Source: Alphaproteobacteria bacterium
Lineage (GTDB): Bacteria; Pseudomonadota; Alphaproteobacteria; UBA828
NCBI GenBank assembly: GCA_965220825.1
Contig: OZ244839.1
Location: 3,013,280-3,077,279 of the forward strand
Reading direction: 5' to 3'
Length of the DNA stretch: 64,000 bases
Made by a program: the position numbers and the translations under genes. Positions 1-64,000 of this stretch are shown in pieces. The notes beneath the pieces were generated by a model. That model saw only the letters and a program-made list of their open reading frames with translations, searched no databases and had not been told where the DNA came from. How positions within the stretch are numbered: the first letter of the stretch is position 1; each line of letters opens with the position of its first letter.

Positions 1-308
1 GGGTCGTGGATGGCCGGCAGGGTCTGGCTCAGCACCACATAGTCGAAGGCCGCGTCCGGGTAGTCGGCGAGGTCCGTGTCCGCATCGCCCTGGATGACCG
101 AAAGGCCGCGCCGTACGGAGGCGTTCACCCCCTCCTGGCCGATCTCGATGCCGCGCCCCTCCACCGCCTTCTCGCGGGCCAGCAGCTCCAGCAGCGCGCC
201 GTCGCCGCAGCCGACGTCGAGAAGCCTGGAGCGGGGCTCCACCATCTCGGCGATAAGGCGATGGTCGGGGCGGGCGCCGTCGCCTGGCGCCCTGCGGCGG
301 GCCGCCAT
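1..308 (-). CDS. metW: Methionine biosynthesis protein MetW (SAM-dependent methyltransferase-like). 5' part only; the gene continues beyond the window start.
   Basis: Reverse translation gives [58 protein letters not shown]..., containing the methyltransferase glycine motif LDVGCGDGALL typical of MetW. The ATG overlaps the metX stop (ATGA), which is the conserved metX-metW coupling. Confidence 0.6.
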   Translation of the reverse strand, partial: MAARRRAPGDGARPDHRLIAEMVEPRSRLLDVGCGDGALLELLAREKAVEGRGIEIGQEGVNASVRRGLSVIQGDADTDLADYPDAAFDYVVLSQTLPAIHD

Positions 309-1465
309 CAGCAGGGGAGCCCGCGCTTTTCGGCCGCGCCGGTGAGGAAGCCGCGCAGCGTCTCGAACATGTCGGGCTCGTCCAGCAGGAAGGCGTCGTG
401 GCCCTTGTCACTCACGACCTCGACGAAGCTCACATTGGCGGCGACGGCCGCCAGCGCCCGCACGACCGCCCGGTTCTCCGCCGTGGGATAGAGCCAGTCG
501 CTGGTGAACGAGATCACGCAGAAGCGCGAGCCGCAGCCCCGGAAGGCATTGGCCAGCACCCCGCCATGCTCCGCCGCCAGGTCGAAATAGTCCATCGCCC
601 GGGTGATGTAGAGATAGGAGTTGGCGTCGAAGCGTTCCACGAAGCTCCGCCCCTGGTGGCGCAGGTAGCTTTCCACCTGGAAGTCGGCGTCGAAGCCGTA
701 GGTGATGCTGGAGCGGTCCTGCAGGGAGCGGCCGAACTTGGTGTGCAGCGCGGGCTCCGAGAGATAGGTGATGTGGGCCGCCATGCGCGCCACCGCAAGG
801 CCGCGAACGGGGTTGGCTCCATGTTCGAGATAGCGCCCCTCGCGCCATTCCGGATCCGCCATGATCGCCTGGCGGCCCACCTCGTGGAAGGCGATGTTCT
901 GCGCGGACTGCCTGGCCGCACAGGCGATGGGTACCGCCGAAAAGCAGCGGTCGGGAAAGCTCGCGGCCCACTGCAGCACCTGCATGCCCCCCATGGAGCC
1001 GCCGGCGACGCAAAAGAGCTGTTCGATGCCGAGACTGTCGATCAGCATGGCCTGGGCCTTGACCATGTCGCGGATGGTGATGACCGGGAAGTCGAGGCCG
1101 TAAGCCCGCCCGGTTTCGGGGTTGGTCTCCTTGGGACCCACCGTTCCCATGCAGCCGCCCAGCACATTGGCGCAGATCACGAAATAACGGTCGGTGTCGA
1201 AGGGCCTGCCGGGGCCAACCATCAGCTCCCACCAGCCGGGCCTGCCGCTGACCGGATGGGGGCCGAGGACGAACTGGTCGCCGGTCAGTGCGTGGCACAG
1301 CAGCACGGCGTTGGAGCGCGCCGCGTTGAGCGTGCCGTAGGTCCGATAGGCGACCGTGAACGGCCCGAGCGTCACGCCGCAGTCGAGTTCGAGCGGAACC
1401 GTTCCGCCCAGTTCCACCCGGTGGTCGGACCCCTCGCCGGCCGCCGCCGTTGCGCTTACCTGCAT
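308..1465 (-). CDS. metX: Homoserine O-acetyltransferase.
   Basis: 385-aa ORF with alpha/beta-hydrolase MetX signatures (…[16 protein letters not shown]…); ATG at 1463-1465 on the minus strand. It lies upstream of metW, and metY is nearby. Confidence 0.9.
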
Positions 1466-1498
1466 GGAAGCAATGGTAGCACCGCCGTGGTGTCTTTT

Positions 1499-1561
1499 TT
1501 AGGTGCGCGGCTCTCCCGGCCCGCATGTTTCGTTGCCACCGCCGGAGAAGGGCCCCGGAGC
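1499..1561. repeat. Degenerate copy of the palindromic REP/MITE-like element (copy 1), inside the metX 5' leader.
   Basis: AGGTGCGCGGCTCTCCCGGCCCGCATGTTT matches the left arm of the copies at 8014 and 17455 with 2 mismatches. The right arm is decayed. It is preceded by a TTTTTT run. Confidence 0.4.
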
Positions 1562-1777
1562 CCTTCTTGGCTTGGACGCCTTCCAAATCCGGATAGATCG
1601 CCTGTTACGGACAAAAGGCGACGTTCCCTTTGATTTTTCGCACCTCATGGACTAGAGCGGTGCCCGTCCGAACGCCTGCGCACGGGCTTCGGCTCTCCGC
1701 CGGCCCATACCGGGAGCGCCGCCTTCGGAGAGGGGTCTGCTCCCGCACCGCCATCTCTTTCACGGTTCGAACGCACG

Positions 1778-2674
1778 ATGAACGAACGCTCGTCTACGGA
1801 TCCGCCGCTCGGCGCCTTGCGCGAAGAGATCGACGCGCTCGACCGGGCGATTCATGATCTTCTGATGCGCCGGATGGATGCCGCCGTCCGGGTCAGCGAG
1901 GCGAAGCGCGCCGCCGGCGTTTCCGGCACGCTGTTTCGCCCGGCGCGCGAAGCGGCCGTGTTGCGGCGCCTCGAAGCGCGCCACGAAGGTCCGTTCCCGT
2001 TTTCGGTGGTGGCGCGAATCTGGTGCGAGATCATGTCGGCCACCCTCACGGCGGAGGGGAGCTTCTCGGTCTCGGCGTTTACGCCCGAGGACACAATGGA
2101 GGGCCGCCGCTTCGCGGAGCTCGCGCGGGCCCATTTCGGTGCGCGAACCCCCATGGCCCAGACCCGTACCGAGAGCGGGGTGCTCCGGGCGGTCCGGGAC
2201 GGCAAGGTCTCTGTCGGCGTGCTGCCTCTGCCGGTGGATTCGCTCGGCGGCGACGCCGGCGTGAGCGCGGATCCCTGGTGGTTGACGCTGGCGGTGGGCG
2301 GCGATGCGCGGCCGGCGATCATCTCGCACCTGCCCTGGGTGGGCGAGGGCGCGCCGGTGGCGCTGGTGGTCGCCAATATTCCGCCGGAGCCCTCCGGCGA
2401 CGACATGTCGTTCCTGGCGCTTGAATCGACCGATTCGATCAGCCGTGACAGCATTCGTGCGGCATTCGCTGCGGTGGGGCTGGAAATGGCCCGCGGCATC
2501 GCCTGGCAGGGCCAGAGCGGTTCCGACGGCCGCTGGCAACTGATCGAGACCGCGGGCTTCGTCGCGGAGGGCGATTCGCGGCTCCAGGCGTTCGAGGAGC
2601 ATATGGGCGACGTCATCCTGCGTATCGTGCCGCTGGGCTGCCATCCCGTACCCCGCGCGACGCGGACGGACTGA
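1778..2674 (+). CDS. Chorismate mutase family protein (N-terminal AroQ-type CM domain; C-terminal domain of unknown function).
   Basis: N-terminus LGALREEIDALDRAIHDLLMRRMDAAVRVSEAKR is the AroQ chorismate-mutase helix motif. The gene sits immediately upstream of hisC-tyrC, as in many alphaproteobacteria. Confidence 0.7.
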   Translation: MNERSSTDPPLGALREEIDALDRAIHDLLMRRMDAAVRVSEAKRAAGVSGTLFRPAREAAVLRRLEARHEGPFPFSVVARIWCEIMSATLTAEGSFSVSAFTPEDTMEGRRFAELARAHFGARTPMAQTRTESGVLRAVRDGKVSVGVLPLPVDSLGGDAGVSADPWWLTLAVGGDARPAIISHLPWVGEGAPVALVVANIPPEPSGDDMSFLALESTDSISRDSIRAAFAAVGLEMARGIAWQGQSGSDGRWQLIETAGFVAEGDSRLQAFEEHMGDVILRIVPLGCHPVPRATRTD

Positions 2675-2691
2675 CGACGGCCGGTGAGACG

Positions 2692-3804
2692 ATGACGGCG
2701 CAGCCGGAGCCCCGCGCAGGCATCATGGAGATCACCCCCTATGTGGGGGGACGGTCCTCGGCGGAGGGGCATGCCAACGTTATCAAGCTTTCGTCCAACG
2801 AAGGCGCGCTGGGGCCGAGCCCGGCGGCGCAGGCCGCCTATCGCGACCACGCGGCGCTCCTCCATCGCTACCCGGATGGCGGCGCCTCCGCCCTGCGCGC
2901 GGCACTCGGCGAACGGCATGGGATCGACCCGGCGCGGATCGTCTGCGGCAACGGCTCGGACGAATTGCTCCAGCTCCTTGCCCGGGCCTATGCGGGGCCG
3001 GGCGACGAGATCGTCTATTCGCGTCACGGGTTTCTCGTCTATCCCCTGGCGGCGCTCGCCGCCGGCGCCCGGCCGGTGGCCGCGCCGGAGACCGACTTCA
3101 CGGCCGATCCCGATGCTCTGCTCGCCTGCGTCACGGAGCGGACTCGCATCCTCTTCCTCGCCAACCCCAACAACCCGACCGGCACCTATGTCTCGCGGGC
3201 CGCGTTGCGCCGGCTCTGGAGCCGGTTGCCCGAGAACGTTCTGCTGGTGCTGGACGCGGCCTATGCGGAGTTCGTCTCCGCGCCCGATTACGATTCCGGC
3301 TTCGAGCTTGCGGAGATGGGGCGCAATGTGGTGACGACCCGTACCTTCTCCAAGATTTACGGGCTGGCGGCGCTGCGCCTCGGCTGGGCCTATGGCGCAC
3401 CCGCCGTGATCGACGTCCTGAACCGCGTCCGCGGCCCCTTCAACGCCAACGGTGCGGCGCTCGCCGCGGCACTCGCCGCGCTGGACGATACGGAACATGT
3501 GCTGCGCGCGCGCGAGCACGCCGATGCGGGCCGGGCGGCGTTCGCGGCGCAGATGCGGGCTCTCGGCCTCGCGGTCGTGCCGAGCGTCTGCAATTTCGTT
3601 CTGCTGGGCTTTCCGGCCGAGCCCGGGAGGGATGCGGCGGCGGCCGAGCGCTTTCTCGCGGAACGCGGCATCCTGGTCCGCGACATGAAAGCCTACGGCC
3701 TGCCGGGCCACCTTCGCGTCACCGTGGGCCTCGAGACGGAGATGGCGGCCGCGGGAAGTGCGCTCGAGGATTTCGCGGCGGCAGCACCGGGCGGTGGACC
3801 ATGA
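2692..3804 (+). CDS. hisC: Histidinol-phosphate aminotransferase.
   Basis: 370 aa, class-II aminotransferase fold; the PLP-lysine region …TFSKIYGLAALRLGWAY… is the typical HisC signature; 4-bp overlap with the downstream tyrC. Confidence 0.9.
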   Translation: MTAQPEPRAGIMEITPYVGGRSSAEGHANVIKLSSNEGALGPSPAAQAAYRDHAALLHRYPDGGASALRAALGERHGIDPARIVCGNGSDELLQLLARAYAGPGDEIVYSRHGFLVYPLAALAAGARPVAAPETDFTADPDALLACVTERTRILFLANPNNPTGTYVSRAALRRLWSRLPENVLLVLDAAYAEFVSAPDYDSGFELAEMGRNVVTTRTFSKIYGLAALRLGWAYGAPAVIDVLNRVRGPFNANGAALAAALAALDDTEHVLRAREHADAGRAAFAAQMRALGLAVVPSVCNFVLLGFPAEPGRDAAAAERFLAERGILVRDMKAYGLPGHLRVTVGLETEMAAAGSALEDFAAAAPGGGP

Positions 3805-4688
3805 GCGGCGAACGACCCTTCTCCCGGGTCGCCCTGATAGGGCTCGGGCTGATCAACTCCTCTCTCGCACGGGTCCTGAGGAAGGCGGAACACGAGCCGG
3901 AGATCATAGGCTGCGCCCGCACCCCGGCGACACGGCAAAAGGCGTCCGAGCTCGGCCTGGTGGACCGCGTGACGGACGATGCGGCCGAGGCGGTGACGGG
4001 CGCCGATCTGGTCGTGCTGGGGACTCCCGTCGGGACCTTCGGAGCACTCGCGGCCCATTTCGGGCCCTCTCTCGCCCCGGGTGCCGTCGTTACCGATGTC
4101 GGGTCGGTGAAGAGCGCGGCGATCGAGGCGGTGACGCCCCATCTGCCGGAGGGCGTGCATTTCGTCCCCGGCCATCCGGTGGCGGGCACCGAGCATTCCG
4201 GGCCGGAGGCGGGCTTCGCCGAGATTTTCGACGGGCGCTGGTGCATTCTCACGCCCGAGCCGGACACGGACCCTCAAGCGGTTGAACGGATCGCCGCGCT
4301 CTGGCGCGGTGCGGGCATGACGGTGGAATCGATGGACGCCCGCCACCATGATGCGGTGCTCGCCATCACCTCCCACCTGCCGCATCTGATCGCCTACAAT
4401 ATCGTCGGTACGGTCGCCGATCTCGAGGAGGAGACCAAGCGGGAGGTGGTGAAATATGCGGCCGGCGGGTTCCGGGATTTCACCCGTATCGCCGCGTCGG
4501 ACCCGGTCATGTGGCGGGACGTCTTTCTCAACAACCGGGCGGCCGTGCTGGAGATGCTCGGTCGCTTCGACGAGGATCTGACGGCGCTCAAGCGGGCGAT
4601 CCGGCGGGGCGACGGCGCCTATCTGGAAGCCCTCTTTACGCGGACCCGCGCGATCCGACGCGGCGTCATCGAGGCGAAGCAGGCCTGA
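3801..4688 (+). CDS. tyrC: Prephenate/arogenate dehydrogenase.
   Basis: N-terminal Rossmann motif VALIGLGLINSSLA; TyrA-family core (…HPVAGTEHSGPEAG…); translationally coupled to hisC. Confidence 0.85.
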   Translation: MSGERPFSRVALIGLGLINSSLARVLRKAEHEPEIIGCARTPATRQKASELGLVDRVTDDAAEAVTGADLVVLGTPVGTFGALAAHFGPSLAPGAVVTDVGSVKSAAIEAVTPHLPEGVHFVPGHPVAGTEHSGPEAGFAEIFDGRWCILTPEPDTDPQAVERIAALWRGAGMTVESMDARHHDAVLAITSHLPHLIAYNIVGTVADLEEETKREVVKYAAGGFRDFTRIAASDPVMWRDVFLNNRAAVLEMLGRFDEDLTALKRAIRRGDGAYLEALFTRTRAIRRGVIEAKQA

Positions 4689-4737
4689 CGCCGCCCCGGG
4701 GACTCCCGCGTTCGTGGACCGCAAAGGGGAGGGCGGC

Positions 4738-6108
4738 ATGTCCAGGGTACTCGGCGCCTCCGGCGAGACGGAGAAATATCTCAACCGCTTCATGGCGGGC
4801 GTCGAGAAGCGCAATCCCGGCGAGCCCGAATTCATCCAGGCGGTTCGCGAGGTCGCTTCCTCCGTCTTTCCCTATATCGCGGACAAGCCGCGCTATCACG
4901 AGATGCAGATTCTCGAGCGCATGGCGGAGCCGGACCGGGCGATCTTCTTCCGCGTGCCCTGGACGGACGACGAGGGGAACATCCGCAACAACCGGGGCTA
5001 CCGCGTGCAGTTCAACGGCGCGATCGGCCCCTACAAGGGCGGTATCCGCTTCCACCCCTCGGTCAATCTCAGCATCATGAAGTTTCTGGGCTTCGAGCAG
5101 ACCTTCAAGAACAGCCTCACCGGCCTACCCATGGGCGGCGGCAAGGGCGGCGCCAACTTCAACCCCAAGGGCAAGTCCGCGAACGAGGTCATGCGCTTCT
5201 GCCAGTCCTTCATCACCGAACTCCACCGGCATATCGGCGAAAACACGGACGTCCCGGCGGGCGATGTGGGGGTCGGCGAGCGCGAGATCGGCTTCATGTT
5301 CGGCCAGTACAGGCGGATCACCAACCGCTTCGTGGGCGTTCTCACGGGCAAGGGGCTTGCCTTCGGCGGGAGCCGGATGCGCACGGAGGCGACGGGCTAT
5401 GGCTGCGCCTACTTCATGGAGAACATGCTGAATCACGCGGGCGAGGGGATGCGGGGCAAGCGCTGCGCCATATCCGGCTCCGGCAATGTCGCGATCCATT
5501 GCGCCGAAAAAATTTTCCAGCTCGGGGGCACGCCGGTCACGCTCTCGGATTCCGGCGGCTTCATCCATGAGCCCCGCGGCTTCGACGACAAGGACCTCGA
5601 CTGGATCAAGGAGCTCAAGACCGTGCGCCGGGGCCGCATCGCGGACTATGCGGAGCGCTCCAAGACCGCGTCCTTCCATGAAGGGCGGCCCTGGGGCGTG
5701 CCCTGCGATCTCGCATTTCCCTGTGCCACCCAGAACGAACTGAGCGCCGAGGAGGGAAAGACCTTGATCGCGAACGGCGTGAAGGCCGTCTGCGAGGGCG
5801 CGAACATGCCCTGCGAGGAAGGCGCGGTCGAGGCCTTCATTCGGCACCGCATCCCCTTCGGGCCGGCGAAGGCCGCGAATGCCGGCGGCGTCGGCGTCTC
5901 AGGTCTCGAGATGAGCCAGAACAGCGCCCGTTACGCCTGGACCGACGAGACGGTTCACAACCATCTCACCGCCATGATGCGGAATATCCACGAATCCTGC
6001 GTCTCTTACGGAACGGACGATACGGGCTATGTGAACTATCTGAAGGGCGCCAATGTCGCGGGCTTCGTCAAGGTTGCGGACGCCATGCTGGCCTTCGGTC
6101 ACGTCTGA
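4738..6108 (+). CDS. gdhA: NADP-specific glutamate dehydrogenase.
   Basis: GDH signatures ([42 protein letters not shown]), collinear with E. coli GdhA. Start chosen at MSRVLG by alignment to the GdhA N-terminus; an alternative ATG lies at 4714. Confidence 0.9.
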
Positions 6109-6563
6109 CCGGTTCCGGTGGAGCCCAGGCCGCGCGCGCCGCGTTCGCTCTCGGGCAGCGCCGGGCATTCCGCGAGGCGGGCGCGTGCCGTCGGGGCCAC
6201 CACGAGCTGTGCGATCCGCGCGCCCCGCTCCACGGTGAAGGGCTGCTCGCCCAGATTGATCAGAAGGACGAAGAGTTCGCCCCGATAATCGGAATCGATC
6301 GTGCCCGGGCTGTTGAGCACGGTGACCCCGTGGGCGAGCGCGAGGCCGGAGCGCGGCCTGATCTGGGCCTCGTAGCCCGCCGGCAGCGCAAGCGCCAAGC
6401 CGGTCGGGATTTTCGCCCGCGCCAGCGGCGCGAGGCTGAGCGGCCCCGCGGCGGCGGGGAGGTCGAGGCCCGCGCTCCCGGCGGTCGCATAGGCCGGAAG
6501 CCGTAGATCCCGCCCGTGGGGGAGGCGCAGCAGCGGGACGGAAACCGGCGCCGGCGGGTTCAT
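6099..6563 (-). CDS. dut: dUTP diphosphatase.
   Basis: 154 aa; dUTPase motifs ([24 protein letters not shown]). Start MNPPAPVS chosen inside the longer ORF because the coaBC stop abuts it (the conserved dfp-dut order). Confidence 0.85.
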
Positions 6564-7810
6564 TCGCCCTCGGCCCCGGTTCCCAAGGTTCGGGCGACGC
6601 GTGCCGCCAGGCGTTCGGCCACCCGGGCCTTGCTCATGGCGGGCCAGGGCTCGTCGATGGGAGCCCCCGCCTCGCCGGTTCGTGCGAACAGGTGGATCCG
6701 GTTCTCGTCGCCGCCGAAGGTGCCGTCGTCCGGGCGCACCCGGTTGGCGAGGATCCAGTCGCACCCCTTGGCTGCGAGTTTGCGAGCGGCGTTCTCTGCG
6801 AGGTTCTCGGTCTCGGCGGCGAAGCCGATCACGAGGCGCGGGCGGTGTTCGCCGGGCGCGCTGAGCCGGGCGAGGATATCCGGGTTCCGGGCGAGGGCGA
6901 CGGAGGGTGCGCCGTCTTCGCGGGCGGCCATGGCGTCCGTCTTGAGCTTTTGCGCAGCGGTTTCGGCCGCGCGCCAGTCGGCGACGGCGGCTGCGCAGAC
7001 CGCGACATCCACCGGCAGGCCGCGCTCGCAGGCGGCCAGCATCTCTCGCGCGGTCTCCACGCGGACGGTCTCCACTCCCGCCGGCGGTGGCAGGGCGGTG
7101 GGGCCGGAGACCAGGAGGACCTGCGCACCGGCATCGGCGAAGGCCGCGGCGATGGCGTGCCCCTGCTTGCCCGAGGAGCGGTTGCCGAGAAAGCGCACCG
7201 GATCGATGGGCTCATAGGTGGGGCCGCTGGTGATGAGCGCCCGCACGCCCGCGAGCGGCCTTTCGACCCCGAGGCAGCTGGCGGCCGCCGCCAGAATCTC
7301 CCATGGCTCCGCCATCCGGCCCGGCCCGCTTTCGCCCTCCGCCAGCGGGCCGTCGCCCGGCCCCACGAAGCGCACGCCGTCGGCTGCAAGGCGTTCGCGG
7401 TTGCGCACCGTGGCCGGGTGCCGCCACATCCGCGTGTTCATGGCCGGCGCGGCGAGCACGGGCTTATCGGTCGCAAGCAGCGCGGCGGTCGCGAGATCGT
7501 CCGCAATACCGTGGGACATCTTGGCCAGAATATCGGCAGTGGCCGGCGCGACGATCACCAGATCCGTATCCCGCCCGAGCTGGATATGGCCGATCTCGCA
7601 CGCATCCGTCGGCGCGAAGAGGTCGGTAAAGACCTCTTCGCCCGCGAGCGTCGAGACGGAGAGCGGCGTCACGAACTCCGCGCCGGCGCGGGTCAGGATG
7701 CAGCGCACATGGACGCCCGCCTCCCGGAGCCTGCGGATCAGGTCCAGGCATTTATAGGCCGCGATACCGCCCGTGATCACGAGCAGCGCGCGCTTCCCGC
7801 GGAGGCTCAT
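6560..7810 (-). CDS. coaBC: Bifunctional phosphopantothenoylcysteine decarboxylase / phosphopantothenate-cysteine ligase.
   Basis: 416 aa; N-terminal flavoprotein motif [13 protein letters not shown]-terminal CoaB domain; classic coaBC-dut pairing. Confidence 0.9.
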
Positions 7811-8013
7811 CGGATGCCGTTCTCCCTGCGCCGCCGCCGGACTCTAATGCGGTTCCCCTTCCGATAGAACCGTTTGTCCGCCTTCAGGACCTTTGAGACG
7901 CTGGGGCTTCTTCGGCCGTCAGGTTGGCAAGCCATTCGGCCGGGGTTTGTCCGCCAAGGGCCTGGTCGGGTCTGATGGTAGCGAACGCGTCGGCCAAGGC
8001 GTCGACCTTTTTT

Positions 8014-8086
8014 GGTGCGCGGGTCTCCAGGCCCGCATTTTTCTTCTTCTCGAAAAACAAAAACATGCGGGCCTGGAGACCCGCGA
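8014..8086. repeat. Palindromic REP/MITE-like element (copy 2): 20-bp GC-rich arms around a 27-nt asymmetric loop.
   Basis: GCGGGTCTCCAGGCCCGCAT-(27 nt)-ATGCGGGCCTGGAGACCCGC, a perfect 20-bp inverted repeat. The loop is the reverse complement of the loop of copy 3 at 17455, so the two copies are in opposite orientation. Confidence 0.65.
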
Positions 8087-8100
8087 ACCGAACCTGTCAT

Positions 8101-8150
8101 GGGGTCTCCGAAGTTGTTGATGTGTCCACCGACCGCTTCGGAGATCCCCA
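8101..8150. repeat. Second strong hairpin (13-bp stem, 23-nt loop) immediately beside REP copy 2, in the coaBC/acyl-CoA-ligase divergent spacer.
   Basis: GGGGTCTCCGAAG…CTTCGGAGATCCCC seen directly in the sequence. Confidence 0.4.
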
Positions 8151-8284
8151 ACCCCGTTTCAAGAGCCACGTCTCATGCCTGTCTGATCGTGCACAGCCGA
8201 TCGGCGATTGAAGGACGGGGCGGCGTTGGCCATCATTCGCAATCCGGAACATCGGTGGAACCGGGATTACCGGTGGAGGCGCCC

Positions 8285-9910
8285 ATGGATGCCACGATGA
8301 TGGACTACCCGCTCACCCTCACCCACGTGCTGGAGAGGATGGGCGGCCCGCTGCGCGACAGCGAGATCGCCACCCGCCTGCCGGACAAGTCGATCCATCG
8401 CTACCGCTTCGGCGATTTGCATCTGCGCGCTCGCAGGCTCGCCTCCGCTCTTGCCCGTGCCGGGCTGAAGCGCGGCGAGGCGGTCGCCACCATGATGTGG
8501 AACAACTACCCGCATTACGAAGCCTATCTCGGAGTGCCCTGCGCGGGCGGGGTGCTGCATACGCTCAACTTCCGCCTCCATCCGGACGACCTCGTCCATA
8601 TCGCGAACCACGCCGAAGACCGTTTCGTGCTGGTGGACGATGTGCTGCTGCCGCTTTTCGAGAAGGTCCGGCCCCGGATCGGCGCGGAGCGGGTCTTCGT
8701 ATCGGCGCTCTCCGGCGCGCCCATAGCGGAGGGCTATGAGAGCTACGAGGCGCTGCTGGAGACGGGCGATCCCGACGACGACCTGCCGGCGCTGGAAGAG
8801 ACCGAGCCTTGCGGCATCTGCTACACCTCCGGCACCACCGGGCGGCCCAAGGGCGTGGTCTATTCCCACCGCGCCATGGTGCTGCACACCCTGGTGGAGT
8901 GCATGACGGAGCCGTTCGGCATCGCCCGCCGTGACAGCGTCATGCCGGTGGTGCCGATGTTCCACGCCAATGGCTGGGGCCTGCCCTATGCGGTGGCGCT
9001 CGCGGGCGCGCGCTGCGTCCTCCCCGGCCCCCATCTGGACCCGGTGAGCCTGCTCGATCTCTGTGCGGCGGAGCGGGTGACGCTCGCCGCCGGCGTGCCG
9101 ACCATCTGGAACGGCATCCTCCAGGCGCTGGATGCGGAGCCCGGGCGCTGGGCGCTGGACCCGGCCTTCCGCACCGTGGTGGGCGGCTCGGCCGCGGGAG
9201 AAGCCATGATCCGGGGCTTCGACCGGCACGGTATCGAGACCATCCACGCCTGGGGCATGACGGAGATGACCCCCATCGGCACGGCATCCACGGCGGATGC
9301 GGCGGCCCGCGTCGATGCCGACCCGGACGCCCGCTACCGCCGCCGCGCCCGCCAGGGCCCGGCCGTGCCCTTCGTCGAGCTGCGCCTGGTGAACGATGCC
9401 GGCCCCGCGCCCTGGGACGGTGAGACAATGGGCGAGCTCCAGGTGCGCGGGCCTTGGGTGGCCGCCCGCTACCGCCCGCCGGCGGACGCCGGCGACCGCT
9501 GGACCGCGGACGGCTGGCTCGTCACCGGCGATATCGCCACCATCGACGCGGAAGGCTTCATGAAGGTCACCGACCGCTCGAAGGACCTGATCAAGTCCGG
9601 CGGCGAGTGGATCAGCTCGGTGGACCTCGAGAACGCGCTGATGGGCCACGCCGCCGTAAAGGAGGCCGCGGTCATCGCCATCCCCGACGAGAAGTGGGAC
9701 GAGCGCCCGCTCGCCGTGGTGGTCTGGAAGGAGGGCGCCGCGGCGGACACGGCGGAGCTCACCGCCCACTTGGCCACCCGCTTCGCCAAATGGTGGCTCC
9801 CCAACGCTTACGTCTTCATCGACGAAATCCCCCGCACCTCGACGGGGAAGTTTCTGAAGTCCGCCCTGCGCGAGCGCTATGCCGGCGGGGCGGGGAGTGG
9901 CGAGGGGTGA
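8285..9910 (+). CDS. Long/medium-chain fatty-acid-CoA ligase (AMP-forming acyl-CoA synthetase family).
   Basis: AMP-binding motifs (YTSGTTGRPKGVVYSH; TGDIATIDAEGFMKVTDRSKDLIKSGGEWIS). Start taken at the ATG at 8285 (MDATMMDYPL); the track ORF from 8012 is an upstream artefact that runs through the REP element. Confidence 0.85.
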   Translation: MDATMMDYPLTLTHVLERMGGPLRDSEIATRLPDKSIHRYRFGDLHLRARRLASALARAGLKRGEAVATMMWNNYPHYEAYLGVPCAGGVLHTLNFRLHPDDLVHIANHAEDRFVLVDDVLLPLFEKVRPRIGAERVFVSALSGAPIAEGYESYEALLETGDPDDDLPALEETEPCGICYTSGTTGRPKGVVYSHRAMVLHTLVECMTEPFGIARRDSVMPVVPMFHANGWGLPYAVALAGARCVLPGPHLDPVSLLDLCAAERVTLAAGVPTIWNGILQALDAEPGRWALDPAFRTVVGGSAAGEAMIRGFDRHGIETIHAWGMTEMTPIGTASTADAAARVDADPDARYRRRARQGPAVPFVELRLVNDAGPAPWDGETMGELQVRGPWVAARYRPPADAGDRWTADGWLVTGDIATIDAEGFMKVTDRSKDLIKSGGEWISSVDLENALMGHAAVKEAAVIAIPDEKWDERPLAVVVWKEGAAADTAELTAHLATRFAKWWLPNAYVFIDEIPRTSTGKFLKSALRERYAGGAGSGEG

Positions 9911-9966
9911 GGGGGGGGGTGGTGGAGTGAGTGGTTCGAGGTGGCTACGAAAATAAGGGGTGACCG

Positions 9967-10818
9967 ATGAGCGATATTACTCAGATAATTATTGAGAAGT
10001 GCAAGGAGCTCGAGCGAACCGATCGGGAATGCATCGAGCTATCATACGAATCGAAAACGCCTCACAGCAAAGAGGAGATTAGAAGTTATATTTCGGAACT
10101 GATGGGGGTTTGTGCCAGAGCGTTTGAACTCAAGAACGATATACAGATGCTTCTACGCCAGGAAAGTAATCTGAAAATACACGACGCCAGCCTCTCAAAT
10201 CTTATTCGAAAAATCAGAAACGACGAGGAATTCTATTCGATAACTCAGTATGAAGTAATTGCGTCGTTATTCAACACGAAGGCTGATGAATCTTCTGGAG
10301 TTTGGGAAATGGATTCCGATGATTTCATTTTTCAGCACCCCGATGCTTTCCAGGATTTCCATGGTGAGGTGGACTACGTGAAGTATTTCACGCGTTCGAT
10401 GAAGGTCGGGGGGTTGATTTCTCAACGGAGCGTACCGGACACCGCATTGGCGTATTTTCAGGAAATCCGCGACAGCTTCAGTTTCGGTCTCTACAGATCA
10501 GCAATCGCGCTATGCCGGGCGATGCTGGAAACCGTGTTCTTCGATACGTTGAAGCGACGGAACTACTTGAATGCTGGTGGATCGAAGGTGGTCAAGATCG
10601 ATCTCGCAAAGGAAGATCGCCTTTTTCGAATGATCAAGGATGCATACAGTAAGCGCGTTATCGACTACGACACCAAGGAGGATGCGTTCTTTGTTAAGAA
10701 GCAGGCAAATACAATTGTTCTTCACGCTAAGGATTCGCAACCCGAGATCACGGAGGAGGTCGCATTCGACGTGATTCAGAGAACCATTCGAGTGATTGAA
10801 CGATTGTATTCGACATAG
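9967..10818 (+). CDS. Orphan AT-rich hypothetical protein (283 aa). The C-terminal ~110 aa are DUF4145/HEPN-like helical; a candidate singleton defence/abortive-infection or toxin protein.
   Basis: GC about 40% against about 69% in the flanks. Good SD (AAGGGG) 6 nt upstream of the ATG. Clean 283-aa ORF with no overlap. C-terminal pattern A..LCRAMLE…LFRMIKDAYSKRVID…KKQANTIVLHAK…ITEEVAFDVIQRTIRVIERLY. No homologue recognised for the N-terminal 150 aa. Confidence 0.75.
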   Translation: MSDITQIIIEKCKELERTDRECIELSYESKTPHSKEEIRSYISELMGVCARAFELKNDIQMLLRQESNLKIHDASLSNLIRKIRNDEEFYSITQYEVIASLFNTKADESSGVWEMDSDDFIFQHPDAFQDFHGEVDYVKYFTRSMKVGGLISQRSVPDTALAYFQEIRDSFSFGLYRSAIALCRAMLETVFFDTLKRRNYLNAGGSKVVKIDLAKEDRLFRMIKDAYSKRVIDYDTKEDAFFVKKQANTIVLHAKDSQPEITEEVAFDVIQRTIRVIERLYST

Positions 10819-10885
10819 GTTTTCGCTTGGTCACGGCTGAGGATCTTCGGTTCGAATCAGAGAGTTTTTATATGCTCGTCTAAAC

Positions 10886-12126
10886 TGTACAGATAGGGTA
10901 ATCGCCTGACAGTCGCCGCTCCCGGGGGTTTGGTTCAGGCGGCCTTTTTCATCTTCTCCTCCTTTGGGGTTTTGGGTTTTGGCAAGCATCGGACGAAAGC
11001 GTCCGCGGGCGTCCTTCCGTTCATGCCGCGGCCCTGGTGGGGGCGCTCGGTATTGTAGCGGACAAGGTAGGCGTCCAGGTCTTTCTGCATGGTCTTGATG
11101 CTGTCGTAGAACTTCTTGCGCCCCATGACGCGGAAGTGCTCGTCGAGCAGGGCGCGGTGCAGGCGCTCGACGAAGCCGTTGGACTGGGGCCTGCGGACCT
11201 TGGTGGTGCGGTGCTCGATCTCCTCAAGCTGGAGGAACAGCTCGTAGGGGTGGCGATCGGGCCGGCCGCAGAACTCCCGACCGTTGTCGCTCAGCACGGT
11301 CTCGATCCGGGCGCCGTGGGCCTCGAAGGTGGGCAGCACGTCGTTGTTCATCAGGTGGACTGCGGTGACCGGCATCTTGTTGGGGTAGAGCCTGCCCCAG
11401 GCGTAGCGCGAGTGGCAGTCGACGGCGGTCTGCAGGTAGACCTTCCCGACCCCCTTGAGATGGCCGACGAAGAAGGTGTCCACGGCCACCAGGTCGCCGG
11501 TGTACCGGGTCTTGATGTGGCGCTCGCGGAACTCCGGTGAGAAGCGCTCCAACAGACGAACCTGTTCGCCGGAGAGCTCGATCCGGCGCTCGGCCGTGCT
11601 CTTCTCCAGCCGGAGCAGACGTTCCTGCTTGGTCAGCAGCTTATGGCGCGACCACACCCCGCGCACCCCGCCGGAAGACACGTGGATGCCCTTGAGCGAC
11701 AGCTCCTGGGCAACCCGCAATGCGCCGTGGGTGGGGTGGTCCAGCGCGTGCGCCAGGATCGCCTTCTCGACCTCCTGCGACACCCGGTTGGGATGCGGCC
11801 CGCGGGCGCCGGGAAGCCGGTCGATCAGACCCTCCGCTCCGTAGGTCTGGTAGTTCCTGCGGATCTCGTAGAACTGCTGGCGCGAGTAGCCCATGATCCG
11901 GCACGCCTTCGATACATTGTTCATCTCGCCCGCCAGCTCCAGCAGGCTCAGCTTGCGCCGTGCTATCTTGTCTTTGGTGGTCATGTCGTTCTCCCGGTCG
12001 GTCGGATGTTGTGCAAAACAATCCTTAACCCTATCGGGAGCGGCTTGGCCACCGCCGGCGCGCTCGACTCGTGACGGTCGCGCGCCCGCGGCGGCCAAAC
12101 TGTCAGGTGATTACCGTCTCACCACA
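10886..12126 (-). mobile_element. Complete IS481-family insertion sequence (1241 bp) with imperfect 28-bp terminal inverted repeats, flanked by a 7-bp target-site duplication TCTAAAC.
   Basis: Left end TGTACAGATAGGGTAATCGCCTGACAGT; reverse complement of the right end TGTGGTGAGACGGTAATCACCTGACAGT (22/28 identical, both beginning TGT). Direct repeats TCTAAAC at 10879-10885 and 12127-12133. Single transposase ORF inside. Confidence 0.8.
10935..11984 (-). CDS. IS481-family transposase (DDE integrase core).
   Basis: 349 aa from MTTKDKIARRKLSLLELAG… (N-terminal HTH), with an rve-type catalytic core (…HLKGVGKVYLQTAVDCHSRYAW…LSDNGREF…ERLHRAL…). The ORF-track start at 12098 is an in-frame upstream extension. 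Confidence 0.85.
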   Translation of the reverse strand: MTTKDKIARRKLSLLELAGEMNNVSKACRIMGYSRQQFYEIRRNYQTYGAEGLIDRLPGARGPHPNRVSQEVEKAILAHALDHPTHGALRVAQELSLKGIHVSSGGVRGVWSRHKLLTKQERLLRLEKSTAERRIELSGEQVRLLERFSPEFRERHIKTRYTGDLVAVDTFFVGHLKGVGKVYLQTAVDCHSRYAWGRLYPNKMPVTAVHLMNNDVLPTFEAHGARIETVLSDNGREFCGRPDRHPYELFLQLEEIEHRTTKVRRPQSNGFVERLHRALLDEHFRVMGRKKFYDSIKTMQKDLDAYLVRYNTERPHQGRGMNGRTPADAFVRCLPKPKTPKEEKMKKAA

Positions 12127-12288
12127 TCTAAACAGCACGACGAACAGTGCGCACCAGCGATGTAGCCCTTCTACGAGAAGATCGTCGCCGAGCGGCAGGT
12201 GGAGCAGGATCGCCGCTTGCGCGACATCAAGCGCCACGAGGCGCCGACCGGTTCTATCTGGAAGAAGACGTGCGCTTTATCGACGCAC

Positions 12289-12327
12289 AGAAAAAGGCCG
12301 CCGGAGAGGTTCTCCAACGGCCTTTCT
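12289..12327 (-). terminator. Rho-independent terminator of tRNA-Asn.
   Basis: On the minus strand, 7 nt downstream of the tRNA 3' end: GGCCGTTGGAGAACCTCTCCGGCGGCC hairpin followed by TTTTTCT. Confidence 0.5.
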
Positions 12328-12333
12328 GTGAAC

Positions 12334-12409
12334 TGGCTCCCCGGGCCGGACTCGAACCAGCGACCCAGCGGTTAACAGCCGCTTGCTCTACCAACTGAGC
12401 TACCGGGGA
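12334..12409 (-). tRNA. tRNA-Asn (anticodon GTT), CCA encoded.
   Basis: Reverse complement folds as a cloverleaf: acceptor TCCCCGG/CCGGGGA, D-arm GCTCAGTTGGTAGAGC, anticodon loop CTGTTAA, T-arm GGTTCGAGTCC, 3' GCCA. Confidence 0.9.
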
Positions 12410-12607
12410 TCGGTACCGCGGAACCCACTCGGGCCAAAGCTCGGAGGCCCCGCATGCGCAGCCTGGCAAGCATACATAGCACCGCGCGACGGGATATTCC
12501 AGCAATCGTCCCCGTCCGGCGCCCCTGCGACGAAGCGGAGAGGCGCGGGGCGGACCCGCACGCATATCGGAAAGAGAGCCGCAGGAAGGCGCCGCTTTCG
12601 CACCCCC

Positions 12608-13852
12608 CTATGACCCCGGCCCCTCCCCACCCCGCGACGCCGGCTCCTCGTCCGCCTGCGCCTCCCCTTGGCGAAACGGCCCGTGCTGCTCCAGAGCGCG
12701 TATCTGCCGGTCCACCTCGCGGGTCTCCTCGTCCAGATAGCGTGAGACCGCGTCGCGGAGGACCGCATTGGCGACCCAGTGGGTGGAATAGGTGGGCACG
12801 GGCATGTAGCCGCGGGCGAGCTTGTGCGGCCCCTGGGCGCCCGCCTCCACCCGCCGCAGGCCGCGCGCGATGGCGTGGTCGATGGCGCGGTAGTAGCAGA
12901 CCTCGAAATGCAGGAAGGGATGCTCCTCGCTGCACCCCCAATTGCGTCCATAGAGGGCGTCTCGGCCCGCGAGGTTGAGCGCCCCGGCGATGGGTCTGCC
13001 GTCCCGCTCCGCCATCATCAGCACCACCGCGTCGCCCAGCCTCTCGCCCAGCAGGCTGAAGAAGGGGCGGGTGAGGTAGGGCACCCCCCACTTGCGGCTT
13101 CCCGTCTCCCGGTAGAAGGCGAAGAACGCGTCCCAATCCCGCTCCGCGATGTCGGCGCCCACCAGGGTTCGCACGTTAAGGCCCGCCTCCCGCACGGCGC
13201 GGCGCTCCCGGCGGATCTGCTTCCGCTTGCGCGAGGCGAGGCTCGCGAGAAAGTCCTCGAAGCTCTCATAGCCCTCGTTGAACCAGTGGAACTGCACGCC
13301 CGTGCGCTGGAGGAAGCCGCTCTCGCCCATCAGCGCGAACTCGTCCTCCGTGGGGAAGGTCACATGCAGGGAGGAGACGTCCATCCGCTCGCAGAGCTTG
13401 ATGCAGGTCGCGAGCAGCGCCGCCTTGATGGCGTCCGCCTCCGGGCCCGGGTCGTACCGCGCCAGCAGGCGCGGCCCCGTCACCGGCGTGAAGGGGACGG
13501 AGGCTTGGAGCTTCGGGTAGTAGCGCCCGCCCGCGCGCTCGAACGCGTCGGCCCAGCCATGGTCGAAGACATATTCGCCATAGGAGTGGCTCTTGAGGAA
13601 GATGGGCATCGCGCCGAGCACGTCGCCCGCCGCGGTCTTCAGCACCATGTGCTGCGGCTGCCAGCCGGTCTCCGCCGTGCTCGAGCCGCTCTCTTCGAGT
13701 GCGGAGAAGAAGGCGTGGCGCAGGAAGGGGTTTTCCGTGCCGGCGCAGCGGTCCCACGCGGCGGCGTCCACCTGGCCGATGGAGGAGAGCACATGCGCCT
13801 CGACGGCGATGCCCGCCTCCTCTCCGCGGCCCTCCGCGGCGCTTTCGCTCAT
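12608..13852 (-). CDS. DUF482 / FemAB-like GNAT-fold acyltransferase family protein.
   Basis: 414 aa from MSESAAEG…; conserved DUF482 blocks (…FLRHAFFSALEESGS…PIFLKSHSYGEYVFDHGWADAFERAGGRYYPKL…); 4-bp start/stop overlap with the upstream TPP-enzyme gene. Confidence 0.75.
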   Translation of the reverse strand: MSESAAEGRGEEAGIAVEAHVLSSIGQVDAAAWDRCAGTENPFLRHAFFSALEESGSSTAETGWQPQHMVLKTAAGDVLGAMPIFLKSHSYGEYVFDHGWADAFERAGGRYYPKLQASVPFTPVTGPRLLARYDPGPEADAIKAALLATCIKLCERMDVSSLHVTFPTEDEFALMGESGFLQRTGVQFHWFNEGYESFEDFLASLASRKRKQIRRERRAVREAGLNVRTLVGADIAERDWDAFFAFYRETGSRKWGVPYLTRPFFSLLGERLGDAVVLMMAERDGRPIAGALNLAGRDALYGRNWGCSEEHPFLHFEVCYYRAIDHAIARGLRRVEAGAQGPHKLARGYMPVPTYSTHWVANAVLRDAVSRYLDEETREVDRQIRALEQHGPFRQGEAQADEEPASRGGEGPGS

Positions 13853-15519
13853 GCCGTGCGCATCTTGAGCCCCGACGCCGCGAGGTCGCGCATGTCCGTC
13901 CGGATATGGATCAGGCCGGCGCCCTCCGCCGCGAGCGCTTCCTCCAGCGCCGGTACGAAGGCGGCGGTGGTCTCCACCGTCCAGGCCCGGGCGCCCCAGG
14001 CGCGGGCGGCGGCGGCGAAGTCGGGGCTCGCGAGCGTCACGCCATAGGCCGCGTCCGCCCCGCCGCGGCGATACTGATGCATGGCGATGGTCCCGTAGCC
14101 ACTGTTGTCGCACACGAGAACCAGGATGGGCAGTTGCCAGGTGGCGGCGGTGATCAGCTCCTGGCCGGTCATGCTGAAGCCGCCGTCGCCGACCACCGCC
14201 ACGACACGCTTCCCGGGGTGGGCGAGCTGTGCGCCGACCGCGCCGGGAACGCCATAGCCCATGGCGCCCGCCGCCGGCGCCGCCTGGGTCTGCCAGTGTT
14301 CGTAGGGGTAGTGGCGGTGGAGCCAGGTGGCGAAGTTGCCCGCATCGTTGACCAGTATGGCGTCCCGCGGCAGCCGCTCGGCCAGCGTGCCGATGACCGC
14401 GGCGAGGTCGACGGCGCCGAGCGGCGGCGCGGCGGCCTCGCGCCGATAGGCCTCGAAGGTCGCGCGCTGTGCCGCGAGCCAGCGGCGGCGGTCCTCCAGG
14501 CGGGCGTCCGACGCCGGCGGCGGGAGCCGGTCGAGCACCGGCACCGTGTCGGCGCGCACGGCCAGCGCCGCACCGGCCGCTGCGAGCGCCTCGGCTTGCG
14601 GATAGACATGGATCCCGACCCGGCCCCCTTGCAGGAGCGTGTCATCCATGGTGGTGGCGAGGTCCAGCCGGGTGCCGAGGGCCAGCACGAGGTCCGATTC
14701 TTCCAGAAGCGCCGTCTGGTAGGGCACGGGCGCAAGCCCCAGCGGCCCGAGATAGTTGGGGTGGGAGCAGGGCAGCACGCCCTGCCGGCGGAACGCGCTG
14801 AGCACGCCGCAGCCATGGGCTTCGACGAACCCGGCGAGCGCGTCGTTCGCCCCCTCGAAACTCACCTGCTCGCCGGCGACCACCAGGGGAAGGCGCGCCG
14901 CGGCGAGGCGTTTCGCGATCGCGTCGACCTCACCGTCGGTCGGCTCCAGCGCCTCGCGCGCCCGCGGCGGCGGCAGGGGCGCGGCGGGCGCGTCGCCCTC
15001 CGTCACGTCCTCGGGCAGGGAGACGACGACGGGGCCCGGGCGGCCGGCAAGCGCGATGTCGTACGCGTCCGCGGTCGCCGCCGCCACCTCCGCCGGCGTG
15101 CGCGGCTCGAACACCGCCTTGGCGAGCGGGCCGAACATGCGGTCGTAATCCACCTCCTGGAAGGCCTCGCGGCCCCGCTGCGCGGTGGGCACCTGGCCCA
15201 CGAACAGCAGCAGGGGAACCGAATCCTGGTGTGCGGTGTGGACGCCGATGGAGGCGTTGGCGGCGCCCGGCCCACGGGTCACGAAGGCGATACCCGGGCG
15301 GCGGGTGAGCCGCCCATAGGCGCAGGCCGCGAACGACGCCCCCGATTCATGGCGGGTGACGACAAAGCGGAACGAAGGCCCGGCGTGGCGCATGGCGTCG
15401 AGGACGGCAAGGTAGCTCTCGCCCGGAATGCCGAAGGCGGTATCGACGCCGCGCTCGCGCAGCACCGCCAGAAGCGCCTCGCCGCCGGTCGCGCTGTTCC
15501 GCGTCATGGGGCGGTTCAC
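13849..15519 (-). CDS. Thiamine-pyrophosphate-dependent enzyme (acetolactate-synthase large-subunit-like).
   Basis: 556 aa; N-terminal TPP-Pyr domain (…GIPGESYLAVLDAM…); C-terminal TPP-binding motif (GDGGFSM…N). Translationally coupled to RidA upstream and DUF482 downstream. Confidence 0.85.
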   Translation of the reverse strand: MNRPMTRNSATGGEALLAVLRERGVDTAFGIPGESYLAVLDAMRHAGPSFRFVVTRHESGASFAACAYGRLTRRPGIAFVTRGPGAANASIGVHTAHQDSVPLLLFVGQVPTAQRGREAFQEVDYDRMFGPLAKAVFEPRTPAEVAAATADAYDIALAGRPGPVVVSLPEDVTEGDAPAAPLPPPRAREALEPTDGEVDAIAKRLAAARLPLVVAGEQVSFEGANDALAGFVEAHGCGVLSAFRRQGVLPCSHPNYLGPLGLAPVPYQTALLEESDLVLALGTRLDLATTMDDTLLQGGRVGIHVYPQAEALAAAGAALAVRADTVPVLDRLPPPASDARLEDRRRWLAAQRATFEAYRREAAAPPLGAVDLAAVIGTLAERLPRDAILVNDAGNFATWLHRHYPYEHWQTQAAPAAGAMGYGVPGAVGAQLAHPGKRVVAVVGDGGFSMTGQELITAATWQLPILVLVCDNSGYGTIAMHQYRRGGADAAYGVTLASPDFAAAARAWGARAWTVETTAAFVPALEEALAAEGAGLIHIRTDMRDLAASGLKMRTA

Positions 15520-15983
15520 CCGATTTCCCAGATGGATTCGAGTTCCACAGGGGCGCCCAGCGGCAGCGCCGTGGCCCCGATGGCCACCCGCGAGTGTCGG
15601 CCCGCCTCGCCGAATATCTCGGCGATCAGGTCCGATGCGCCGTTGACCACGGCGGGCTGGTCGGTGAAGTCCGGGCCGCAGGCGACATAGCCGGTCAACC
15701 GCAGGCAGCGCACGACCCGGTCCAGATCGCCTTCGCAGGCCGCCTTGAGCTGGGCGAGCACATTGAGGGCGCAGAGGCGGGCGACCGCCTGCCCGCCCGC
15801 CAGGTCATATTCCTGGCCGAGCCGCCCACGGTGGCGGAGCTCCCCCGCCTCAAGGGGGATCTGCCCGGATATGAACACCTGATTGCCGCCGACCGTGTAG
15901 GGGACATAGGACCCCACGGGCGCCGGTGCCGCGGGAAGCGCAATGCCGAGCGCCGCAAGCCGGTTGTCTATTCGCCCCGCCAT
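15516..15983 (-). CDS. RidA/YjgF-family reactive-intermediate deaminase.
   Basis: 155 aa from MAGRIDNRLAALGI…; Rid-family core (…YVPYTVGGNQVFISGQIP…). The track ORF from 16148 is an upstream extension. Confidence 0.8.
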   Translation of the reverse strand: MAGRIDNRLAALGIALPAAPAPVGSYVPYTVGGNQVFISGQIPLEAGELRHRGRLGQEYDLAGGQAVARLCALNVLAQLKAACEGDLDRVVRCLRLTGYVACGPDFTDQPAVVNGASDLIAEIFGEAGRHSRVAIGATALPLGAPVELESIWEIG

Positions 15984-16125
15984 CGCTCGTTCCTCCGCGT
16001 TTGCCGGTCGCTCCGAAGATACAGGCGCAGGGCGAGGGGAGCCAGGACGGCGCGCCGCCCCGCCGGGGAAGAGACGGGCCGGGAGTCCTGCTATAACCGC
16101 GGCGTTAACTGAAAGGCGGCTCCCG

Positions 16126-17421
16126 ATGGCCGATACGACCTCCTTCAAGCCGGATACGTTGAGCCTGCATGCCGGGCAGAGGCCGGATCCGGCGACCGGC
16201 GCGCGCGCGGTGCCGATCTACCAGACCACGTCCTATGTGTTCGACGATACGGACCACGCGGCGTCGCTCTTCAACCTGGAGCGCGCGGGCCATATCTATT
16301 CGCGCATCTCCAACCCGACGGTCGCCGTCCTGGAGGAGCGTCTGGCCGCCCTCGAAGGCGGCGTCGGCGCGGTCTGCACGGCGAGCGGGCAGGCGGCGCT
16401 TCATCTCGGGGTCGCGACACTGACGGGCGCAGGCGGGCATATCGTCTCGTCCGCTTCGCTCTATGGCGGCAGTCACAATCTGTTCGTCCACACCCTGCCG
16501 CGCTTCGGTATCGAGACCACCCTGGTGGACCCGCGGGATACGGAGGGCTTCCGCCGTGCCATCCGGCCCGAGACCCGCCTCGTCTTCGGCGAGACCCTCG
16601 GCAATCCGGGCCTCGAGATCATGGACCTGCCGGCGGTCGCGGCGCTCGCCCATGAGGCCGGCATACCGCTGATGATCGACAACACCTTCGCCACGCCCTT
16701 CCTGTTCCGCCCCATCGCCCACGGCGCCGACATCGTGATGCATTCGGTCACCAAGTTTCTCGGCGGCCACGGCACCGCCATCGGCGGCGCCCTGGTGGAT
16801 GCCGGCACCTTCGACTGGGAGGGCTCGGACAGGTTCCCGACACTCACCGAGCCCTATGCCGGCTATCACGGCATCGATTTCGCGGAGGAGTTCGGGCCCG
16901 GGGCCTTCATCGCCCGGGCGCGGGCGGAGGGGCTGCGCGATTTCGGCGCCTGCCTGAGCCCCTTCAATGCGTTCCAGATCCTCCAGGGCGTGGAGAGCCT
17001 GCCGGTTCGCATGGCGCGCCATGTGGAGAACGCCCGCAGGATCGCCGCCTATCTGGAAGGCCACGACGCCGTCTCCTGGGTGAGCCATCCCGACCTCCCC
17101 TCCCATCCGGACCATGCGCGGGCGCAGGTCCTGCTCCCAAAGGGTGCGGGTGCCGTCTTCTGCTTCGGCGTAAAGGGCGGGCGCGCGGCGGGGCGCGCCT
17201 TCATCGAGGCGGTGGAGCTGCTCTCCCATCTCGCCAATGTGGGCGACGCCAAGAGCCTGGTAATCCACCCCGCCAGCACCACCCATCAGCAGATGGACGC
17301 GGCCTCTCTCGCAGCGGCCGGCGTCGGCGAAGACATGGTCCGGCTCTCAATCGGCCTCGAGGACCCGGAGGACCTCATCGCCGACCTCGAACGTGGCCTG
17401 AAGGCGGCGTCACGCGCCTGA
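16126..17421 (+). CDS. metY: O-acetylhomoserine aminocarboxypropyltransferase (sulfhydrylase).
   Basis: 431 aa; Cys/Met-metabolism PLP enzyme with the PLP-lysine region SVTKFLGGHGTAIGG; collinear with MetY/MetZ; consistent with metX in this window. Confidence 0.9.
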   Translation: MADTTSFKPDTLSLHAGQRPDPATGARAVPIYQTTSYVFDDTDHAASLFNLERAGHIYSRISNPTVAVLEERLAALEGGVGAVCTASGQAALHLGVATLTGAGGHIVSSASLYGGSHNLFVHTLPRFGIETTLVDPRDTEGFRRAIRPETRLVFGETLGNPGLEIMDLPAVAALAHEAGIPLMIDNTFATPFLFRPIAHGADIVMHSVTKFLGGHGTAIGGALVDAGTFDWEGSDRFPTLTEPYAGYHGIDFAEEFGPGAFIARARAEGLRDFGACLSPFNAFQILQGVESLPVRMARHVENARRIAAYLEGHDAVSWVSHPDLPSHPDHARAQVLLPKGAGAVFCFGVKGGRAAGRAFIEAVELLSHLANVGDAKSLVIHPASTTHQQMDAASLAAAGVGEDMVRLSIGLEDPEDLIADLERGLKAASRA

Positions 17422-17454
17422 TGCGCGCCGAAGTGGCGTTTGAAGTGGGTTTTT

Positions 17455-17533
17455 TAGGTGCGCGGGTCTCCAGGCCCGCATGTTTTTGTTTTTCGAAGGG
17501 AAGGAAAAATGCGGGTCTGGAGACCCGCGCACC
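17455..17533. repeat. Palindromic REP/MITE-like element (copy 3): 26-bp arms, 28-nt loop, flanked by a T6 run and an A6 run.
   Basis: AGGTGCGCGGGTCTCCAGGCCCGCATG-(loop GTTTTTGTTTTTCGAAGGGAAGGAAAAA)-ATGCGGGTCTGGAGACCCGCGCACCT; one mismatch between the arms. Located in the metY / amidohydrolase spacer. Confidence 0.65.
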
Positions 17534-17639
17534 TAAAAAAGGGCGACGCGTCGGGGCGGCGTGCGATTGAACGGGGCGGGCGGGCGGCCTACACTGCGCC
17601 TTGCCACGGACATGAAATGAGCGGGGGGAGGCCCCAACG

Positions 17640-18941
17640 ATGGCAGAGACACTCTTCAAAAACGTGTCGATCTTCGACGGCAAGGCCAAGCGCCCCTATG
17701 CGGGCGAGGTTCTGCTCCAGGGCAATCTCATCAAGAAGGTCGCCAAGGGCAAAGGCAAGATCAGGGCCAACGGCGCGACGGTGGTGGACGGTGCCGGCGC
17801 GACCCTGATGCCCGGCCTCATCGAGCCCCATTCCCACGTCTGCTACACCGACTGCGCGAGCCTGCCCGAGATCGGGCGGCTTACGCCGGAAGAGCATATG
17901 GTGCTCGCGCTGGAGAACGCGAAGAAGATGCTCGATCAGGGTTTCACGAGCCTCTTCTCGGCCGCGGGCGTCGGCTACAACAAGCTCCGCATCGAGCCGG
18001 TGCTGCGGGACGTGATCAACGCCGGACGCTATCCCGGACCGCGGCTCAAGGCGGCCTCGCCCGAGATCGTCTCCTCCGGCGGGCTCGGCGACGAGCGGCA
18101 GTTCCACATGCATCACGAATCGGTGGGCTACATCGCCGACGGGCCGGACGAGGTCCGCAAGGCCTGCCGCATCTGCATTCGTGAAGGCGTGGACAACATC
18201 AAGCTCAATATCTCGGGCGACGAGTTCGCCCATCCTGGCCAGTCCGAGAAGATCACCTATTTCGACGCCGAAGTGGCGGCGGCGGTCGAGGTGGCGCGGG
18301 AGGCCGGGGTGAACATCTGCACCCACGCCCGGGCCGACAAGGCGGTGCGGCTCGCGCTCAAACACGGTATCGACGTGATCTATCACGCGGACTACGCGAC
18401 CGACGAAACCATCGACATGCTCGAGGAAAAGAAAGACCAGATCTTCCTCGCGCCGGCGATCGGCGTCGTCTACACCACCGCCTACGAAGCCGCCGACTGG
18501 GGCATCACCCGGGAAGTCGCGGAGAGCTACAACCTCTTCTACAAGATGGAGCACACCGTGCGCACCTACAAGGAGGTGCGCAAGCGCGGCATCCGGGCCA
18601 TGCCGGGCGGCGATTACGGCTTCGCGTGGAACCCCATCGGCACCAACGCCCGGGATCTGGAGCACTTCGTCAATCTGTTCGGCTATTCGCCGGCCGAGGC
18701 GCTGATCGGGGCCACCAAGTGGGGCGGCGAGCTCATGGAGCTCAATGTGGGCATGGTCAAGGAGGGCTACCTGGCCGACCTGCTGCTGGTGGACGGCGAC
18801 CCCACCAAGGACGTGTCGATCATGATGGATTCCGACAATCTGCTGATGATCATGAAGGACGGCGCGTACCACAAGGCGCCGGACGAGGCGCGTCTCGCCG
18901 GGCGCCGGCAGATCGTGGCCGCCCCGGCCGCGGCGGAGTAG
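17640..18941 (+). CDS. Amidohydrolase-family metal-dependent hydrolase.
   Basis: 433 aa; N-terminal metal-binding HSH motif (LIEPHSHVCYT) and a later HADYATD motif, typical of the amidohydrolase superfamily. Confidence 0.85.
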   Translation: MAETLFKNVSIFDGKAKRPYAGEVLLQGNLIKKVAKGKGKIRANGATVVDGAGATLMPGLIEPHSHVCYTDCASLPEIGRLTPEEHMVLALENAKKMLDQGFTSLFSAAGVGYNKLRIEPVLRDVINAGRYPGPRLKAASPEIVSSGGLGDERQFHMHHESVGYIADGPDEVRKACRICIREGVDNIKLNISGDEFAHPGQSEKITYFDAEVAAAVEVAREAGVNICTHARADKAVRLALKHGIDVIYHADYATDETIDMLEEKKDQIFLAPAIGVVYTTAYEAADWGITREVAESYNLFYKMEHTVRTYKEVRKRGIRAMPGGDYGFAWNPIGTNARDLEHFVNLFGYSPAEALIGATKWGGELMELNVGMVKEGYLADLLLVDGDPTKDVSIMMDSDNLLMIMKDGAYHKAPDEARLAGRRQIVAAPAAAE

Positions 18942-19011
18942 ACACGAGAGGGAAACACGGGAGCCGGGCGCGGCTCGAAGGAGAGACATCCCGCGCGCCG
19001 GCTCCCCATGC

Positions 19012-20007
19012 ATGGGGGAGCCGGCCGTGGACCTTCCGCTCGAGCCGAAGCTCAGCATCGGCTATCAGCACGTTCTGGCGCCGCATGGCTATGAAGGGCG
19101 GGATGGATCGCCCGCCGACATGGCGGGCCTGCGGGAGCTGGTCCGCCTGATCGAGGATGCGGGCCTCGATTCCATCTGGTCGGGCGATCATGTGGTCTAT
19201 GCGGGGCCGATCCTCGACCCGCTGATACAGCTTGCGCAGATCGCGGCGCTCAGCGACCGCCTGCTTGTGGGCACCGGCATCTATCTGCTGCCGCTCCGCC
19301 ATCCCGCGCCGGTGGCGAAGCAGGTGGCGACGCTGGACACCGTCTCCGGCGGCCGGGTGATTTTCGGTGTCGGCGTCGGCGGCGAGTTCCCCATCGAATT
19401 CCAGCTCTGCGGCGTACCGGTGAAGGAGCGCGGCGCACGCCTCGACGAGGGAATCCGCGTGCTCCGCAGCCTGTGGTCGGGTGAGGCCCGGGCCCATGAA
19501 GGCCGTTTCTTCGCCTTCCCCGAAGTGGCCATCGAGCCGCCGCCGGCGCAACCCGGCGGGCCGCCCATCTGGTGCGGTGCCCGCGCCGATGCCGCGCTGC
19601 GGCGCGCCGGGCGGCTTGCGGACGGCTGGATTTCCTATGTCGTGACGCCGGAGCGCTACAAGCAGTCCCTCGAGACCATCGCGGATGCCGCCCGCGGCGC
19701 GTCCCGCACGCTCTCGCGGTTCGGCACCGGGCACCTGCTGTTCACCCGCATCGACAAGGACCGCGAATCGGCGCTGGCCTTCGCCGCCGAGTTCCTCAGC
19801 GCCCGCTACGCCATGGACTTCAGGCGCGCGGCCGAGCGCTATTGCGCCCTCGGCACGCCGGAAGAGGTGGCGGCGGCGATCCGTGCCTTCCACGAGGCCG
19901 GCGTCCGCCATGTGGTCCTCCATGTCCTCGCGCATGAGGACGAGAAGGCCGCCCATATCGCGCGTTTCGCGGAGCAGGTCGGCCCGCTGCTCGCCGACCT
20001 TCGGTGA
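19012..20007 (+). CDS. LLM-class flavin-dependent oxidoreductase (luciferase-like monooxygenase family).
   Basis: 331 aa; luciferase-like TIM-barrel pattern (…DSIWSGDHVVY…GVGVGGEFPIEF…). Confidence 0.8.
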   Translation: MGEPAVDLPLEPKLSIGYQHVLAPHGYEGRDGSPADMAGLRELVRLIEDAGLDSIWSGDHVVYAGPILDPLIQLAQIAALSDRLLVGTGIYLLPLRHPAPVAKQVATLDTVSGGRVIFGVGVGGEFPIEFQLCGVPVKERGARLDEGIRVLRSLWSGEARAHEGRFFAFPEVAIEPPPAQPGGPPIWCGARADAALRRAGRLADGWISYVVTPERYKQSLETIADAARGASRTLSRFGTGHLLFTRIDKDRESALAFAAEFLSARYAMDFRRAAERYCALGTPEEVAAAIRAFHEAGVRHVVLHVLAHEDEKAAHIARFAEQVGPLLADLR

Positions 20008-20032
20008 GGCGCGGAGACGGTCGGCGCACGTC

Positions 20033-21250
20033 ATGGAGAGTGGCTTCTCACTCCATGTGAACCCGCGCTACCTGGCGGACCCGGGCGCGGACACGGGCCT
20101 CGCAAGCACCATCAGTTCGGAGGGTCGCGCCGCCGCGCGCGCGGTGCTGACCCGGTTCTCCGGCTACCGCCCGACGCCGTTGCACGGCCTGCCCGCCATG
20201 GCGCGCAGCCTCGGCATCGGCAGTCTGTGGCTGAAGGACGAGGGCGGGCGCTTCGGCCTCGGCAGCTTCAAGGCGCTGGGCGGTGCCTATGCCGTCGCGG
20301 CGCTCCTTGCCGACGAACTCGGGGAGCCGCAGTCCGTGGGCGATGTGTTCGACGGCCGGGCCGCCGACCGGGTCGCGGCGTTCACCGTCTGCTGCGCGAC
20401 CGACGGCAATCACGGGCGCGCCGTGGCGTGGGGGGCGCGCTGCGCAGGCGCGCGGTGCGTGGTCTTCCTCCCAGGCCATGTCAGCGCCAACCGGGCCGCG
20501 AGCATTGCGTCGCTGGGCGCGGAGGTCGTGCATGTCTCGGGCATCTACGACGATGCGCTCCGGGCCTGCGCCCGGGCTGCGGAGGAGAAGGGCTGGTTCC
20601 TGGTCTCCGATACCTCCTACGCAGGCGGCGACGAGACGCCGACGCGGGTCATGCACGGCTACACGGTGATGGTGGACGAGGCTGTGGCGGCGCTTTCCGG
20701 CACGCGACCGACCCATCTCTTCGTCCAGGGCGGCGTCGGCGGGCTCGCGGCGTCCGTGATCGGCGCGTTCCGGCAGGACCTGGGCACGTCTTCCCCGAAG
20801 GGCGTGGTGGTCGAGCCGGCGGCCGCCGACTGCCTCTATCAGAGTGCGCGGCAGGGCAGACCGGCGCCGGCCTCCGGCGATCTGGAGACCGTGATGGGAT
20901 GCCTCTCCGCGGCCGAAATTTCACCCCTCGCCTGGCGTGCGCTGGAGCGGGGCGCGTTCGCCTTCATGACGCTGGCCGATGACGGCGCGGTCGCGGCAAT
21001 GCGCCGCGCCGCCGAACCGCAAGAGGACGATCCCGCCATCGTTCTGGGCGAATCCGGCGCCGCGGCCCTCGGCGGCCTGCTCGCGGTCGCGGCGGATGCC
21101 GAAGCCCGCGGGGCGTTGGGTCTTGGTGCGGAGTCCCGCGTTCTTGTGATGGGCAGTGAAGGCGCGACCGACCCCGCCCTCTACCGGCAACTGGTGGGCC
21201 GCGATCCAGAGGCGGTGACGGCCGCCGCGCGGAACGGACGTACGGGTTGA
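20033..21250 (+). CDS. Diaminopropionate ammonia-lyase-like PLP-dependent enzyme (tryptophan-synthase-beta fold).
   Basis: 405 aa from MESGFSLHVNPRY…; PLP-lysine context GSFKALGGAYAV and overall collinearity with DpaL/YgeX. The track ORF from 19685 is an upstream read-through. Confidence 0.75.
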   Translation: MESGFSLHVNPRYLADPGADTGLASTISSEGRAAARAVLTRFSGYRPTPLHGLPAMARSLGIGSLWLKDEGGRFGLGSFKALGGAYAVAALLADELGEPQSVGDVFDGRAADRVAAFTVCCATDGNHGRAVAWGARCAGARCVVFLPGHVSANRAASIASLGAEVVHVSGIYDDALRACARAAEEKGWFLVSDTSYAGGDETPTRVMHGYTVMVDEAVAALSGTRPTHLFVQGGVGGLAASVIGAFRQDLGTSSPKGVVVEPAAADCLYQSARQGRPAPASGDLETVMGCLSAAEISPLAWRALERGAFAFMTLADDGAVAAMRRAAEPQEDDPAIVLGESGAAALGGLLAVAADAEARGALGLGAESRVLVMGSEGATDPALYRQLVGRDPEAVTAAARNGRTG

Positions 21251-21266
21251 GCGGAGGGCCGGTACG

Positions 21267-22115
21267 ATGGAAGGCCGTATCTGTATCGTCACCGGCGCTA
21301 CGGCCGGGATCGGCCGCGTAACCGCCGAGGCGCTCGCCCGGAAGGGGGCCGAGGTCGTCGTCGTCGGGCGCAACCCGGCCAAGGGCGCGGCCGTGACGGA
21401 GGCCATCCGCGACGCGACCGGCAGCGATCGAACGGCGTTCGAGTGCGCGGACCTCTCCAGCCTGAGCGATATCCGAAGCCTCGCGGATCGGCTCACGACG
21501 CGCTTCGCCCATATCGACGTGCTCGTAAACAATGCGGGCGCCATCTTCTCCCGCCGGCGGGAGAGCGTGGACGGGATCGAAATGACCTTCGCCCTCAACC
21601 ACCTGGCCTATTTCCTGCTCACCGGGCTTCTGCTCGACCGGCTGCGGGCCGCACCGGCGGGCCGTATCGTCAATGTTTCCTCGGGGGCCCATCGCGGTGC
21701 CCGGATGGACTTCGACGATCCGGAGCGCAAGGCGCGCTACAGCGGCTGGCGCGCCTACCAGCAGAGCAAGCTCGCCAACATTCTCTTCACCTGCCGGTTG
21801 GCCGAGCGCCTCGCCGGGTCTGGCGTGACGGCGAACTGCCTCCATCCGGGCTTCGTGGCCAGCAGCTTCGGGCATGAAAATGGCGGCTTCTTCACCTTCG
21901 CGCTGAAGGCCTGCCAGCGCCTCTTCGCCATCGGCGAGGAGGAAGGCGCGCGGACCGTCATCCATCTCGCGACGAGCCCTGACGTCGCGGGCACGAGCGG
22001 CCGTTATTTCTACGAGTGCCGGGAGACCGCGAGCACGCTCGCCTCCCGCGACGAGGAAGATGCCCGGCGCCTCTGGGAATTGAGCGAGAGTCTTACCGGC
22101 TTCCGCTATCCGTGA
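21267..22115 (+). CDS. SDR-family NAD(P)-dependent oxidoreductase.
   Basis: TGATAGIGR cofactor motif; YxxxK catalytic dyad (YQQSK). Confidence 0.85.
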   Translation: MEGRICIVTGATAGIGRVTAEALARKGAEVVVVGRNPAKGAAVTEAIRDATGSDRTAFECADLSSLSDIRSLADRLTTRFAHIDVLVNNAGAIFSRRRESVDGIEMTFALNHLAYFLLTGLLLDRLRAAPAGRIVNVSSGAHRGARMDFDDPERKARYSGWRAYQQSKLANILFTCRLAERLAGSGVTANCLHPGFVASSFGHENGGFFTFALKACQRLFAIGEEEGARTVIHLATSPDVAGTSGRYFYECRETASTLASRDEEDARRLWELSESLTGFRYP

Positions 22116-22140
22116 GCGGGCAACGGCCCGCCGGTCCACG

Positions 22141-22275
22141 ATGAAGCGCAAACCCCGCAAGCCGCCCCGGCGCAACCCGGCCGCACGGCTCCTCGCGGAT
22201 TCCCGCTACCGCCGGCGCGTCGTAAAGGCAAAAAAGGGCAAGACCGCCTACCGCCGCCGCCCCAAGCACCCATAG
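22141..22275 (+). CDS. Candidate small ORF encoding a 44-aa extremely basic peptide (MKRKPRKPPRRNPAARLLADSRYRRRVVKAKKGKTAYRRRPKHP).
   Basis: It is too short for the ORF track (not in it). GC3 about 84%, consistent with host codon usage; 22 of 44 residues are K/R. It sits in the 210-bp convergent spacer between the SDR gene and gabD. No strong SD. Confidence 0.3.
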   Translation: MKRKPRKPPRRNPAARLLADSRYRRRVVKAKKGKTAYRRRPKHP

Positions 22276-22324
22276 CGCGTCATGGTGCGCGGGGGCGGCC
22301 GCGCGCACCAAGTATCGGCCGCTT

Positions 22325-23815
22325 CTAGCGGTCGATGTCTCCCATGCACATATATTTGACCTCCATGAACTCCTCGAGGCCGTAGTGGGAGCCCTCGCGG
22401 CCGATGCCGGATTCCTTTACCCCGCCGAAGGGCGCAACCTCGGTGGAAATGATTCCGGTGTTGATCCCGACAATTCCATATTCGAGCTGCTCGGCGACCC
22501 GCCAGATGCGGCCGATGTCGCGGCTGTAGAAATAGGCGGCGAGGCCGAACTCGGTGTCGTTGGCGAGCTGTACCGCCTCGTCGTCCGTCTCGAAACGGAA
22601 GAGCGGCGCCAGGGGCCCGAAGGTCTCCTCGCGGGCGACCTTCATCTGGGTGTTCACATTGGCGATGACGGTGGGCTCGAAGAAGTTGCCGCCCAGCGGG
22701 TGCCGCTTGCCGCCCTGGAGCACCGTCGCACCTTTCTCCACCGCATCCTGGATATGCTCCTCCACCTTGCGGACCGCTTCCTGGTCGATCAGCGGCCCTT
22801 GCTGGGTCTCGCCCTCGAGTCCGGGGCCCACGACCAGCTTGGACGACGCCTCGGCGAGCCGCTCCGCGAAGCTCTCATAGACGCCGCCCTGCACGAGGAA
22901 GCGGTTGGCGCAGACGCAGGTCTGGCCCGTATTGCGGTATTTGGAGGCGATGGCGCCGTTGACCGCCGATTCCATGTCGGCGTCGTCGAACACGATGAAG
23001 GGCGCGTTGCCGCCTAGCTCCATGGAGACCTTTTTGACCGTCTGGGCGCACTGCTCCAGCAGCACCTTGCCCACCTCGGTGGAGCCAGTGAAGGAAAGCT
23101 TGCGCACGATGGGGTTGGCGGTGATTTCACCGCCAACGTCGTGGGATGGCCCGGTGATCACGTTGAAGACCCCGGGCGGAATGCCGGCCCGCTCGCCGAG
23201 CTCGCAGAGCGCGAGGGCGGAGAAGGGCGTGGCGGTCGCCGGCCGCGCGACGACGGTGCAGCCGGCGGCGAGCGCCGGGCCCGCCTTCCGCGCGATCATC
23301 GCATTGGGGAAGTTCCAGGGCGTGATCATGCCCACCACGCCCACGGGCTCCTTCGTCACCACGATACGCCGGTCGGCGAGCGGCTGCGGGATGACGTCGC
23401 CATAGGCGCGTTTTCCCTCTTCGGCGAACCATTCGATGAAGGAGCCGCCATAGGCGATCTCACCCCGCGATTCCGCCAGGGGCTTGCCCTGCTCGGCGGT
23501 CATGATGACGGCAAGATCCTCCTGATTCGCCATCATCAGGTCGTACCATTTGCGCAGGATCGCGGCGCGCTCCTTGGCGGTCTTGGCGCGCCAGGCCGGG
23601 AAGGCCCGATTGGCGGCCTCGATGGCGGCCCGGGTTTCGGCCGCGGAGAATGCCGGAATGGTGCCGACGACCCGTCCGTCGGCCGGGTTGGTCACGTCGG
23701 TGGTTCTGCCGGATGTGGCGTCGAGCCACTTGCCGTCCACATAGCATTGCTGACGGAACAGCGCGGGATCCTCCAGGAAGATTCCCTTTGCGATTTCAGC
23801 GGCGGCCGCGGTCAT
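22325..23815 (-). CDS. gabD: NAD(P)-dependent succinate-semialdehyde dehydrogenase.
   Basis: 496 aa, collinear with E. coli GabD over the full length, including the catalytic Cys region (GQTCVCANR) and the ELGGNAP motif. Confidence 0.85.
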   Translation of the reverse strand: MTAAAAEIAKGIFLEDPALFRQQCYVDGKWLDATSGRTTDVTNPADGRVVGTIPAFSAAETRAAIEAANRAFPAWRAKTAKERAAILRKWYDLMMANQEDLAVIMTAEQGKPLAESRGEIAYGGSFIEWFAEEGKRAYGDVIPQPLADRRIVVTKEPVGVVGMITPWNFPNAMIARKAGPALAAGCTVVARPATATPFSALALCELGERAGIPPGVFNVITGPSHDVGGEITANPIVRKLSFTGSTEVGKVLLEQCAQTVKKVSMELGGNAPFIVFDDADMESAVNGAIASKYRNTGQTCVCANRFLVQGGVYESFAERLAEASSKLVVGPGLEGETQQGPLIDQEAVRKVEEHIQDAVEKGATVLQGGKRHPLGGNFFEPTVIANVNTQMKVAREETFGPLAPLFRFETDDEAVQLANDTEFGLAAYFYSRDIGRIWRVAEQLEYGIVGINTGIISTEVAPFGGVKESGIGREGSHYGLEEFMEVKYMCMGDIDR

Positions 23816-23889
23816 GATCCATCCCTCCCGTCTTCGGCCCGCAGTATCGCCGATGCGGAACGGGCGTTAAACCCTGCCGCCAGCCGCAC

Positions 23890-24501
23890 TTGGCCCATGG
23901 CGGAGAGGATGCGAGACTTGCCGCCGTCATGGGAGTATCGGACACGCGGTTCCGGGCCGGCCTCGACCGCCGGGCCTTCTTTGTTGGCGCAGGTGCGGCG
24001 CTGGGCCTCGCGGCGGCCGGCGGCGCCCGCGCGGGCACCTATCTCGAGCACAAGGAACGGCGCGTCCCCCTGCGCGGCCTGTGGACGGACGAAGTGGTCG
24101 ACCGCGTCTACTGGAAGGACGGCCGCTATATCGATCCGGCGCTCGATGCCTACAGCCACTTGATGCGCGATTGGCGGAACGGCGCGAAGACGCCGATCTT
24201 CTACGGCGTGCTCGACCAGCTCTTCTTCCTGTGGGACGCGCTCGGGAGAGATGGTGCGGTGGGCCTCATTTCGGGCTACCGCTCGGCCGCGACCAATGAC
24301 ATGTTGCGGGACCGTGGCGAGGGCGTCGCCCGCGATTCGCTCCACATGCTGGGTATGGCGGCGGATGTCCGGTTCGACCGCGTGGACGCGAAGACGGTCT
24401 GGGACAGGGCGGTCTCGCTGCGCTTCGGCGGTGCCGGCCTCTACCGGCGCTCGGATTTCGTCCATCTGGATGTGGGGCCGGTGCGGCGCTGGGAGGGCTG
24501 A
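23890..24501 (+). CDS. DUF882 (YcbK-like) peptidase-M15-fold protein with a Tat signal.
   Basis: Twin-arginine motif RRAFFVGAGAALGLAAAGGARA; DUF882 core (…LISGYRSAATN…SLHMLGMAADV…). The true start is likely the ATG at 23929 (MGVSDTRF). Confidence 0.75.
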   Translation: MAHGGEDARLAAVMGVSDTRFRAGLDRRAFFVGAGAALGLAAAGGARAGTYLEHKERRVPLRGLWTDEVVDRVYWKDGRYIDPALDAYSHLMRDWRNGAKTPIFYGVLDQLFFLWDALGRDGAVGLISGYRSAATNDMLRDRGEGVARDSLHMLGMAADVRFDRVDAKTVWDRAVSLRFGGAGLYRRSDFVHLDVGPVRRWEG

Positions 24502-24527
24502 CCCGGCGCGGGCCGTGGAATGCCCGC

Positions 24528-25721
24528 TCAGGGCCGGTGGACGGCCGCCACATAGGCCGCCGAGCGCATCTCGGTCAGGCGGGACGCGGTCCGCTTGAAA
24601 TCGAACGCGCCGTCGCCCGCGGGATAGAGCTCGTCCGGCGGCGCGTCCGCAGCACAGATCAGGTGGACCCGGTGCTCGTAGAGCACATCGAGCAGCGTCG
24701 CGAAGCGCTTGGCTTCGTTCCGCAGTGCCGGGCCCATCCGCGGAATCCCGTTTAGGATCAGAGTGTGGAACGCGGCCTGAAGGGCGAGATAGTCCACCGC
24801 ACCCAGCGGGCGGGCGCAAAGTTCGTCGAAATGCGCCATGGCGACGCCCTTGGCGGTTTTCTTCAGGGTGAGCGTCCGCCCGCCCGGAACCTCGATCGTG
24901 GCAGGCGCCGGTGTCGCGTCTCCCGTAAGCCGGCGGAAAGCGAGTGCGAGCGCCGTATCCGCCTCCGCCGACAGCGGCGTGTGATAGAGGCGGGCCTCCC
25001 TGAGATAGAGCTGCCGATAGTCCTGGGCGCCGTCGAGCTCGAGCACCTCCATCCGCGCCTTTACCAGCTCGATGAAGGGCACGAAGTTCTGGCGGTTGAT
25101 ACCGCCTTCGTAGAGGGCGTCCGGCGCATGGTTGGAGGTCATGACCGCGGTAACGCCCGCATCCAGCAGCCCATGGAACAGGCGCCCGAGGATCATCGCG
25201 TCCCCGATGTCGGAGACATGGAACTCGTCGAAACAGAGCAGCCTCGCATCGCGCGCAATGTCCGCCGTTAAGGACGAGAATATTTCCGTCGCCCTTTCGC
25301 CGCCCGCGAGGCCCGCGCGGTTGATGGCACGGTGAACCTCCTGCATGAAGGCGTGGTAGTGGACCCGCCGCTTCGCCGGGGTGGCCGCTCCCTCGAAGAA
25401 GAGGTCCATGAGCAGGGTCTTTCCGCGGCCCACGCCGCCGAAGAGATAAAGGCCGCCGGGGGCGGCCGGCGGCGCTTCGCTCCCACCGCCGAAAAGCCGC
25501 CAGGAGCGCCGTTTCTTGCCCCCGCGACGGGTATCGGGCGCAGCCAGGCTTTCGTGCAGGGCCTGGAGACGCGCGGCCGCGTGGGCCTGGGCAGGATCGA
25601 AACGCAACCTGCCCGCTTCGCACAGCGCGCGGTAGCCCGCCGCCGGGCCCTCCGCGTCTCCTGCGCCCGCGCAGCCGGTCTCGCGCGACTGGTTCCGCGA
25701 TGCGGCGTCCTCCTGCGTCAT
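24528..25721 (-). CDS. zapE: Cell-division protein ZapE (AFG1-like ATPase).
   Basis: 397 aa from MTQEDAAS…; Walker A GGVGRGKT; AFG1 family collinearity. The track ORF from 26459 is a long upstream read-through. Confidence 0.85.
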   Translation of the reverse strand: MTQEDAASRNQSRETGCAGAGDAEGPAAGYRALCEAGRLRFDPAQAHAAARLQALHESLAAPDTRRGGKKRRSWRLFGGGSEAPPAAPGGLYLFGGVGRGKTLLMDLFFEGAATPAKRRVHYHAFMQEVHRAINRAGLAGGERATEIFSSLTADIARDARLLCFDEFHVSDIGDAMILGRLFHGLLDAGVTAVMTSNHAPDALYEGGINRQNFVPFIELVKARMEVLELDGAQDYRQLYLREARLYHTPLSAEADTALALAFRRLTGDATPAPATIEVPGGRTLTLKKTAKGVAMAHFDELCARPLGAVDYLALQAAFHTLILNGIPRMGPALRNEAKRFATLLDVLYEHRVHLICAADAPPDELYPAGDGAFDFKRTASRLTEMRSAAYVAAVHRP

Positions 25722-26539
25722 CCCGCGACGCAGAGGTAGATGCCGGCTCCCGTCATGGCGCCGCCGCCGAGGCGGGCGATCCACTGGCCCTTCGGCAAGA
25801 GCTTTTCCGCGGCGACGAAGGCCGTGATCGCCGCCACCAGGCCGAGGTTCATCACGCCGCCCACGAACAGCAGTCCCATGACGGCCCAGCAGCAGCCGAG
25901 GCAGAACGCGCCATGGCCGAAACCCATGCGGAGGGCCCCGGCCGGCCCCGGCCGCCAATGCTGCATGAGAAACGCCATCGGCGAGCGGCAGTGGCGGAGG
26001 CAGGCATTTTTGAGCGGAGTCCACTGATAGAGGCCGGCGGCGATAAGCAGCGCGCCGCCTAAGACGGTACTGGTGCTTACCATGGCCGGCGAGAGCAGCG
26101 CCGCCTGCTGCAGGCCCCATTGCAATGCGGTCGCGCCCATGCTGAAGCCGGTCCAGGCCAGCAGATATCCCGAGGCGAACAGGCCGGTGGAGAGGCGGGG
26201 TGTGCCGCCGCCCGCCGGCCCCCTCGCGACCTTCGCGAACATCAGGACTGTCGGTGCGGCGCCCGGGAGCATCATGCCCGCCATCATCACCGCCCACATG
26301 ACGAACATGAGCGCCCCGTCCATGGCGCTCCACGCCCGAAGCGCCATCGCCGACATGGCGTCGCCTTCGGACATGGCCATCCCGTGGGAATCCATGTCCA
26401 TGCCGAGGGTCAGGTGGACGAGATAGAACCAGGCGAGGCCCGTGGCGACCGCGAGACAAGCGGCAATGATCAGCGTGTCCCGCCGGAGAAGAGCTTCGAT
26501 GGGGAAGGGCGCTGCGTCCGACGCCGCCGAATCGCGCAT
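25718..26539 (-). CDS. DUF2182 family integral membrane protein (putative metal-binding).
   Basis: 273 aa from MRDSAASDAAPFP…; multiple hydrophobic helices rich in Met/His (DMDSHGMAMSEGDAMSAMA); 4-bp overlap with the zapE start. Confidence 0.65.
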   Translation of the reverse strand: MRDSAASDAAPFPIEALLRRDTLIIAACLAVATGLAWFYLVHLTLGMDMDSHGMAMSEGDAMSAMALRAWSAMDGALMFVMWAVMMAGMMLPGAAPTVLMFAKVARGPAGGGTPRLSTGLFASGYLLAWTGFSMGATALQWGLQQAALLSPAMVSTSTVLGGALLIAAGLYQWTPLKNACLRHCRSPMAFLMQHWRPGPAGALRMGFGHGAFCLGCCWAVMGLLFVGGVMNLGLVAAITAFVAAEKLLPKGQWIARLGGGAMTGAGIYLCVAG

Positions 26540-26541
26540 GC

Positions 26542-27342
26542 TCAGTCGCACTTGGCGGTGAGTCCGCCGTCCACCACCAGATCGGCGGCGGTCACGTACC
26601 GGGCTTCGTCGGATGCGAGATAGAGGGCGGCGTAAGCCACGTCCCACCCGTCCCCCATGCGGCCCATGGGAACCTGCGCATGGCGTTTGGCGATCAGGTC
26701 GTCGAGCCTGCCGCCCGCATATTGTGCGGCAAGGCGGGTCTCCACCAGCGGCGTGTGCATAAGGCCCACCGATATGGAATTGCAGCGGATACCCCGGGCG
26801 GCGTACTGCACGGCGACCGCCTTGGTGAACTGCACCAGGCCGGCCTTGGCGGCGGCGTAGGCCGCGTGATGGTTGCCGATGAAGCGGAGCCCGGCGACGG
26901 AGGAAATATTGACGACGGCGCCTCCGCCCTGCCGCTCCATGATCGGGAGCGCCCGCCTCGTCACCAGATAGGCGCTGGTGAGATTGAACTCGATCTGGGC
27001 ACGCCAGTCCTCCTCGTCGAGCTCCACCGGGCCGCCCGGCACCGAGCCGCCGACATTGTTTACCAGCAGATGGAGCCCGCCCCAGCGCGCGGCCGTCGCG
27101 GCGACAGCCCGTTCGACATCCGCGCTCTCCGTGACGTCGGCGACCTCCACGGCGCCGTCACCGCCTTCGTCGGCGATGAGCCGGCAGGTCTCCTCCGCCG
27201 CGCTGGCATCGCGATCCACCACGGCCACGCGGGCACCCTCACGGGCGAAGAGGACGGCCGTCGCCCGCCCGTTTCCCCAGCCCGGACCCACCGATCCCGC
27301 GCCGGTCACCAGCGCGACCTTTCCCTCGAGCCGCTTCGTCAT
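26542..27342 (-). CDS. SDR-family oxidoreductase.
   Basis: 266 aa from MTKRLEGKVALVTGAGSVG…; YAAAK catalytic motif. The upstream extension in the track ORF is not supported. Confidence 0.8.
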   Translation of the reverse strand: MTKRLEGKVALVTGAGSVGPGWGNGRATAVLFAREGARVAVVDRDASAAEETCRLIADEGGDGAVEVADVTESADVERAVAATAARWGGLHLLVNNVGGSVPGGPVELDEEDWRAQIEFNLTSAYLVTRRALPIMERQGGGAVVNISSVAGLRFIGNHHAAYAAAKAGLVQFTKAVAVQYAARGIRCNSISVGLMHTPLVETRLAAQYAGGRLDDLIAKRHAQVPMGRMGDGWDVAYAALYLASDEARYVTAADLVVDGGLTAKCD

Positions 27343-27532
27343 GGGCCTCAATCTACCACCCGCCGCCGCTCTGCGCAGGCCAGCGCCGGACGGTCCGGGC
27401 ACCTTCGGATGCATCCCGAACAAGGGCCATGTCTGGACACGCATCCGAGCGCACATTAAGTAGCGTCATCCGAAGCCGACACCCAATCCGAGAGTCGCGC
27501 GGGCGCGCGGGCTTTCGCGCGAGACGTGTCCC

Positions 27533-30184
<2,652 letters not shown>

Positions 30185-30220
30185 GGGCCGTTGCCGCCGG
30201 CGAGTCGCCGGTCGGCCGCC

Positions 30221-30943
30221 TCAATACATGTGGGTGCCGCCGTTCATGGTGATGGTCGAGCCCGTGGTCCAGGCCGCCTTCTCGTCCACCAGAAAGAGCA
30301 CCGCGTGGGCGACCTCCTCCTCCGCGCCCATTCGGCGGATCGGCGACTTGTCGAGAATCTTCTCGAGGATGCGCTCAGGCATCTCGCGCATCAACTCCGT
30401 GTCCACATAGCCCGGTGCGACGGTGTTCACCGTGATGCCGTGCTTTGCGCCTTCCAGCGCGAGCGCCTTGGTGAAGCCGTGCATGCCGGCCTTCGCGGCC
30501 ACATAGTTGACCTGATTGCGCTGGCCCGCCTGGCCGTTCATGGAGCCGATCTGGACGATCCGTCCCCAGCCGCGTTCCATCATGCCGGGATAGACCACCT
30601 TCGACATGTGGAAGACCGAATCCAGATTCACCCGTACCACGCGCTCCCACTGCGCGTCCGTCATATTCTCGAACCGGTTGTCGGAGACGGTGCCGGCGTT
30701 GTTCACCAATATCTCCACGGGACCCGACGCCGCCTCCACCGCCGCGACGCCTTCGCGGCAGGCGGCACCGTCGCTCACGTCCCAGCGAAAGGCGGGGATG
30801 CCGGTTGCGCGGGTGAAGGATTCGGCGTCCTCGTCGTTCGCGTGATAGTTGACGGCGACGTCATAGTTCGCCGCCTGAAGCGCACGTGCGATCGCCGCGC
30901 CGATGCCGCGCGTCCCGCCGGTGATCAGGGCGAGTCTTGCCAT
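30221..30943 (-). CDS. phaB: Acetoacetyl-CoA reductase (paralogue 1).
   Basis: 240 aa from MARLALITGGTRGIG…; NNAG and YxxxK (YVAAK) SDR motifs; C-terminal NGGTHMY; about 55% identical to the adjacent paralogue. Confidence 0.85.
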   Translation of the reverse strand: MARLALITGGTRGIGAAIARALQAANYDVAVNYHANDEDAESFTRATGIPAFRWDVSDGAACREGVAAVEAASGPVEILVNNAGTVSDNRFENMTDAQWERVVRVNLDSVFHMSKVVYPGMMERGWGRIVQIGSMNGQAGQRNQVNYVAAKAGMHGFTKALALEGAKHGITVNTVAPGYVDTELMREMPERILEKILDKSPIRRMGAEEEVAHAVLFLVDEKAAWTTGSTITMNGGTHMY

Positions 30944-31004
30944 TGGTTCGCTCCGTTGGGGTTGTTTCCTGTGGCGAGGGATCGGGCGGCTTGGTGCCGC
31001 CGCG

Positions 31005-31727
31005 TCAATACATGTGGTGACCGCCATTCACCGAGAGCGTGGAGCCGGTGATGAAGTCCGCATCGTCCGCCACCAGGAAGAGCACCGCGCGGGCGATGTC
31101 CGCGGCGCGGCCCAGCCGGCCCACCGGGATGCTTGCGACGATCTTGTCCAGCACCTCCGCAGGCACCGCGCGCACCATTTCCGTATCCACATAGCCCGGC
31201 GCGACGGCGTTGACGGTGATGCCGTGGCGCGCGCCTTCCTGGGCCAGAGCCTTGGTGAAGCCGTGGATGCCCGACTTTGCGGCGGCGTAGTTGACCTGTC
31301 CGTACTGCCCCGCCTGTCCGTTGATAGAGCCGATATTGACGATCCGCCCGAACTTGCGGGTGCGCATCCCGGGAAAGGCCGTATGGCAGGTGTTGAAGCA
31401 GGAGCCCAGATTGGTGTCCAGCACCGATTGCCAGCTTTCCGGCGTCATCTTCTGGATCGTCCCGTCCCGGGTGATACCGGCATTGTTGACCACGATGTCG
31501 ATCGGCCCGATCTCCGTCTCGATCGTCTCCATGCCGCTGCGGCATGCCTCTGCGTCCGCGACGTCCCACTTGTAGACCGGGATCCCCGTTTCCGCTTGGA
31601 AGCGTTCCGCCGCCGCGTCGTTTGCGTGATAGTTGGCGGCGACCCGGTAGCCGGCCTCCTTGAGCGCCCGGGAGATTGCGCCGCCGATCCCGCGCGTCCC
31701 GCCCGTGACGAGCGCAACCCGTGCCAT
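31005..31727 (-). CDS. phaB: Acetoacetyl-CoA reductase (paralogue 2).
   Basis: 240 aa from MARVALVTGGTRGIG…; the same motif set; C-terminal NGGHHMY; tandem with paralogue 1. Confidence 0.85.
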   Translation of the reverse strand: MARVALVTGGTRGIGGAISRALKEAGYRVAANYHANDAAAERFQAETGIPVYKWDVADAEACRSGMETIETEIGPIDIVVNNAGITRDGTIQKMTPESWQSVLDTNLGSCFNTCHTAFPGMRTRKFGRIVNIGSINGQAGQYGQVNYAAAKSGIHGFTKALAQEGARHGITVNAVAPGYVDTEMVRAVPAEVLDKIVASIPVGRLGRAADIARAVLFLVADDADFITGSTLSVNGGHHMY

Positions 31728-31809
31728 GATTCTTCTCCCCGGATGACAGTTCGTACCGAAGGACGCGTCCGCGCCCGTGCCGCTTGATATGCGATGCCGT
31801 GCCGGGGTT

Positions 31810-33027
31810 TCAAGCGCCTTGACGGGGGACGCGTTGCTCCGCCGCGTTTACGCATATCCAGTCCGCGAGCCCCCGCCACAACGCCCGCTTTGCCCGGGGG
31901 CTCGCCATCATCCCGATATGGCCGAGGGCGGGTCGTCTCGTCTCCACGCGGGGAAGCAAGCCGCTGATGGCGGCGGCGGACTCCGGCGGGACGATGCGGT
32001 CGCGCGCCGGCACCACATTGAGCACGGGTACGCGGATGCGCGCGGGACGAACCGCTTCGCCCCCGACCGACCAGCGGCCGCGCATCGGCGTGTTGGCGCC
32101 GTACCAGCCTTCGAGGCAGGTGCGCGCGACGGGAGAGGCGAGCGGCACCCCGTCATTGAGCCAGTCCTCCAGTGCGACGAAGTTCTGCGCTGCCGCGGAG
32201 CGCCCGTCCAGCGCGGCAAAGGCCGCAAACTTGCGTACCGCATAAAGCGGGTCGAGCGACGCGAACAGGATCCGGATCATGTCGGTGGGCAGGCAGCCGC
32301 AAGCCTCCGCGATACCCGCCAGCATGGGCCAGAGCGTTGCGAGGAACGCCGGCGGCGCGCCGCCTGCGTGAAAGTCCCACGGCGCGGCCAGAAGGACCAG
32401 TGCGGAGACGTCTCGCCGCCGCGCGAGCGGCAGCGCCAGGAGGCCGCCCATGCAGTAGCCGAGCAGCGCTACCGGGCGGCCTGCGTCCTCTCGCGCGGCG
32501 TCCAGCGCGCCGCCCAACCGCCCGAGGATATAGTCGTCCAGCCCGAACCGCCGCTCCCACGGTCCCGGGGATCCCCAGTCAAGCAGATAGGGGCAGAGTC
32601 CGCGTTCGCGCAGATAGCGGGCGAAGCTGCGCCTTGCCGAAAGGTCCAGGATGTAGGCGCGGTTGATGAGGGACGGGACGAGCAGCACGGGCACGCCCGC
32701 ACCGTTCTCCGGCGCGCCATAGGCGAGGAGCCGCGTCGCGCCCTCCTGCCAGAGCACGGGCGGGTCTTTGAGCCGCCGCCGGTAGGGATGCGCCCGGTAG
32801 CGCGAGACTCCGGCGAGGAAGCCCGCGAGCCGCTCCGCCGCCTCCGCACCGCATCTTCGTGCCAGGGCGTCCGTGGGGATCGCCTGCTCCGCGTGTCCTC
32901 CCGTAGGCGGCGGGGCGGCCCCGAGGGCAAAGGCGCCGAGCGGGGCGAACGCGCTCGTGGCTGCGATCCCGAGATGGAGCGGAAACGGCCGGGGGCCGAT
33001 ACGCGCCGCCGGCGAAGCCTGTGTCAC
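31810..33027 (-). CDS. phaC: PHA-synthase-like alpha/beta-hydrolase (lipase box with Cys: GYCMGG). Candidate class III/IV-type PhaC.
   Basis: 405 aa; the G-Y-C-M-G-G lipase box with Cys in place of Ser is the PHA-synthase signature; located directly upstream of two phaB genes. Start is a GTG overlapping the stop of the FGE-domain gene (GTGA). No phaE partner seen. Confidence 0.65.
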   Translation of the reverse strand: MTQASPAARIGPRPFPLHLGIAATSAFAPLGAFALGAAPPPTGGHAEQAIPTDALARRCGAEAAERLAGFLAGVSRYRAHPYRRRLKDPPVLWQEGATRLLAYGAPENGAGVPVLLVPSLINRAYILDLSARRSFARYLRERGLCPYLLDWGSPGPWERRFGLDDYILGRLGGALDAAREDAGRPVALLGYCMGGLLALPLARRRDVSALVLLAAPWDFHAGGAPPAFLATLWPMLAGIAEACGCLPTDMIRILFASLDPLYAVRKFAAFAALDGRSAAAQNFVALEDWLNDGVPLASPVARTCLEGWYGANTPMRGRWSVGGEAVRPARIRVPVLNVVPARDRIVPPESAAAISGLLPRVETRRPALGHIGMMASPRAKRALWRGLADWICVNAAEQRVPRQGA

Positions 33028-33935
33028 TGTTCGACGGAGGGCGCCCGGCTTTCGGGCGCGGGGTCCGCCGCGAGCCGGAAGCCGATCAGGATGTGCTTGA
33101 GTGCGGCGGGTCTGCCGTGGCGTGCCGCCGGGCGGCAGACGCCGCAGCCGCTGTCATCCCACGAGCCGCCCTTGACGGTGAAGCGGCCCGGGCGGCCGCG
33201 CGTCGCCGTCCATTCGAAGACCTGTCCCGCCGCGTCCAGCATGCCGTAGGGGCTGGCGCCGGCGGGAAAGCGCCCGACCGGCATGGTGTCGAAGGGGCCT
33301 GCGTCGTGGCTGTTGAGGCGCGCGGGGTCGAAACCGTCTCCCCAGGGGAAGAGTCGTCCATCCGTTCCGCGCGCGGCCTTCTCCCATTCGAGTTCGGTGG
33401 GAAGCCGCCAGGTGCGTCCCGTCCGGGCGGAGAGCCAGGCGGCGTAGGCGTTCGCGTCCGCGTGGGAGACCAGCACCACCGGATGATCTCCACGGTCCTC
33501 CGGCGGCATGCCGTCCTGCCACGAATGACGGCGGGTGCGCGTATAGGGGTGGATCAGCCCGTAGCCGCGCCAGGTCGCTTCGTCGACGCCGGGTGCGGGT
33601 CGGCCCGTTGCGGCGACGAAGGCCGCATATTGACGGTTGGTGATGGGCGTTCGCGTGATGAAGAAACCTTCCAGCCGATGGGTGCCGCGCTTGCGCTCCC
33701 GCGCATACCAGCGTCCCTCACGTGTCCGGCTGTGGCCGTAGGCGGTCTCGTCCAGCCGGTAGGCGGCTTCGCGTTCGGCCGCATCGGAGCCCGCGATGAA
33801 AGGGCCCGCGGGCACCTCGATCAGCGCGGGCACGGTCGGATTGCGCTCGCCGGCATCGGCGGTTGTTGCCAGGGTGCAGCACGCGGCGGCCAATGCGACG
33901 GCGTGTGCGGCGCGGCGGCCGCAAGCTGTTAGGAT
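33024..33935 (-). CDS. Formylglycine-generating-enzyme (SUMF1/EgtB/PvdO) domain protein, probably secreted. The start codon is uncertain.
   Basis: C-terminal 300 aa carry the FGE-sulfatase domain (…RTPITNRQYAAFVAATG…RLPTELEWEKAARG…GQVFEWT…GGSWDD…). A signal-like segment GRRAAHAVALAAACCTLATTADA precedes it, but no canonical in-frame start lies downstream of 33942. The nearest ATG (34076) would overlap the divergent lipoprotein gene by about 135 nt. Confidence 0.6.
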   Translation of the reverse strand: MLTACGRRAAHAVALAAACCTLATTADAGERNPTVPALIEVPAGPFIAGSDAAEREAAYRLDETAYGHSRTREGRWYARERKRGTHRLEGFFITRTPITNRQYAAFVAATGRPAPGVDEATWRGYGLIHPYTRTRRHSWQDGMPPEDRGDHPVVLVSHADANAYAAWLSARTGRTWRLPTELEWEKAARGTDGRLFPWGDGFDPARLNSHDAGPFDTMPVGRFPAGASPYGMLDAAGQVFEWTATRGRPGRFTVKGGSWDDSGCGVCRPAARHGRPAALKHILIGFRLAADPAPESRAPSVEQ

Positions 33936-33941
33936 CGCCGG

Positions 33942-34829
33942 ATGATGCGACCGATCCCTTGCGTGCTCCTTTTGGCTCTTGCCGCCTGCGCTGCCGATCC
34001 GTCCCGGCTGTCTGGGGACGAATCCCGCGCGCCGGTGCCAGGCGCGGAGACGGAGCGGTATGCGGACATGGCCCATCAGCTTGCCGGGCCCGGCAGCGGC
34101 TTGGAAGGCGACCGCGTCCTGTTGGGGATGGCGGTTCAGGGTCATGCGTCTTCCCAATATCTGCTGGGCGTGATGTACGGCAACGGCGAACGCATGTTTC
34201 GCGATCCGGCCCAGGCGGTCAAATGGCTGGGGCGTGCCGCGGCGCAAGGCCATGGTCCGGCGCGCGCCCACCTCGCGGCCATGGCGGAGCGGGGAGACGT
34301 ATCGGCGCACCGGACGCTGGGTCTGCTCTACCGAGACGGCTCGGGCACGCGCCGGGACGAGACGATGGCCCGGCGTCATCTGCGGGCCGCCGCCAGGGCC
34401 GGAGACCCGCCCGCGCTTCTTGCTCTCGGCACTCTGGGCGGGGCGGACGGTACCGCGGCGTTCCACCGTGCGGCGGAAGGCGCGGCCGCTGCGGTCGGCC
34501 GGACGCGGCGCGCGGCGTTCCTGGACCTCATGGGCGATGGCGCCGAGACCCGACTGGCCCCACCCCGATTGGTCGACGCGCGCCGCGCACAGGCGCTCGC
34601 CCATTACTGGGTCGGCATGGCGTATCTCCTGGGTGCGGGCGTCCCCCCGGACGCCACCCTCGCCATAGCGCACCAGTGCGCGGCCGTATCCCTGGGCTCG
34701 CCCGCGGCCGCCCGCGCTCTCGCCCGGATGCTGACCCAGGGCCGCGGCCTCCCGCGCGATCTCGCCCTCGCTCGCTCGTGGCTCGCCCTTCCCACGCCCC
34801 GCGCGCTTGCTCCGTGCGGCACATCGTAG
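33942..34829 (+). CDS. Sel1-repeat (TPR-like) lipoprotein.
   Basis: Lipoprotein signal MMRPIPCVLLLALAAC with an LAAC lipobox; repeated Sel1-type motifs (…SQYLLGVMYGNGERMFRDPAQAVKWLGRAAAQGH…). Confidence 0.75.
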   Translation: MMRPIPCVLLLALAACAADPSRLSGDESRAPVPGAETERYADMAHQLAGPGSGLEGDRVLLGMAVQGHASSQYLLGVMYGNGERMFRDPAQAVKWLGRAAAQGHGPARAHLAAMAERGDVSAHRTLGLLYRDGSGTRRDETMARRHLRAAARAGDPPALLALGTLGGADGTAAFHRAAEGAAAAVGRTRRAAFLDLMGDGAETRLAPPRLVDARRAQALAHYWVGMAYLLGAGVPPDATLAIAHQCAAVSLGSPAAARALARMLTQGRGLPRDLALARSWLALPTPRALAPCGTS

Positions 34830-34977
34830 CGCCGCTTCCGGCCTCTTGCGGCGCCCGCTTCGGGGGCTGCGACGGGTCGATGGTCCGTATATTTTGATGA
34901 GCGCAGATTGAGGCCCGGACGCCGGCGCGTCAGTGGAACAAAGGCGCCGGGCATCGGGTGAATCGGAGACGGTGTCC

Positions 34978-36078
34978 ATGGCGGTTCTTTTCGAGAGGCT
35001 TGACCTCGGCGGGCTCGAACTGGCGAACCGGGTGGTCGTCTCCCCCATGTGCCAGTACAGCGCCGAGGATGGAGCGGCAACCGACTGGCACGTGATCCAT
35101 CTGGGCTCCCTCGCACTCTCGGGCGCGGGGCTGCTGATCATCGAGGCGACGGCGGTGGAGCCCGCCGGGCGGATATCCCACGGTTGCCTCGGTCTCTATT
35201 CGGAGCGCACCGAAGCGGCATTGGCGCGGGTGCTTGCCGCGGTGCGGCGGTGGAGTCCCATCCCCATCGGCATCCAGCTCGCCCATGCCGGCCGCAAGGC
35301 CTCGGCGCGCGTGCCGTGGGAAGGCGGCGGCCCGTTGAAAGCGGACGAGGGCGCCTGGTCGACCATCGGTCCCTCGGCTTCCCCATTCGCCGACGGCTGG
35401 CCCGCGCCCGAAGCGCTGGACCGGGCCGGTATGAATGCGGTGCGCGATGACTTCGTCCAGGCGGCCCGCCGCGCGGCGCGGCTCGGCTTCGACCTCGTGG
35501 AGCTGCACGCGGCCCACGGCTATCTGCTCAGCGAATTCCTGTCACCGCTCGCGAACCGGCGGACCGATTCCTATGGCGGCTCTCTCGAGAACCGCATGCG
35601 CTATCCGCTCGAGATTTTCGAGGCGGTGCGCGGTGCCTGGTGCGACCGTCCGCTCGGCGTGCGCCTCAACGCCACCGACTGGGCTTCCGCCGGCATCGTG
35701 CCGGAAGATGCCGTCGCCTTCGCCGCCGCCCTGGCCGGCCGCGGCGCGGACTATGTCTGCGTATCCGGCGGCGGCAACGATGCCGGTGCGAAGATTCCGG
35801 TGGAGCCCGGCTACCAGGTGCCCTTCGCCGCTCGCATCCGGGCAGAGGCCGGCCTCGCCACCATGGCGGTGGGGCTCATCGTCGAGCCGCGCCAAGCCGA
35901 GGCCATCGTGGCAAGAGGGCAGGCGGACGCCGTCGCGCTTGCACGCGGCTTCCTGGACGATCCGCGCTGGGTGTGGCACGCGGCGGACGCGCTGGGTGCC
36001 GCCCCTCCGGTCGCCCGCCAGTATGAGCGGGCGCGGCCGGGGCTCTGGCCGGGAGGCAGGGCGCGGGCGGCGGAATAG
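34978..36078 (+). CDS. NADH:flavin oxidoreductase (Old Yellow Enzyme family).
   Basis: 366 aa from MAVLFERLDLGG…; OYE motifs (…VSPMCQYSA…; HAAHGYLLSEFLSP; …RLNATDW…). Confidence 0.85.
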   Translation: MAVLFERLDLGGLELANRVVVSPMCQYSAEDGAATDWHVIHLGSLALSGAGLLIIEATAVEPAGRISHGCLGLYSERTEAALARVLAAVRRWSPIPIGIQLAHAGRKASARVPWEGGGPLKADEGAWSTIGPSASPFADGWPAPEALDRAGMNAVRDDFVQAARRAARLGFDLVELHAAHGYLLSEFLSPLANRRTDSYGGSLENRMRYPLEIFEAVRGAWCDRPLGVRLNATDWASAGIVPEDAVAFAAALAGRGADYVCVSGGGNDAGAKIPVEPGYQVPFAARIRAEAGLATMAVGLIVEPRQAEAIVARGQADAVALARGFLDDPRWVWHAADALGAAPPVARQYERARPGLWPGGRARAAE

Positions 36079-36110
36079 AACCCGTCCGCGCGCGGCACCG
36101 CGACTGCCAG

Positions 36111-38805
<2,695 letters not shown>

Positions 38806-38913
38806 ATCAAGGGTATTCCCTCCGTCCGATAGGTTCGCGCCGCCTCTTCGGCTGGTCGTTGCCGCCGGCCGCAAGCGCCGATAGGCTTGAGCCTCGGCGG
38901 TTTTCTAGGCTCC

Positions 38914-39639
38914 ATGGGCGGGAGGCGCAAGATTCCTGACGGTTCCGCGCCGGACGCGCATGGCGTCCGCTTCGAGGCGGAGGGCCTTGCCTGCCTCCGG
39001 GGCGGGCGGCCGGTCTTTTCCGACGTGGCGTTTAGCCTCGCGCCGGGCGATGCGCTGATCCTCTCGGGCCCCAACGGCTCGGGCAAGTCGAGCCTGCTCC
39101 GTATCGCCGCCGGCTTCTTGAAACCTGTCGGCGGCGTGCTCTCCTGGGGCGGCGCGCCGCTCGCCGGGAACTGGGAGACCCACCGCCGGCGGCTCCACTA
39201 TGTGGGCCATCTGGACGCGGTAAAAAACGCGCTCACCGCAATGGAGAATCTTGCGGTGTGGGCGCGCATCCGGGGCTTCGCCTGCGCGCGGCCCGACATG
39301 CTGCACGCATTAGAGGCGCTGGATCTCGCGATGCTCGCGGATGTGCCGGCGCGCTTGCTTTCCGCCGGGCAGCGGCGGCGTCTGGCGCTCGCCCGTCTCG
39401 CGGTAACGCCCGCTCCGCTCTGGCTGCTGGACGAGCCGGCGGCCGGCCTGGACGCGGAGTCCACCGCGCGCTTCCTCGCACTCGTGGCGCGTCACCGGGC
39501 GGAAGGCGGCATGGTGCTTGCCGCCGCGCATGGCGGGGTGGAGATGGCGGGAGCGCAAGGGCTCGACATGGCCCGGCATGGCTTCCCGCTGCCACCGGCG
39601 GGCGAAGAGGCGTCCGTCACGGGTCTCGAGACGTGGTAG
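38914..39639 (+). CDS. ccmA: Heme exporter ATP-binding protein CcmA.
   Basis: Walker A GPNGSGKSSLLR; ABC signature LSAGQRRRLALARL; Walker B LWLLDEP. First gene of the ccm operon. An alternative TTG start lies at 38887. Confidence 0.85.
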   Translation: MGGRRKIPDGSAPDAHGVRFEAEGLACLRGGRPVFSDVAFSLAPGDALILSGPNGSGKSSLLRIAAGFLKPVGGVLSWGGAPLAGNWETHRRRLHYVGHLDAVKNALTAMENLAVWARIRGFACARPDMLHALEALDLAMLADVPARLLSAGQRRRLALARLAVTPAPLWLLDEPAAGLDAESTARFLALVARHRAEGGMVLAAAHGGVEMAGAQGLDMARHGFPLPPAGEEASVTGLETW

Positions 39640-40301
39640 CGGCGTTCCTGCGCCTGGTGGGCCGCGACCTTGCGCTGACCGCGCGCGGCGGCGTGGGCGG
39701 CCTGATGCCGGTCGTCTTCTTCGTGATCGTCGCAGCACTCTTTCCCTTGGGCGTGGGGCCCGAACCCGGCCTTCTTGCCCGCATCGCGCCGGGCGTGCTG
39801 TGGGCCGCGGCTCTGCTCTCGGCCATGCTGACATTGGACCGGCTGTTCGCCGCCGATTACGAAGACGGCAGCCTGGAGCAGCTCGCGCTGGGCGTGCTGC
39901 CGCTGGAGGCGGTGGTGCTGGCGAAGAGCTTCGCCCACTGGCTGGTTACCGGCCTGCCTCTGGTCGTGGCGGCGCCGGTGCTGGCGGTTCTCTTGAACAT
40001 GAGTGCGGACGGCCTCGTCGCGCTGACGGTCTCGCTCCTGCTGGGAACGCCGGTACTCAGCCTGGTCGGCGCGGTGGCGGCGGCGCTCGGCGTCGGTCTG
40101 CGCCGCGGCGGGGTTCTGGTCGCGCTTCTGGTGCTGCCGCTCTATATTCCGGTGCTGATCGTCGGCGCTGCCGCGGTCGAGAACGCGATTCTCGGCGTCG
40201 GCGGGCGGGCGAGCCTGCTTATTCTTGCGGGCGGGCTTGTGGGCGCCACGGCTCTGGCCCCCTGGCCGGCGGCCGCGGCGCTGCGGCTCGCCCTGGAGTG
40301 A
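39633..40301 (+). CDS. ccmB: Heme exporter permease CcmB.
   Basis: 222 aa polytopic membrane protein; GTG start overlapping the ccmA stop (GTGGTAG); conserved CcmB N-terminus …FLRLVGRDL…. Confidence 0.85.
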   Translation: MVAAFLRLVGRDLALTARGGVGGLMPVVFFVIVAALFPLGVGPEPGLLARIAPGVLWAAALLSAMLTLDRLFAADYEDGSLEQLALGVLPLEAVVLAKSFAHWLVTGLPLVVAAPVLAVLLNMSADGLVALTVSLLLGTPVLSLVGAVAAALGVGLRRGGVLVALLVLPLYIPVLIVGAAAVENAILGVGGRASLLILAGGLVGATALAPWPAAAALRLALE

Positions 40302-40314
40302 CACCGAGAGAGCC

Positions 40315-41136
40315 GTGCGGGCCAAAGACGAACGAGGACGGCCGGCGCAACGTGGCGCGGGGCTGCATTTTCTCGCCAATCCGGCGCGGTTCATGCGCGT
40401 GGCGCGGGCGATCTTTCCCTGGACCGCGGGGCTTGCCGCCTGCTTGATCGCAGCGGGCCTCGTGCTGGGCCTCCATGTCGCGCCGGCGGATTATCAGCAG
40501 GGGGAAGCCTACCGAATCATCTATGTGCATGTGCCGGCGGCCTGGATGGCGCTCTCCGTCTATGTGGTCATCGCCTTGTGCAGCCTGGCGAGCCTCGTAT
40601 GGCGCCATCCTCTCGCCGACCTCGCGGCAAAGGCCAGCGCGCCGGCGGGCGCCTGCTTCGCCTTCATCACGCTGCTGACCGGCTCGCTCTGGGGGCAGCC
40701 CATGTGGGGGACGTGGTGGGTTTGGGATGCCCGGCTCACCTCCATGCTGATCCTGCTCTTCCTTTATCTCGGTTACATTGCGTTGCACGCGGCCTTCGAC
40801 GATCCGGTGCGCGGCGCCCGCGCTGCCGCGATCCTCGCACTGGTGGGCGCGGTGAACGTTCCCATCGTCAAGTTCTCCGTGGACTGGTGGAACACGCTGC
40901 ACCAGCCTGCGACCATCTCCAAGATCGATGCGCCTTCCATCGATGTCTCCATGGCGATCCCGCTTATCGTCATGGCGGCGGGCTTTGCGGCGTTCTTTCT
41001 CACCGTTCTTATCCTCGGTATACGTGCCGAGCTCGCCAAGCGACGCATCCGCATCCTTCGTCTCGCCCAGGCGGGGGCGGCCGACTGGGGACGGAGAGAG
41101 ACGCCATTCCGTGCAGGGGTAGGCGATCAGGATTAG
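40315..41136 (+). CDS. ccmC: Heme exporter protein CcmC.
   Basis: CcmC signature, including the WWD-domain motif WGTWWVWDARLTS and …APADYQQGEAYRIIYVHVPAAW…. GTG start chosen by alignment to CcmC N-termini; the ATG at 40393 is an alternative. Confidence 0.85.
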   Translation: MRAKDERGRPAQRGAGLHFLANPARFMRVARAIFPWTAGLAACLIAAGLVLGLHVAPADYQQGEAYRIIYVHVPAAWMALSVYVVIALCSLASLVWRHPLADLAAKASAPAGACFAFITLLTGSLWGQPMWGTWWVWDARLTSMLILLFLYLGYIALHAAFDDPVRGARAAAILALVGAVNVPIVKFSVDWWNTLHQPATISKIDAPSIDVSMAIPLIVMAAGFAAFFLTVLILGIRAELAKRRIRILRLAQAGAADWGRRETPFRAGVGDQD

Positions 41137-41148
41137 ACTGGCGGGGCG

Positions 41149-41352
41149 ATGACGTTCTTCGAGATGGGCGGCTACGCCGCTTATGTCTGGCCTGCGTTCG
41201 GCGCGGCCGCTGCGATCATGATCGGGCTTCTCGTGTTCAGCGTGCGGAGGGTGCGCAGCCTGGAGGCGGCGCTCCGGACCCTTGAGGCGGCGCGCCCGCG
41301 TGCGCGCCGACCCGCGAGGGAAGGCGGCGAAGAGCGGAACGCGGCCACATGA
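41149..41352 (+). CDS. ccmD: Heme exporter protein CcmD.
   Basis: 67 aa, single TM segment (YAAYVWPAFGAAAAIMIGLLVF), positioned between ccmC and ccmE. Confidence 0.7.
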   Translation: MTFFEMGGYAAYVWPAFGAAAAIMIGLLVFSVRRVRSLEAALRTLEAARPRARRPAREGGEERNAAT

Positions 41353-41789
41353 AGCGCAAGCATCGGCGCCTGCTCGTGATCGGTACGGGGCTGGCGGCGC
41401 TGGGCCTTGCCGTCGGTCTGGTGCTGCTCGCCTTCGACGAAAGCCTTGTCTTTTTCCACTCGCCCACCGATCTCAAGGAGCGGAACGTGCCCGCGGACCA
41501 GCGGCTTCGCGTCGGCGGTCTGGTCGAAGAAGGCAGCGTCGCGCGCGAGCGGGGGCAAGGCTCGGTCGTGCGTTTCGTCGTGACGGATCTCGCCAACGCG
41601 GTGCCCGTCCGTTTCGACGGCGTGCTGCCGGACCTCTTCCGCGAAGGCCAGGGCGTGGTGGCGGAGGGCTATATGAGGGGTGGCGTATTCGAGGCGGTCG
41701 AGGTTCTCGCCAAGCATGACGAAAATTACATGCCTCCCGAGGTGGCGGATGCGCTGAAACGATCGGGGGACTGGAAGGGCGCTGAATGA
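41349..41789 (+). CDS. ccmE: Cytochrome c-type biogenesis heme chaperone CcmE.
   Basis: 146 aa; N-terminal TM anchor; conserved heme-binding histidine region (VLAKHDENYMPPEV). Confidence 0.85.
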   Translation: MKRKHRRLLVIGTGLAALGLAVGLVLLAFDESLVFFHSPTDLKERNVPADQRLRVGGLVEEGSVARERGQGSVVRFVVTDLANAVPVRFDGVLPDLFREGQGVVAEGYMRGGVFEAVEVLAKHDENYMPPEVADALKRSGDWKGAE

Positions 41790-43771
41790 TCCCGGAAATC
41801 GGCCATTACGCGCTTATTCTGGCGTTAGTGCTGGCCTTTATGCAGGCGGTCTTTCCGCTGTTGGGCGCATGGCGCCGGGAGGCCGGTTGGATCGCGTCCG
41901 CGGTGCCGGCGGCGTGTGCGCAGTTCCTCTTCGTGTCCCTTGCCATAGGCTGCCTGATGCATGCCTTCGTCGTTTCCGACTTCTCGGTGGCGACGGTTGC
42001 CGCCAACTCCCATTCCGCCAAGCCGCTGCTCTACAAGTTCACCGGCGTCTGGGGCAATCACGAAGGCTCGCTGCTGCTGTGGGTCTGGATCCTTGCCGTC
42101 TACGGCCTCGCCGTTGCGGTGTTCGGGCGCAATCTCCCCCCCTCCTTCCGAGCGCTGGTGCTGGGCGTCCAGGCGCTTGTCGGGCTCGGTTTCCTGGTTT
42201 TCCTGGTGGCGACGTCGAACCCCTTCCTGCGGCTGGATCCGGCACCGCTCGACGGGCGGGACCTGAACCCGCTGCTACAGGATCCGGGCCTCGCCTTCCA
42301 TCCGCCGCTTCTTTATCTCGGCTATGTGGGGCTTTCATTGACCTTCTCCTTTGCCGTCGCGGCGCTGATCGAGGGGAGGGTCGAGCCCGCCTGGGCGCGC
42401 TGGGTACGGCCTTGGACGCTCTTTTCCTGGTGCGCGTTGACCGCGGGTATCGCGCTCGGCTCCTGGTGGGCCTATTACGAGTTGGGATGGGGCGGCTTCT
42501 GGTTCTGGGACCCGGTGGAGAACGCGTCCTTCATGCCGTGGCTCGCCGCGACCGCGCTGCTGCACTCGGCGGTCGTCGCGGAGAAGCGGGACGCGCTGAA
42601 AAGCTGGACCGTACTGCTCGCCATACTCGCCTTCTCCCTGAGCCTGCTCGGGACCTTCCTGGTCCGCTCGGGCGTGCTCACCTCGGTTCACAGCTTCGCG
42701 AACGATCCGCTCCGGGGCGTGTATATCCTTGCCTTCCTGGTCATCGTCGTCGGCGGCTCGCTCACTCTCTACGCGTGGCGGGCACCGGCCATGACGGCGG
42801 GCAGCTCCTTCCGCGTGGCCTCGCGGGAGGGCGCGCTGCTGGTCAACAACCTGCTCCTGGCGCTCGGCTGTGCCACGGTTTTCATCGGCACGCTCTATCC
42901 GCTGGTGCTGGACGCAGTGAGCGGAGAAAAGGTCTCGGTCGGGCCGCCCTTCTTCGAATCCACCTTTGCCATCGTTTCGATCCCGTTGCTGCTCGTCATG
43001 GCGGCGGGGCCGCTCATGGCCTGGAAACGCGCAGGATTCGGCGCGCTCATAGTGCGGCTCTCGGCACCGGCGGCCGCTGCGGTCGCGGTAGCCGGGCTCG
43101 TCCTTGCCCTCCGCGGCGGGCCTTGGGGGGCGGCGGTCGGCATGGCGCTTGCCGCCTGGCTCGTCGGCGGGGTCCTGGTGGAGTTTGCGGAGCGCATCCG
43201 CCTGTTCCGCGTGCCGCTGGCGGAATGCATGGCTCGCGCACGCGGTCTGCCCCGGGCCGCCTGGGCCATGAGCATCGCCCATATCGGCCTCGCTATTCTG
43301 CTGGCGGGTGTCGTCGGCGCCAGCAACTGGCAGGAGGAGCGTGCAGAGGCCATGCACCCGGGCGACAGCGTGGCGTTCGCCGGCTATGTGCTCACGCTGC
43401 GCAGCATCGGCGATGAGGCCGGCCCCAACTATCGCGCGCGGCGCGCAAGCTTCGAGGTCACGCGCGATGGCGCGGCACTGGCGGTGCTTCTTCCCGAACG
43501 GCGCCACTATCCAGTCCAGAATACGGAGACCACGGAAGCCGCGATCCACACCAGCTGGCGCGCCGATCTCTATGTGGTCATAGGCGACGATCTGGAAGGG
43601 GGCGGCGTCGCCGTGCGCATCCGCCACAATCCGCTGGTGCCGTGGATCTGGGCCGGGGCGCTGGTCATGGTAGCGGGGGGCGCGGTTTCGCTCACCGACC
43701 GCCGGCACCGCGTCGGCGCCCCGTCCCGCCGGCGGCCCATGCGGGCGGCGACGGCCGGCGCGGGCGAGTGA
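41786..43771 (+). CDS. ccmF: Cytochrome c-type biogenesis protein CcmF (heme lyase subunit).
   Basis: 661 aa polytopic membrane protein with a WWD domain (…GGFWFWDPVENASFMPWL…); full-length CcmF/NrfE collinearity. Confidence 0.9.
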   Translation: MIPEIGHYALILALVLAFMQAVFPLLGAWRREAGWIASAVPAACAQFLFVSLAIGCLMHAFVVSDFSVATVAANSHSAKPLLYKFTGVWGNHEGSLLLWVWILAVYGLAVAVFGRNLPPSFRALVLGVQALVGLGFLVFLVATSNPFLRLDPAPLDGRDLNPLLQDPGLAFHPPLLYLGYVGLSLTFSFAVAALIEGRVEPAWARWVRPWTLFSWCALTAGIALGSWWAYYELGWGGFWFWDPVENASFMPWLAATALLHSAVVAEKRDALKSWTVLLAILAFSLSLLGTFLVRSGVLTSVHSFANDPLRGVYILAFLVIVVGGSLTLYAWRAPAMTAGSSFRVASREGALLVNNLLLALGCATVFIGTLYPLVLDAVSGEKVSVGPPFFESTFAIVSIPLLLVMAAGPLMAWKRAGFGALIVRLSAPAAAAVAVAGLVLALRGGPWGAAVGMALAAWLVGGVLVEFAERIRLFRVPLAECMARARGLPRAAWAMSIAHIGLAILLAGVVGASNWQEERAEAMHPGDSVAFAGYVLTLRSIGDEAGPNYRARRASFEVTRDGAALAVLLPERRHYPVQNTETTEAAIHTSWRADLYVVIGDDLEGGGVAVRIRHNPLVPWIWAGALVMVAGGAVSLTDRRHRVGAPSRRRPMRAATAGAGE

Positions 43772-43776
43772 GCGCC

Positions 43777-44457
43777 ATGTCCGGGCCCGAAAGCGGGCGG
43801 AGCGGCGACCAAACCGCAGGCCCGCCCGCACCGGCGGCCGACGAAGGGAACGGCGGCCGGGAGAGGAAGCCCCCAACCCGCCTGGTGCGGCGGCTGCGCT
43901 ATGTCCTGCCGGCGGTGCTGTTCGTCGCGCTGGCCGTCGCCCTCGGCGTGCAGCTGCTCACCGGCGAGCCCGGCAAGGTGCCCTCGGCGTTGATCGACAA
44001 GCCCGTGCCGGAATTCGATCTGCCGCCCGTCCAAGGGTTCGCGAAGGGCTTCAAGACCGAAGATCTCCATAGCGGCCAAGTCTCGCTCGTCAATATATTC
44101 GCCTCCTGGTGCGGGCCGTGCCGCATCGAACACCCCGTCCTCATGGATCTGCCGAACTACGCGGAGGAGTTCGGCGACGAGGCGATCCCGCTTTTCGGTA
44201 TCAACTACAAGGACAATCCGGACGACGCCGAACGCTGGCTACGACGCCACGGCACGCCCTATTGGGCCATGGGCGCGGACCGTACCGGCCGCACCGCGAT
44301 CGACTGGGGCGTCTATGGCGTGCCGGAGACCTTCGTCGTCGATGGCGCGGGACGCATCCGCTACAAGCATATCGGCGTGCTTACGCCGCGCGATCTCGAA
44401 GAGACCATCCTGCCGCTGATCGAGACGATCCGCGCGTCCCATTCGGGGGGAGAATGA
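43777..44457 (+). CDS. ccmG: Thiol:disulfide interchange protein CcmG/DsbE.
   Basis: 226 aa from MSGPESG…; TM anchor then a thioredoxin fold with WCGPC and the GVYGVPETFV motif. Confidence 0.85.
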   Translation: MSGPESGRSGDQTAGPPAPAADEGNGGRERKPPTRLVRRLRYVLPAVLFVALAVALGVQLLTGEPGKVPSALIDKPVPEFDLPPVQGFAKGFKTEDLHSGQVSLVNIFASWCGPCRIEHPVLMDLPNYAEEFGDEAIPLFGINYKDNPDDAERWLRRHGTPYWAMGADRTGRTAIDWGVYGVPETFVVDGAGRIRYKHIGVLTPRDLEETILPLIETIRASHSGGE

Positions 44458-44984
44458 GTCGCCGCGCGGCGTTCGGCCCGAGGCTCGCGGCCGCGGCCTT
44501 TCTCGCGCTGTGTGCGCTTTGGGCTCCCGCCGCACAAGCGTTCTCGCCGGACCGGCCGTTGGCGGACGCCGCACTCGAATCACGGGCTCTCGTGCTGCAC
44601 GACATGCTCCGCTGCATGGTCTGCCAGGGTCAGGCGATATCGGACTCCAATGCGGCTCTTGCACAAGACATGCGTGCGGTGGTTCGCCAGCGCATCGCCG
44701 AAGGGGAGAGCGACGAGGAGGTCCTGCGCTTTCTGACCGACCGCTACGGCGACTACATCCTCCTCAACCCGCCCATCAAGCCGGCGACCTATGCGCTCTG
44801 GTTCGGTCCCGCCGCGGCGTTCGCACTCGGCGTGGGGCTCGTCTGGCATACGCTGCGCCGGCGTCGGCGGGCGTCGGGGTCTGCAGCCGGGGCACCCGGC
44901 GACGGCGAAAACGCGGACGGCGTGAAGCCGCTCACGGCCGAGGAGCGCCGCCGCCTCGACGCGCTGCTCTCCGACTCCGAGTGA
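44454..44984 (+). CDS. ccmH: Cytochrome c-type biogenesis protein CcmH/CycL.
   Basis: 176 aa; signal peptide; LRCMVCQGQ (the LRCxxC motif); ATGA overlap with ccmG. Confidence 0.8.
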   Translation: MSRRAAFGPRLAAAAFLALCALWAPAAQAFSPDRPLADAALESRALVLHDMLRCMVCQGQAISDSNAALAQDMRAVVRQRIAEGESDEEVLRFLTDRYGDYILLNPPIKPATYALWFGPAAAFALGVGLVWHTLRRRRRASGSAAGAPGDGENADGVKPLTAEERRRLDALLSDSE

Positions 44985-44991
44985 GCCGCCG

Positions 44992-46362
44992 ATGACCGTC
45001 TTCGCGCTCGGTGCCGCGCTGCTTACCGCCCTTGCGTTGGCGGCCGTTCTGGTACCGCTGCTTCGCAGGCCCCGCTCCACGCCACCGCGGGAGGATTACG
45101 ACCTCGCCGTCTACCGGGAACAGCTGAAGGAGCTGGGTGGCGAAGCGGCGCGCGGTGTGATCGGCGAGGGCCAGGCCGCGCTGGCGCGCACCGAGATCGA
45201 GCGGCGGATGCTCCGCGCCATGCGGGCGCAAGAGGTGGGTGAAGCGGCTCCGGTCGCGGCGCCCCGTGCGCCGGGGAGACGGCGCAGGCTGTTGGTCGGC
45301 CTCGGCGCGGGCCTCACGATCCCGGCGCTGACGGTGGGCCTCTACCTCTCTTTCGGCGCGCCCGGTCTTCCCGGCCGGTCCTTCGTCGCTACCGCCCCCA
45401 CCCCGTCGGCGACGGACGGTGGAGAGATGGAGCGGCTCGCCAACCGGCTCGCGACCACGGCGGAGAGCCTCGACGACTGGCTCCTGCTGGGAAGGTCCTA
45501 TCTGGTTCTGGGCCGCTACGGCGACGCCGTCGAGGCGCTGCGCCGGGCCGCGTCGCTCTCCGGCGGCGATCCCCCGATTGTCGCCTTGTTGGGAGAGGCG
45601 ATGGTCTGGGCCAATGGTGGAACGGTGACAGCCGACGCAGTTCACGCGTTCGAGATGGTGCGCGCGGCGGTGCCGGACGATCCTGCCGCCCGCTATCACC
45701 TGGCCCTCGCCCATGCCCAGGCCGGCGACATACGTGCGGCATACGACATGTGGCTCGCGCTCGCGGCCGATACACCCGCGGATGTTCCGTGGCGCGCCGA
45801 CCTGGACACCATGATCCGCCGCGCCGCGGACGAGCTCGGTATCGCTCTGGCCGAACTCCCGAGCGCACCGCCCGCGAGAGGCCCGACGGCCGAGGATGTG
45901 GCGGCCGCCGAGGCGATGACCGCGGAGGAGCGTTCGGCGGCGATCCGGGCCATGGTGGAAGGACTTGCCATGCGCCTCGAGGAGGCGCCCGGCGATCTGG
46001 AAGGCTGGCGCCGGCTGGCCCGCTCCTACGCCGTTCTGGGCGAGGCGGAAAAAGAGCGCGCCGCATTGCGCCGTGCCCTCGCGCTTGCACCGGAGGACGT
46101 CTCGCTGCTCGAGGCCTATGGGCGCGCATTGATGACGGAGGTAGGACGAGACGGGAACCCGACGCCGGAAGCGGTTTCCGTCTATGAGCGGCTTCTGGCC
46201 CTCGACCCCGACCATGGGGAAGCGCTCTGGTTCAAGGGCCTGGCGGAGGCGCAAGGCGGCGATGCCGCGGCGGCCCGCGCCCTCTGGCAGCGCCTGCTCG
46301 CCCAGCACGCGCCCGGCACGCCCGGCCACCGGGCCGTGCAGGATGCCCTCGATGCGCTGTAG
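44992..46362 (+). CDS. ccmI: TPR-repeat c-type cytochrome biogenesis protein CcmI/CycH.
   Basis: 456 aa; N-terminal TM segment and TPR repeats; terminal gene of the ccm operon. Confidence 0.75.
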   Translation: MTVFALGAALLTALALAAVLVPLLRRPRSTPPREDYDLAVYREQLKELGGEAARGVIGEGQAALARTEIERRMLRAMRAQEVGEAAPVAAPRAPGRRRRLLVGLGAGLTIPALTVGLYLSFGAPGLPGRSFVATAPTPSATDGGEMERLANRLATTAESLDDWLLLGRSYLVLGRYGDAVEALRRAASLSGGDPPIVALLGEAMVWANGGTVTADAVHAFEMVRAAVPDDPAARYHLALAHAQAGDIRAAYDMWLALAADTPADVPWRADLDTMIRRAADELGIALAELPSAPPARGPTAEDVAAAEAMTAEERSAAIRAMVEGLAMRLEEAPGDLEGWRRLARSYAVLGEAEKERAALRRALALAPEDVSLLEAYGRALMTEVGRDGNPTPEAVSVYERLLALDPDHGEALWFKGLAEAQGGDAAAARALWQRLLAQHAPGTPGHRAVQDALDAL

Positions 46363-46381
46363 ATCGTTTCGTGGGCCGGGC

Positions 46382-46457
<76 letters not shown>

Positions 46458-46665
46458 GCCCGCCCGCCTCTGCCGGCCGCGAGGGCCGACGCGAGCAGGG
46501 CGGAGTGTGTGACCGCGCCCCGGACCCTGTCAAGCTGCCCGACAGCCATGGAGGGGAGATCCCGGGATCAGGCTTTCCGCCGGTTGCGGGATCGGAGGCG
46601 TGCGCATCAGAATGGCGAGCGGGCGGATGTCGCGCGTGCATCTTCGACCATGGGAGCGAAAGGCC

Positions 46666-47655
46666 ATGCCCTCATCCCGGAGGCTTCACGACAACGCCAT
46701 CGTCATAGACGGACTCGTCATCTCCGACTGGAGCCGGCACGTCTTCGAGGACATGCATCGTGGTGGCATCACCGCGGCCAACTGCACATGCTCGGTATGG
46801 GAAGGGTTCCGCGAGACCATGGCGAACATCGCCCGATGGCAGGGCTGGTTCCGGGAGCATGAGGACATCATTCTCCAGGTGCGCAACACCGCCGACATCG
46901 AGCGCGCGAAGACGCTCGGCAAAGTGGGCATCATCCTGGGCTGGCAGAACATGTCGGCGATCGAGGACGATCTCGCATTCCTGGGCCTGTTCGCGGACCT
47001 CGGCGTCCGTGTCGTGCAGCTGACCTACAATACCCAGAACCTGGTGGGCTCCGGCTGTCTCGAAGGCCGTGACAGCGGCCTCTCCGATTTCGGGCGGGAC
47101 GTGATCGACGAGATGAACCGCCTGGGGATTCTGGTGGACCTCTCCCATGTGGGCCCGCGAACCACCGAGGAGGCGATCCGCCACTCGAAGCGCCCCGTCG
47201 CCTTCACCCATTGCAGTGCCCACGCTCTGATGGCGCATCCGCGGAACAAGACGGACTCGGCGTTTCGTCTGCTTGCCGAGCATGGCGGCTTCGTCGGAAT
47301 TACGACCTATCCTCCCTTCCACGCGCCGGACGCCGATGCCGGGATCGACGATGCGCTGGCCGCGATGGAACATGTCATTGCCATCGTGGGAGAGGAATCG
47401 GTGGGTATCGGCACCGACTTCACGCAAGGTCAGACGGCGGCCTGGTTCGACTGGCTCGGCCGCGACAAGGGGAAGGGGCGCTTCACCTACCGGCGGGACT
47501 GGGGGGTGGCGCCCTTCCCGCGGGATATGGGCTCATTGGCCGATTTCCCCAACATTACCGAAGCCATGGAGCGGCGCGGCTGGAGCGCGACTCGGATTCG
47601 AAGGGTTCTGGGGGGCAACTGGCTGCGTCTTCTGCGCGAGGTATGGGGCGCCTGA
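46666..47655 (+). CDS. Membrane dipeptidase (peptidase M19, renal-dipeptidase family).
   Basis: 329 aa from MPSSRRLHDNAIVIDGL…; M19 motifs (…VIDGLVIS…; GIGTDF…). Confidence 0.85.
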   Translation: MPSSRRLHDNAIVIDGLVISDWSRHVFEDMHRGGITAANCTCSVWEGFRETMANIARWQGWFREHEDIILQVRNTADIERAKTLGKVGIILGWQNMSAIEDDLAFLGLFADLGVRVVQLTYNTQNLVGSGCLEGRDSGLSDFGRDVIDEMNRLGILVDLSHVGPRTTEEAIRHSKRPVAFTHCSAHALMAHPRNKTDSAFRLLAEHGGFVGITTYPPFHAPDADAGIDDALAAMEHVIAIVGEESVGIGTDFTQGQTAAWFDWLGRDKGKGRFTYRRDWGVAPFPRDMGSLADFPNITEAMERRGWSATRIRRVLGGNWLRLLREVWGA

Positions 47656-47697
47656 GCCCGGCTGCCGGGCTGGCGCGGCACCTGTTGCGAAAGAGGC

Positions 47698-47773
<76 letters not shown>

Positions 47774-47838
47774 GTGCGGCGCGTTATAGGAGATGCGGCG
47801 CGGGGTGTCCACTTCGCGGAGAGGCGCGGAAGCCCCTC

Positions 47839-48792
47839 TCACGCGAGCGTATATTGCGCCGCGATGAAGGCGGCGTAGCCCAGCAGCAGGGCCGCGCCCA
47901 CGGGGCGGACGAGCCTGGCGCCCGATAGCGCGAGCCCCACCGCGAGCCCGGTCACGCCCAACAGGACCCAGATGTCGAAACGCATCACCTCGTCCGGCAC
48001 GGGCAGCGGCGTCACCACCGTGACCGTGCCGAGGATCGCCAGGATATTGAACAGGCTGGAGCCCAGCACGTTGCCGAGCGCCATGTCCGCATGCTTGCGG
48101 TAGGCGGCGACAATGGTGGTCGCGAGTTCCGGAAGGGAGGTGCCGACGGCGACCACGGTGATGCCGATGACGGTCTCGCTGATCCCCATGCCCCGCGCGA
48201 TCCCGGTGGCGGCTTCCACCAGCAGATGCGCCCCGCCGGCGACCGCGCCGAGGCCCACGAGAGAAAGCATGCCGGCGAGCCAGCCCGGGAGCGCCGGCGA
48301 GGGCATGTCTTCCGCTTCCCGCTGGCGGAGGATGGCGGATTCGCCCGGCCGCCGCCGTTCGTGCCGATAGGAGAAGAAGGTGAGCGCGCCAAGCAGGGCA
48401 AGCATGAGGCCGCCTTGCCAGGCGACGATTGCGCCGAAGAACAGGAAGGCGAGCAGCAGGAGCGTCGCCCCGGACAGCGCCAGCGCGTCGCGCATCGTTG
48501 CCTTGCGGTGGGCGACAATGGGGGCGATGGCGACGGCCGTGCCCAGGATGAGCATGAGGTTCGCGATATTGCTGCCGATCACATTGCCGTAGGCGATGCC
48601 GGGGGAGCCTCTGAGGGCGGCTTGAAGAGTCACCACCAGCTCCGGCATCGAGGTGCCGAAAGCGATCACCGTGGCGCCGATCAACAGCGGCGATACCCGG
48701 AGTCTGCGGGCAAGCGCCACTGCGCTCCGCACCAGCGTCTCCCCGCCGAGCAGCAGCAGCACGCATCCGCCGATGAGTTGGATATAGATCAA
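47839..48792 (-). CDS. Ca2+/Na+ antiporter (CaCA / YrbG family).
   Basis: 317 aa; two internal alpha-repeats with GTSMPEL and GTSLPEL motifs. Confidence 0.85.
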   Translation of the reverse strand: MIYIQLIGGCVLLLLGGETLVRSAVALARRLRVSPLLIGATVIAFGTSMPELVVTLQAALRGSPGIAYGNVIGSNIANLMLILGTAVAIAPIVAHRKATMRDALALSGATLLLLAFLFFGAIVAWQGGLMLALLGALTFFSYRHERRRPGESAILRQREAEDMPSPALPGWLAGMLSLVGLGAVAGGAHLLVEAATGIARGMGISETVIGITVVAVGTSLPELATTIVAAYRKHADMALGNVLGSSLFNILAILGTVTVVTPLPVPDEVMRFDIWVLLGVTGLAVGLALSGARLVRPVGAALLLGYAAFIAAQYTLA

Positions 48793-48978
48793 TGGATCGA
48801 GCGCTCACCCGTGCGGCAGGCCTCGGCTGGGCTCGGGTGTTTCCGCCAAGCGCAGCCCACGGACCGTCGAATCGTCCCGGGATGCGCATGATGCCTTCGT
48901 GCGCGCGCCAAGCCAACGGGCCGGCGGTTGCGCCGGGTTCGCGCACCGCATGACCGCACGAATAAGCGCCCGAGACGC

Positions 48979-50349
48979 TCAGGCACGGTCCAGTGCGAAG
49001 CGGCCACGGGGGAGCAGAGGGTCGGCGGTAAGGGCGACAGGAATGCGGAGCCAATGCTCCAGGGCGTCGGCACCGGGCGCGCGCAGTGCGGCAATGAGGG
49101 CGGGTGCCGCGCGCACCGCGAGCCCGCGTGCGCCCGATGCGCGCTCGGCCCGGGCCGCCTGGGCGAGCTCGTACGCCGTTGCCTCCGGAGACGGTATTCG
49201 GCCGCCCCAGGTTCCGGCGGCGGGCTCCGTCAGCGCTTCCTGCAGGCTAGGTCCGAGCCGCTGCCGGCGGAGCTCCAGCAACCCGCCCGCCGTAAATCCC
49301 AATAGGCGGCATGGGGTGGAATCCGCGGAGAGGACATTCTGTATTGCTGTGCGCTGTGCGCGCCGGGCGCGCTCCGTTCCGGGAAAGTCGATCACGATCT
49401 GTCCGCTCAAATTGCGGAGGCGGATCTCCCGCCCGATGGCGGAGCCTGCCTCGGACCCGCTCGCCTCCGCGGACCGCATCGAGTCCACATCGACGGCCGC
49501 GAGCGCGCGAGTCTCCTCGATGGTGAGCCGGGTTCCGCACGGGAGAGAAACCTCCGGCTCGAGTGCCGCCTGGAGGCGACCGGCGCAATCGTGGCGCTCG
49601 AACAGCGGTCCCGGAGGGGCGGCGCACCGGGCGGTCTCGGGCATCCGGATCGCCGCGCTGAGATCCGGTGCCTCGCGGTCCGCGAGATCCCTGGCACGTG
49701 CAAGGGTCTCCCCGTCGTCCAGCAGAATGCGGGCAAGCCCAGGCGGCGCCACGTCCCGCAAAAGCCGCCCCAGAAGCCCGCCTGCGCGTCGAAGACATCG
49801 CGGCGTCCCATCCCGTCGAGCGGCATCCTCCAGGGATCGCCAGTCGCGCGCGAGGCCTTCGGCCGAGATGGCCACTTCTCGTGGTGGGAGCGAAGCCGCG
49901 GCCGCCCGGACGGTCGTCGAACCGCCGGGTATGCGGGCCGCCGCGACCGCGGCCTCCAGCGCCTGCCGGCTCTCTCCGTCGCCGAAGCGCCAAGAGAAGG
50001 CGGTGCCGCATGCACCCGGGTGGAAGACGGCGACCCGGTTCGCAAGCGCAGGTCTGCGGGAGACCCGCACACGCTTCCCCTCCCGCGAATCCGCCGCAAC
50101 GCGGACGATAAAGGCGCCGTCATCTGTCTTCGCCGCGTTGCCGTTGAGGAACGCCTCTTCGCCGCCGCCGATGTCGACGATCCAGGCGCCGAGGCCGGCC
50201 ATCCTTCGCAGCGGCCGCGCAAGGTGCAAGTCGCCGATCCGACTCTCCCGCGAGGCCGGTTCGACGAAGAAGGCCGCCGGCGCACCGTCTTCGACCAGCG
50301 CGGCGCGGAGGCCATAAGGGCTCGCCGCAACCAGCAGCTCCGCGTTCAT
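48979..50349 (-). CDS. rng: Ribonuclease E/G-family protein (divergent RNase G/CafA-like).
   Basis: 456 aa from MNAELLV…; S1-like N-terminus and an RNase E/G catalytic-core pattern (…IVIDFPGTERARRAQRT…); immediately downstream of maf, the conserved maf-rng order. The sequence is rather divergent. Confidence 0.65.
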   Translation of the reverse strand: MNAELLVAASPYGLRAALVEDGAPAAFFVEPASRESRIGDLHLARPLRRMAGLGAWIVDIGGGEEAFLNGNAAKTDDGAFIVRVAADSREGKRVRVSRRPALANRVAVFHPGACGTAFSWRFGDGESRQALEAAVAAARIPGGSTTVRAAAASLPPREVAISAEGLARDWRSLEDAARRDGTPRCLRRAGGLLGRLLRDVAPPGLARILLDDGETLARARDLADREAPDLSAAIRMPETARCAAPPGPLFERHDCAGRLQAALEPEVSLPCGTRLTIEETRALAAVDVDSMRSAEASGSEAGSAIGREIRLRNLSGQIVIDFPGTERARRAQRTAIQNVLSADSTPCRLLGFTAGGLLELRRQRLGPSLQEALTEPAAGTWGGRIPSPEATAYELAQAARAERASGARGLAVRAAPALIAALRAPGADALEHWLRIPVALTADPLLPRGRFALDRA

Positions 50350-50990
50350 CCCGCACTGCTCTCCGGCGGTCGCGGCAGGAGGCCGAGGCCGGCGAGGAGC
50401 CCGTAAGTCTCGTACAGAGGCAAGCCCACCACATTGGAGTGGGAGCCGCCGAGGAAGCGCACGAAGGCGCCGGCACGTCCCTGGATCGCGTAGCCGCCTG
50501 CCTTGCCGCACCACTCGCCACTCGCGAGGTAGGCCTCCGTTTCGTCCGCCGAGAGCCGCTTGAACGTGACGATGGTGCGCACCAGGCGCGTCCGAAGACG
50601 GCCCGCCGGATCCATCACCGCGACGCCGCCATAGACCCGGTGCCGTCGGCCGGAAAGGCGCGCGAGGCAATGCCGGGCATCGTCCACCGTCCGAGGCTTG
50701 GGCAGGATGCGTCGGCCGCAGGCGACCACGGTATCGGCGCCGAGAACGAAGGCGCCCTTATGGCCGGGCGCGACCGCCGCCGCCTTTTCCGCCGAGAGTC
50801 GCGCGGCAAGCGCTTCGGGCTTCTCGTCCGGCCGGGGCGATTCGTCCACGGCGGACGTGACCACGATGTCCGGCTCATAGCCGATCTGCGCCAGCAGCGC
50901 GCGTCTTCTGGGGGAGGCCGATGCAAGCACCAGCGTCGGGCGGCTCGTCCGTGCGCCGGGCGGCGGAGCGGAGGTTTGGGGCATGCTCAC
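50346..50990 (-). CDS. maf: Maf-like nucleoside-triphosphate pyrophosphatase (septum-formation protein).
   Basis: 214 aa; LVLASASPRRRALL N-terminal motif and GADTVV. Confidence 0.85.
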   Translation of the reverse strand: MSMPQTSAPPPGARTSRPTLVLASASPRRRALLAQIGYEPDIVVTSAVDESPRPDEKPEALAARLSAEKAAAVAPGHKGAFVLGADTVVACGRRILPKPRTVDDARHCLARLSGRRHRVYGGVAVMDPAGRLRTRLVRTIVTFKRLSADETEAYLASGEWCGKAGGYAIQGRAGAFVRFLGGSHSNVVGLPLYETYGLLAGLGLLPRPPESSAG

Positions 50991-51433
50991 ACCACCGGAG
51001 GCTGTGGCGGGCCGAATCGCGCCGCCAGTCGAGCGCGCAGTGCATCACGGGTCTCCCGGTAGGCATGCAGCCGCGTTTCCCGGTTGCCTTCGACAATGCT
51101 GGGGTCAAACATGTGCCAGAACTCGATCTTGCAGGGTCCATGCCGTGTCAGGTCCACGGCCTTGTGCTGTGCCTCAGGCGAGAGCGAGATCGCCATCTCG
51201 AAGCGCCGTCCCTGGATGTCTTCGAACGTGCTTACCTCGTGGCCGCTGATGTCGATCCCGATCTCTTCCATGACGGAGACGGCGAACGGGTCGATGCCGC
51301 CGCCGCGGCGGACTCCCACCGAATCGACCGTGAGCCGCGGGCCGAACAGACTCTTCATGAGACCCTCCGCCATGGGCGAGCGTATCGCGTTCCAGGTGCA
51401 GGCGAATAGCAGGCTGCGGGGGAGCACGCCCAT
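50987..51433 (-). CDS. Low-molecular-weight protein-tyrosine-phosphatase / ArsC-like family protein.
   Basis: 148 aa from MGVLPRSLLFACTWNAIRSP…; a CX5R(S) P-loop (CTWNAIRS). Confidence 0.7.
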   Translation of the reverse strand: MGVLPRSLLFACTWNAIRSPMAEGLMKSLFGPRLTVDSVGVRRGGGIDPFAVSVMEEIGIDISGHEVSTFEDIQGRRFEMAISLSPEAQHKAVDLTRHGPCKIEFWHMFDPSIVEGNRETRLHAYRETRDALRARLAARFGPPQPPVV

Positions 51434-51444
51434 CCCACCACCCG

Positions 51445-51930
51445 CTACAGGCGGACATGGAGCGCGTGGATCAGGGTGAACACGCGCCGTGCCGTCTCGC
51501 CGTCGATCTCGATCTTGTCGCTCAACGCCTCGCGCAACAGCTCGGCGCCTTCGGTGTGGCACGCGCGCCGCCCCATGTCGATGGCCTCGATACGCGAACG
51601 TGGGGCGGTCTTGATCGCCTCGTGATAGCTGTCGCAGATGGTCTCGTAGCTCTTGAGCGTAGACCGCAGCGGCGCAAGGGCGAGCGCGGCGTCGCCGAGC
51701 TTCCGGCCGTCGCGGCTTTCCACCTCGAAGACGAGCCGCCCCTCCTCGCGGCGGAGGCGGAGCCGATAGGGCCCCTCCGCGCCTCGCTTCAGCGCGAAGC
51801 GGTTGCACTCCACCAGGTCGTAGATCGCGATCCGGCACTCATGGTCCACATCCGGGCCCCGGCGGGGCTGCGCGCTCGGGTCGAGGACGACTTCGAAAAG
51901 CCGGTCCTCGCCGGCGGAGTCCGTGTCCAC
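51445..51930 (-). CDS. UPF0262-family protein.
   Basis: 161 aa from a GTG start (VDTDSAGEDRLFEV…); conserved UPF0262 blocks (…CRIAIYDLVECNRF…; …IEAIDMGRR…). Confidence 0.65.
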   Translation of the reverse strand: MDTDSAGEDRLFEVVLDPSAQPRRGPDVDHECRIAIYDLVECNRFALKRGAEGPYRLRLRREEGRLVFEVESRDGRKLGDAALALAPLRSTLKSYETICDSYHEAIKTAPRSRIEAIDMGRRACHTEGAELLREALSDKIEIDGETARRVFTLIHALHVRL

Positions 51931-51934
51931 CCGG

Positions 51935-53236
51935 TCACTCGGTGCTGCCGTCGAGCCGCAGCGCCACCGAAAGAGCGTGGGCGTCCAGACCTTCCGTGTT
52001 GGCGAGGGTAACGGCCCAGGGCCCGATCCGTGCGAGACTGGCGGCGTCGCAGCCGACGAAGGTCGTGCGTTTGAGGAAGTCCAGCGGCGAAAGCCCGGAG
52101 GAGAAACGCGCACCGCGGGCGGTGGGCAGCACATGGTTTGGTCCCGCGACATAGTCGCCCACGGCCTCCGGCGTATGGCGGCCGAGGAATATCGCGCCCG
52201 CGTTGGCGACCGCCTCGGCCAACGGGTCGGGTTCGGCCACGGCGAGTTCCAGATGTTCGGGCGCCACGCGGTCGATCAGCGGCGGTGCCTCCTCCAGCGA
52301 ACGGAGAAGAATGATCGCACCGTGGCGCCGCCAGCTCGCGGATGCGATGTGCGCACGCGGGAGCGAGGCGAGGAGCGTCTCGATCTCGGCCGCCACGCGC
52401 TGCCCGAAGGCGCGATCGTCGGTCATCAGCAGCGACTGGGCGGTCTCGTCATGTTCGGCCTGTGAGAGCAGGTCCGCTGCAATCCAGCGCGGAACGTTCT
52501 CCCGGTCCGCCACCACCAGGATTTCGGAGGGACCCGCCATCATGTCGATGCCGACGGTGCCGAAGACGTGCCGCTTGGCGGCCGCGACATATGCGTTGCC
52601 GGGCCCGACGATCTTGTCCACCGCTGGGATGGTTTCGGTGCCATGGGCGAGCGCCGCGACCGCCTGGGCACCGCCGACGCGGTAGATTTCCGTTACCCCG
52701 GCAAGCTCTGCGGCGGCCAGCACGGCGGGTGCGAGGACGCCGTCCGGCGCGGGAACGGCCATGGCGATTCGCGAAACGCCCGCCACCTTCGCCGGGATCG
52801 CGTTCATCAGCACGGTGCTCGGATAGGCGGCCGTTCCACCGGGGACGTAGATTCCCACCGCTTCCAGCGGGCGCCAGCGGGCGCCAAGCCGCACGCCCGC
52901 CGCGTCGCGGTAGTCCAGCCCATCCGGCATGAGACGGGCGTGGAACGCTTCGATCCGCGCGGCGGCCTGGACGAGTGCGTCGCGGACCGCCTGCGGTGTC
53001 CGGTCCGCGCATGCGCGGGCTTCGTCGGGTGCGATGCGGAGGCGGTCGTGCGTGAGCGTCGTCCGGTCGAAGCGCGCCGTGTAGTCGAGGAGTGCCTTGT
53101 CGCCCGTGGCCCGTACCGCCTCGACGATGCGGGCCGCATCCCGGGCCGTGGTCTCGGCCGTCGCCTCGCGCGCCGCGAGCAGAGCGGCGAACGCGCTCTC
53201 GAACCCGGCGTCGGTGCTATCCAGCCAGCGGTTCAT
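51935..53236 (-). CDS. hisD: Histidinol dehydrogenase.
   Basis: 433 aa from [12 protein letters not shown]…; HisD motifs (…[14 protein letters not shown]…; …LLSQAEHD…). Confidence 0.9.
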
Positions 53237-53882
53237 CGACAGCCTCCGCAAAACGCCGGATCCAGGCTTGAATTTCCCCGGCACGGGTCTTCAGGGCAGT
53301 GCGGTTGACGATAAGGCGGGAGGAGATGTCGGCGATATGCTCCACCTCAACAAGGCCGTTGGCGCGCAGCGTCCGGCCGCTGTCGACCAGGTCCACGATC
53401 CGCCGGCAGAGGCCGAGGCTGGGTGCGAGCTCCATCGCGCCATGCAGCTTGATGCACTCGGCCTGCACGCCCCGCGTCGCGAAATGGCGCCGGGTCAGCC
53501 GGGGATATTTGGTGGCGACGCGCACATGGCTCCAGCGCGAGGGGTCGTCCCTCGTGGCGAGCGAGGCGGGCTCCGCCACGGCCATCCGGCAGAGGCCGAT
53601 CGCCAAGTCCAGGGGGGCGTATATCTCCTGGTAGTCGAATTCCATCAGCACGTCGTTGCCGGCAACGCCGATCTGGGCTGCGCCGAAGGCGACGAAGGCG
53701 GCCACGTCGAAGCTGCGGACACGGATGATGGAAAGCCCGGGGTCCCGCGTCGCGAAGCGCAGAAGGCGCGTTGCCTCGTCGTGGTATGCGGGCTCGGGCT
53801 CGATGCCGACACGGGCAAGAACCGGCGCGAGTTCATGGGCGATTCGCCCCTTGGGAAGCGCGAGGACAAGGCTTTCGGTCAC
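53217..53882 (-). CDS. hisG: ATP phosphoribosyltransferase (short form).
   Basis: 221 aa; [14 protein letters not shown]… with the HisG signature (…[14 protein letters not shown]…). Confidence 0.9.
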
Positions 53883-54319
53883 GAGGCGGACTCCCCGTCG
53901 CCGGGAGCGGGCGGTTCGCTTTCCGCCCGCGGGGGTTGCAGGTCTTGGAGGAAGCAGAAAATTCGCTCAACTTCCAGCCAGAGTTCGGCTCCTTCGTGGA
54001 AGAGCAGCCTGACGACGGGCCGGTTTCTTCCCGGTTCGGCAAAGATGCCGATGAGCGCGAGGCGGCGGTCGGGCCGCGTCCGGTCGATGCCCCTGTACTT
54101 CACCGCCCTCACGGCTTCGAAGTGGATGGCGGTCTTGACTCGATCCGCCCCCGCCGCTTCGTCGATGCGCGAGCGTGTCAGGAGAGCGGCGAAGCGGGCC
54201 CCGTCCGAATCGAAGGCCATCTCGCCGACGGCGAAGAGGGAATCCTGAAGGCAGGCGGAGATGACCGCGAGGTCGTCCGCATCTTCGCCGCGCAGCTTGA
54301 GGGGTGCGGACGGGGTCAT
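53879..54319 (-). CDS. DUF2948-family protein.
   Basis: 146 aa from [26 protein letters not shown]…; the conserved alphaproteobacterial gene between murA and hisG. Confidence 0.6.
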
Positions 54320-55584
54320 GCCCGCACCCGTCGGATGTCCGCCCCGCAGGCCGCCAGCTTGTTTTCGATCCGCTCGTAGCCGCGGTCCAGATGGTAGACC
54401 CGGTTCACCACCGTCTGTCCCTTTGCCGCGAGGCCCGCAAGCACGAGGGAGGAGGAGGCGCGGAGGTCGGTCGCCATGACAGGCGCACCGGTGAGGTGCG
54501 AGACGCCGCGAACCAGCGCGGTGTTGCCGTCCACGGTGATTTCCGCTCCCATTCGGCACAGTTCCGGGACATGGGTGAAGCGGTTTTCGAAGATCGTCTC
54601 CGTGATTGCAGCCTCGCCCTCGGCCACCGTCATCAGTGCCATCGCCTGAGCCTGGAGGTCGGTGGGGAAGCCCGGATAGGGTTGTGTGGTCAGGTTCGCC
54701 GCGGTCCGGGTGCCGTTTGAACCGATGCGGACGCCCCGCTGCGTTTCGCATATCCGGGCGCCGGCGAGCCTCAGATAGTCGAAGAGCGCCCCGAGAAGTG
54801 TACAGGGTGCGCCGACGAGCTCCACCTCGCCGCCGGCAATGGCGACGGCGAGTGCGTAAGTTCCGGTTTCTATCCGGTCCGCGATGGTGCGGTGGCGGGC
54901 GCCCGTGAGCGTCCTTTTTCCGCGGATCACGATCTCGCTGCTGCCGGCACCGGATATGTCGGCACCCATGGCCTTCAGGCAGCGGGCCAGATCGACCACT
55001 TCGGGCTCCCGTGCGGCGCCCTGGAGAAGGGTTTCGCCGTCGGCAAGGGTCGCCGCCATCATCAGGTTCTCGGTCGCGCCCACCGAAGCGAAGGGAAGGG
55101 AAATCCGGCCTCCCCTCAACGGGCCCTCCGCCTCGGCGCGGATGTAGCCGTCCTGCAGCGCGATCTCGGCGCCGAGCCGCTTCAAGCCTTCGATATGGAT
55201 GTCGACGGGCCGCGAGCCGATGGCGCATCCACCGGGCAGCGAGACCTCCGCACGGCCGGTGCGCGCGAGCAACGGCCCGAGTACCAGGATGGAGGCGCGC
55301 ATCTGCCGGACGAGCTCGTAGGGCGCCTGCGTGCTGACGATCTTCGCGGCGGTCAACGCCATGACACCGCCTTCCTCGCCGTCTTCCCTCTCGATATGGA
55401 CGCCGTGCCGCGCAAGGAGGCGCGAAAGGGTGGCGATGTCCACCAGACGGGGCAGGTTGGAGAGCGTCAGCGTCTCGTCGGTGAGCAGGCTCGCCGCCAT
55501 AAGCGGGAGTGCGGCGTTTTTTGCGCCGAATATCTCGATCTCGCCTTCGAGCGGGCGGCCGCCCCTGATCCGAATGCTGTCCAT
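54316..55584 (-). CDS. murA: UDP-N-acetylglucosamine 1-carboxyvinyltransferase.
   Basis: 422 aa from MDSIRIRGG…; EPT-family fold with the catalytic Cys loop (…[13 protein letters not shown]…). Confidence 0.9.
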
Positions 55585-56082
55585 GCGTGTTCCGCCCGTT
55601 CGTACCGGCGCGCACACTATGTCACGCACCCCCGCCGAACAACTCCCCGTCCCGCTGCGGGCGATGGGAGACGGAAATACCCTGCGCTGCGTAAGTGCTT
55701 TCTGAGGCTCGTTGTCGTGCGGATAGCGATCGACGAGCCCGACTCCGCCTATTTTTTCGCGGCTCGTTCAGGCCGTCGGTTCGTCGGAAAGACGAGCCTC
55801 GGAAACAACCATGGGTGTTCAGGAAGTTTCAAAATACCGTTTTCGTCGCACAGTGGAACGAATGGCGGGCGGTCTTCACGAACGCGAAGTTTTCCTCACG
55901 AAGAACGAGATCGATTGTCTAACCGTTTGTGCGATTCAAAAGGCGCGGTTGAAAGGTCGAAATCACCACTTCACGGTTCGCCAAGCACGCAAAAGGACGA
56001 ACGGGTGCATGTGTCAAGAGGCGTATGTGGTTCCCGCGATGGTGCGCGCTCCGAAAGAATGCGGGCGGTGCGCGGCGCGACC

Positions 56083-56982
56083 TCAGGCGGCGAGAAGATC
56101 GTCGATTTTCGTGCCGCACCACCCCGCTTCCCGGCGGCGCCAATAGCTGTCGACGAGCCGCGTCGTCAGGATGCCGGGAGCGCCGTTGCCGAGCGGCTTG
56201 TCGTCGATAGCCGTCACCGGCAGGATACCGCCCGCGGATGAGGTCGCGAACGCTTCATCGGCATTGCGCAGCTCGTCCGGGCGAACCGTCCGAGTCTCGC
56301 AAGGAATGTTCTCCATCTCGCAGAGCTCGATCGCGGACTTGCGCGACATGCCCAAGAGGCAGTTCGCGTCGGGCGTGGCACAGACACCGTCCTTCACCAC
56401 CCAGATATTGTATCCCGGCCCCTCGGCGAGGTTGCCGTCCGGCCCGCACAGGACCGAATCGTCACGGCCCGCTTCATAGGCCTCGTACTGCGATTGAATC
56501 AGGTCGGCCCAATGGAAATTCTTGAAACGCGCGTCGACGGCCTTGCTGGAAATCCGCTCGGTCGAGGCAAGGTGCAAGTTGACGCCGGTCTTCAACTTCT
56601 CCTCGTCCCATAGCCACACATAGGGAACGGCGTAGCAAACGAATTGATTCTCGCACAGCCGCGGATCGCGCGAGCCTTCCGGGTACAGGCCGCGGGTTAC
56701 GTGCATGTGTATGTAGCTGGCATCGTCCAGTCCGGCACGACGAACACACTCCGCCAGCAATCGAGCGGTTTCTTCGTTGGAATAGGGGTTTTTCAAATGG
56801 AAGCCGGCGCAAGATGCCGCGAAGCGATCGAGGTGTTCGTCCAACTTGAAGATGTAGCCTTTCCACGAGGTCGTGACATCGTAGACGACGTCGCTATGCA
56901 GGAATCCCGTGTCGAAAATCGACATTTTCGCATCGTCGAGCTCAACGAACTCACCGCCTATATGCACACATCCGCTCGCCAT
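56083..56982 (-). CDS. Class-IV (branched-chain / D-amino-acid) aminotransferase.
   Basis: 299 aa; fold-type IV PLP-enzyme pattern. GC noticeably lower (mid-50s %) than its neighbours. Confidence 0.8.
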   Translation of the reverse strand: MASGCVHIGGEFVELDDAKMSIFDTGFLHSDVVYDVTTSWKGYIFKLDEHLDRFAASCAGFHLKNPYSNEETARLLAECVRRAGLDDASYIHMHVTRGLYPEGSRDPRLCENQFVCYAVPYVWLWDEEKLKTGVNLHLASTERISSKAVDARFKNFHWADLIQSQYEAYEAGRDDSVLCGPDGNLAEGPGYNIWVVKDGVCATPDANCLLGMSRKSAIELCEMENIPCETRTVRPDELRNADEAFATSSAGGILPVTAIDDKPLGNGAPGILTTRLVDSYWRRREAGWCGTKIDDLLAA

Positions 56983-57090
56983 GTCAGCCTCCGCTGCGAT
57001 CGCAAGGCGTCATCTCAAAACAGGCACTTCCATGGTAGGAGCGGGCAATAAGCCGGTCAAGCGCAAGCCCGGACTCGGGCAAGAACACGT

Positions 57091-58845
57091 TCACTCGGCG
57101 GCCGCGGAGTGGCGGAGGCGGTGGGTTTCGGCCGTGTCCACCTGCCCCGAGTGGTCCAGAGCCACGCGGTAGACATCGCGGGCGACTTGGGGCGAAACCC
57201 AGCGCTCGCGCACATCGTCGGCAACGCGCTCCGGATCCCGCAAGGCGGGCCGGGCGTAGCCGCCGCCACCGGCCGAGATGGAGACCACCGTCTCCCCCGG
57301 CACCAGGGTGACCTGCGCGCAGGCCGCGAGTTCCTCCAGCTTGCCGTTGCGGTTGCGCCGATATTGCTTCGCACCGGCGCCGGGGCCGCCGCCGCGGGCG
57401 CCGTTCGCCGGGTTGAGCGTGCCGTTGCTCACATAGCCGACCTCGAGATCGCAGCCGGCAATGGGGCCGAACTCCACATGGGCGCCCGGCCCTCCGCGCT
57501 GGCGCCCGGCGCCGCCGCCGTCGGTGGCGAAATGACGCTTCCGAACCGTTATGGGAAAGACCATCTCGTCCACTTCGATGGAATCCTGATAGCAAAGCCC
57601 GGCATTGCCCACATGCGCCATGGAGACCCAGGCGTCCGTTGCGGGTGCTGCGGCGCCGCCGCCGAACCCCAGGAATATCTGGTTCACGAAGGGCTCGCCG
57701 GTGCGCGGGTCCACGCCCGAGATCACCCCGCAGCTCGGTGGGATCACGCTGCCGACTTCCGCCATGCCTTCGCCGTCGCCCAGCTCGGCGATGGCGCGCT
57801 GGACACCGTTGGCGATGTGGTCAGCCACATTGGTAGTGGCGACGGAGCAGGAGGTGGGATGGTCGGGCACGCCCACCACGCAGCCCTCGCGCAGATGAAC
57901 CCGCAACCGCCTGAAGGAGCCCGCATTGGGCGGCACGGTGTGGGGCAGCGCGTTGAAGATGCCCACCATAGCCGAGGTGCGGGCACACGCCTCGCTCATA
58001 TTGAGCCCGCAGGGGAGCGAATCGATATTGTCGCGGAGGTCCACTTCGATCCGCGCATCCGCGGGGTCGATGCGCACGGCGACGTTCACCGTTACGCCGT
58101 CCGGCGCGCCGGGTACCGGATCGTGTGCGCTCGAGACCCGTCGCTCGCCGGCGGGGAGCGTCTTCAGCGCATCGATCATGCGCTGTTCGCTGTAGTCGAA
58201 CCATGCGTCGGAGAACCGTTCGAGCGTCTCCCAGCCGACCTCCTCGCCGAGCGCTTCAAGCGCCTGTTCGCCCACCCGCGCGGCCCCGATCTCGGCGAGG
58301 AAGTCCCCCCACCATTGCTCCGGCACGCGAATCCGCATGCGGCACATGCGAACGATGTCGTCGATGGTCCTATAGTCGCGCTGGACCTGGACGGCGGGGA
58401 AGATCAGCGCCCCTTCCTCATACACGTCCCGCGCGCTGCCGTGATAGGTGGTGGGGATGGAGTTGCCGCAATCGGCCTGGTGCGCCTTGGCGACCACGGT
58501 AAAGCGGTGGCGGCCCGCGCCGTCCATCACGGGCACGAGGATGGTGTGGTCGGCGGGGTGCGAGCAGCCGTGATAGGGCGAGTTGTGCAAGAAGGCATCC
58601 CCTCGCCGGAGTTCGGGATGGAAGTTCTTCATGGCGCGGGCCATCAGGTCGGGCCCGCTCAGCACGTGGATCGGCAGGCTCTCGGCGGTTGCCAGAAACT
58701 TGCAATCGGCGGTGACGATGCAACAGGAGAAGTCCCGCGCCGTGTTCAGCACGCCCGAGCGCCCGGTGCGGAACAGCGTGTTGGCCATCTTCCGGCAGAT
58801 GGCCTCGAAGCGCTTGTTAAGGATGGCAAGCTGGACGCCGTCCAT
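57091..58845 (-). CDS. hyuB: Hydantoinase B / oxoprolinase-family protein.
   Basis: 584 aa from MDGVQLAILNKRF…; HyuB-family collinearity. No adjacent hyuA. Confidence 0.85.
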   Translation of the reverse strand: MDGVQLAILNKRFEAICRKMANTLFRTGRSGVLNTARDFSCCIVTADCKFLATAESLPIHVLSGPDLMARAMKNFHPELRRGDAFLHNSPYHGCSHPADHTILVPVMDGAGRHRFTVVAKAHQADCGNSIPTTYHGSARDVYEEGALIFPAVQVQRDYRTIDDIVRMCRMRIRVPEQWWGDFLAEIGAARVGEQALEALGEEVGWETLERFSDAWFDYSEQRMIDALKTLPAGERRVSSAHDPVPGAPDGVTVNVAVRIDPADARIEVDLRDNIDSLPCGLNMSEACARTSAMVGIFNALPHTVPPNAGSFRRLRVHLREGCVVGVPDHPTSCSVATTNVADHIANGVQRAIAELGDGEGMAEVGSVIPPSCGVISGVDPRTGEPFVNQIFLGFGGGAAAPATDAWVSMAHVGNAGLCYQDSIEVDEMVFPITVRKRHFATDGGGAGRQRGGPGAHVEFGPIAGCDLEVGYVSNGTLNPANGARGGGPGAGAKQYRRNRNGKLEELAACAQVTLVPGETVVSISAGGGGYARPALRDPERVADDVRERWVSPQVARDVYRVALDHSGQVDTAETHRLRHSAAAE

Positions 58846-58913
58846 GGAGCTTCCTCCTCGTTCTCGTCGCCGCTGGGGTTGCTGCGGTGTGGCGTCGCCA
58901 TTGTCCCCTGAGC

Positions 58914-60122
58914 TTACCAGAGGCGCTCGCTCGCGATTCGCGCGCCCTCCGAGAGCATTTCCATCTTCTTCCATGCCACGTCCGCAGGCACCATCACCCA
59001 GCCGGCGAAGGTGGAGAAGCCGCAGTCGCAACCCGCGATGACCCGTTCCTTGTCGCCCACCGCATCGACGAACTGGCAGATGCGGTCCGCCACCACCTGC
59101 GGGTGCTCCAGATAGTTGGTGGTCACGTCGATCACGCCCGGGATCAGCGCCATGCGATCGGGCAGCCTGTGGGTGCGGAACTCGCGCCATTCATGCTGGT
59201 GGCGCGGGTTCGCGCAGGCGATGCTGAGCGCGCCGACCCGTGCCTCGTAGAGGATGGGGAGCAGCGGTGCGAGGTCGATGTCGTCGATATGGGGCCCGTC
59301 CCAATTGCCCCAGCAGACATGGAGCCGGACCTTCTCGGGCGGGATATCGGCGAGCGCCAGATTGAGCGCCTCCACATGGAGCGCGGCACGCTCCAGAAAG
59401 GCGTCGAGCGGCTTGTCGAGGAACATGATCTGCCGTTCGAGGGCGAGGTCGGGCGCGTCGATCTGGAGGATATGGCCCTCCGAGACGATATGGTCGTATT
59501 CCTTCTTGAGCTCGGCCGCCAAGGCGAAGACATATTCCCGGTCCGTCGCATAGGCCGGGTTGTCCTCGGCACGCAGGAGCGTCGTCGAGATGATGCCGGG
59601 TGCGGCGGCGGTGACGAACGTCTCGGCGAAGCGGTCGGCGACGCCGCTCTCCGCGAGGCTGTGTGCGAAGAGCGCCGTCTCTTCCCGGGCCGCGGCGAGT
59701 GTCTCGTCATAGCGGATACTGTCCTGCGCCTCGGGCATCTGGTAGAGCGAGGCGGTTGCGGTAACGTCCCCGTCATCGTTGCTTGCGCCCCGGAGCGCCG
59801 CCATCTTGAGCGCGGCGTAGCCGGGGAACTTGGCGAAATCGGTGACGGTGCCGCGCTGGGCGATTCCGCCGAAGCCGGTCATGCGATCCTTCACGTAGAA
59901 CGAGAAGCCGATGCGCGGCAGCTCGCCATCGCCCGCGATATCGATACCCGCTTCCGCTTGCCGGCGGACGATCTCCGCCATGTCGTTCGCGGCCCGGGCG
60001 CGGAAGGCCTCCTTGTCCACGGCGCCGCCTTGCTCGATCTCCAGCAGCATCTTGAGCAGTGCGTCGGAGCGCGGGAGGCTCCCGACATGGGTGGTGAGGA
60101 TGCGCGATTCGCTGAGCTTCAT
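58914..60122 (-). CDS. Cobalamin-independent methionine-synthase (MetE C-terminal / UroD-like) family protein.
   Basis: 402 aa; MetE zinc-site motifs (IQIDAPD; LHVCWGNW; AGCDCGFS). Confidence 0.75.
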   Translation of the reverse strand: MKLSESRILTTHVGSLPRSDALLKMLLEIEQGGAVDKEAFRARAANDMAEIVRRQAEAGIDIAGDGELPRIGFSFYVKDRMTGFGGIAQRGTVTDFAKFPGYAALKMAALRGASNDDGDVTATASLYQMPEAQDSIRYDETLAAAREETALFAHSLAESGVADRFAETFVTAAAPGIISTTLLRAEDNPAYATDREYVFALAAELKKEYDHIVSEGHILQIDAPDLALERQIMFLDKPLDAFLERAALHVEALNLALADIPPEKVRLHVCWGNWDGPHIDDIDLAPLLPILYEARVGALSIACANPRHQHEWREFRTHRLPDRMALIPGVIDVTTNYLEHPQVVADRICQFVDAVGDKERVIAGCDCGFSTFAGWVMVPADVAWKKMEMLSEGARIASERLW

Positions 60123-61195
60123 GATGGCTCTCCGGGGGTGGCGGGGCGCGCGCGGAAGGCGCGGCCGAGCAGGGATGGGAAGGGGATCTCGCGCCCGCCG
60201 GTGAGGCCCGCGGGCCGAAAGATCAGGATCAGCATCATGGCCCCCGCAAGCCCGAGTTCGCGGAGGCCCGCAGGTGCGGCAAAGGCGACCGTGCCGATCT
60301 CGATCCCGTTCTCGAGCTGGCGCAGGAGTTCGGCAATGACCGAGACGGTGACCGTGCCGAGCACCGCGCCGGCGAGGCTGCCGGCACCCCCGATCACCAG
60401 CATCGCGATGGTGAGGAAGGTGATGCCGAGATAGAACTGGGTCACGTTCACCGTGCCGAGGAAATGGCCCTGGAGAACGCCGCCCAACGCCACAAGCATG
60501 GCGCTCACCACGAAGGCGGCGAGGCGGGCGGTCAAGACGTTCACGCCGATGGCGCGGGCCGCCGCCTCGTCCTCGCGGGAGGCCCGCAGCGCGAGACCGA
60601 GCTTGGACGTCTGGAAGATATAGGCGACGGCCATGACGAAGAGTGCCGCCGCGAGCGCGACCCAGATGTCCACATAGACGGGCAGGCCGTTGAACGAGCT
60701 GGTGCCGCCGGTCATCTCCTCCCAGCCGGCGTGGACGACGAACACGATGGTAAGCCACGAGAAGGTGCCGATGGCCGCCGCGATCCCCGAAAGCCGCATG
60801 AGCGGTATGCCTATCAGCAGGGCGAAGCCGCCGGCCCAGCCCATGGCGGCGAGCGCCGCCACGCCGGGATGGAACTCCGCCTGGCCCAGGAAGGCCGGCA
60901 GTTCGTCCATCAGGATACTCTTGTAGCGCACCGGTACGTCGAGCCAGGCCGCGCCGAAGCCGCCCAGCATCATGAAGGAGGCGTGGCCGAAGGAAAGCAC
61001 GCCCGAATTGCCGACAAACACATAGAGCCCCACCACCATCACCAGCTTGATGAGGGCGTCGGTTGCGACCCTCTGGAGAACCACCGGCCCCAGCGTGCAG
61101 AGGGCGGCCGCCGCGATCAGGAGCACGCAAAGCGAGAGCAGCGGCCAGACGCCGCGCGCGATCTCCTCAAGGGTCAACCGCTCGCCCTGCATCAC
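60119..61195 (-). CDS. livM: Branched-chain amino-acid ABC transporter permease (LivM-type).
   Basis: 358 aa polytopic permease; typical LivM organisation; overlaps livH and the MetE-like gene by 4 bp. Confidence 0.8.
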   Translation of the reverse strand: MMQGERLTLEEIARGVWPLLSLCVLLIAAAALCTLGPVVLQRVATDALIKLVMVVGLYVFVGNSGVLSFGHASFMMLGGFGAAWLDVPVRYKSILMDELPAFLGQAEFHPGVAALAAMGWAGGFALLIGIPLMRLSGIAAAIGTFSWLTIVFVVHAGWEEMTGGTSSFNGLPVYVDIWVALAAALFVMAVAYIFQTSKLGLALRASREDEAAARAIGVNVLTARLAAFVVSAMLVALGGVLQGHFLGTVNVTQFYLGITFLTIAMLVIGGAGSLAGAVLGTVTVSVIAELLRQLENGIEIGTVAFAAPAGLRELGLAGAMMLILIFRPAGLTGGREIPFPSLLGRAFRARPATPGEPS

Positions 61196-62076
61196 ACCCG
61201 CTCCCGCGCTTCCGCGCCTCGGAACAGGCCTTGCGGGCGGGCGAGCAACACCAGGATCACCGCGGCGAACACGAACGCCTCCCGGTAGGGGCGGAACTCC
61301 AGCGGCAGGCCGAACTGCAGCAGGACGCTGACGATCCCGACGAAGTAACCGCCGAGCACCGCGCCCACCAGGCTCCCCATCCCGCCCACGATGGTGGCGA
61401 CGAAACCGATGAGCGCGAGCTGCACGCCCATATTGGGCGAAAGCGTGCCGCCCTGGACGGTGATGAAGATCGCCGTGACTCCCGCCAATATGCCGCTCAG
61501 CCCAAAAGCCGCGGCGATCACCCGGTTGGCGCGGACGCCCAGCAGTCGCGCCATGCGGAAGTTGAGCGCCGCCGCCCGCATCTGTACGCCGAAGCGCGAG
61601 CGCGTGAGGAAGAGCGCGAGGCCTGCCAGAAGCACGCCGGTTACGACCACGATCGCGACATTGAGCTTGGGGATGCGAATCGCGCCGATCACGAAGGGCT
61701 CCGCGAGCCCCGCAAGAAACTCGAAACCCTTGGGGCGGGCGCCATAGATCATCACGAAGAGATATTGCAGGAAGTAGCTGACCGCGAAGCTGGTTACCAG
61801 CATGGTGGTGGGGCTCGCATTGCGCACCGGGCGGAAGGCGATGCGCTCCGAAAAGAGCGCCAGCGCGACGACTGCGGCCATGGAGATCAGGATGGCAAGC
61901 GGCTCGTACTGCGCGACCACCGCCATCAGCATGTAGGCGCCGATCATGAGGAACTCGCCGTGGGCGAAGTTGATCAACCGCATGATCCCGAAGATGAGTC
62001 CGATGCCGAGGGCGGTGAGCGCGTAGAGCGAGCCCACGCTCAGTGCGTCGACGACAATCTGGATGGCGGCGTTCAC
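61192..62076 (-). CDS. livH: Branched-chain amino-acid ABC transporter permease (LivH-type).
   Basis: 294 aa from a GTG start (VNAAIQIVVDALSVGSLYALTALG…), the canonical LivH N-terminus. Confidence 0.8.
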   Translation of the reverse strand: MNAAIQIVVDALSVGSLYALTALGIGLIFGIMRLINFAHGEFLMIGAYMLMAVVAQYEPLAILISMAAVVALALFSERIAFRPVRNASPTTMLVTSFAVSYFLQYLFVMIYGARPKGFEFLAGLAEPFVIGAIRIPKLNVAIVVVTGVLLAGLALFLTRSRFGVQMRAAALNFRMARLLGVRANRVIAAAFGLSGILAGVTAIFITVQGGTLSPNMGVQLALIGFVATIVGGMGSLVGAVLGGYFVGIVSVLLQFGLPLEFRPYREAFVFAAVILVLLARPQGLFRGAEARERV

Positions 62077-62801
62077 GAAGCCCGGTTGTGTTCGTCGAAG
62101 CCGAAATAGGCTTCGTCCAGCTCCTCGCGCACGCTCAGGATGCTGGGGGGGCCTGTGCGGGCAATGCGGCCCGAGCGCAGCACATAGACCCGGCCGGCGA
62201 CATTGACGATGCGCGCAGGATTTTGTTCGACCACGAGGATCGTCATGCCTTTCTCGCTGTTGAGCGCGGCAAGGGTCTCGTAGACATGCTTGGTGATCAG
62301 CGGCGCGAGGCCGAGCGACGGCTCGTCCAGCAGAAGCATCCGCGGCCGGCTCATCAGCGCACGCGCGATCGCGAGCATCTGCTGCTCGCCGCCGGAGAGC
62401 TTCTCCGCCCTTGAACGGCGCCGCTCCTCGAGGATGGGGAAGGCCGCCATCTGGGCGAGCACATCCGCATCCACCGCGCGCCGGTCCCGGCGGATGGCGG
62501 CCCCAAGCCGGAGATTCTCCTCGACCGTGAGCTCGCCGAACAGCTCGCGGCCTTCCGGCACCAGCGCGATGCCGCGTCGCACCACATCCTCCGGCGCGAG
62601 GCCCGAGAGCGTCTCGCCGTCGAAGCGCACGGTGCCCGCTTGGGCGCGGACGGCGCCGGTGATGGCAAAGAGCAATGTCGATTTGCCTGCGCCGTTGGGT
62701 CCCACGATTCCCACGATCTCGCCTTCCCGAACCTCGATGGAAAGCCCTCGGAGCGCGGCGATGGGGCCGTAGCGGACCGCCAGGCTCTCGACCGTCAGCA
62801 C
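62073..62801 (-). CDS. livF: ABC transporter ATP-binding protein (LivF-type).
   Basis: 242 aa; GTG start with a GAGGG SD; Walker A GPNGAGKST, signature LSGGEQQMLAIARAL, Walker B LLLDEPS. Confidence 0.85.
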   Translation of the reverse strand: MLTVESLAVRYGPIAALRGLSIEVREGEIVGIVGPNGAGKSTLLFAITGAVRAQAGTVRFDGETLSGLAPEDVVRRGIALVPEGRELFGELTVEENLRLGAAIRRDRRAVDADVLAQMAAFPILEERRRSRAEKLSGGEQQMLAIARALMSRPRMLLLDEPSLGLAPLITKHVYETLAALNSEKGMTILVVEQNPARIVNVAGRVYVLRSGRIARTGPPSILSVREELDEAYFGFDEHNRAS

Positions 62802-62803
62802 GC

Positions 62804-63544
62804 TCAACCCTCGTCCTCGCCAAGATAGGCGCGGCGCACTTCCGGGTCGTTCTGGACCGCCCGCGGCGGGCCGACGGCGATGGTGCGTCCGTGATCGATC
62901 ACATGGACCCGTCCGCAAAGGCCCATGATCAGGCCCATATTGTGTTCCACCACCAGCACGCCACAGCCGAACTCGCCGTGAATCCGCGCAATGGTCTCGA
63001 TGAGGCCGGGGATGTCTTCCTCGTTGGTGCCGGCGGCGGGTTCGTCGAGGAGGAGGAAGGCCGGACCCGTGGCAAGCGCACGGGCGATACCCACCAGGCG
63101 CTCGTCGCCATAGGGGAGGGTGCCCGCGGTCCGTGCCGCCGCCCCGCCGAGACCGAGCCAATCCAGGATTTCCTGTGCCCGGATGCGCGCAGCCCGGCGC
63201 CCGACCGCGCGTCCGGCGAAACCGGCGGCCACATTTTCCAGCACCGAAAGCCCGGAGAAGAGCCGCACCGCCTGGAAGGTGCGGGCGACGCCCAGCCGGG
63301 AGATTTCGTGGGGACGGCTGCGGGTGATATCCCGGCCTTCGAGATGGACCCGGCCCGCGTCTACCCGTTGGAAGCCCGAGAGCACGTTGATCATCGTGCT
63401 CTTGCCCGCGCCGTTGGGCCCGATGAGGCCCAGGATCTCGTGCCGGCGGAGTTCGAGCGATAGGTCGTCCAACGCGGCGAGCCCCCCGAAACGGACGGTG
63501 ATCCCGTCCGTCCGGAGGGTCTCCTGAGGGCTGGCGGCCGTCAC
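62804..63544 (-). CDS. livG: ABC transporter ATP-binding protein (LivG-type).
   Basis: Walker A GPNGAGKSTM; characteristic LivG ending (…YLGEDEG). The start is uncertain (GTG at 63544 or an upstream TTG). Confidence 0.75.
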   Translation of the reverse strand: MTAASPQETLRTDGITVRFGGLAALDDLSLELRRHEILGLIGPNGAGKSTMINVLSGFQRVDAGRVHLEGRDITRSRPHEISRLGVARTFQAVRLFSGLSVLENVAAGFAGRAVGRRAARIRAQEILDWLGLGGAAARTAGTLPYGDERLVGIARALATGPAFLLLDEPAAGTNEEDIPGLIETIARIHGEFGCGVLVVEHNMGLIMGLCGRVHVIDHGRTIAVGPPRAVQNDPEVRRAYLGEDEG

Positions 63545-63620
63545 CGCGCCGGTCGTACGGCGCGCACCGTCGGGCGAGCCGGGGCGCGGGTCGGCGGCAG
63601 GGGCCGGACGGGCACCGGCG

Positions 63621-64000
63621 CTAGAAGTCCACGGGCGGCACCTTGTTCGCCGCAACGCGGTCTATGCCGCTGCGCACGCCGTTCTGCACCTCGACGATCA
63701 TCATCGGGGTGTCGAAGTTGATGTGCCATTCCGGCGTATAGGTGGTGGCGCCGGAGAGCAGCGGCTCCTTGTCGAACTTCTCCAGCTCCTGGGCCACCGC
63801 CTTGGCATCGAAGGTGCCTGCGCGTTCGACGGCCCGCACCCATGCCTGGATGATGGAGTAACCGGTCACGCTGAAGCCCACGATGGGCGGGCCGAAGCGC
63901 TTCTCGAACGCCGCCCAGAAGTCCTGCACCTCGGGGATCGTGTCGTCGCCGTGGATCGAGCTGTAGTTCAGGTTGTAGAAGTTGCTGAGGCCGGGGATCG
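63621..64000 (-). CDS. Branched-chain amino-acid ABC transporter substrate-binding protein (C-terminal part; the gene continues beyond the window end).
   Basis: Type-I periplasmic binding-protein C-terminal region (…GYSIIQAWVRAVERAGTFDAKAV…); stop TAG at 63621. Confidence 0.7.
   Translation of the reverse strand, partial: IPGLSNFYNLNYSSIHGDDTIPEVQDFWAAFEKRFGPPIVGFSVTGYSIIQAWVRAVERAGTFDAKAVAQELEKFDKEPLLSGATTYTPEWHINFDTPMMIVEVQNGVRSGIDRVAANKVPPVDF

Follow-up and report, generated by a model that had tools for sequence, protein, structure and literature searches.

This locus raises the question of what kind of element the palindromic sequence found repeatedly between the genes of an uncultured alphaproteobacterium is, and how it came to lie there more than once. 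The window denotes the whole stretch of DNA that was analysed (64 kb). A first-pass annotation made from the letters alone had described a REP- or MITE-like family of palindromic intergenic elements with two intact copies in opposite orientation and two decayed ones, and had proposed a potential bidirectional terminator at one of the intact copies. We find that a unit of ~90 bp, its spacer included, occurs twice in unrelated intergenic regions and in opposite orientations, together with one solo arm:

1496..1530 (+): copy 1, a solo arm (REP singlet) reading T6-A-GGTGCGCGGCTCTCCCGGCCCGCATGTTT, 50.7 bits with the arm model
8008..8092 (-): copy 2, an intact doublet, inverted relative to copy 3; recognised by its inverted repeats, its folding and 90.6% identity to copy 3
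17450..17540 (+): copy 3, an intact doublet consisting of T6-A, the left arm, a 27-nt asymmetric spacer (GTTTTTGTTTTTCGAAGGGAAGGAAAAA), the right arm and T-A6

The two intact copies lie where they were first reported, with slightly larger true extents once the T and A runs are included. The 22-nt arm core (GCGCGGGTCTCCAGGCCCGCAT) has five matches at ≤3 mismatches in the window compared with none in 100 dinucleotide-preserving shuffles, and the same five arms were recovered at 46-56 bits when the whole window was searched with an arm covariance model without filters, the next best match having an E-value of 0.13. Nine 16-mers occur three times in the 64-kb window, and all of them come from this repeat, from its two doublets and one singlet. 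Aligned as reverse complements, copies 2 and 3 are 90.6% identical over 96 nt (E 4e-31), a stretch within which the 27-nt spacer lies, so the spacer was duplicated along with the arms; aligned in the same orientation, they are only 82.8% identical. Because of this difference, the doublet can be said to have a direction and to occur both ways round, as had been claimed. The inverted repeat of copy 3 has 36-nt arms that are 94% complementary, and the two doublets together span arms of 36-41 nt with 83-94% complementarity around a spacer of ~27 nt. The right arm of copy 2 is diverged at its outer end (GGTTCGCGG) and has no A run, and the greatest divergence by mismatches in this sample of three copies is that of the solo arm (2 in 22).

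The two copies described as decayed fared less well. The left arm of copy 1 is genuine, with the mismatches and score given above, but its decayed right half is not: the region 1536-1580 reaches a local score of 6 against a background of 6.5 and holds instead an unrelated perfect hairpin that is unique in the window. Because this region is unlike a right arm, copy 1 has to be read as a solo arm. The fourth proposed copy, a collapsed remnant at 56041-56075, could not be distinguished from chance. It was missed by the unfiltered arm covariance model even at E≤10, folds no better than shuffles (z -0.1 and +1.4) and has an alignment score to copy 3 that is reached by 1.8% of random 61-mers from the window; the co-occurrence of GGTGCGCG and ATGCGGG that marks it is expected about 0.4 times by chance, as estimated from motif counts. 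Three of the four proposed copies therefore stand, one of them only as a solo arm.

All three sites lie between Pfam-supported genes, in agreement with the claim that the copies are intergenic. The flanking genes, each identified by Pfam, are the following:

308-1465 (-): metX-like ORF; its start is 31 nt from the solo arm, which lies upstream
1778-2674 (+): chorismate mutase gene; the solo arm lies 248 nt upstream
6560-7810 (-): coaBC, divergent neighbour of copy 2
8285-9910 (+): acyl-CoA synthetase gene, divergent neighbour of copy 2
15943-17421 (+): gene for a MetY-like Cys/Met-metabolism PLP enzyme; its stop lies 29 nt before copy 3
17640-18941 (+): amidohydrolase gene; begins 100 nt past the end of copy 3

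Copy 2 is about 195 nt from the start of each of its divergent neighbours. The genes around copy 3 are co-directional, and its first hairpin begins 41 nt past the stop of the MetY-like gene. The open reading frames 7807..8169 and 17375..17689, which had been pointed out as spurious, do exist over the elements; for annotation, the elements should be masked or labelled as repeats, as they create such ORFs.

What the first-pass annotation had missed is that each arm is a hairpin in its own right and that the element is hence a doublet of two REPs. Within an arm, T6(A)GGTGC leads into a 7-bp GC stem with a 4-nt loop (GCGGGTC-TCCA-GGCCCGC, about -13 kcal/mol), after which come GCAT and a T-rich tail directed towards the spacer; read directly, the arm is AGGTGC-GCGGGTCTCCAGGCCCGC-ATG. 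A doublet is thus made of two inverted REP-type units of ~30 nt, placed tail to tail with the asymmetric spacer between them. Because the two arms are inverted hairpins, the unit is a REP-type doublet that matches a REPIN or BIME in anatomy and size. The individual hairpins and the terminator-like modules that they form with their tails are listed here:

17462-17479 (+): left-arm REP hairpin of copy 3, GCGGGTC-TCCA-GGCCCGC, -13.3 kcal/mol
17462..17494 (+): left-arm hairpin of copy 3 with tail ATGTTTTTGTTTTT; terminator-like module for plus-strand transcripts from the MetY-like gene
17528-17511 (-): right-arm REP hairpin of copy 3, GCGGGTC-TCCA-GACCCGC, -13.9 kcal/mol, z -3.4
17497..17528 (-): right-arm hairpin of copy 3 with tail ATTTTTCCTTCCC; terminator-like module for minus-strand transcripts
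8019..8036 (+): REP hairpin of a copy 2 arm, followed by ATTTTTCTTCTTC; terminator-like site by consensus
8067..8084 (-): REP hairpin of a copy 2 arm, followed by ATGTTTTTGTTTTT; terminator-like site by consensus

The arm hairpins of the doublets all fall between -13.3 and -13.9 kcal/mol, and the hairpin of the solo arm is weakened by a C.C mismatch. Folding, which had been suggested as a check, returned both whole doublets as long hairpins of -57 to -71 kcal/mol with z-scores of -9 to -12 (-71.1 kcal/mol and z -11.1 for copy 3, -57 to -58 kcal/mol for copy 2). According to these predictions, a doublet can adopt either of two alternative folds, two small hairpins or one long hairpin.

The arm is not confined to this window. 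In a genome scan of one genome per species, the source genome not being among them, 21 loci were found. The same arm occurs at 5, 2 and 2 loci in three Alphaproteobacteria MAGs, one of which (OZ251509.1) is among the closest relatives by CoaBC (74% identity), and one Alphaproteobacteria MAG locus (L016) carries a doublet with a similar purine-rich spacer. Strict arm matches in related MAGs amount to only 2-5 per 3.5 Mb, and none was found in the 62 kb around coaBC of three relatives. Gammaproteobacteria MAGs contain related doublets with the arm GGTGCGCGG-N10-CCGCAT, in which the two arms share the frame GGTGCGCGG...CCGCAT and differ in their stems. The metagenome scan, for which the hairpin and tail served as query, yielded 42 loci that are mostly doublets built on the arm GGACCGCGGGCCTCCAGGCCCGCATCTTT, and at some of these other palindromes are nested in the REP hairpin loop or in the spacer.

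Among 89 arms, 98.7% of the stem cells are paired, 24 double-sided changes were counted compared with 3.9 in shuffles, and three of the seven pairs covary, figures that come with the caveat that the alignment was fitted to the arm model. The hairpin within the arm has thus been kept by compensatory changes across the wider family. Because pairing and covariation were found on these 89 arms, what is conserved is the intra-arm hairpin, including the CTCCAG loop, together with its flanks; the T-rich tail is missing from most arms in related MAGs (L002, L008, L012, L016 and L020), in which hairpin and flanks are conserved. The collection scans therefore revealed both a wider family and a structured, covarying consensus, and the initial description of a REP-like palindromic intergenic family is borne out. 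Family sites are mostly intergenic, with 12 in convergent, 20 in co-directional and 6 in divergent positions as judged with a crude gene caller. At 55 loci, the 103 flanking ORFs represent 162 different Pfam families, none of which is found in more than two of the 103 ORFs.

Several wider-family loci show rearrangements of their own. Palindromes are inserted in the REP hairpin loop at L039 (about 770-900) and L057 (about 4827-4939), the insert at L039 containing the tetranucleotide GTAG, and at L028, L049 and L058 the spacer harbours a doublet of a second type (GGGAGCGCGCCACTCC...GGCGCATCTTT). At L059 (3599-3884), four arms stand in tandem with a period of ~80 nt. A family member in the metagenome locus L024 adjoins a hairpin that carries a GTAG tag and shares the CTCCAG loop, a sequence arrangement that hints at a distant link to GTAG-tagged REPs.

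Other assemblies of the same organism agree with the window. Two ENA metagenome contigs that are 99.9-100% identical to it carry every copy within their span, and no presence/absence polymorphism was seen in these two assemblies for the copies that they cover. The closest relatives have a CoaBC that is 73-77% identical and keep the run coaBC-dut-PALP-ThiF-AIRS, of which the window shares only coaBC-dut; the gene order upstream of coaBC is unlike that of any relative examined, and with synteny broken no orthologous intergenic site for comparison was present among the closest relatives. BLAST searches of plasmids returned no match to a window doublet or to a metagenome doublet, viral contigs contained no match to the element, and a full-text search of papers for the hairpin sequence gave irrelevant matches only.

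Taken as a whole, the element is probably a short, dispersed, non-coding repeat, namely a REP doublet of REPIN/BIME type. As in the REP/BIME system of E. coli, which has incidental roles in mRNA 3′-end stabilisation and termination, the hairpins are GC-rich and extragenic and occur singly, in inverted pairs and in clusters. REPs of E. coli bear a 5′ GTAG tag and are recognised and cleaved by RayT (TnpA-REP) (PMC3733652), and in this the window arms are unlike them, having GGTG at the GTAG position. CGTC-type REPs are predominant in Alphaproteobacteria, apparently without a dedicated transposase, and head-to-head dimers are common in the tagged superfamilies (Di Nocera et al. 2013, PMC3733652). 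With the GTAG and CGTC superfamilies the window arms share the character of small palindromic repeats, but direct reading of either strand finds neither tag in them.

The closest parallel in anatomy is offered by REPINs, which are two inverted REPs with a spacer and measure 89 bp in P. fluorescens SBW25 (PMC3337134); they form a long hairpin and are accompanied by decaying singlets and by clusters (Bertels and Rainey, PMC3337134). Their REPs are flanked by A/T runs that lie outside or inside the doublet depending on its configuration, the outside runs having been read as co-option for termination (PMC3337134). The window element resembles the REPINs of SBW25 and other bacteria (Bertels & Rainey 2011; PMC3116915, PMC3337134) in its length of ~90 bp, its near-perfect long hairpin and its extragenic position, and likewise in having solo REPs as remnants, A/T runs beside the REPs, tandem clusters in the wider family and no target duplication. 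Unlike the REPINs of Pseudomonas fluorescens SBW25, it has an unrelated REP sequence and an uncultured alphaproteobacterial host, no flanking or nearby RAYT was found in the sequence examined, and three copies were seen in 64 kb.

Beyond the observed duplication and the conserved hairpin, we infer both an enzyme and a role in termination. In the most likely mechanism, the doublet would spread as a unit through a single-stranded hairpin intermediate, with a RAYT-type HUH/Y1 transposase as the enzyme that acts in trans and has its gene at another place in the genome; the same has been proposed for REPINs. Spread driven by such an enzyme would leave no target duplication, and solo arms would represent remnants in decay. 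An effect on transcripts would be incidental: those arriving from either side would run into a GC hairpin (-13 kcal/mol) with a U-rich tract behind it, so that the element could act as two face-to-face intrinsic terminators or as a protector of 3′ ends. Judged by its position and predicted fold, copy 3 probably serves as terminator of the MetY-like gene, a role that annotation should record as likely.

REPINs "are almost always found flanking RAYT genes" (PMC5581495), and one RAYT group has been reported to be rare in Alphaproteobacteria (PMC5581495). An HUH/Tyr motif scan of the window and related loci (roughly 0.4 Mb) detected no RAYT/Y1 transposase, and a phmmer search found no homologue of E. 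coli RayT (from NC_000913.3) in 4228 six-frame ORFs of the same sequences; these searches cover only about 2% of the 3.28-Mb source genome. No RAYT was seen adjoining family members at about 60 loci. Because of this and because palindromes are inserted exactly in the hairpin loop, we also considered a reading that we regard as quite unlikely, namely that arms of this type, with GG-NN-C ahead of a GC hairpin whose loop is CTCCAG and with GCAT and a T-rich tail behind it, define a REP superfamily distinct from the GTAG and CGTC classes and are mobilised by means other than a classical RAYT. Such a superfamily would be common to uncultured Alpha- and Gammaproteobacteria and to the bacteria represented in public metagenome contigs. 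If this were true, the element would be a sign of a mobilisation system that targets hairpins and has gone unrecognised. As a REP doublet of known type, it is a real but ordinary bacterial repeat and an alphaproteobacterial addition to the REP/REPIN catalogue, with an arm that lacks the usual GTAG and CGTC tags; the missing tags matter only if the complete genome has a large population of copies, or no RAYT.

That the elements are primarily bidirectional intrinsic terminators or insulators under selection, and that their similarity reflects the reuse of one good cassette and not selfish spread, is unlikely in our judgement, although part of the evidence agrees with it. Like intrinsic (Rho-independent) bidirectional terminators, the element has on each strand a GC hairpin with a T run behind it. 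The classical form consists of a single hairpin between an A run and a T run, whereas the element has two hairpins face to face, and its outer runs are the opposite of the classical ones (T6...A6): they read T6-stem-A6 on either strand, which is the wrong polarity for a terminator. The bidirectional terminator that the first-pass annotation derived from these brackets therefore falls on polarity; the terminator-like modules are instead the arm hairpins with the inner T-rich spacer. Because the inner T runs, which face each other, have the right polarity, all four doublet arms meet the terminator consensus, so that on both strands a hairpin of -13 kcal/mol is followed by a correctly placed T-rich tract. 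In addition, the hairpin of copy 3 starts 41 nt past a stop codon, and many sites of the wider family abut gene 3′ ends, with convergent sites outnumbering divergent ones by 12 to 6. Placement within the window is less favourable: copies 1 and 2 lie between divergent genes and so find nothing there to terminate, which leaves copy 3 as the only one of the three downstream of a gene. Most arms in related MAGs do without the T-rich tail, yet conserve hairpin and flanks, the nested insertions and tandem arrays of the wider family are repeat behaviour, and 90% identity including the spacer requires duplication of the unit, whatever its use. 

MITEs such as Correia elements are short, non-autonomous elements with inverted ends, and RIME and the Sm-repeats of rhizobia are intergenic mosaic palindromic repeats of ~100 bp, RIME occurring in Alphaproteobacteria; the likeness of the window element to RIME and Correia elements is one of description only. 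Derivation from an IS by deletion, with a DDE transposase (for example the IS481-family enzyme encoded at 10935-12098) acting on the terminal inverted repeats for mobilisation, would suit its ~90-bp length, its intergenic position and inverted arms that reach the element ends, and an IS481-family transposase is indeed present in the window, where a possible rve remnant also abuts copy 2. We nevertheless consider this very improbable, and the MITE label given at first reading is not supported: direct target duplications were seen at none of the three copies, a BLAST comparison of the copy 2 region with the whole window matched only the other copies and neither the ends of the IS481-family element nor anything else there, the conserved, covarying hairpin inside each arm is a feature of REPs and not of terminal inverted repeats, and the IS481-family transposase occurs at this one place only in the assemblies read. 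The position of copy 1 beside metX and of copy 3 beside the metY-like gene, so that two of the three copies adjoin methionine-pathway genes, and a predicted structure that is very stable would suit a small RNA or a cis-regulatory RNA that exists in several copies and is connected with sulfur amino-acid genes; we rate this reading as extremely improbable. At the gathering threshold, Rfam 15 assigned three tRNAs to the window and no family to the element, and at E-value thresholds it returned only matches to eukaryotic miRNA precursors, far below the gathering threshold, as expected of generic long hairpins. No promoter-like site was found at the copies, which lie both ways round and in differing positions relative to the genes (5′ of metX, 3′ of metY), and the flanking ORFs of the wider family show no enrichment among their unrelated Pfam families. 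On account of this diversity of flanking genes, a gene-specific regulator was rejected.

Copies 2 and 3 are inverted relative to each other, 90% identical over ~90 bp and 9.4 kb apart, and could mediate inversion of the enclosed segment. No alternative arrangement of the segment between them was seen; an independent 5.9-kb metagenome contig (L023) stops 26 nt past copy 2. Between the two inverted copies lies an islet of low GC content (9950-12409; GC 0.44-0.50 compared with 0.68 for the window) whose appearance is that of a small piece of foreign DNA inserted next to a tRNA gene. It contains a 283-aa ORF (9967-10818, +) with no match in Pfam, NCBIfam or PADLOC, which adjoins the IS481-family transposase gene (10935-11984/12098, -) and tRNA-Asn (12334-12409, -).

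A 60-aa ORF (7884-8010, -), for which a metagenome contig likewise has a gene call, directly abuts copy 2. Over its C-terminal part (KKVDALADAFATIRPDQALGGQTPAE) it is similar to the C-terminal end of rve-type transposases, with an E-value of 0.003 to the window's IS481-family transposase in BLASTP and of 0.19 to Pfam rve_3, which is below the cutoff; judged by this similarity, the ORF may be an IS remnant.

Short hairpins at 1479-1500 and 7989-8013, just upstream of copies 1 and 2, borrow the T6 run of the element and score as terminator-like on the plus strand. Because no plus-strand gene lies upstream of them, they are probably due to chance. In the spacer between metX and the chorismate mutase gene, 20 nt past the solo arm, the perfect 8-bp hairpin GAGAAGGGCCCCGGAGCCCTTCTTGG (1545-1570) has a sequence unrelated to the arm, although the CCGGAG of its loop is reminiscent of CTGGAG in right arms. 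The window's longest direct repeat (30215-31298) extends over 300 nt at 74% identity and belongs to two adjacent paralogous genes:

30221-31027 (-): first of the adjacent paralogous genes with the 300-nt repeat
31005-31727 (-): second of these genes

Follow-up and report, generated by a model that had tools for sequence, protein, structure and literature searches.

Several single-gene defense proteins are known that are built around a HEPN domain. RAZR (PD-T7-4), the ring-activated zinc-finger RNase, carries a C-terminal DUF4145-type HEPN domain that cleaves single-stranded RNA; R146 and H154 are both required for defense, the N-terminal domain confers specificity, activation relies on a ring-templated 24-mer, and the outcome is abortive infection via non-specific cleavage of single-stranded RNA (Zhang et al., Nature 2026, PMC13017515). 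HepS, a single-HEPN abortive-infection protein of the Gifsy-1 prophage, is a tetramer in which a siphovirus tail-tip protein triggers cleavage of the tRNA anticodon loop (Sargen et al., Nature 2026, PMC13043305). BxaP, a BREX-associated abortive-infection protein, and Ishtar1, an anti-plasmid protein, are experimentally active single DUF4145/HEPN proteins found beside defense genes; both carry the HEPN domain at the N terminus, with a HEAT-like domain behind it in BxaP and a beta-rich one in Ishtar1. As to the active site, an acidic residue in helix 2 has been described for HEPN domains, and it has been suggested that families devoid of the motif arginine rely on different basic residues that are conserved; a DUF4145 architecture with an N-terminal helical domain of about 140 residues ('AbiJ-NTD1') is listed in the same paper (PMC3710099).

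Here, we describe a gene for a 283-aa protein, located in a 64-kb stretch of DNA that is referred to below as the window. Like RAZR, the family to which this protein belongs is encoded by a single gene and has a C-terminal HEPN domain of the DUF4145 type. With Pfam DUF4145 (PF13643, clan CL0291), it shares a core of four helices in which an insert separates helices 2 and 3, an R..LE motif in helix 2, a [R]xx[G/A]Nxx.H motif where helix 3 ends, and a link with restriction-modification (R-M) systems and mobile elements (Anantharaman et al. 2013, PMC3710099), whereas it differs in that the query scores under the gathering threshold and Pfam recognizes only a part of the family. The N-terminal domain of RAZR is a Cys4 zinc ribbon, while that of the window protein is helical, about 150 residues long, and has three scattered cysteines. 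In RAZR, R146 and H154 form an R-x7-H motif with the arginine shifted by one helical turn, which is the spacing of most members of our family, whereas the window protein itself has K-x8-H; furthermore, the PD-T7-4 models in PADLOC matched neither the query nor any of 81 family members. HepS differs in being prophage-encoded; members of the present family turned up in none of the phage, viral-contig, and plasmid collections searched, and no sequence relationship between the two proteins was detected. Compared with BxaP and Ishtar1, the domains come in the opposite order, and the partner domain bears no relation to theirs. Unlike the HepT-MntA (HEPN-MNT, type II/VII) toxin-antitoxin systems, the window locus has no adjacent nucleotidyltransferase or conserved partner, and the protein is twice the length of the HepT-MntA type, with an extra N-terminal domain. 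The tandem RNA repeats of type III toxin-antitoxin/RNA-antitoxin systems were not found beside the gene either.

A foreign gene between an acyl-CoA ligase gene and an IS481-type element

The gene is bounded by the stop codon of an acyl-CoA ligase gene on its left and by an IS481-type insertion sequence on its right, the latter parting it from a tRNA-Asn gene (Table 1). The GC content of positions 9911 to 10885 is 46.9%, compared with 68.4% for the 64-kb window, and drops to 41.5% in the lowest 200-nt windows; this is the sole GC trough in the window (minimum 975-nt window at position 9926, about 6 SD under the mean). Within the ORF, the overall GC content is 46% versus 70% in the flanks (where GC3 is 90%), while its GC3 amounts to 56% versus 87 to 92% in five neighboring genes. 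By composition, the gene is thus foreign and horizontally acquired. The original prediction of a foreign gene with atypical codon usage, comprising a clean 283-aa ORF with an AAGGGG Shine-Dalgarno sequence, was confirmed in all these points, whereas the drop in GC content postulated to begin at the ligase stop codon was correct as to the trough but not as to its depth, which is about 47% and not "roughly 40%", and the first ~50 nt past this codon remain G-rich.

Table 1. Positions of the features of the locus in the window.
Feature	Position	Strand	Remarks or basis
Acyl-CoA ligase stop codon TGA	9908-9910		followed by a run of nine G at 9911-9919
Leader, 56 nt, ligase stop to ORF	9911-9966	+	G9 run and Shine-Dalgarno sequence; read from sequence
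Shine-Dalgarno sequence AAGGGG	9955-9960	+	6 nt ahead of ATG
283-aa ORF, stop included	9967-10818	+	ATG start; low GC, horizontally acquired
N-terminal all-helical domain, residues 1-156	9967-10434	+	
C-terminal HEPN domain (predicted DUF4145 type), residues 158-283	10438-10815	+	
Helix-2 motif C183-R184-x3-E188	10513-10530	+	conservation in family
Codon of R184	10516-10518		
Codon of E188	10528-10530		
Predicted catalytic stretch K244-K-Q-A-N248-T-I-V-L-H253-A-K255	10696-10731	+	helix 3 end
Codon of H253 (CAC)	10723-10725		
3' flank of ORF, to left IS target duplication inclusive	10819-10885	+	sequence read
7-bp target duplication TCTAAAC, left and right copy	10879-10885 and 12127-12133		
IS481-type insertion sequence, 1241 bp	10886-12126	-	terminal inverted repeats, target duplication, transposase
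Right target duplication, 154-nt spacer, terminator hairpin, tRNA-Asn(GTT)	12127-12409	-	
tRNA-Asn terminator hairpin	12288-12330		
tRNA-Asn(GTT)	12334-12409	-	

A scan of positions 9700 to 11000 revealed no terminator-like site or hairpin and no usable sigma-70-like promoter ahead of the ATG codon, so read-through from the ligase gene into the ORF is possible. The ORF is intact and under purifying selection. A second, independent assembly (metagenome contig L006) carries identical DNA over the whole ORF, the only two indels between the two assemblies compared being located outside it, at positions 7983 and 15581, while the dN/dS ratio versus an 80%-identical homolog (in L091) is 0.19, and divergence from the closest homolog consists mostly of synonymous changes. 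A frameshift as the cause of a shorter, 169-aa gene call in ENA was ruled out, since the ORF is identical between the assemblies. The window contains no other defense gene; a transposase stub is present upstream of the ligase gene.

The insertion sequence occurs in one copy in the window and begins 67 bp downstream of the ORF. Its terminal inverted repeats start with TGT and match at 22 out of 28 positions, its transposase comprises HTH_28/29/32 as well as rve and rve_3 domains, and the target-site duplication is found exactly where it had been predicted. The element is no part of the function of the gene and splits the DNA between the latter and tRNA-Asn. The gene had also been placed just past the terminator of tRNA-Asn, as at a typical island site: the tRNA gene is indeed there, but the insertion sequence lies in between, no integrase is encoded between positions 9911 and 12409, and the 3'-terminal 25-mer of the tRNA has a single occurrence in the window, also when up to three mismatches are allowed, indicating no att repeat. 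Integration targeted to the tRNA is therefore not demonstrated in the window, though a decayed island is possible, since the islands of three relatives (L001, L009, and L099) do end in an integrase and a tRNA gene. A search for an empty site yielded no clean one. JGI metagenomes provided ligase relatives that were at most 62% identical and not syntenic, with tRNA-Asn in none of 32 loci. The 283-aa gene was absent next to the two closest ligase orthologs looked up (80% identical, on multi-megabase contigs); in both, the downstream gene encodes hydantoinase B, and this junction is not comparable as an empty site.

Family membership and domain architecture

The designation of the protein as an orphan proved overstated, as searches revealed 10 close homologs among 5.8 billion proteins and 214 clusters at E ≤ 1e-3 among 1.84 billion representatives, nearly all from uncultured bacteria. 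By this count, the family is nevertheless rare. A close-clade search of 185,579 species yielded one genome, a Thalassospiraceae MAG, and no member was found by tblastn against plasmids and phages or in scans of IMG/VR viral contigs. Full-length homologs align with the query from residue 1.

When searched alone, the query gave no significant match in Pfam, NCBIfam, PADLOC, PHROGs, or PDB sequences, and its score against DUF4145 was 11.6 bits (E 0.3, residues 166-238), below the gathering threshold of 23.1 bits. However, 38 of the 81 family members matched this profile at E ≤ 1, with a best E-value of 2e-8, and one of them (P0017), which is 35% identical with the query (E 1e-41), scored 26.4 bits, above the threshold, over profile positions 3-81 and residues 164-260, including the histidine motif. 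Since the query itself lies below the threshold while its relatives match, its probable membership in DUF4145, as originally proposed for the C terminus, is transitive. No PADLOC model was matched by the query or most relatives. Searches of PDB sequences with three profiles (full-length close clade, full-length broad family, and C-terminal domain) produced coiled-coil noise and did not retrieve RAZR. The HEPN domain is also matched by phrog_1305, which is labeled "DNA binding protein".

In the predicted model, the N-terminal domain consists of a long helical hairpin (residues 4-28 and 35-65) followed by five short helices, and its only cysteines are at positions 12, 22, and 49. As the original prediction had stated, the N-terminal 150 residues match no known fold or family, and the domain modeled and searched alone returned generic helical hairpins as sole matches; we propose that it is a sensor or oligomerization module. 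The C-terminal half has the fold of the HEPN superfamily, with helix 1 at residues 158-172, helix 2 at 176-197, helix 3 at 234-252, helix 4 at 263-280, and the insert at 198-233. None of the findings that would have spoken against the proposal, i.e. a housekeeping family, a pseudogene, or a non-HEPN fold, was made.

Conservation of the putative active site

Among the polar residues of the whole protein, just five are invariant or nearly so, namely H253, R184, E188, E278, and C183, and all of them are within the HEPN half. H253 is kept in all 81 members and, in the predicted model, directly follows helix 3 and would be exposed at its end, while R184 and E188 are present in 80 members each and C183 in 75. 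E188 falls within helix 2, as does the conserved acidic residue of catalytic HEPN domains. The end of helix 3 is closed by the family motif [R/K]xxANx(2-3)LH, in which N248 is found in 62 out of 81 members and position 244 is basic in 53 (R in 40 and K in 13, with I in 10 and Y in 8), K244 being invariant among the 10 close homologs. Most members have R-x7-H, whereas the query's clade has K-x8-H, with a one-residue insertion (residue 250) that is specific to this clade and absent from 71 of the 81 members. With regard to the Rx4-6H motif, the canonical arginine position is occupied by Ala247 and the polar position by Asn248, the nearest basic residue being K244. The K-x2-N-x4-H stretch predicted at this site therefore holds as to the conserved histidine that ends helix 3, but had been counted from K245; from K244, it reads K-x3-N-x4-H. 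Catalytic competence is not assured, because the canonical arginine is missing, position 244 is basic in only 53 of the 81 members, and the query has a lysine and an extra residue there. Judging from its conservation, R184 is a candidate substitute for the lost motif arginine.

Genomic settings of the relatives

The suggestion to look for defense genes around the gene in other genomes was borne out, since relatives occupy defense-island and mobile-island settings. One of them (P0006) resides on an island with SNF2, an N6/N4 methyltransferase, GmrSD-HNH, ResIII-REase, and D12/MT-A70 methyltransferases, an integrase, and tRNA-Arg. Others are located directly after Eco57I and a PLD-SNF2 gene (P0004), after a type III R-M system and a PDC-S19/DUF3644 HEPN gene (P0008), among Eco57I, HEPN_RiboL-PSP, RelA_SpoT, and AIPR genes with an integrase and tRNA-Leu (P0161), 15 bp after an HNH restriction endonuclease and ahead of a serine recombinase (P0001, 80% identical), or next to a C5 methyltransferase, Vsr, an integrase, and tRNA-Val (P0012). 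Altogether, R-M, abortive-infection, or HEPN genes are present within 10 kb in six of eight informative contexts, often as immediate neighbors, a count based on a small sample of about eight loci and given without a formal enrichment statistic. No neighbor protein within ±4 kb is shared by the eight loci, and family loci have no conserved flanks. A further member (L100) is a lone gene with 35 to 45% GC in a 70%-GC genome; hence, the gene is solitary in two unrelated high-GC genomes, the other being that of the window, with its ORF intact and all invariant residues preserved. At the window locus, no adjacent small ORF that might encode an antitoxin was found, even after in silico removal of the insertion sequence, and no tandem repeats or Rfam families other than the tRNA are present near the gene.

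Discussion

Taken together, the protein is probably a self-contained, single-protein HEPN RNase/immunity protein of the abortive-infection type, i.e. a two-domain, single-gene module composed of a family-specific helical N-terminal half and a DUF4145-type HEPN C-terminal half. That it would act on its own is suggested by (i) the absence of a common neighbor at eight loci, (ii) its solitary occurrence in the window and in L100, and (iii) the lack of an antitoxin candidate, while the single-protein reading has a precedent in four validated HEPN/DUF4145 defense proteins, RAZR, BxaP, Ishtar1, and HepS. According to this proposal, the protein would be made constitutively and held inactive until its variable N-terminal domain recognizes a product of a phage or mobile element or mediates trigger-dependent oligomerization. 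HEPN domains brought together in this way might form a composite active site in which E188 and R184 of helix 2 support H253, N248, and K244 (the last being arginine in most relatives), and metal-independent cleavage of single-stranded tRNA, rRNA, or mRNA would then stop translation and halt the spread of the phage or plasmid. We infer here that the protein is an RNase, is auto-inhibited, responds to a trigger of the kind given above, acts by abortive infection, and is active in this particular host.

One might argue instead that the protein is an accessory of R-M systems, serving as a second-line HEPN nuclease or regulator in need of a neighboring R-M enzyme, and is orphaned and idle in the window. 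DUF4145 was first noted fused to or clustered with restriction endonucleases and helicases, and R-M genes are immediate neighbors at four loci (Eco57I with PLD-SNF2, type III R-M, the HNH endonuclease 15 bp upstream, and the C5 methyltransferase with Vsr). However, the type of partner differs at every locus and no neighbor family is in common, the gene is alone yet intact with all invariant residues in two unrelated high-GC genomes, and RAZR, HepS, BxaP, and Ishtar1 each function as single genes, all of which makes such a dependence unlikely. Less likely still is a catalytically dead HEPN domain serving in binding or regulation, like MtlR or the HEPN domains associated with nucleotidyltransferases. 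Several motif-less HEPN families are non-catalytic (PMC3710099), and the missing Rx4-6H arginine, the variability of position 244, the lysine and the inserted residue of the query's clade, and the label of phrog_1305 would fit this view, but the invariant H253 would be exposed at the catalytic position, helix 2 holds a near-invariant glutamate and arginine, RAZR is an active RNase with the same shifted R-x7-H arrangement, and R184 could replace the motif arginine, as is thought for other HEPN families.

The gene in this window could nonetheless be an inert remnant, since the window lacks another defense gene, an integrase, and a demonstrated promoter. Going further, it might be a leftover of an eroded tRNA-Asn island or a hitch-hiker of an insertion sequence, unexpressed or drifting to loss here. 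In accordance with this, no integrase, att repeat, recognizable promoter, or terminator accompanies it, an insertion sequence follows at a distance of 67 bp, a transposase stub is found upstream of the ligase gene, and about 1 kb remains here compared with the 10 to 20 kb of the relatives' islands with integrase and tRNA. Nevertheless, this is the least probable of the three alternatives in our view, because the ORF is full length and has a good Shine-Dalgarno sequence, none of the residues invariant in the family has been lost from it, a second, independent assembly carries the identical sequence, and divergence from the closest homolog is predominantly synonymous.

Beyond the single-protein immunity function favored above, we tentatively consider, as a possibility somewhat short of even chances, that the protein founds an as yet unnamed family of single-protein immunity systems comprising about 214 clusters, in which a hitherto undescribed helical sensor domain controls a DUF4145-type HEPN RNase. 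In this RNase, the catalytic arginine would have left the classical motif, its role being taken by K/R244, one turn upstream, and/or by the near-invariant R184 in helix 2. This would not be a new principle, as the expected mechanism is the known succession of sensing, RNA cleavage, and abortive infection. If true, however, it would mean an active-site solution of its own and presumably a trigger specificity not seen before. Single-protein HEPN immunity has been elucidated only recently, and in RAZR, HepS, BxaP, and Ishtar alike, the domain other than HEPN determines what is sensed. The family supplies a new, confidently modeled partner domain on a known effector as well as a naturally occurring form of the catalytic motif in which a lysine and an altered spacing are found. 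It is absent from PADLOC, so that defense annotation pipelines would miss it, and its occurrence as a solitary gene in two high-GC genomes provides a clean test case for one-gene defense.

Composition and borders of the ORF283 islet

ORF283, the 283-codon open reading frame under study, is a horizontally acquired, solitary gene. The stretch at 9911-10885 has a GC content of 46.9%, as compared with 68.4% in the window overall, and its lowest 200-nt windows reach 41.5%. In a 975-nt scan of the window the minimum was found at 9926, about six standard deviations under the mean, while the rest of the 64 kb never fell below 58%. GC at third codon positions is 56% in ORF283 versus 87-92% in coaBC, the acyl-CoA ligase, the IS transposase, the FemAB-like gene and the TPP enzyme gene. 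The trough anticipated by the original prediction is therefore real, although it lies at about 47% GC and not at 40%; when the reading frame, the trough and the borders were re-read, the rest of the description of the locus proved accurate apart from small corrections.

The features of the locus and of its relatives are collected in the table. A run of nine guanines (9911-9919) starts right after the ligase stop codon, exactly where the composition shifts; it could be prone to slippage or mark a scar left at the junction. A promoter or terminator was sought in the interval between the ligase gene and ORF283 and none was recognised; the two genes may therefore be transcribed together. The insertion sequence (IS) on the right has terminal inverted repeats identical at 22 of 28 positions and starting with TGT, and is flanked by a perfect 7-bp target duplication, TCTAAAC (10879-10885 and 12127-12133). 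On the other side of the ligase gene, a minus-strand 60-aa ORF (7884-8066), which ends ...IRPDQALGGQTPAEWL..., resembles what is left of the C-terminal end of an rve-type transposase; next to it, an AT-rich loop is enclosed by a perfect inverted repeat of 21 bp (8021-8041 / 8066-8086). IS-related DNA (7884-8090 and the intact IS at 10886-12126) thus brackets the ligase gene together with ORF283.

Features of the ORF283 locus and of loci carrying related genes
Feature	Locus	Position	Strand	Remarks
Acyl-CoA ligase stop (TGA)	window	9908-9910		left border; followed by the G9 run
Shine-Dalgarno-like AAGGGG	window	9955-9960	+	upstream of ORF283
ORF283	window	9967-10818	+	ATG start, 283 codons
IS	window	10886-12126		right border; transposase with HTH and rve domains
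tRNA-Asn terminator hairpin	window	12288-12330
tRNA-Asn(GTT)	window	12334-12409	-
P0006	L001			Thalassospiraceae MAG; only match among 185,579 species genomes; in island
P0006 island end	L001	17867-18861		tyrosine integrase directly beside tRNA-Arg
P0161	L009			near Eco57I, HEPN_RiboL-PSP, RelA_SpoT and AIPR genes
P0161 island end	L009	14396-15659		tyrosine integrase directly beside tRNA-Leu
P0001 (closest homologue)	L091			15 bp after HNH restriction-type endonuclease; serine recombinase downstream
P0012	L099			beside C5 methyltransferase and Vsr
P0012 island end	L099	7572-8736		tyrosine integrase directly beside tRNA-Val
P0017	L100	10001-10846		solitary, at 35-45% GC against 70% in its genome (region 9400-11100)
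P0004				50 bp after Eco57I + PLD-SNF2 gene
P0008				downstream of type III methyltransferase, type III REase-like SLFN/AlbA helicase and PDC-S19/DUF3644 HEPN gene

An independent metagenome contig (L006, from ENA) is identical in DNA to the window throughout ORF283. The two differ by just two single-base indels across 11 kb, at 7983 and 15581, both outside ORF283 and probably errors of this 3.7x-coverage contig. The public gene call on it (P0007; 8400-8909, corresponding to window 10309-10818) comprises only 169 aa and starts at the internal Met115, so that the full 283-aa protein is absent as an exact sequence from the protein collection; gene callers may systematically truncate low-GC ORFs in high-GC genomes.

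ORF283 belongs to a rare family with a C-terminal HEPN domain

Ten close homologues (52-80% identity, nearly all 282-293 aa) align with the ORF283 protein from residue 1 through the end. When 1.84 billion cluster representatives were searched exhaustively with HMMER, 214 clusters passed E<=1e-3 and 85 passed E<=1e-10; among the matches listed, the majority have 250-320 aa, and the shorter ones look fragmentary. An ungapped Nei-Gojobori comparison of one pair, ORF283 and its 80%-identical homologue in L091, gave dN 0.109, dS 0.562 and dN/dS 0.19. Judged from these sequence comparisons, ORF283 is protein-coding and under purifying selection, and the family is rare but genuine.

As sole query, the ORF283 protein had no significant match in NCBIfam, PADLOC or PDB sequences, and matched Pfam DUF4145 with an E-value of only 0.3 (residues 166-238). 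When the 81 full-length members were scanned individually, DUF4145 was matched in 38 (best E 2e-8), with no other recurring family. P0017, 35% identical to the ORF283 protein (E 1e-41), scored 26.4 bits against DUF4145 (gathering score 23.1), its residues 164-260 covering profile positions 3-81 of 88. In the structural model, helices 158-172 and 176-197 form a first hairpin and helices 234-252 and 263-280 a second, with an insert (198-233) that is in part of low confidence; this topology matches the published HEPN definition (PMC3710099). The model's HEPN matches, each over about 110 residues, include Csm6, the AbiA HEPN domain, LsoA, RnlA and HepS, and the same structures were top-ranked by Foldseek, with probability ~1 and weak E-values. 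The N-terminal domain is novel. Two existing labels look unreliable: phrog_1305, 'DNA binding protein', matches the HEPN/DUF4145 half alone in 43 of the 81 members, and the member P0282 carries the JGI name 'YeeX (DUF496 family)'.

All strongly conserved polar residues of the 81 sequences lie in the C-terminal half: H253 (81/81), R184 and E188 (80/81 each), C183 and E278 (75/81 each) and N248 (62/81). H253 directly follows helix 3 and E188 lies within helix 2, positions that in HEPN RNases hold the catalytic histidine and the auxiliary acidic residue (PMC3710099); from motif position and conservation, these two residues are predicted to play these parts. At the canonical arginine position, immediately before the polar asparagine, the family has Ala, Ser or Gly. 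One turn upstream, position 244 is occupied by R (40 members), K (13), I (10) or Y (8), and the majority motif reads R-x2-A-N-x-[IV]-L-H, i.e. R-x7-H, the same spacing as R146/H154 of RAZR, whose defence requires both residues (PMC13017515). In the clade of the window Lys244 is invariant and a one-residue insertion gives K-x8-H; the stretch proposed earlier as K-x2-N-x4-H is present, but it reads K-x3-N-x4-H.

Relatives of ORF283 associate with defence islands

The family associates with defence islands, and in every locus compared its gene has a lower GC content than the surroundings. The P0006 island encodes an SNF2 helicase, an N6/N4 methyltransferase, GmrSD-HNH, ResIII + RE_endonuc, a ResIII helicase and D12/MT-A70 methyltransferases. 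The islands of L001, L009 and L099 are of the classical tRNA-integrated type, unlike the integrase-less window. The P0017 locus closely parallels the window and is an independent case of a single-gene islet: its neighbours are housekeeping genes, including one of the inositol-phosphatase family (Pfam Inositol_P), with a MazE/PemK (MazEF) pair on the other side, and no tRNA lies nearby. When the ORFs lying up to 4 kb to either side at eight loci were compared all-against-all by BLASTP, no common neighbour emerged, and no family member was found in plasmid records, phage records or IMG/VR contigs.

Some loci have features of their own. In L007 (5042-7137) a DUF3644/PDC-S19 gene immediately precedes the family gene, with a type III restriction-modification (R-M) system upstream; as DUF3644 is a HEPN domain according to a 2026 preprint, this locus would hold two different HEPN proteins in tandem. 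In the P0161 branch (L009 9155-9922, L010 9237-10004) a 255-aa ORF without a family match, absent from other loci, overlaps the family-gene start by 4 bp; this hints that the two are translationally coupled and that the ORF may encode a partner specific to the clade.

Discussion

The foreign, solitary gene with a DUF4145-type HEPN domain that was originally proposed is confirmed in substance, including its novel N-terminal domain, and belongs to a rare, defence-island-associated family. An att repeat and an integrase were sought at the locus and neither was found. A tRNA-targeted origin, as a decayed island beside tRNA-Asn, is plausible, since three relatives ride integrase-plus-tRNA islands. 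Among the ligase orthologues compared no clean empty site was found: in the nearest (~80% identity) another gene follows the ligase, and those further removed are non-syntenic. The rival reading in which an eroded island left ORF283 behind as inert DNA agrees with these two absences and with the IS debris on either side, but disagrees with the intact, conserved state of the gene.

Dependence on a partner, as expected of an R-M accessory, is argued against by the heterogeneity of partners between loci and by the two solitary occurrences (the window and L100). The gene is autonomous: after in-silico removal of the IS, the window offered no small ORF as a candidate antitoxin, and the ORF283 flanks had no conservation, no tandem repeats and no Rfam match besides the tRNA. 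The invariant and exposed His253, the conserved Glu and Arg and the RAZR precedent speak against a catalytically inactive HEPN domain; as the canonical arginine is missing, this reading keeps a low probability.

The best-supported reading, by analogy, is that the ORF283 protein is a self-contained sensor-effector, a type documented in four cases: (i) RAZR, a zinc finger with DUF4145, is activated by phage ring proteins and cleaves ssRNA (PMC13017515); (ii) HepS is a lone HEPN protein with tRNA anticodon nuclease activity, which a tail-tip protein triggers (PMC13043305); (iii) BxaP joins DUF4145 to a HEAT-like domain; and (iv) the anti-plasmid Ishtar1 joins it to a beta-rich domain. The ORF283 protein falls outside all named systems (RAZR, HepS, BxaP, Ishtar, HepT-MntA) and most likely works like them. 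A HEPN nuclease surviving as a lone gene would need to be auto-inhibited, which is consistent with the sensor-effector model. Presumably expressed in its host, the protein would use its variable N-terminal domain to sense a mobile-element product or to mediate oligomerisation, whereupon the HEPN domain would cut RNA and translation would stop.
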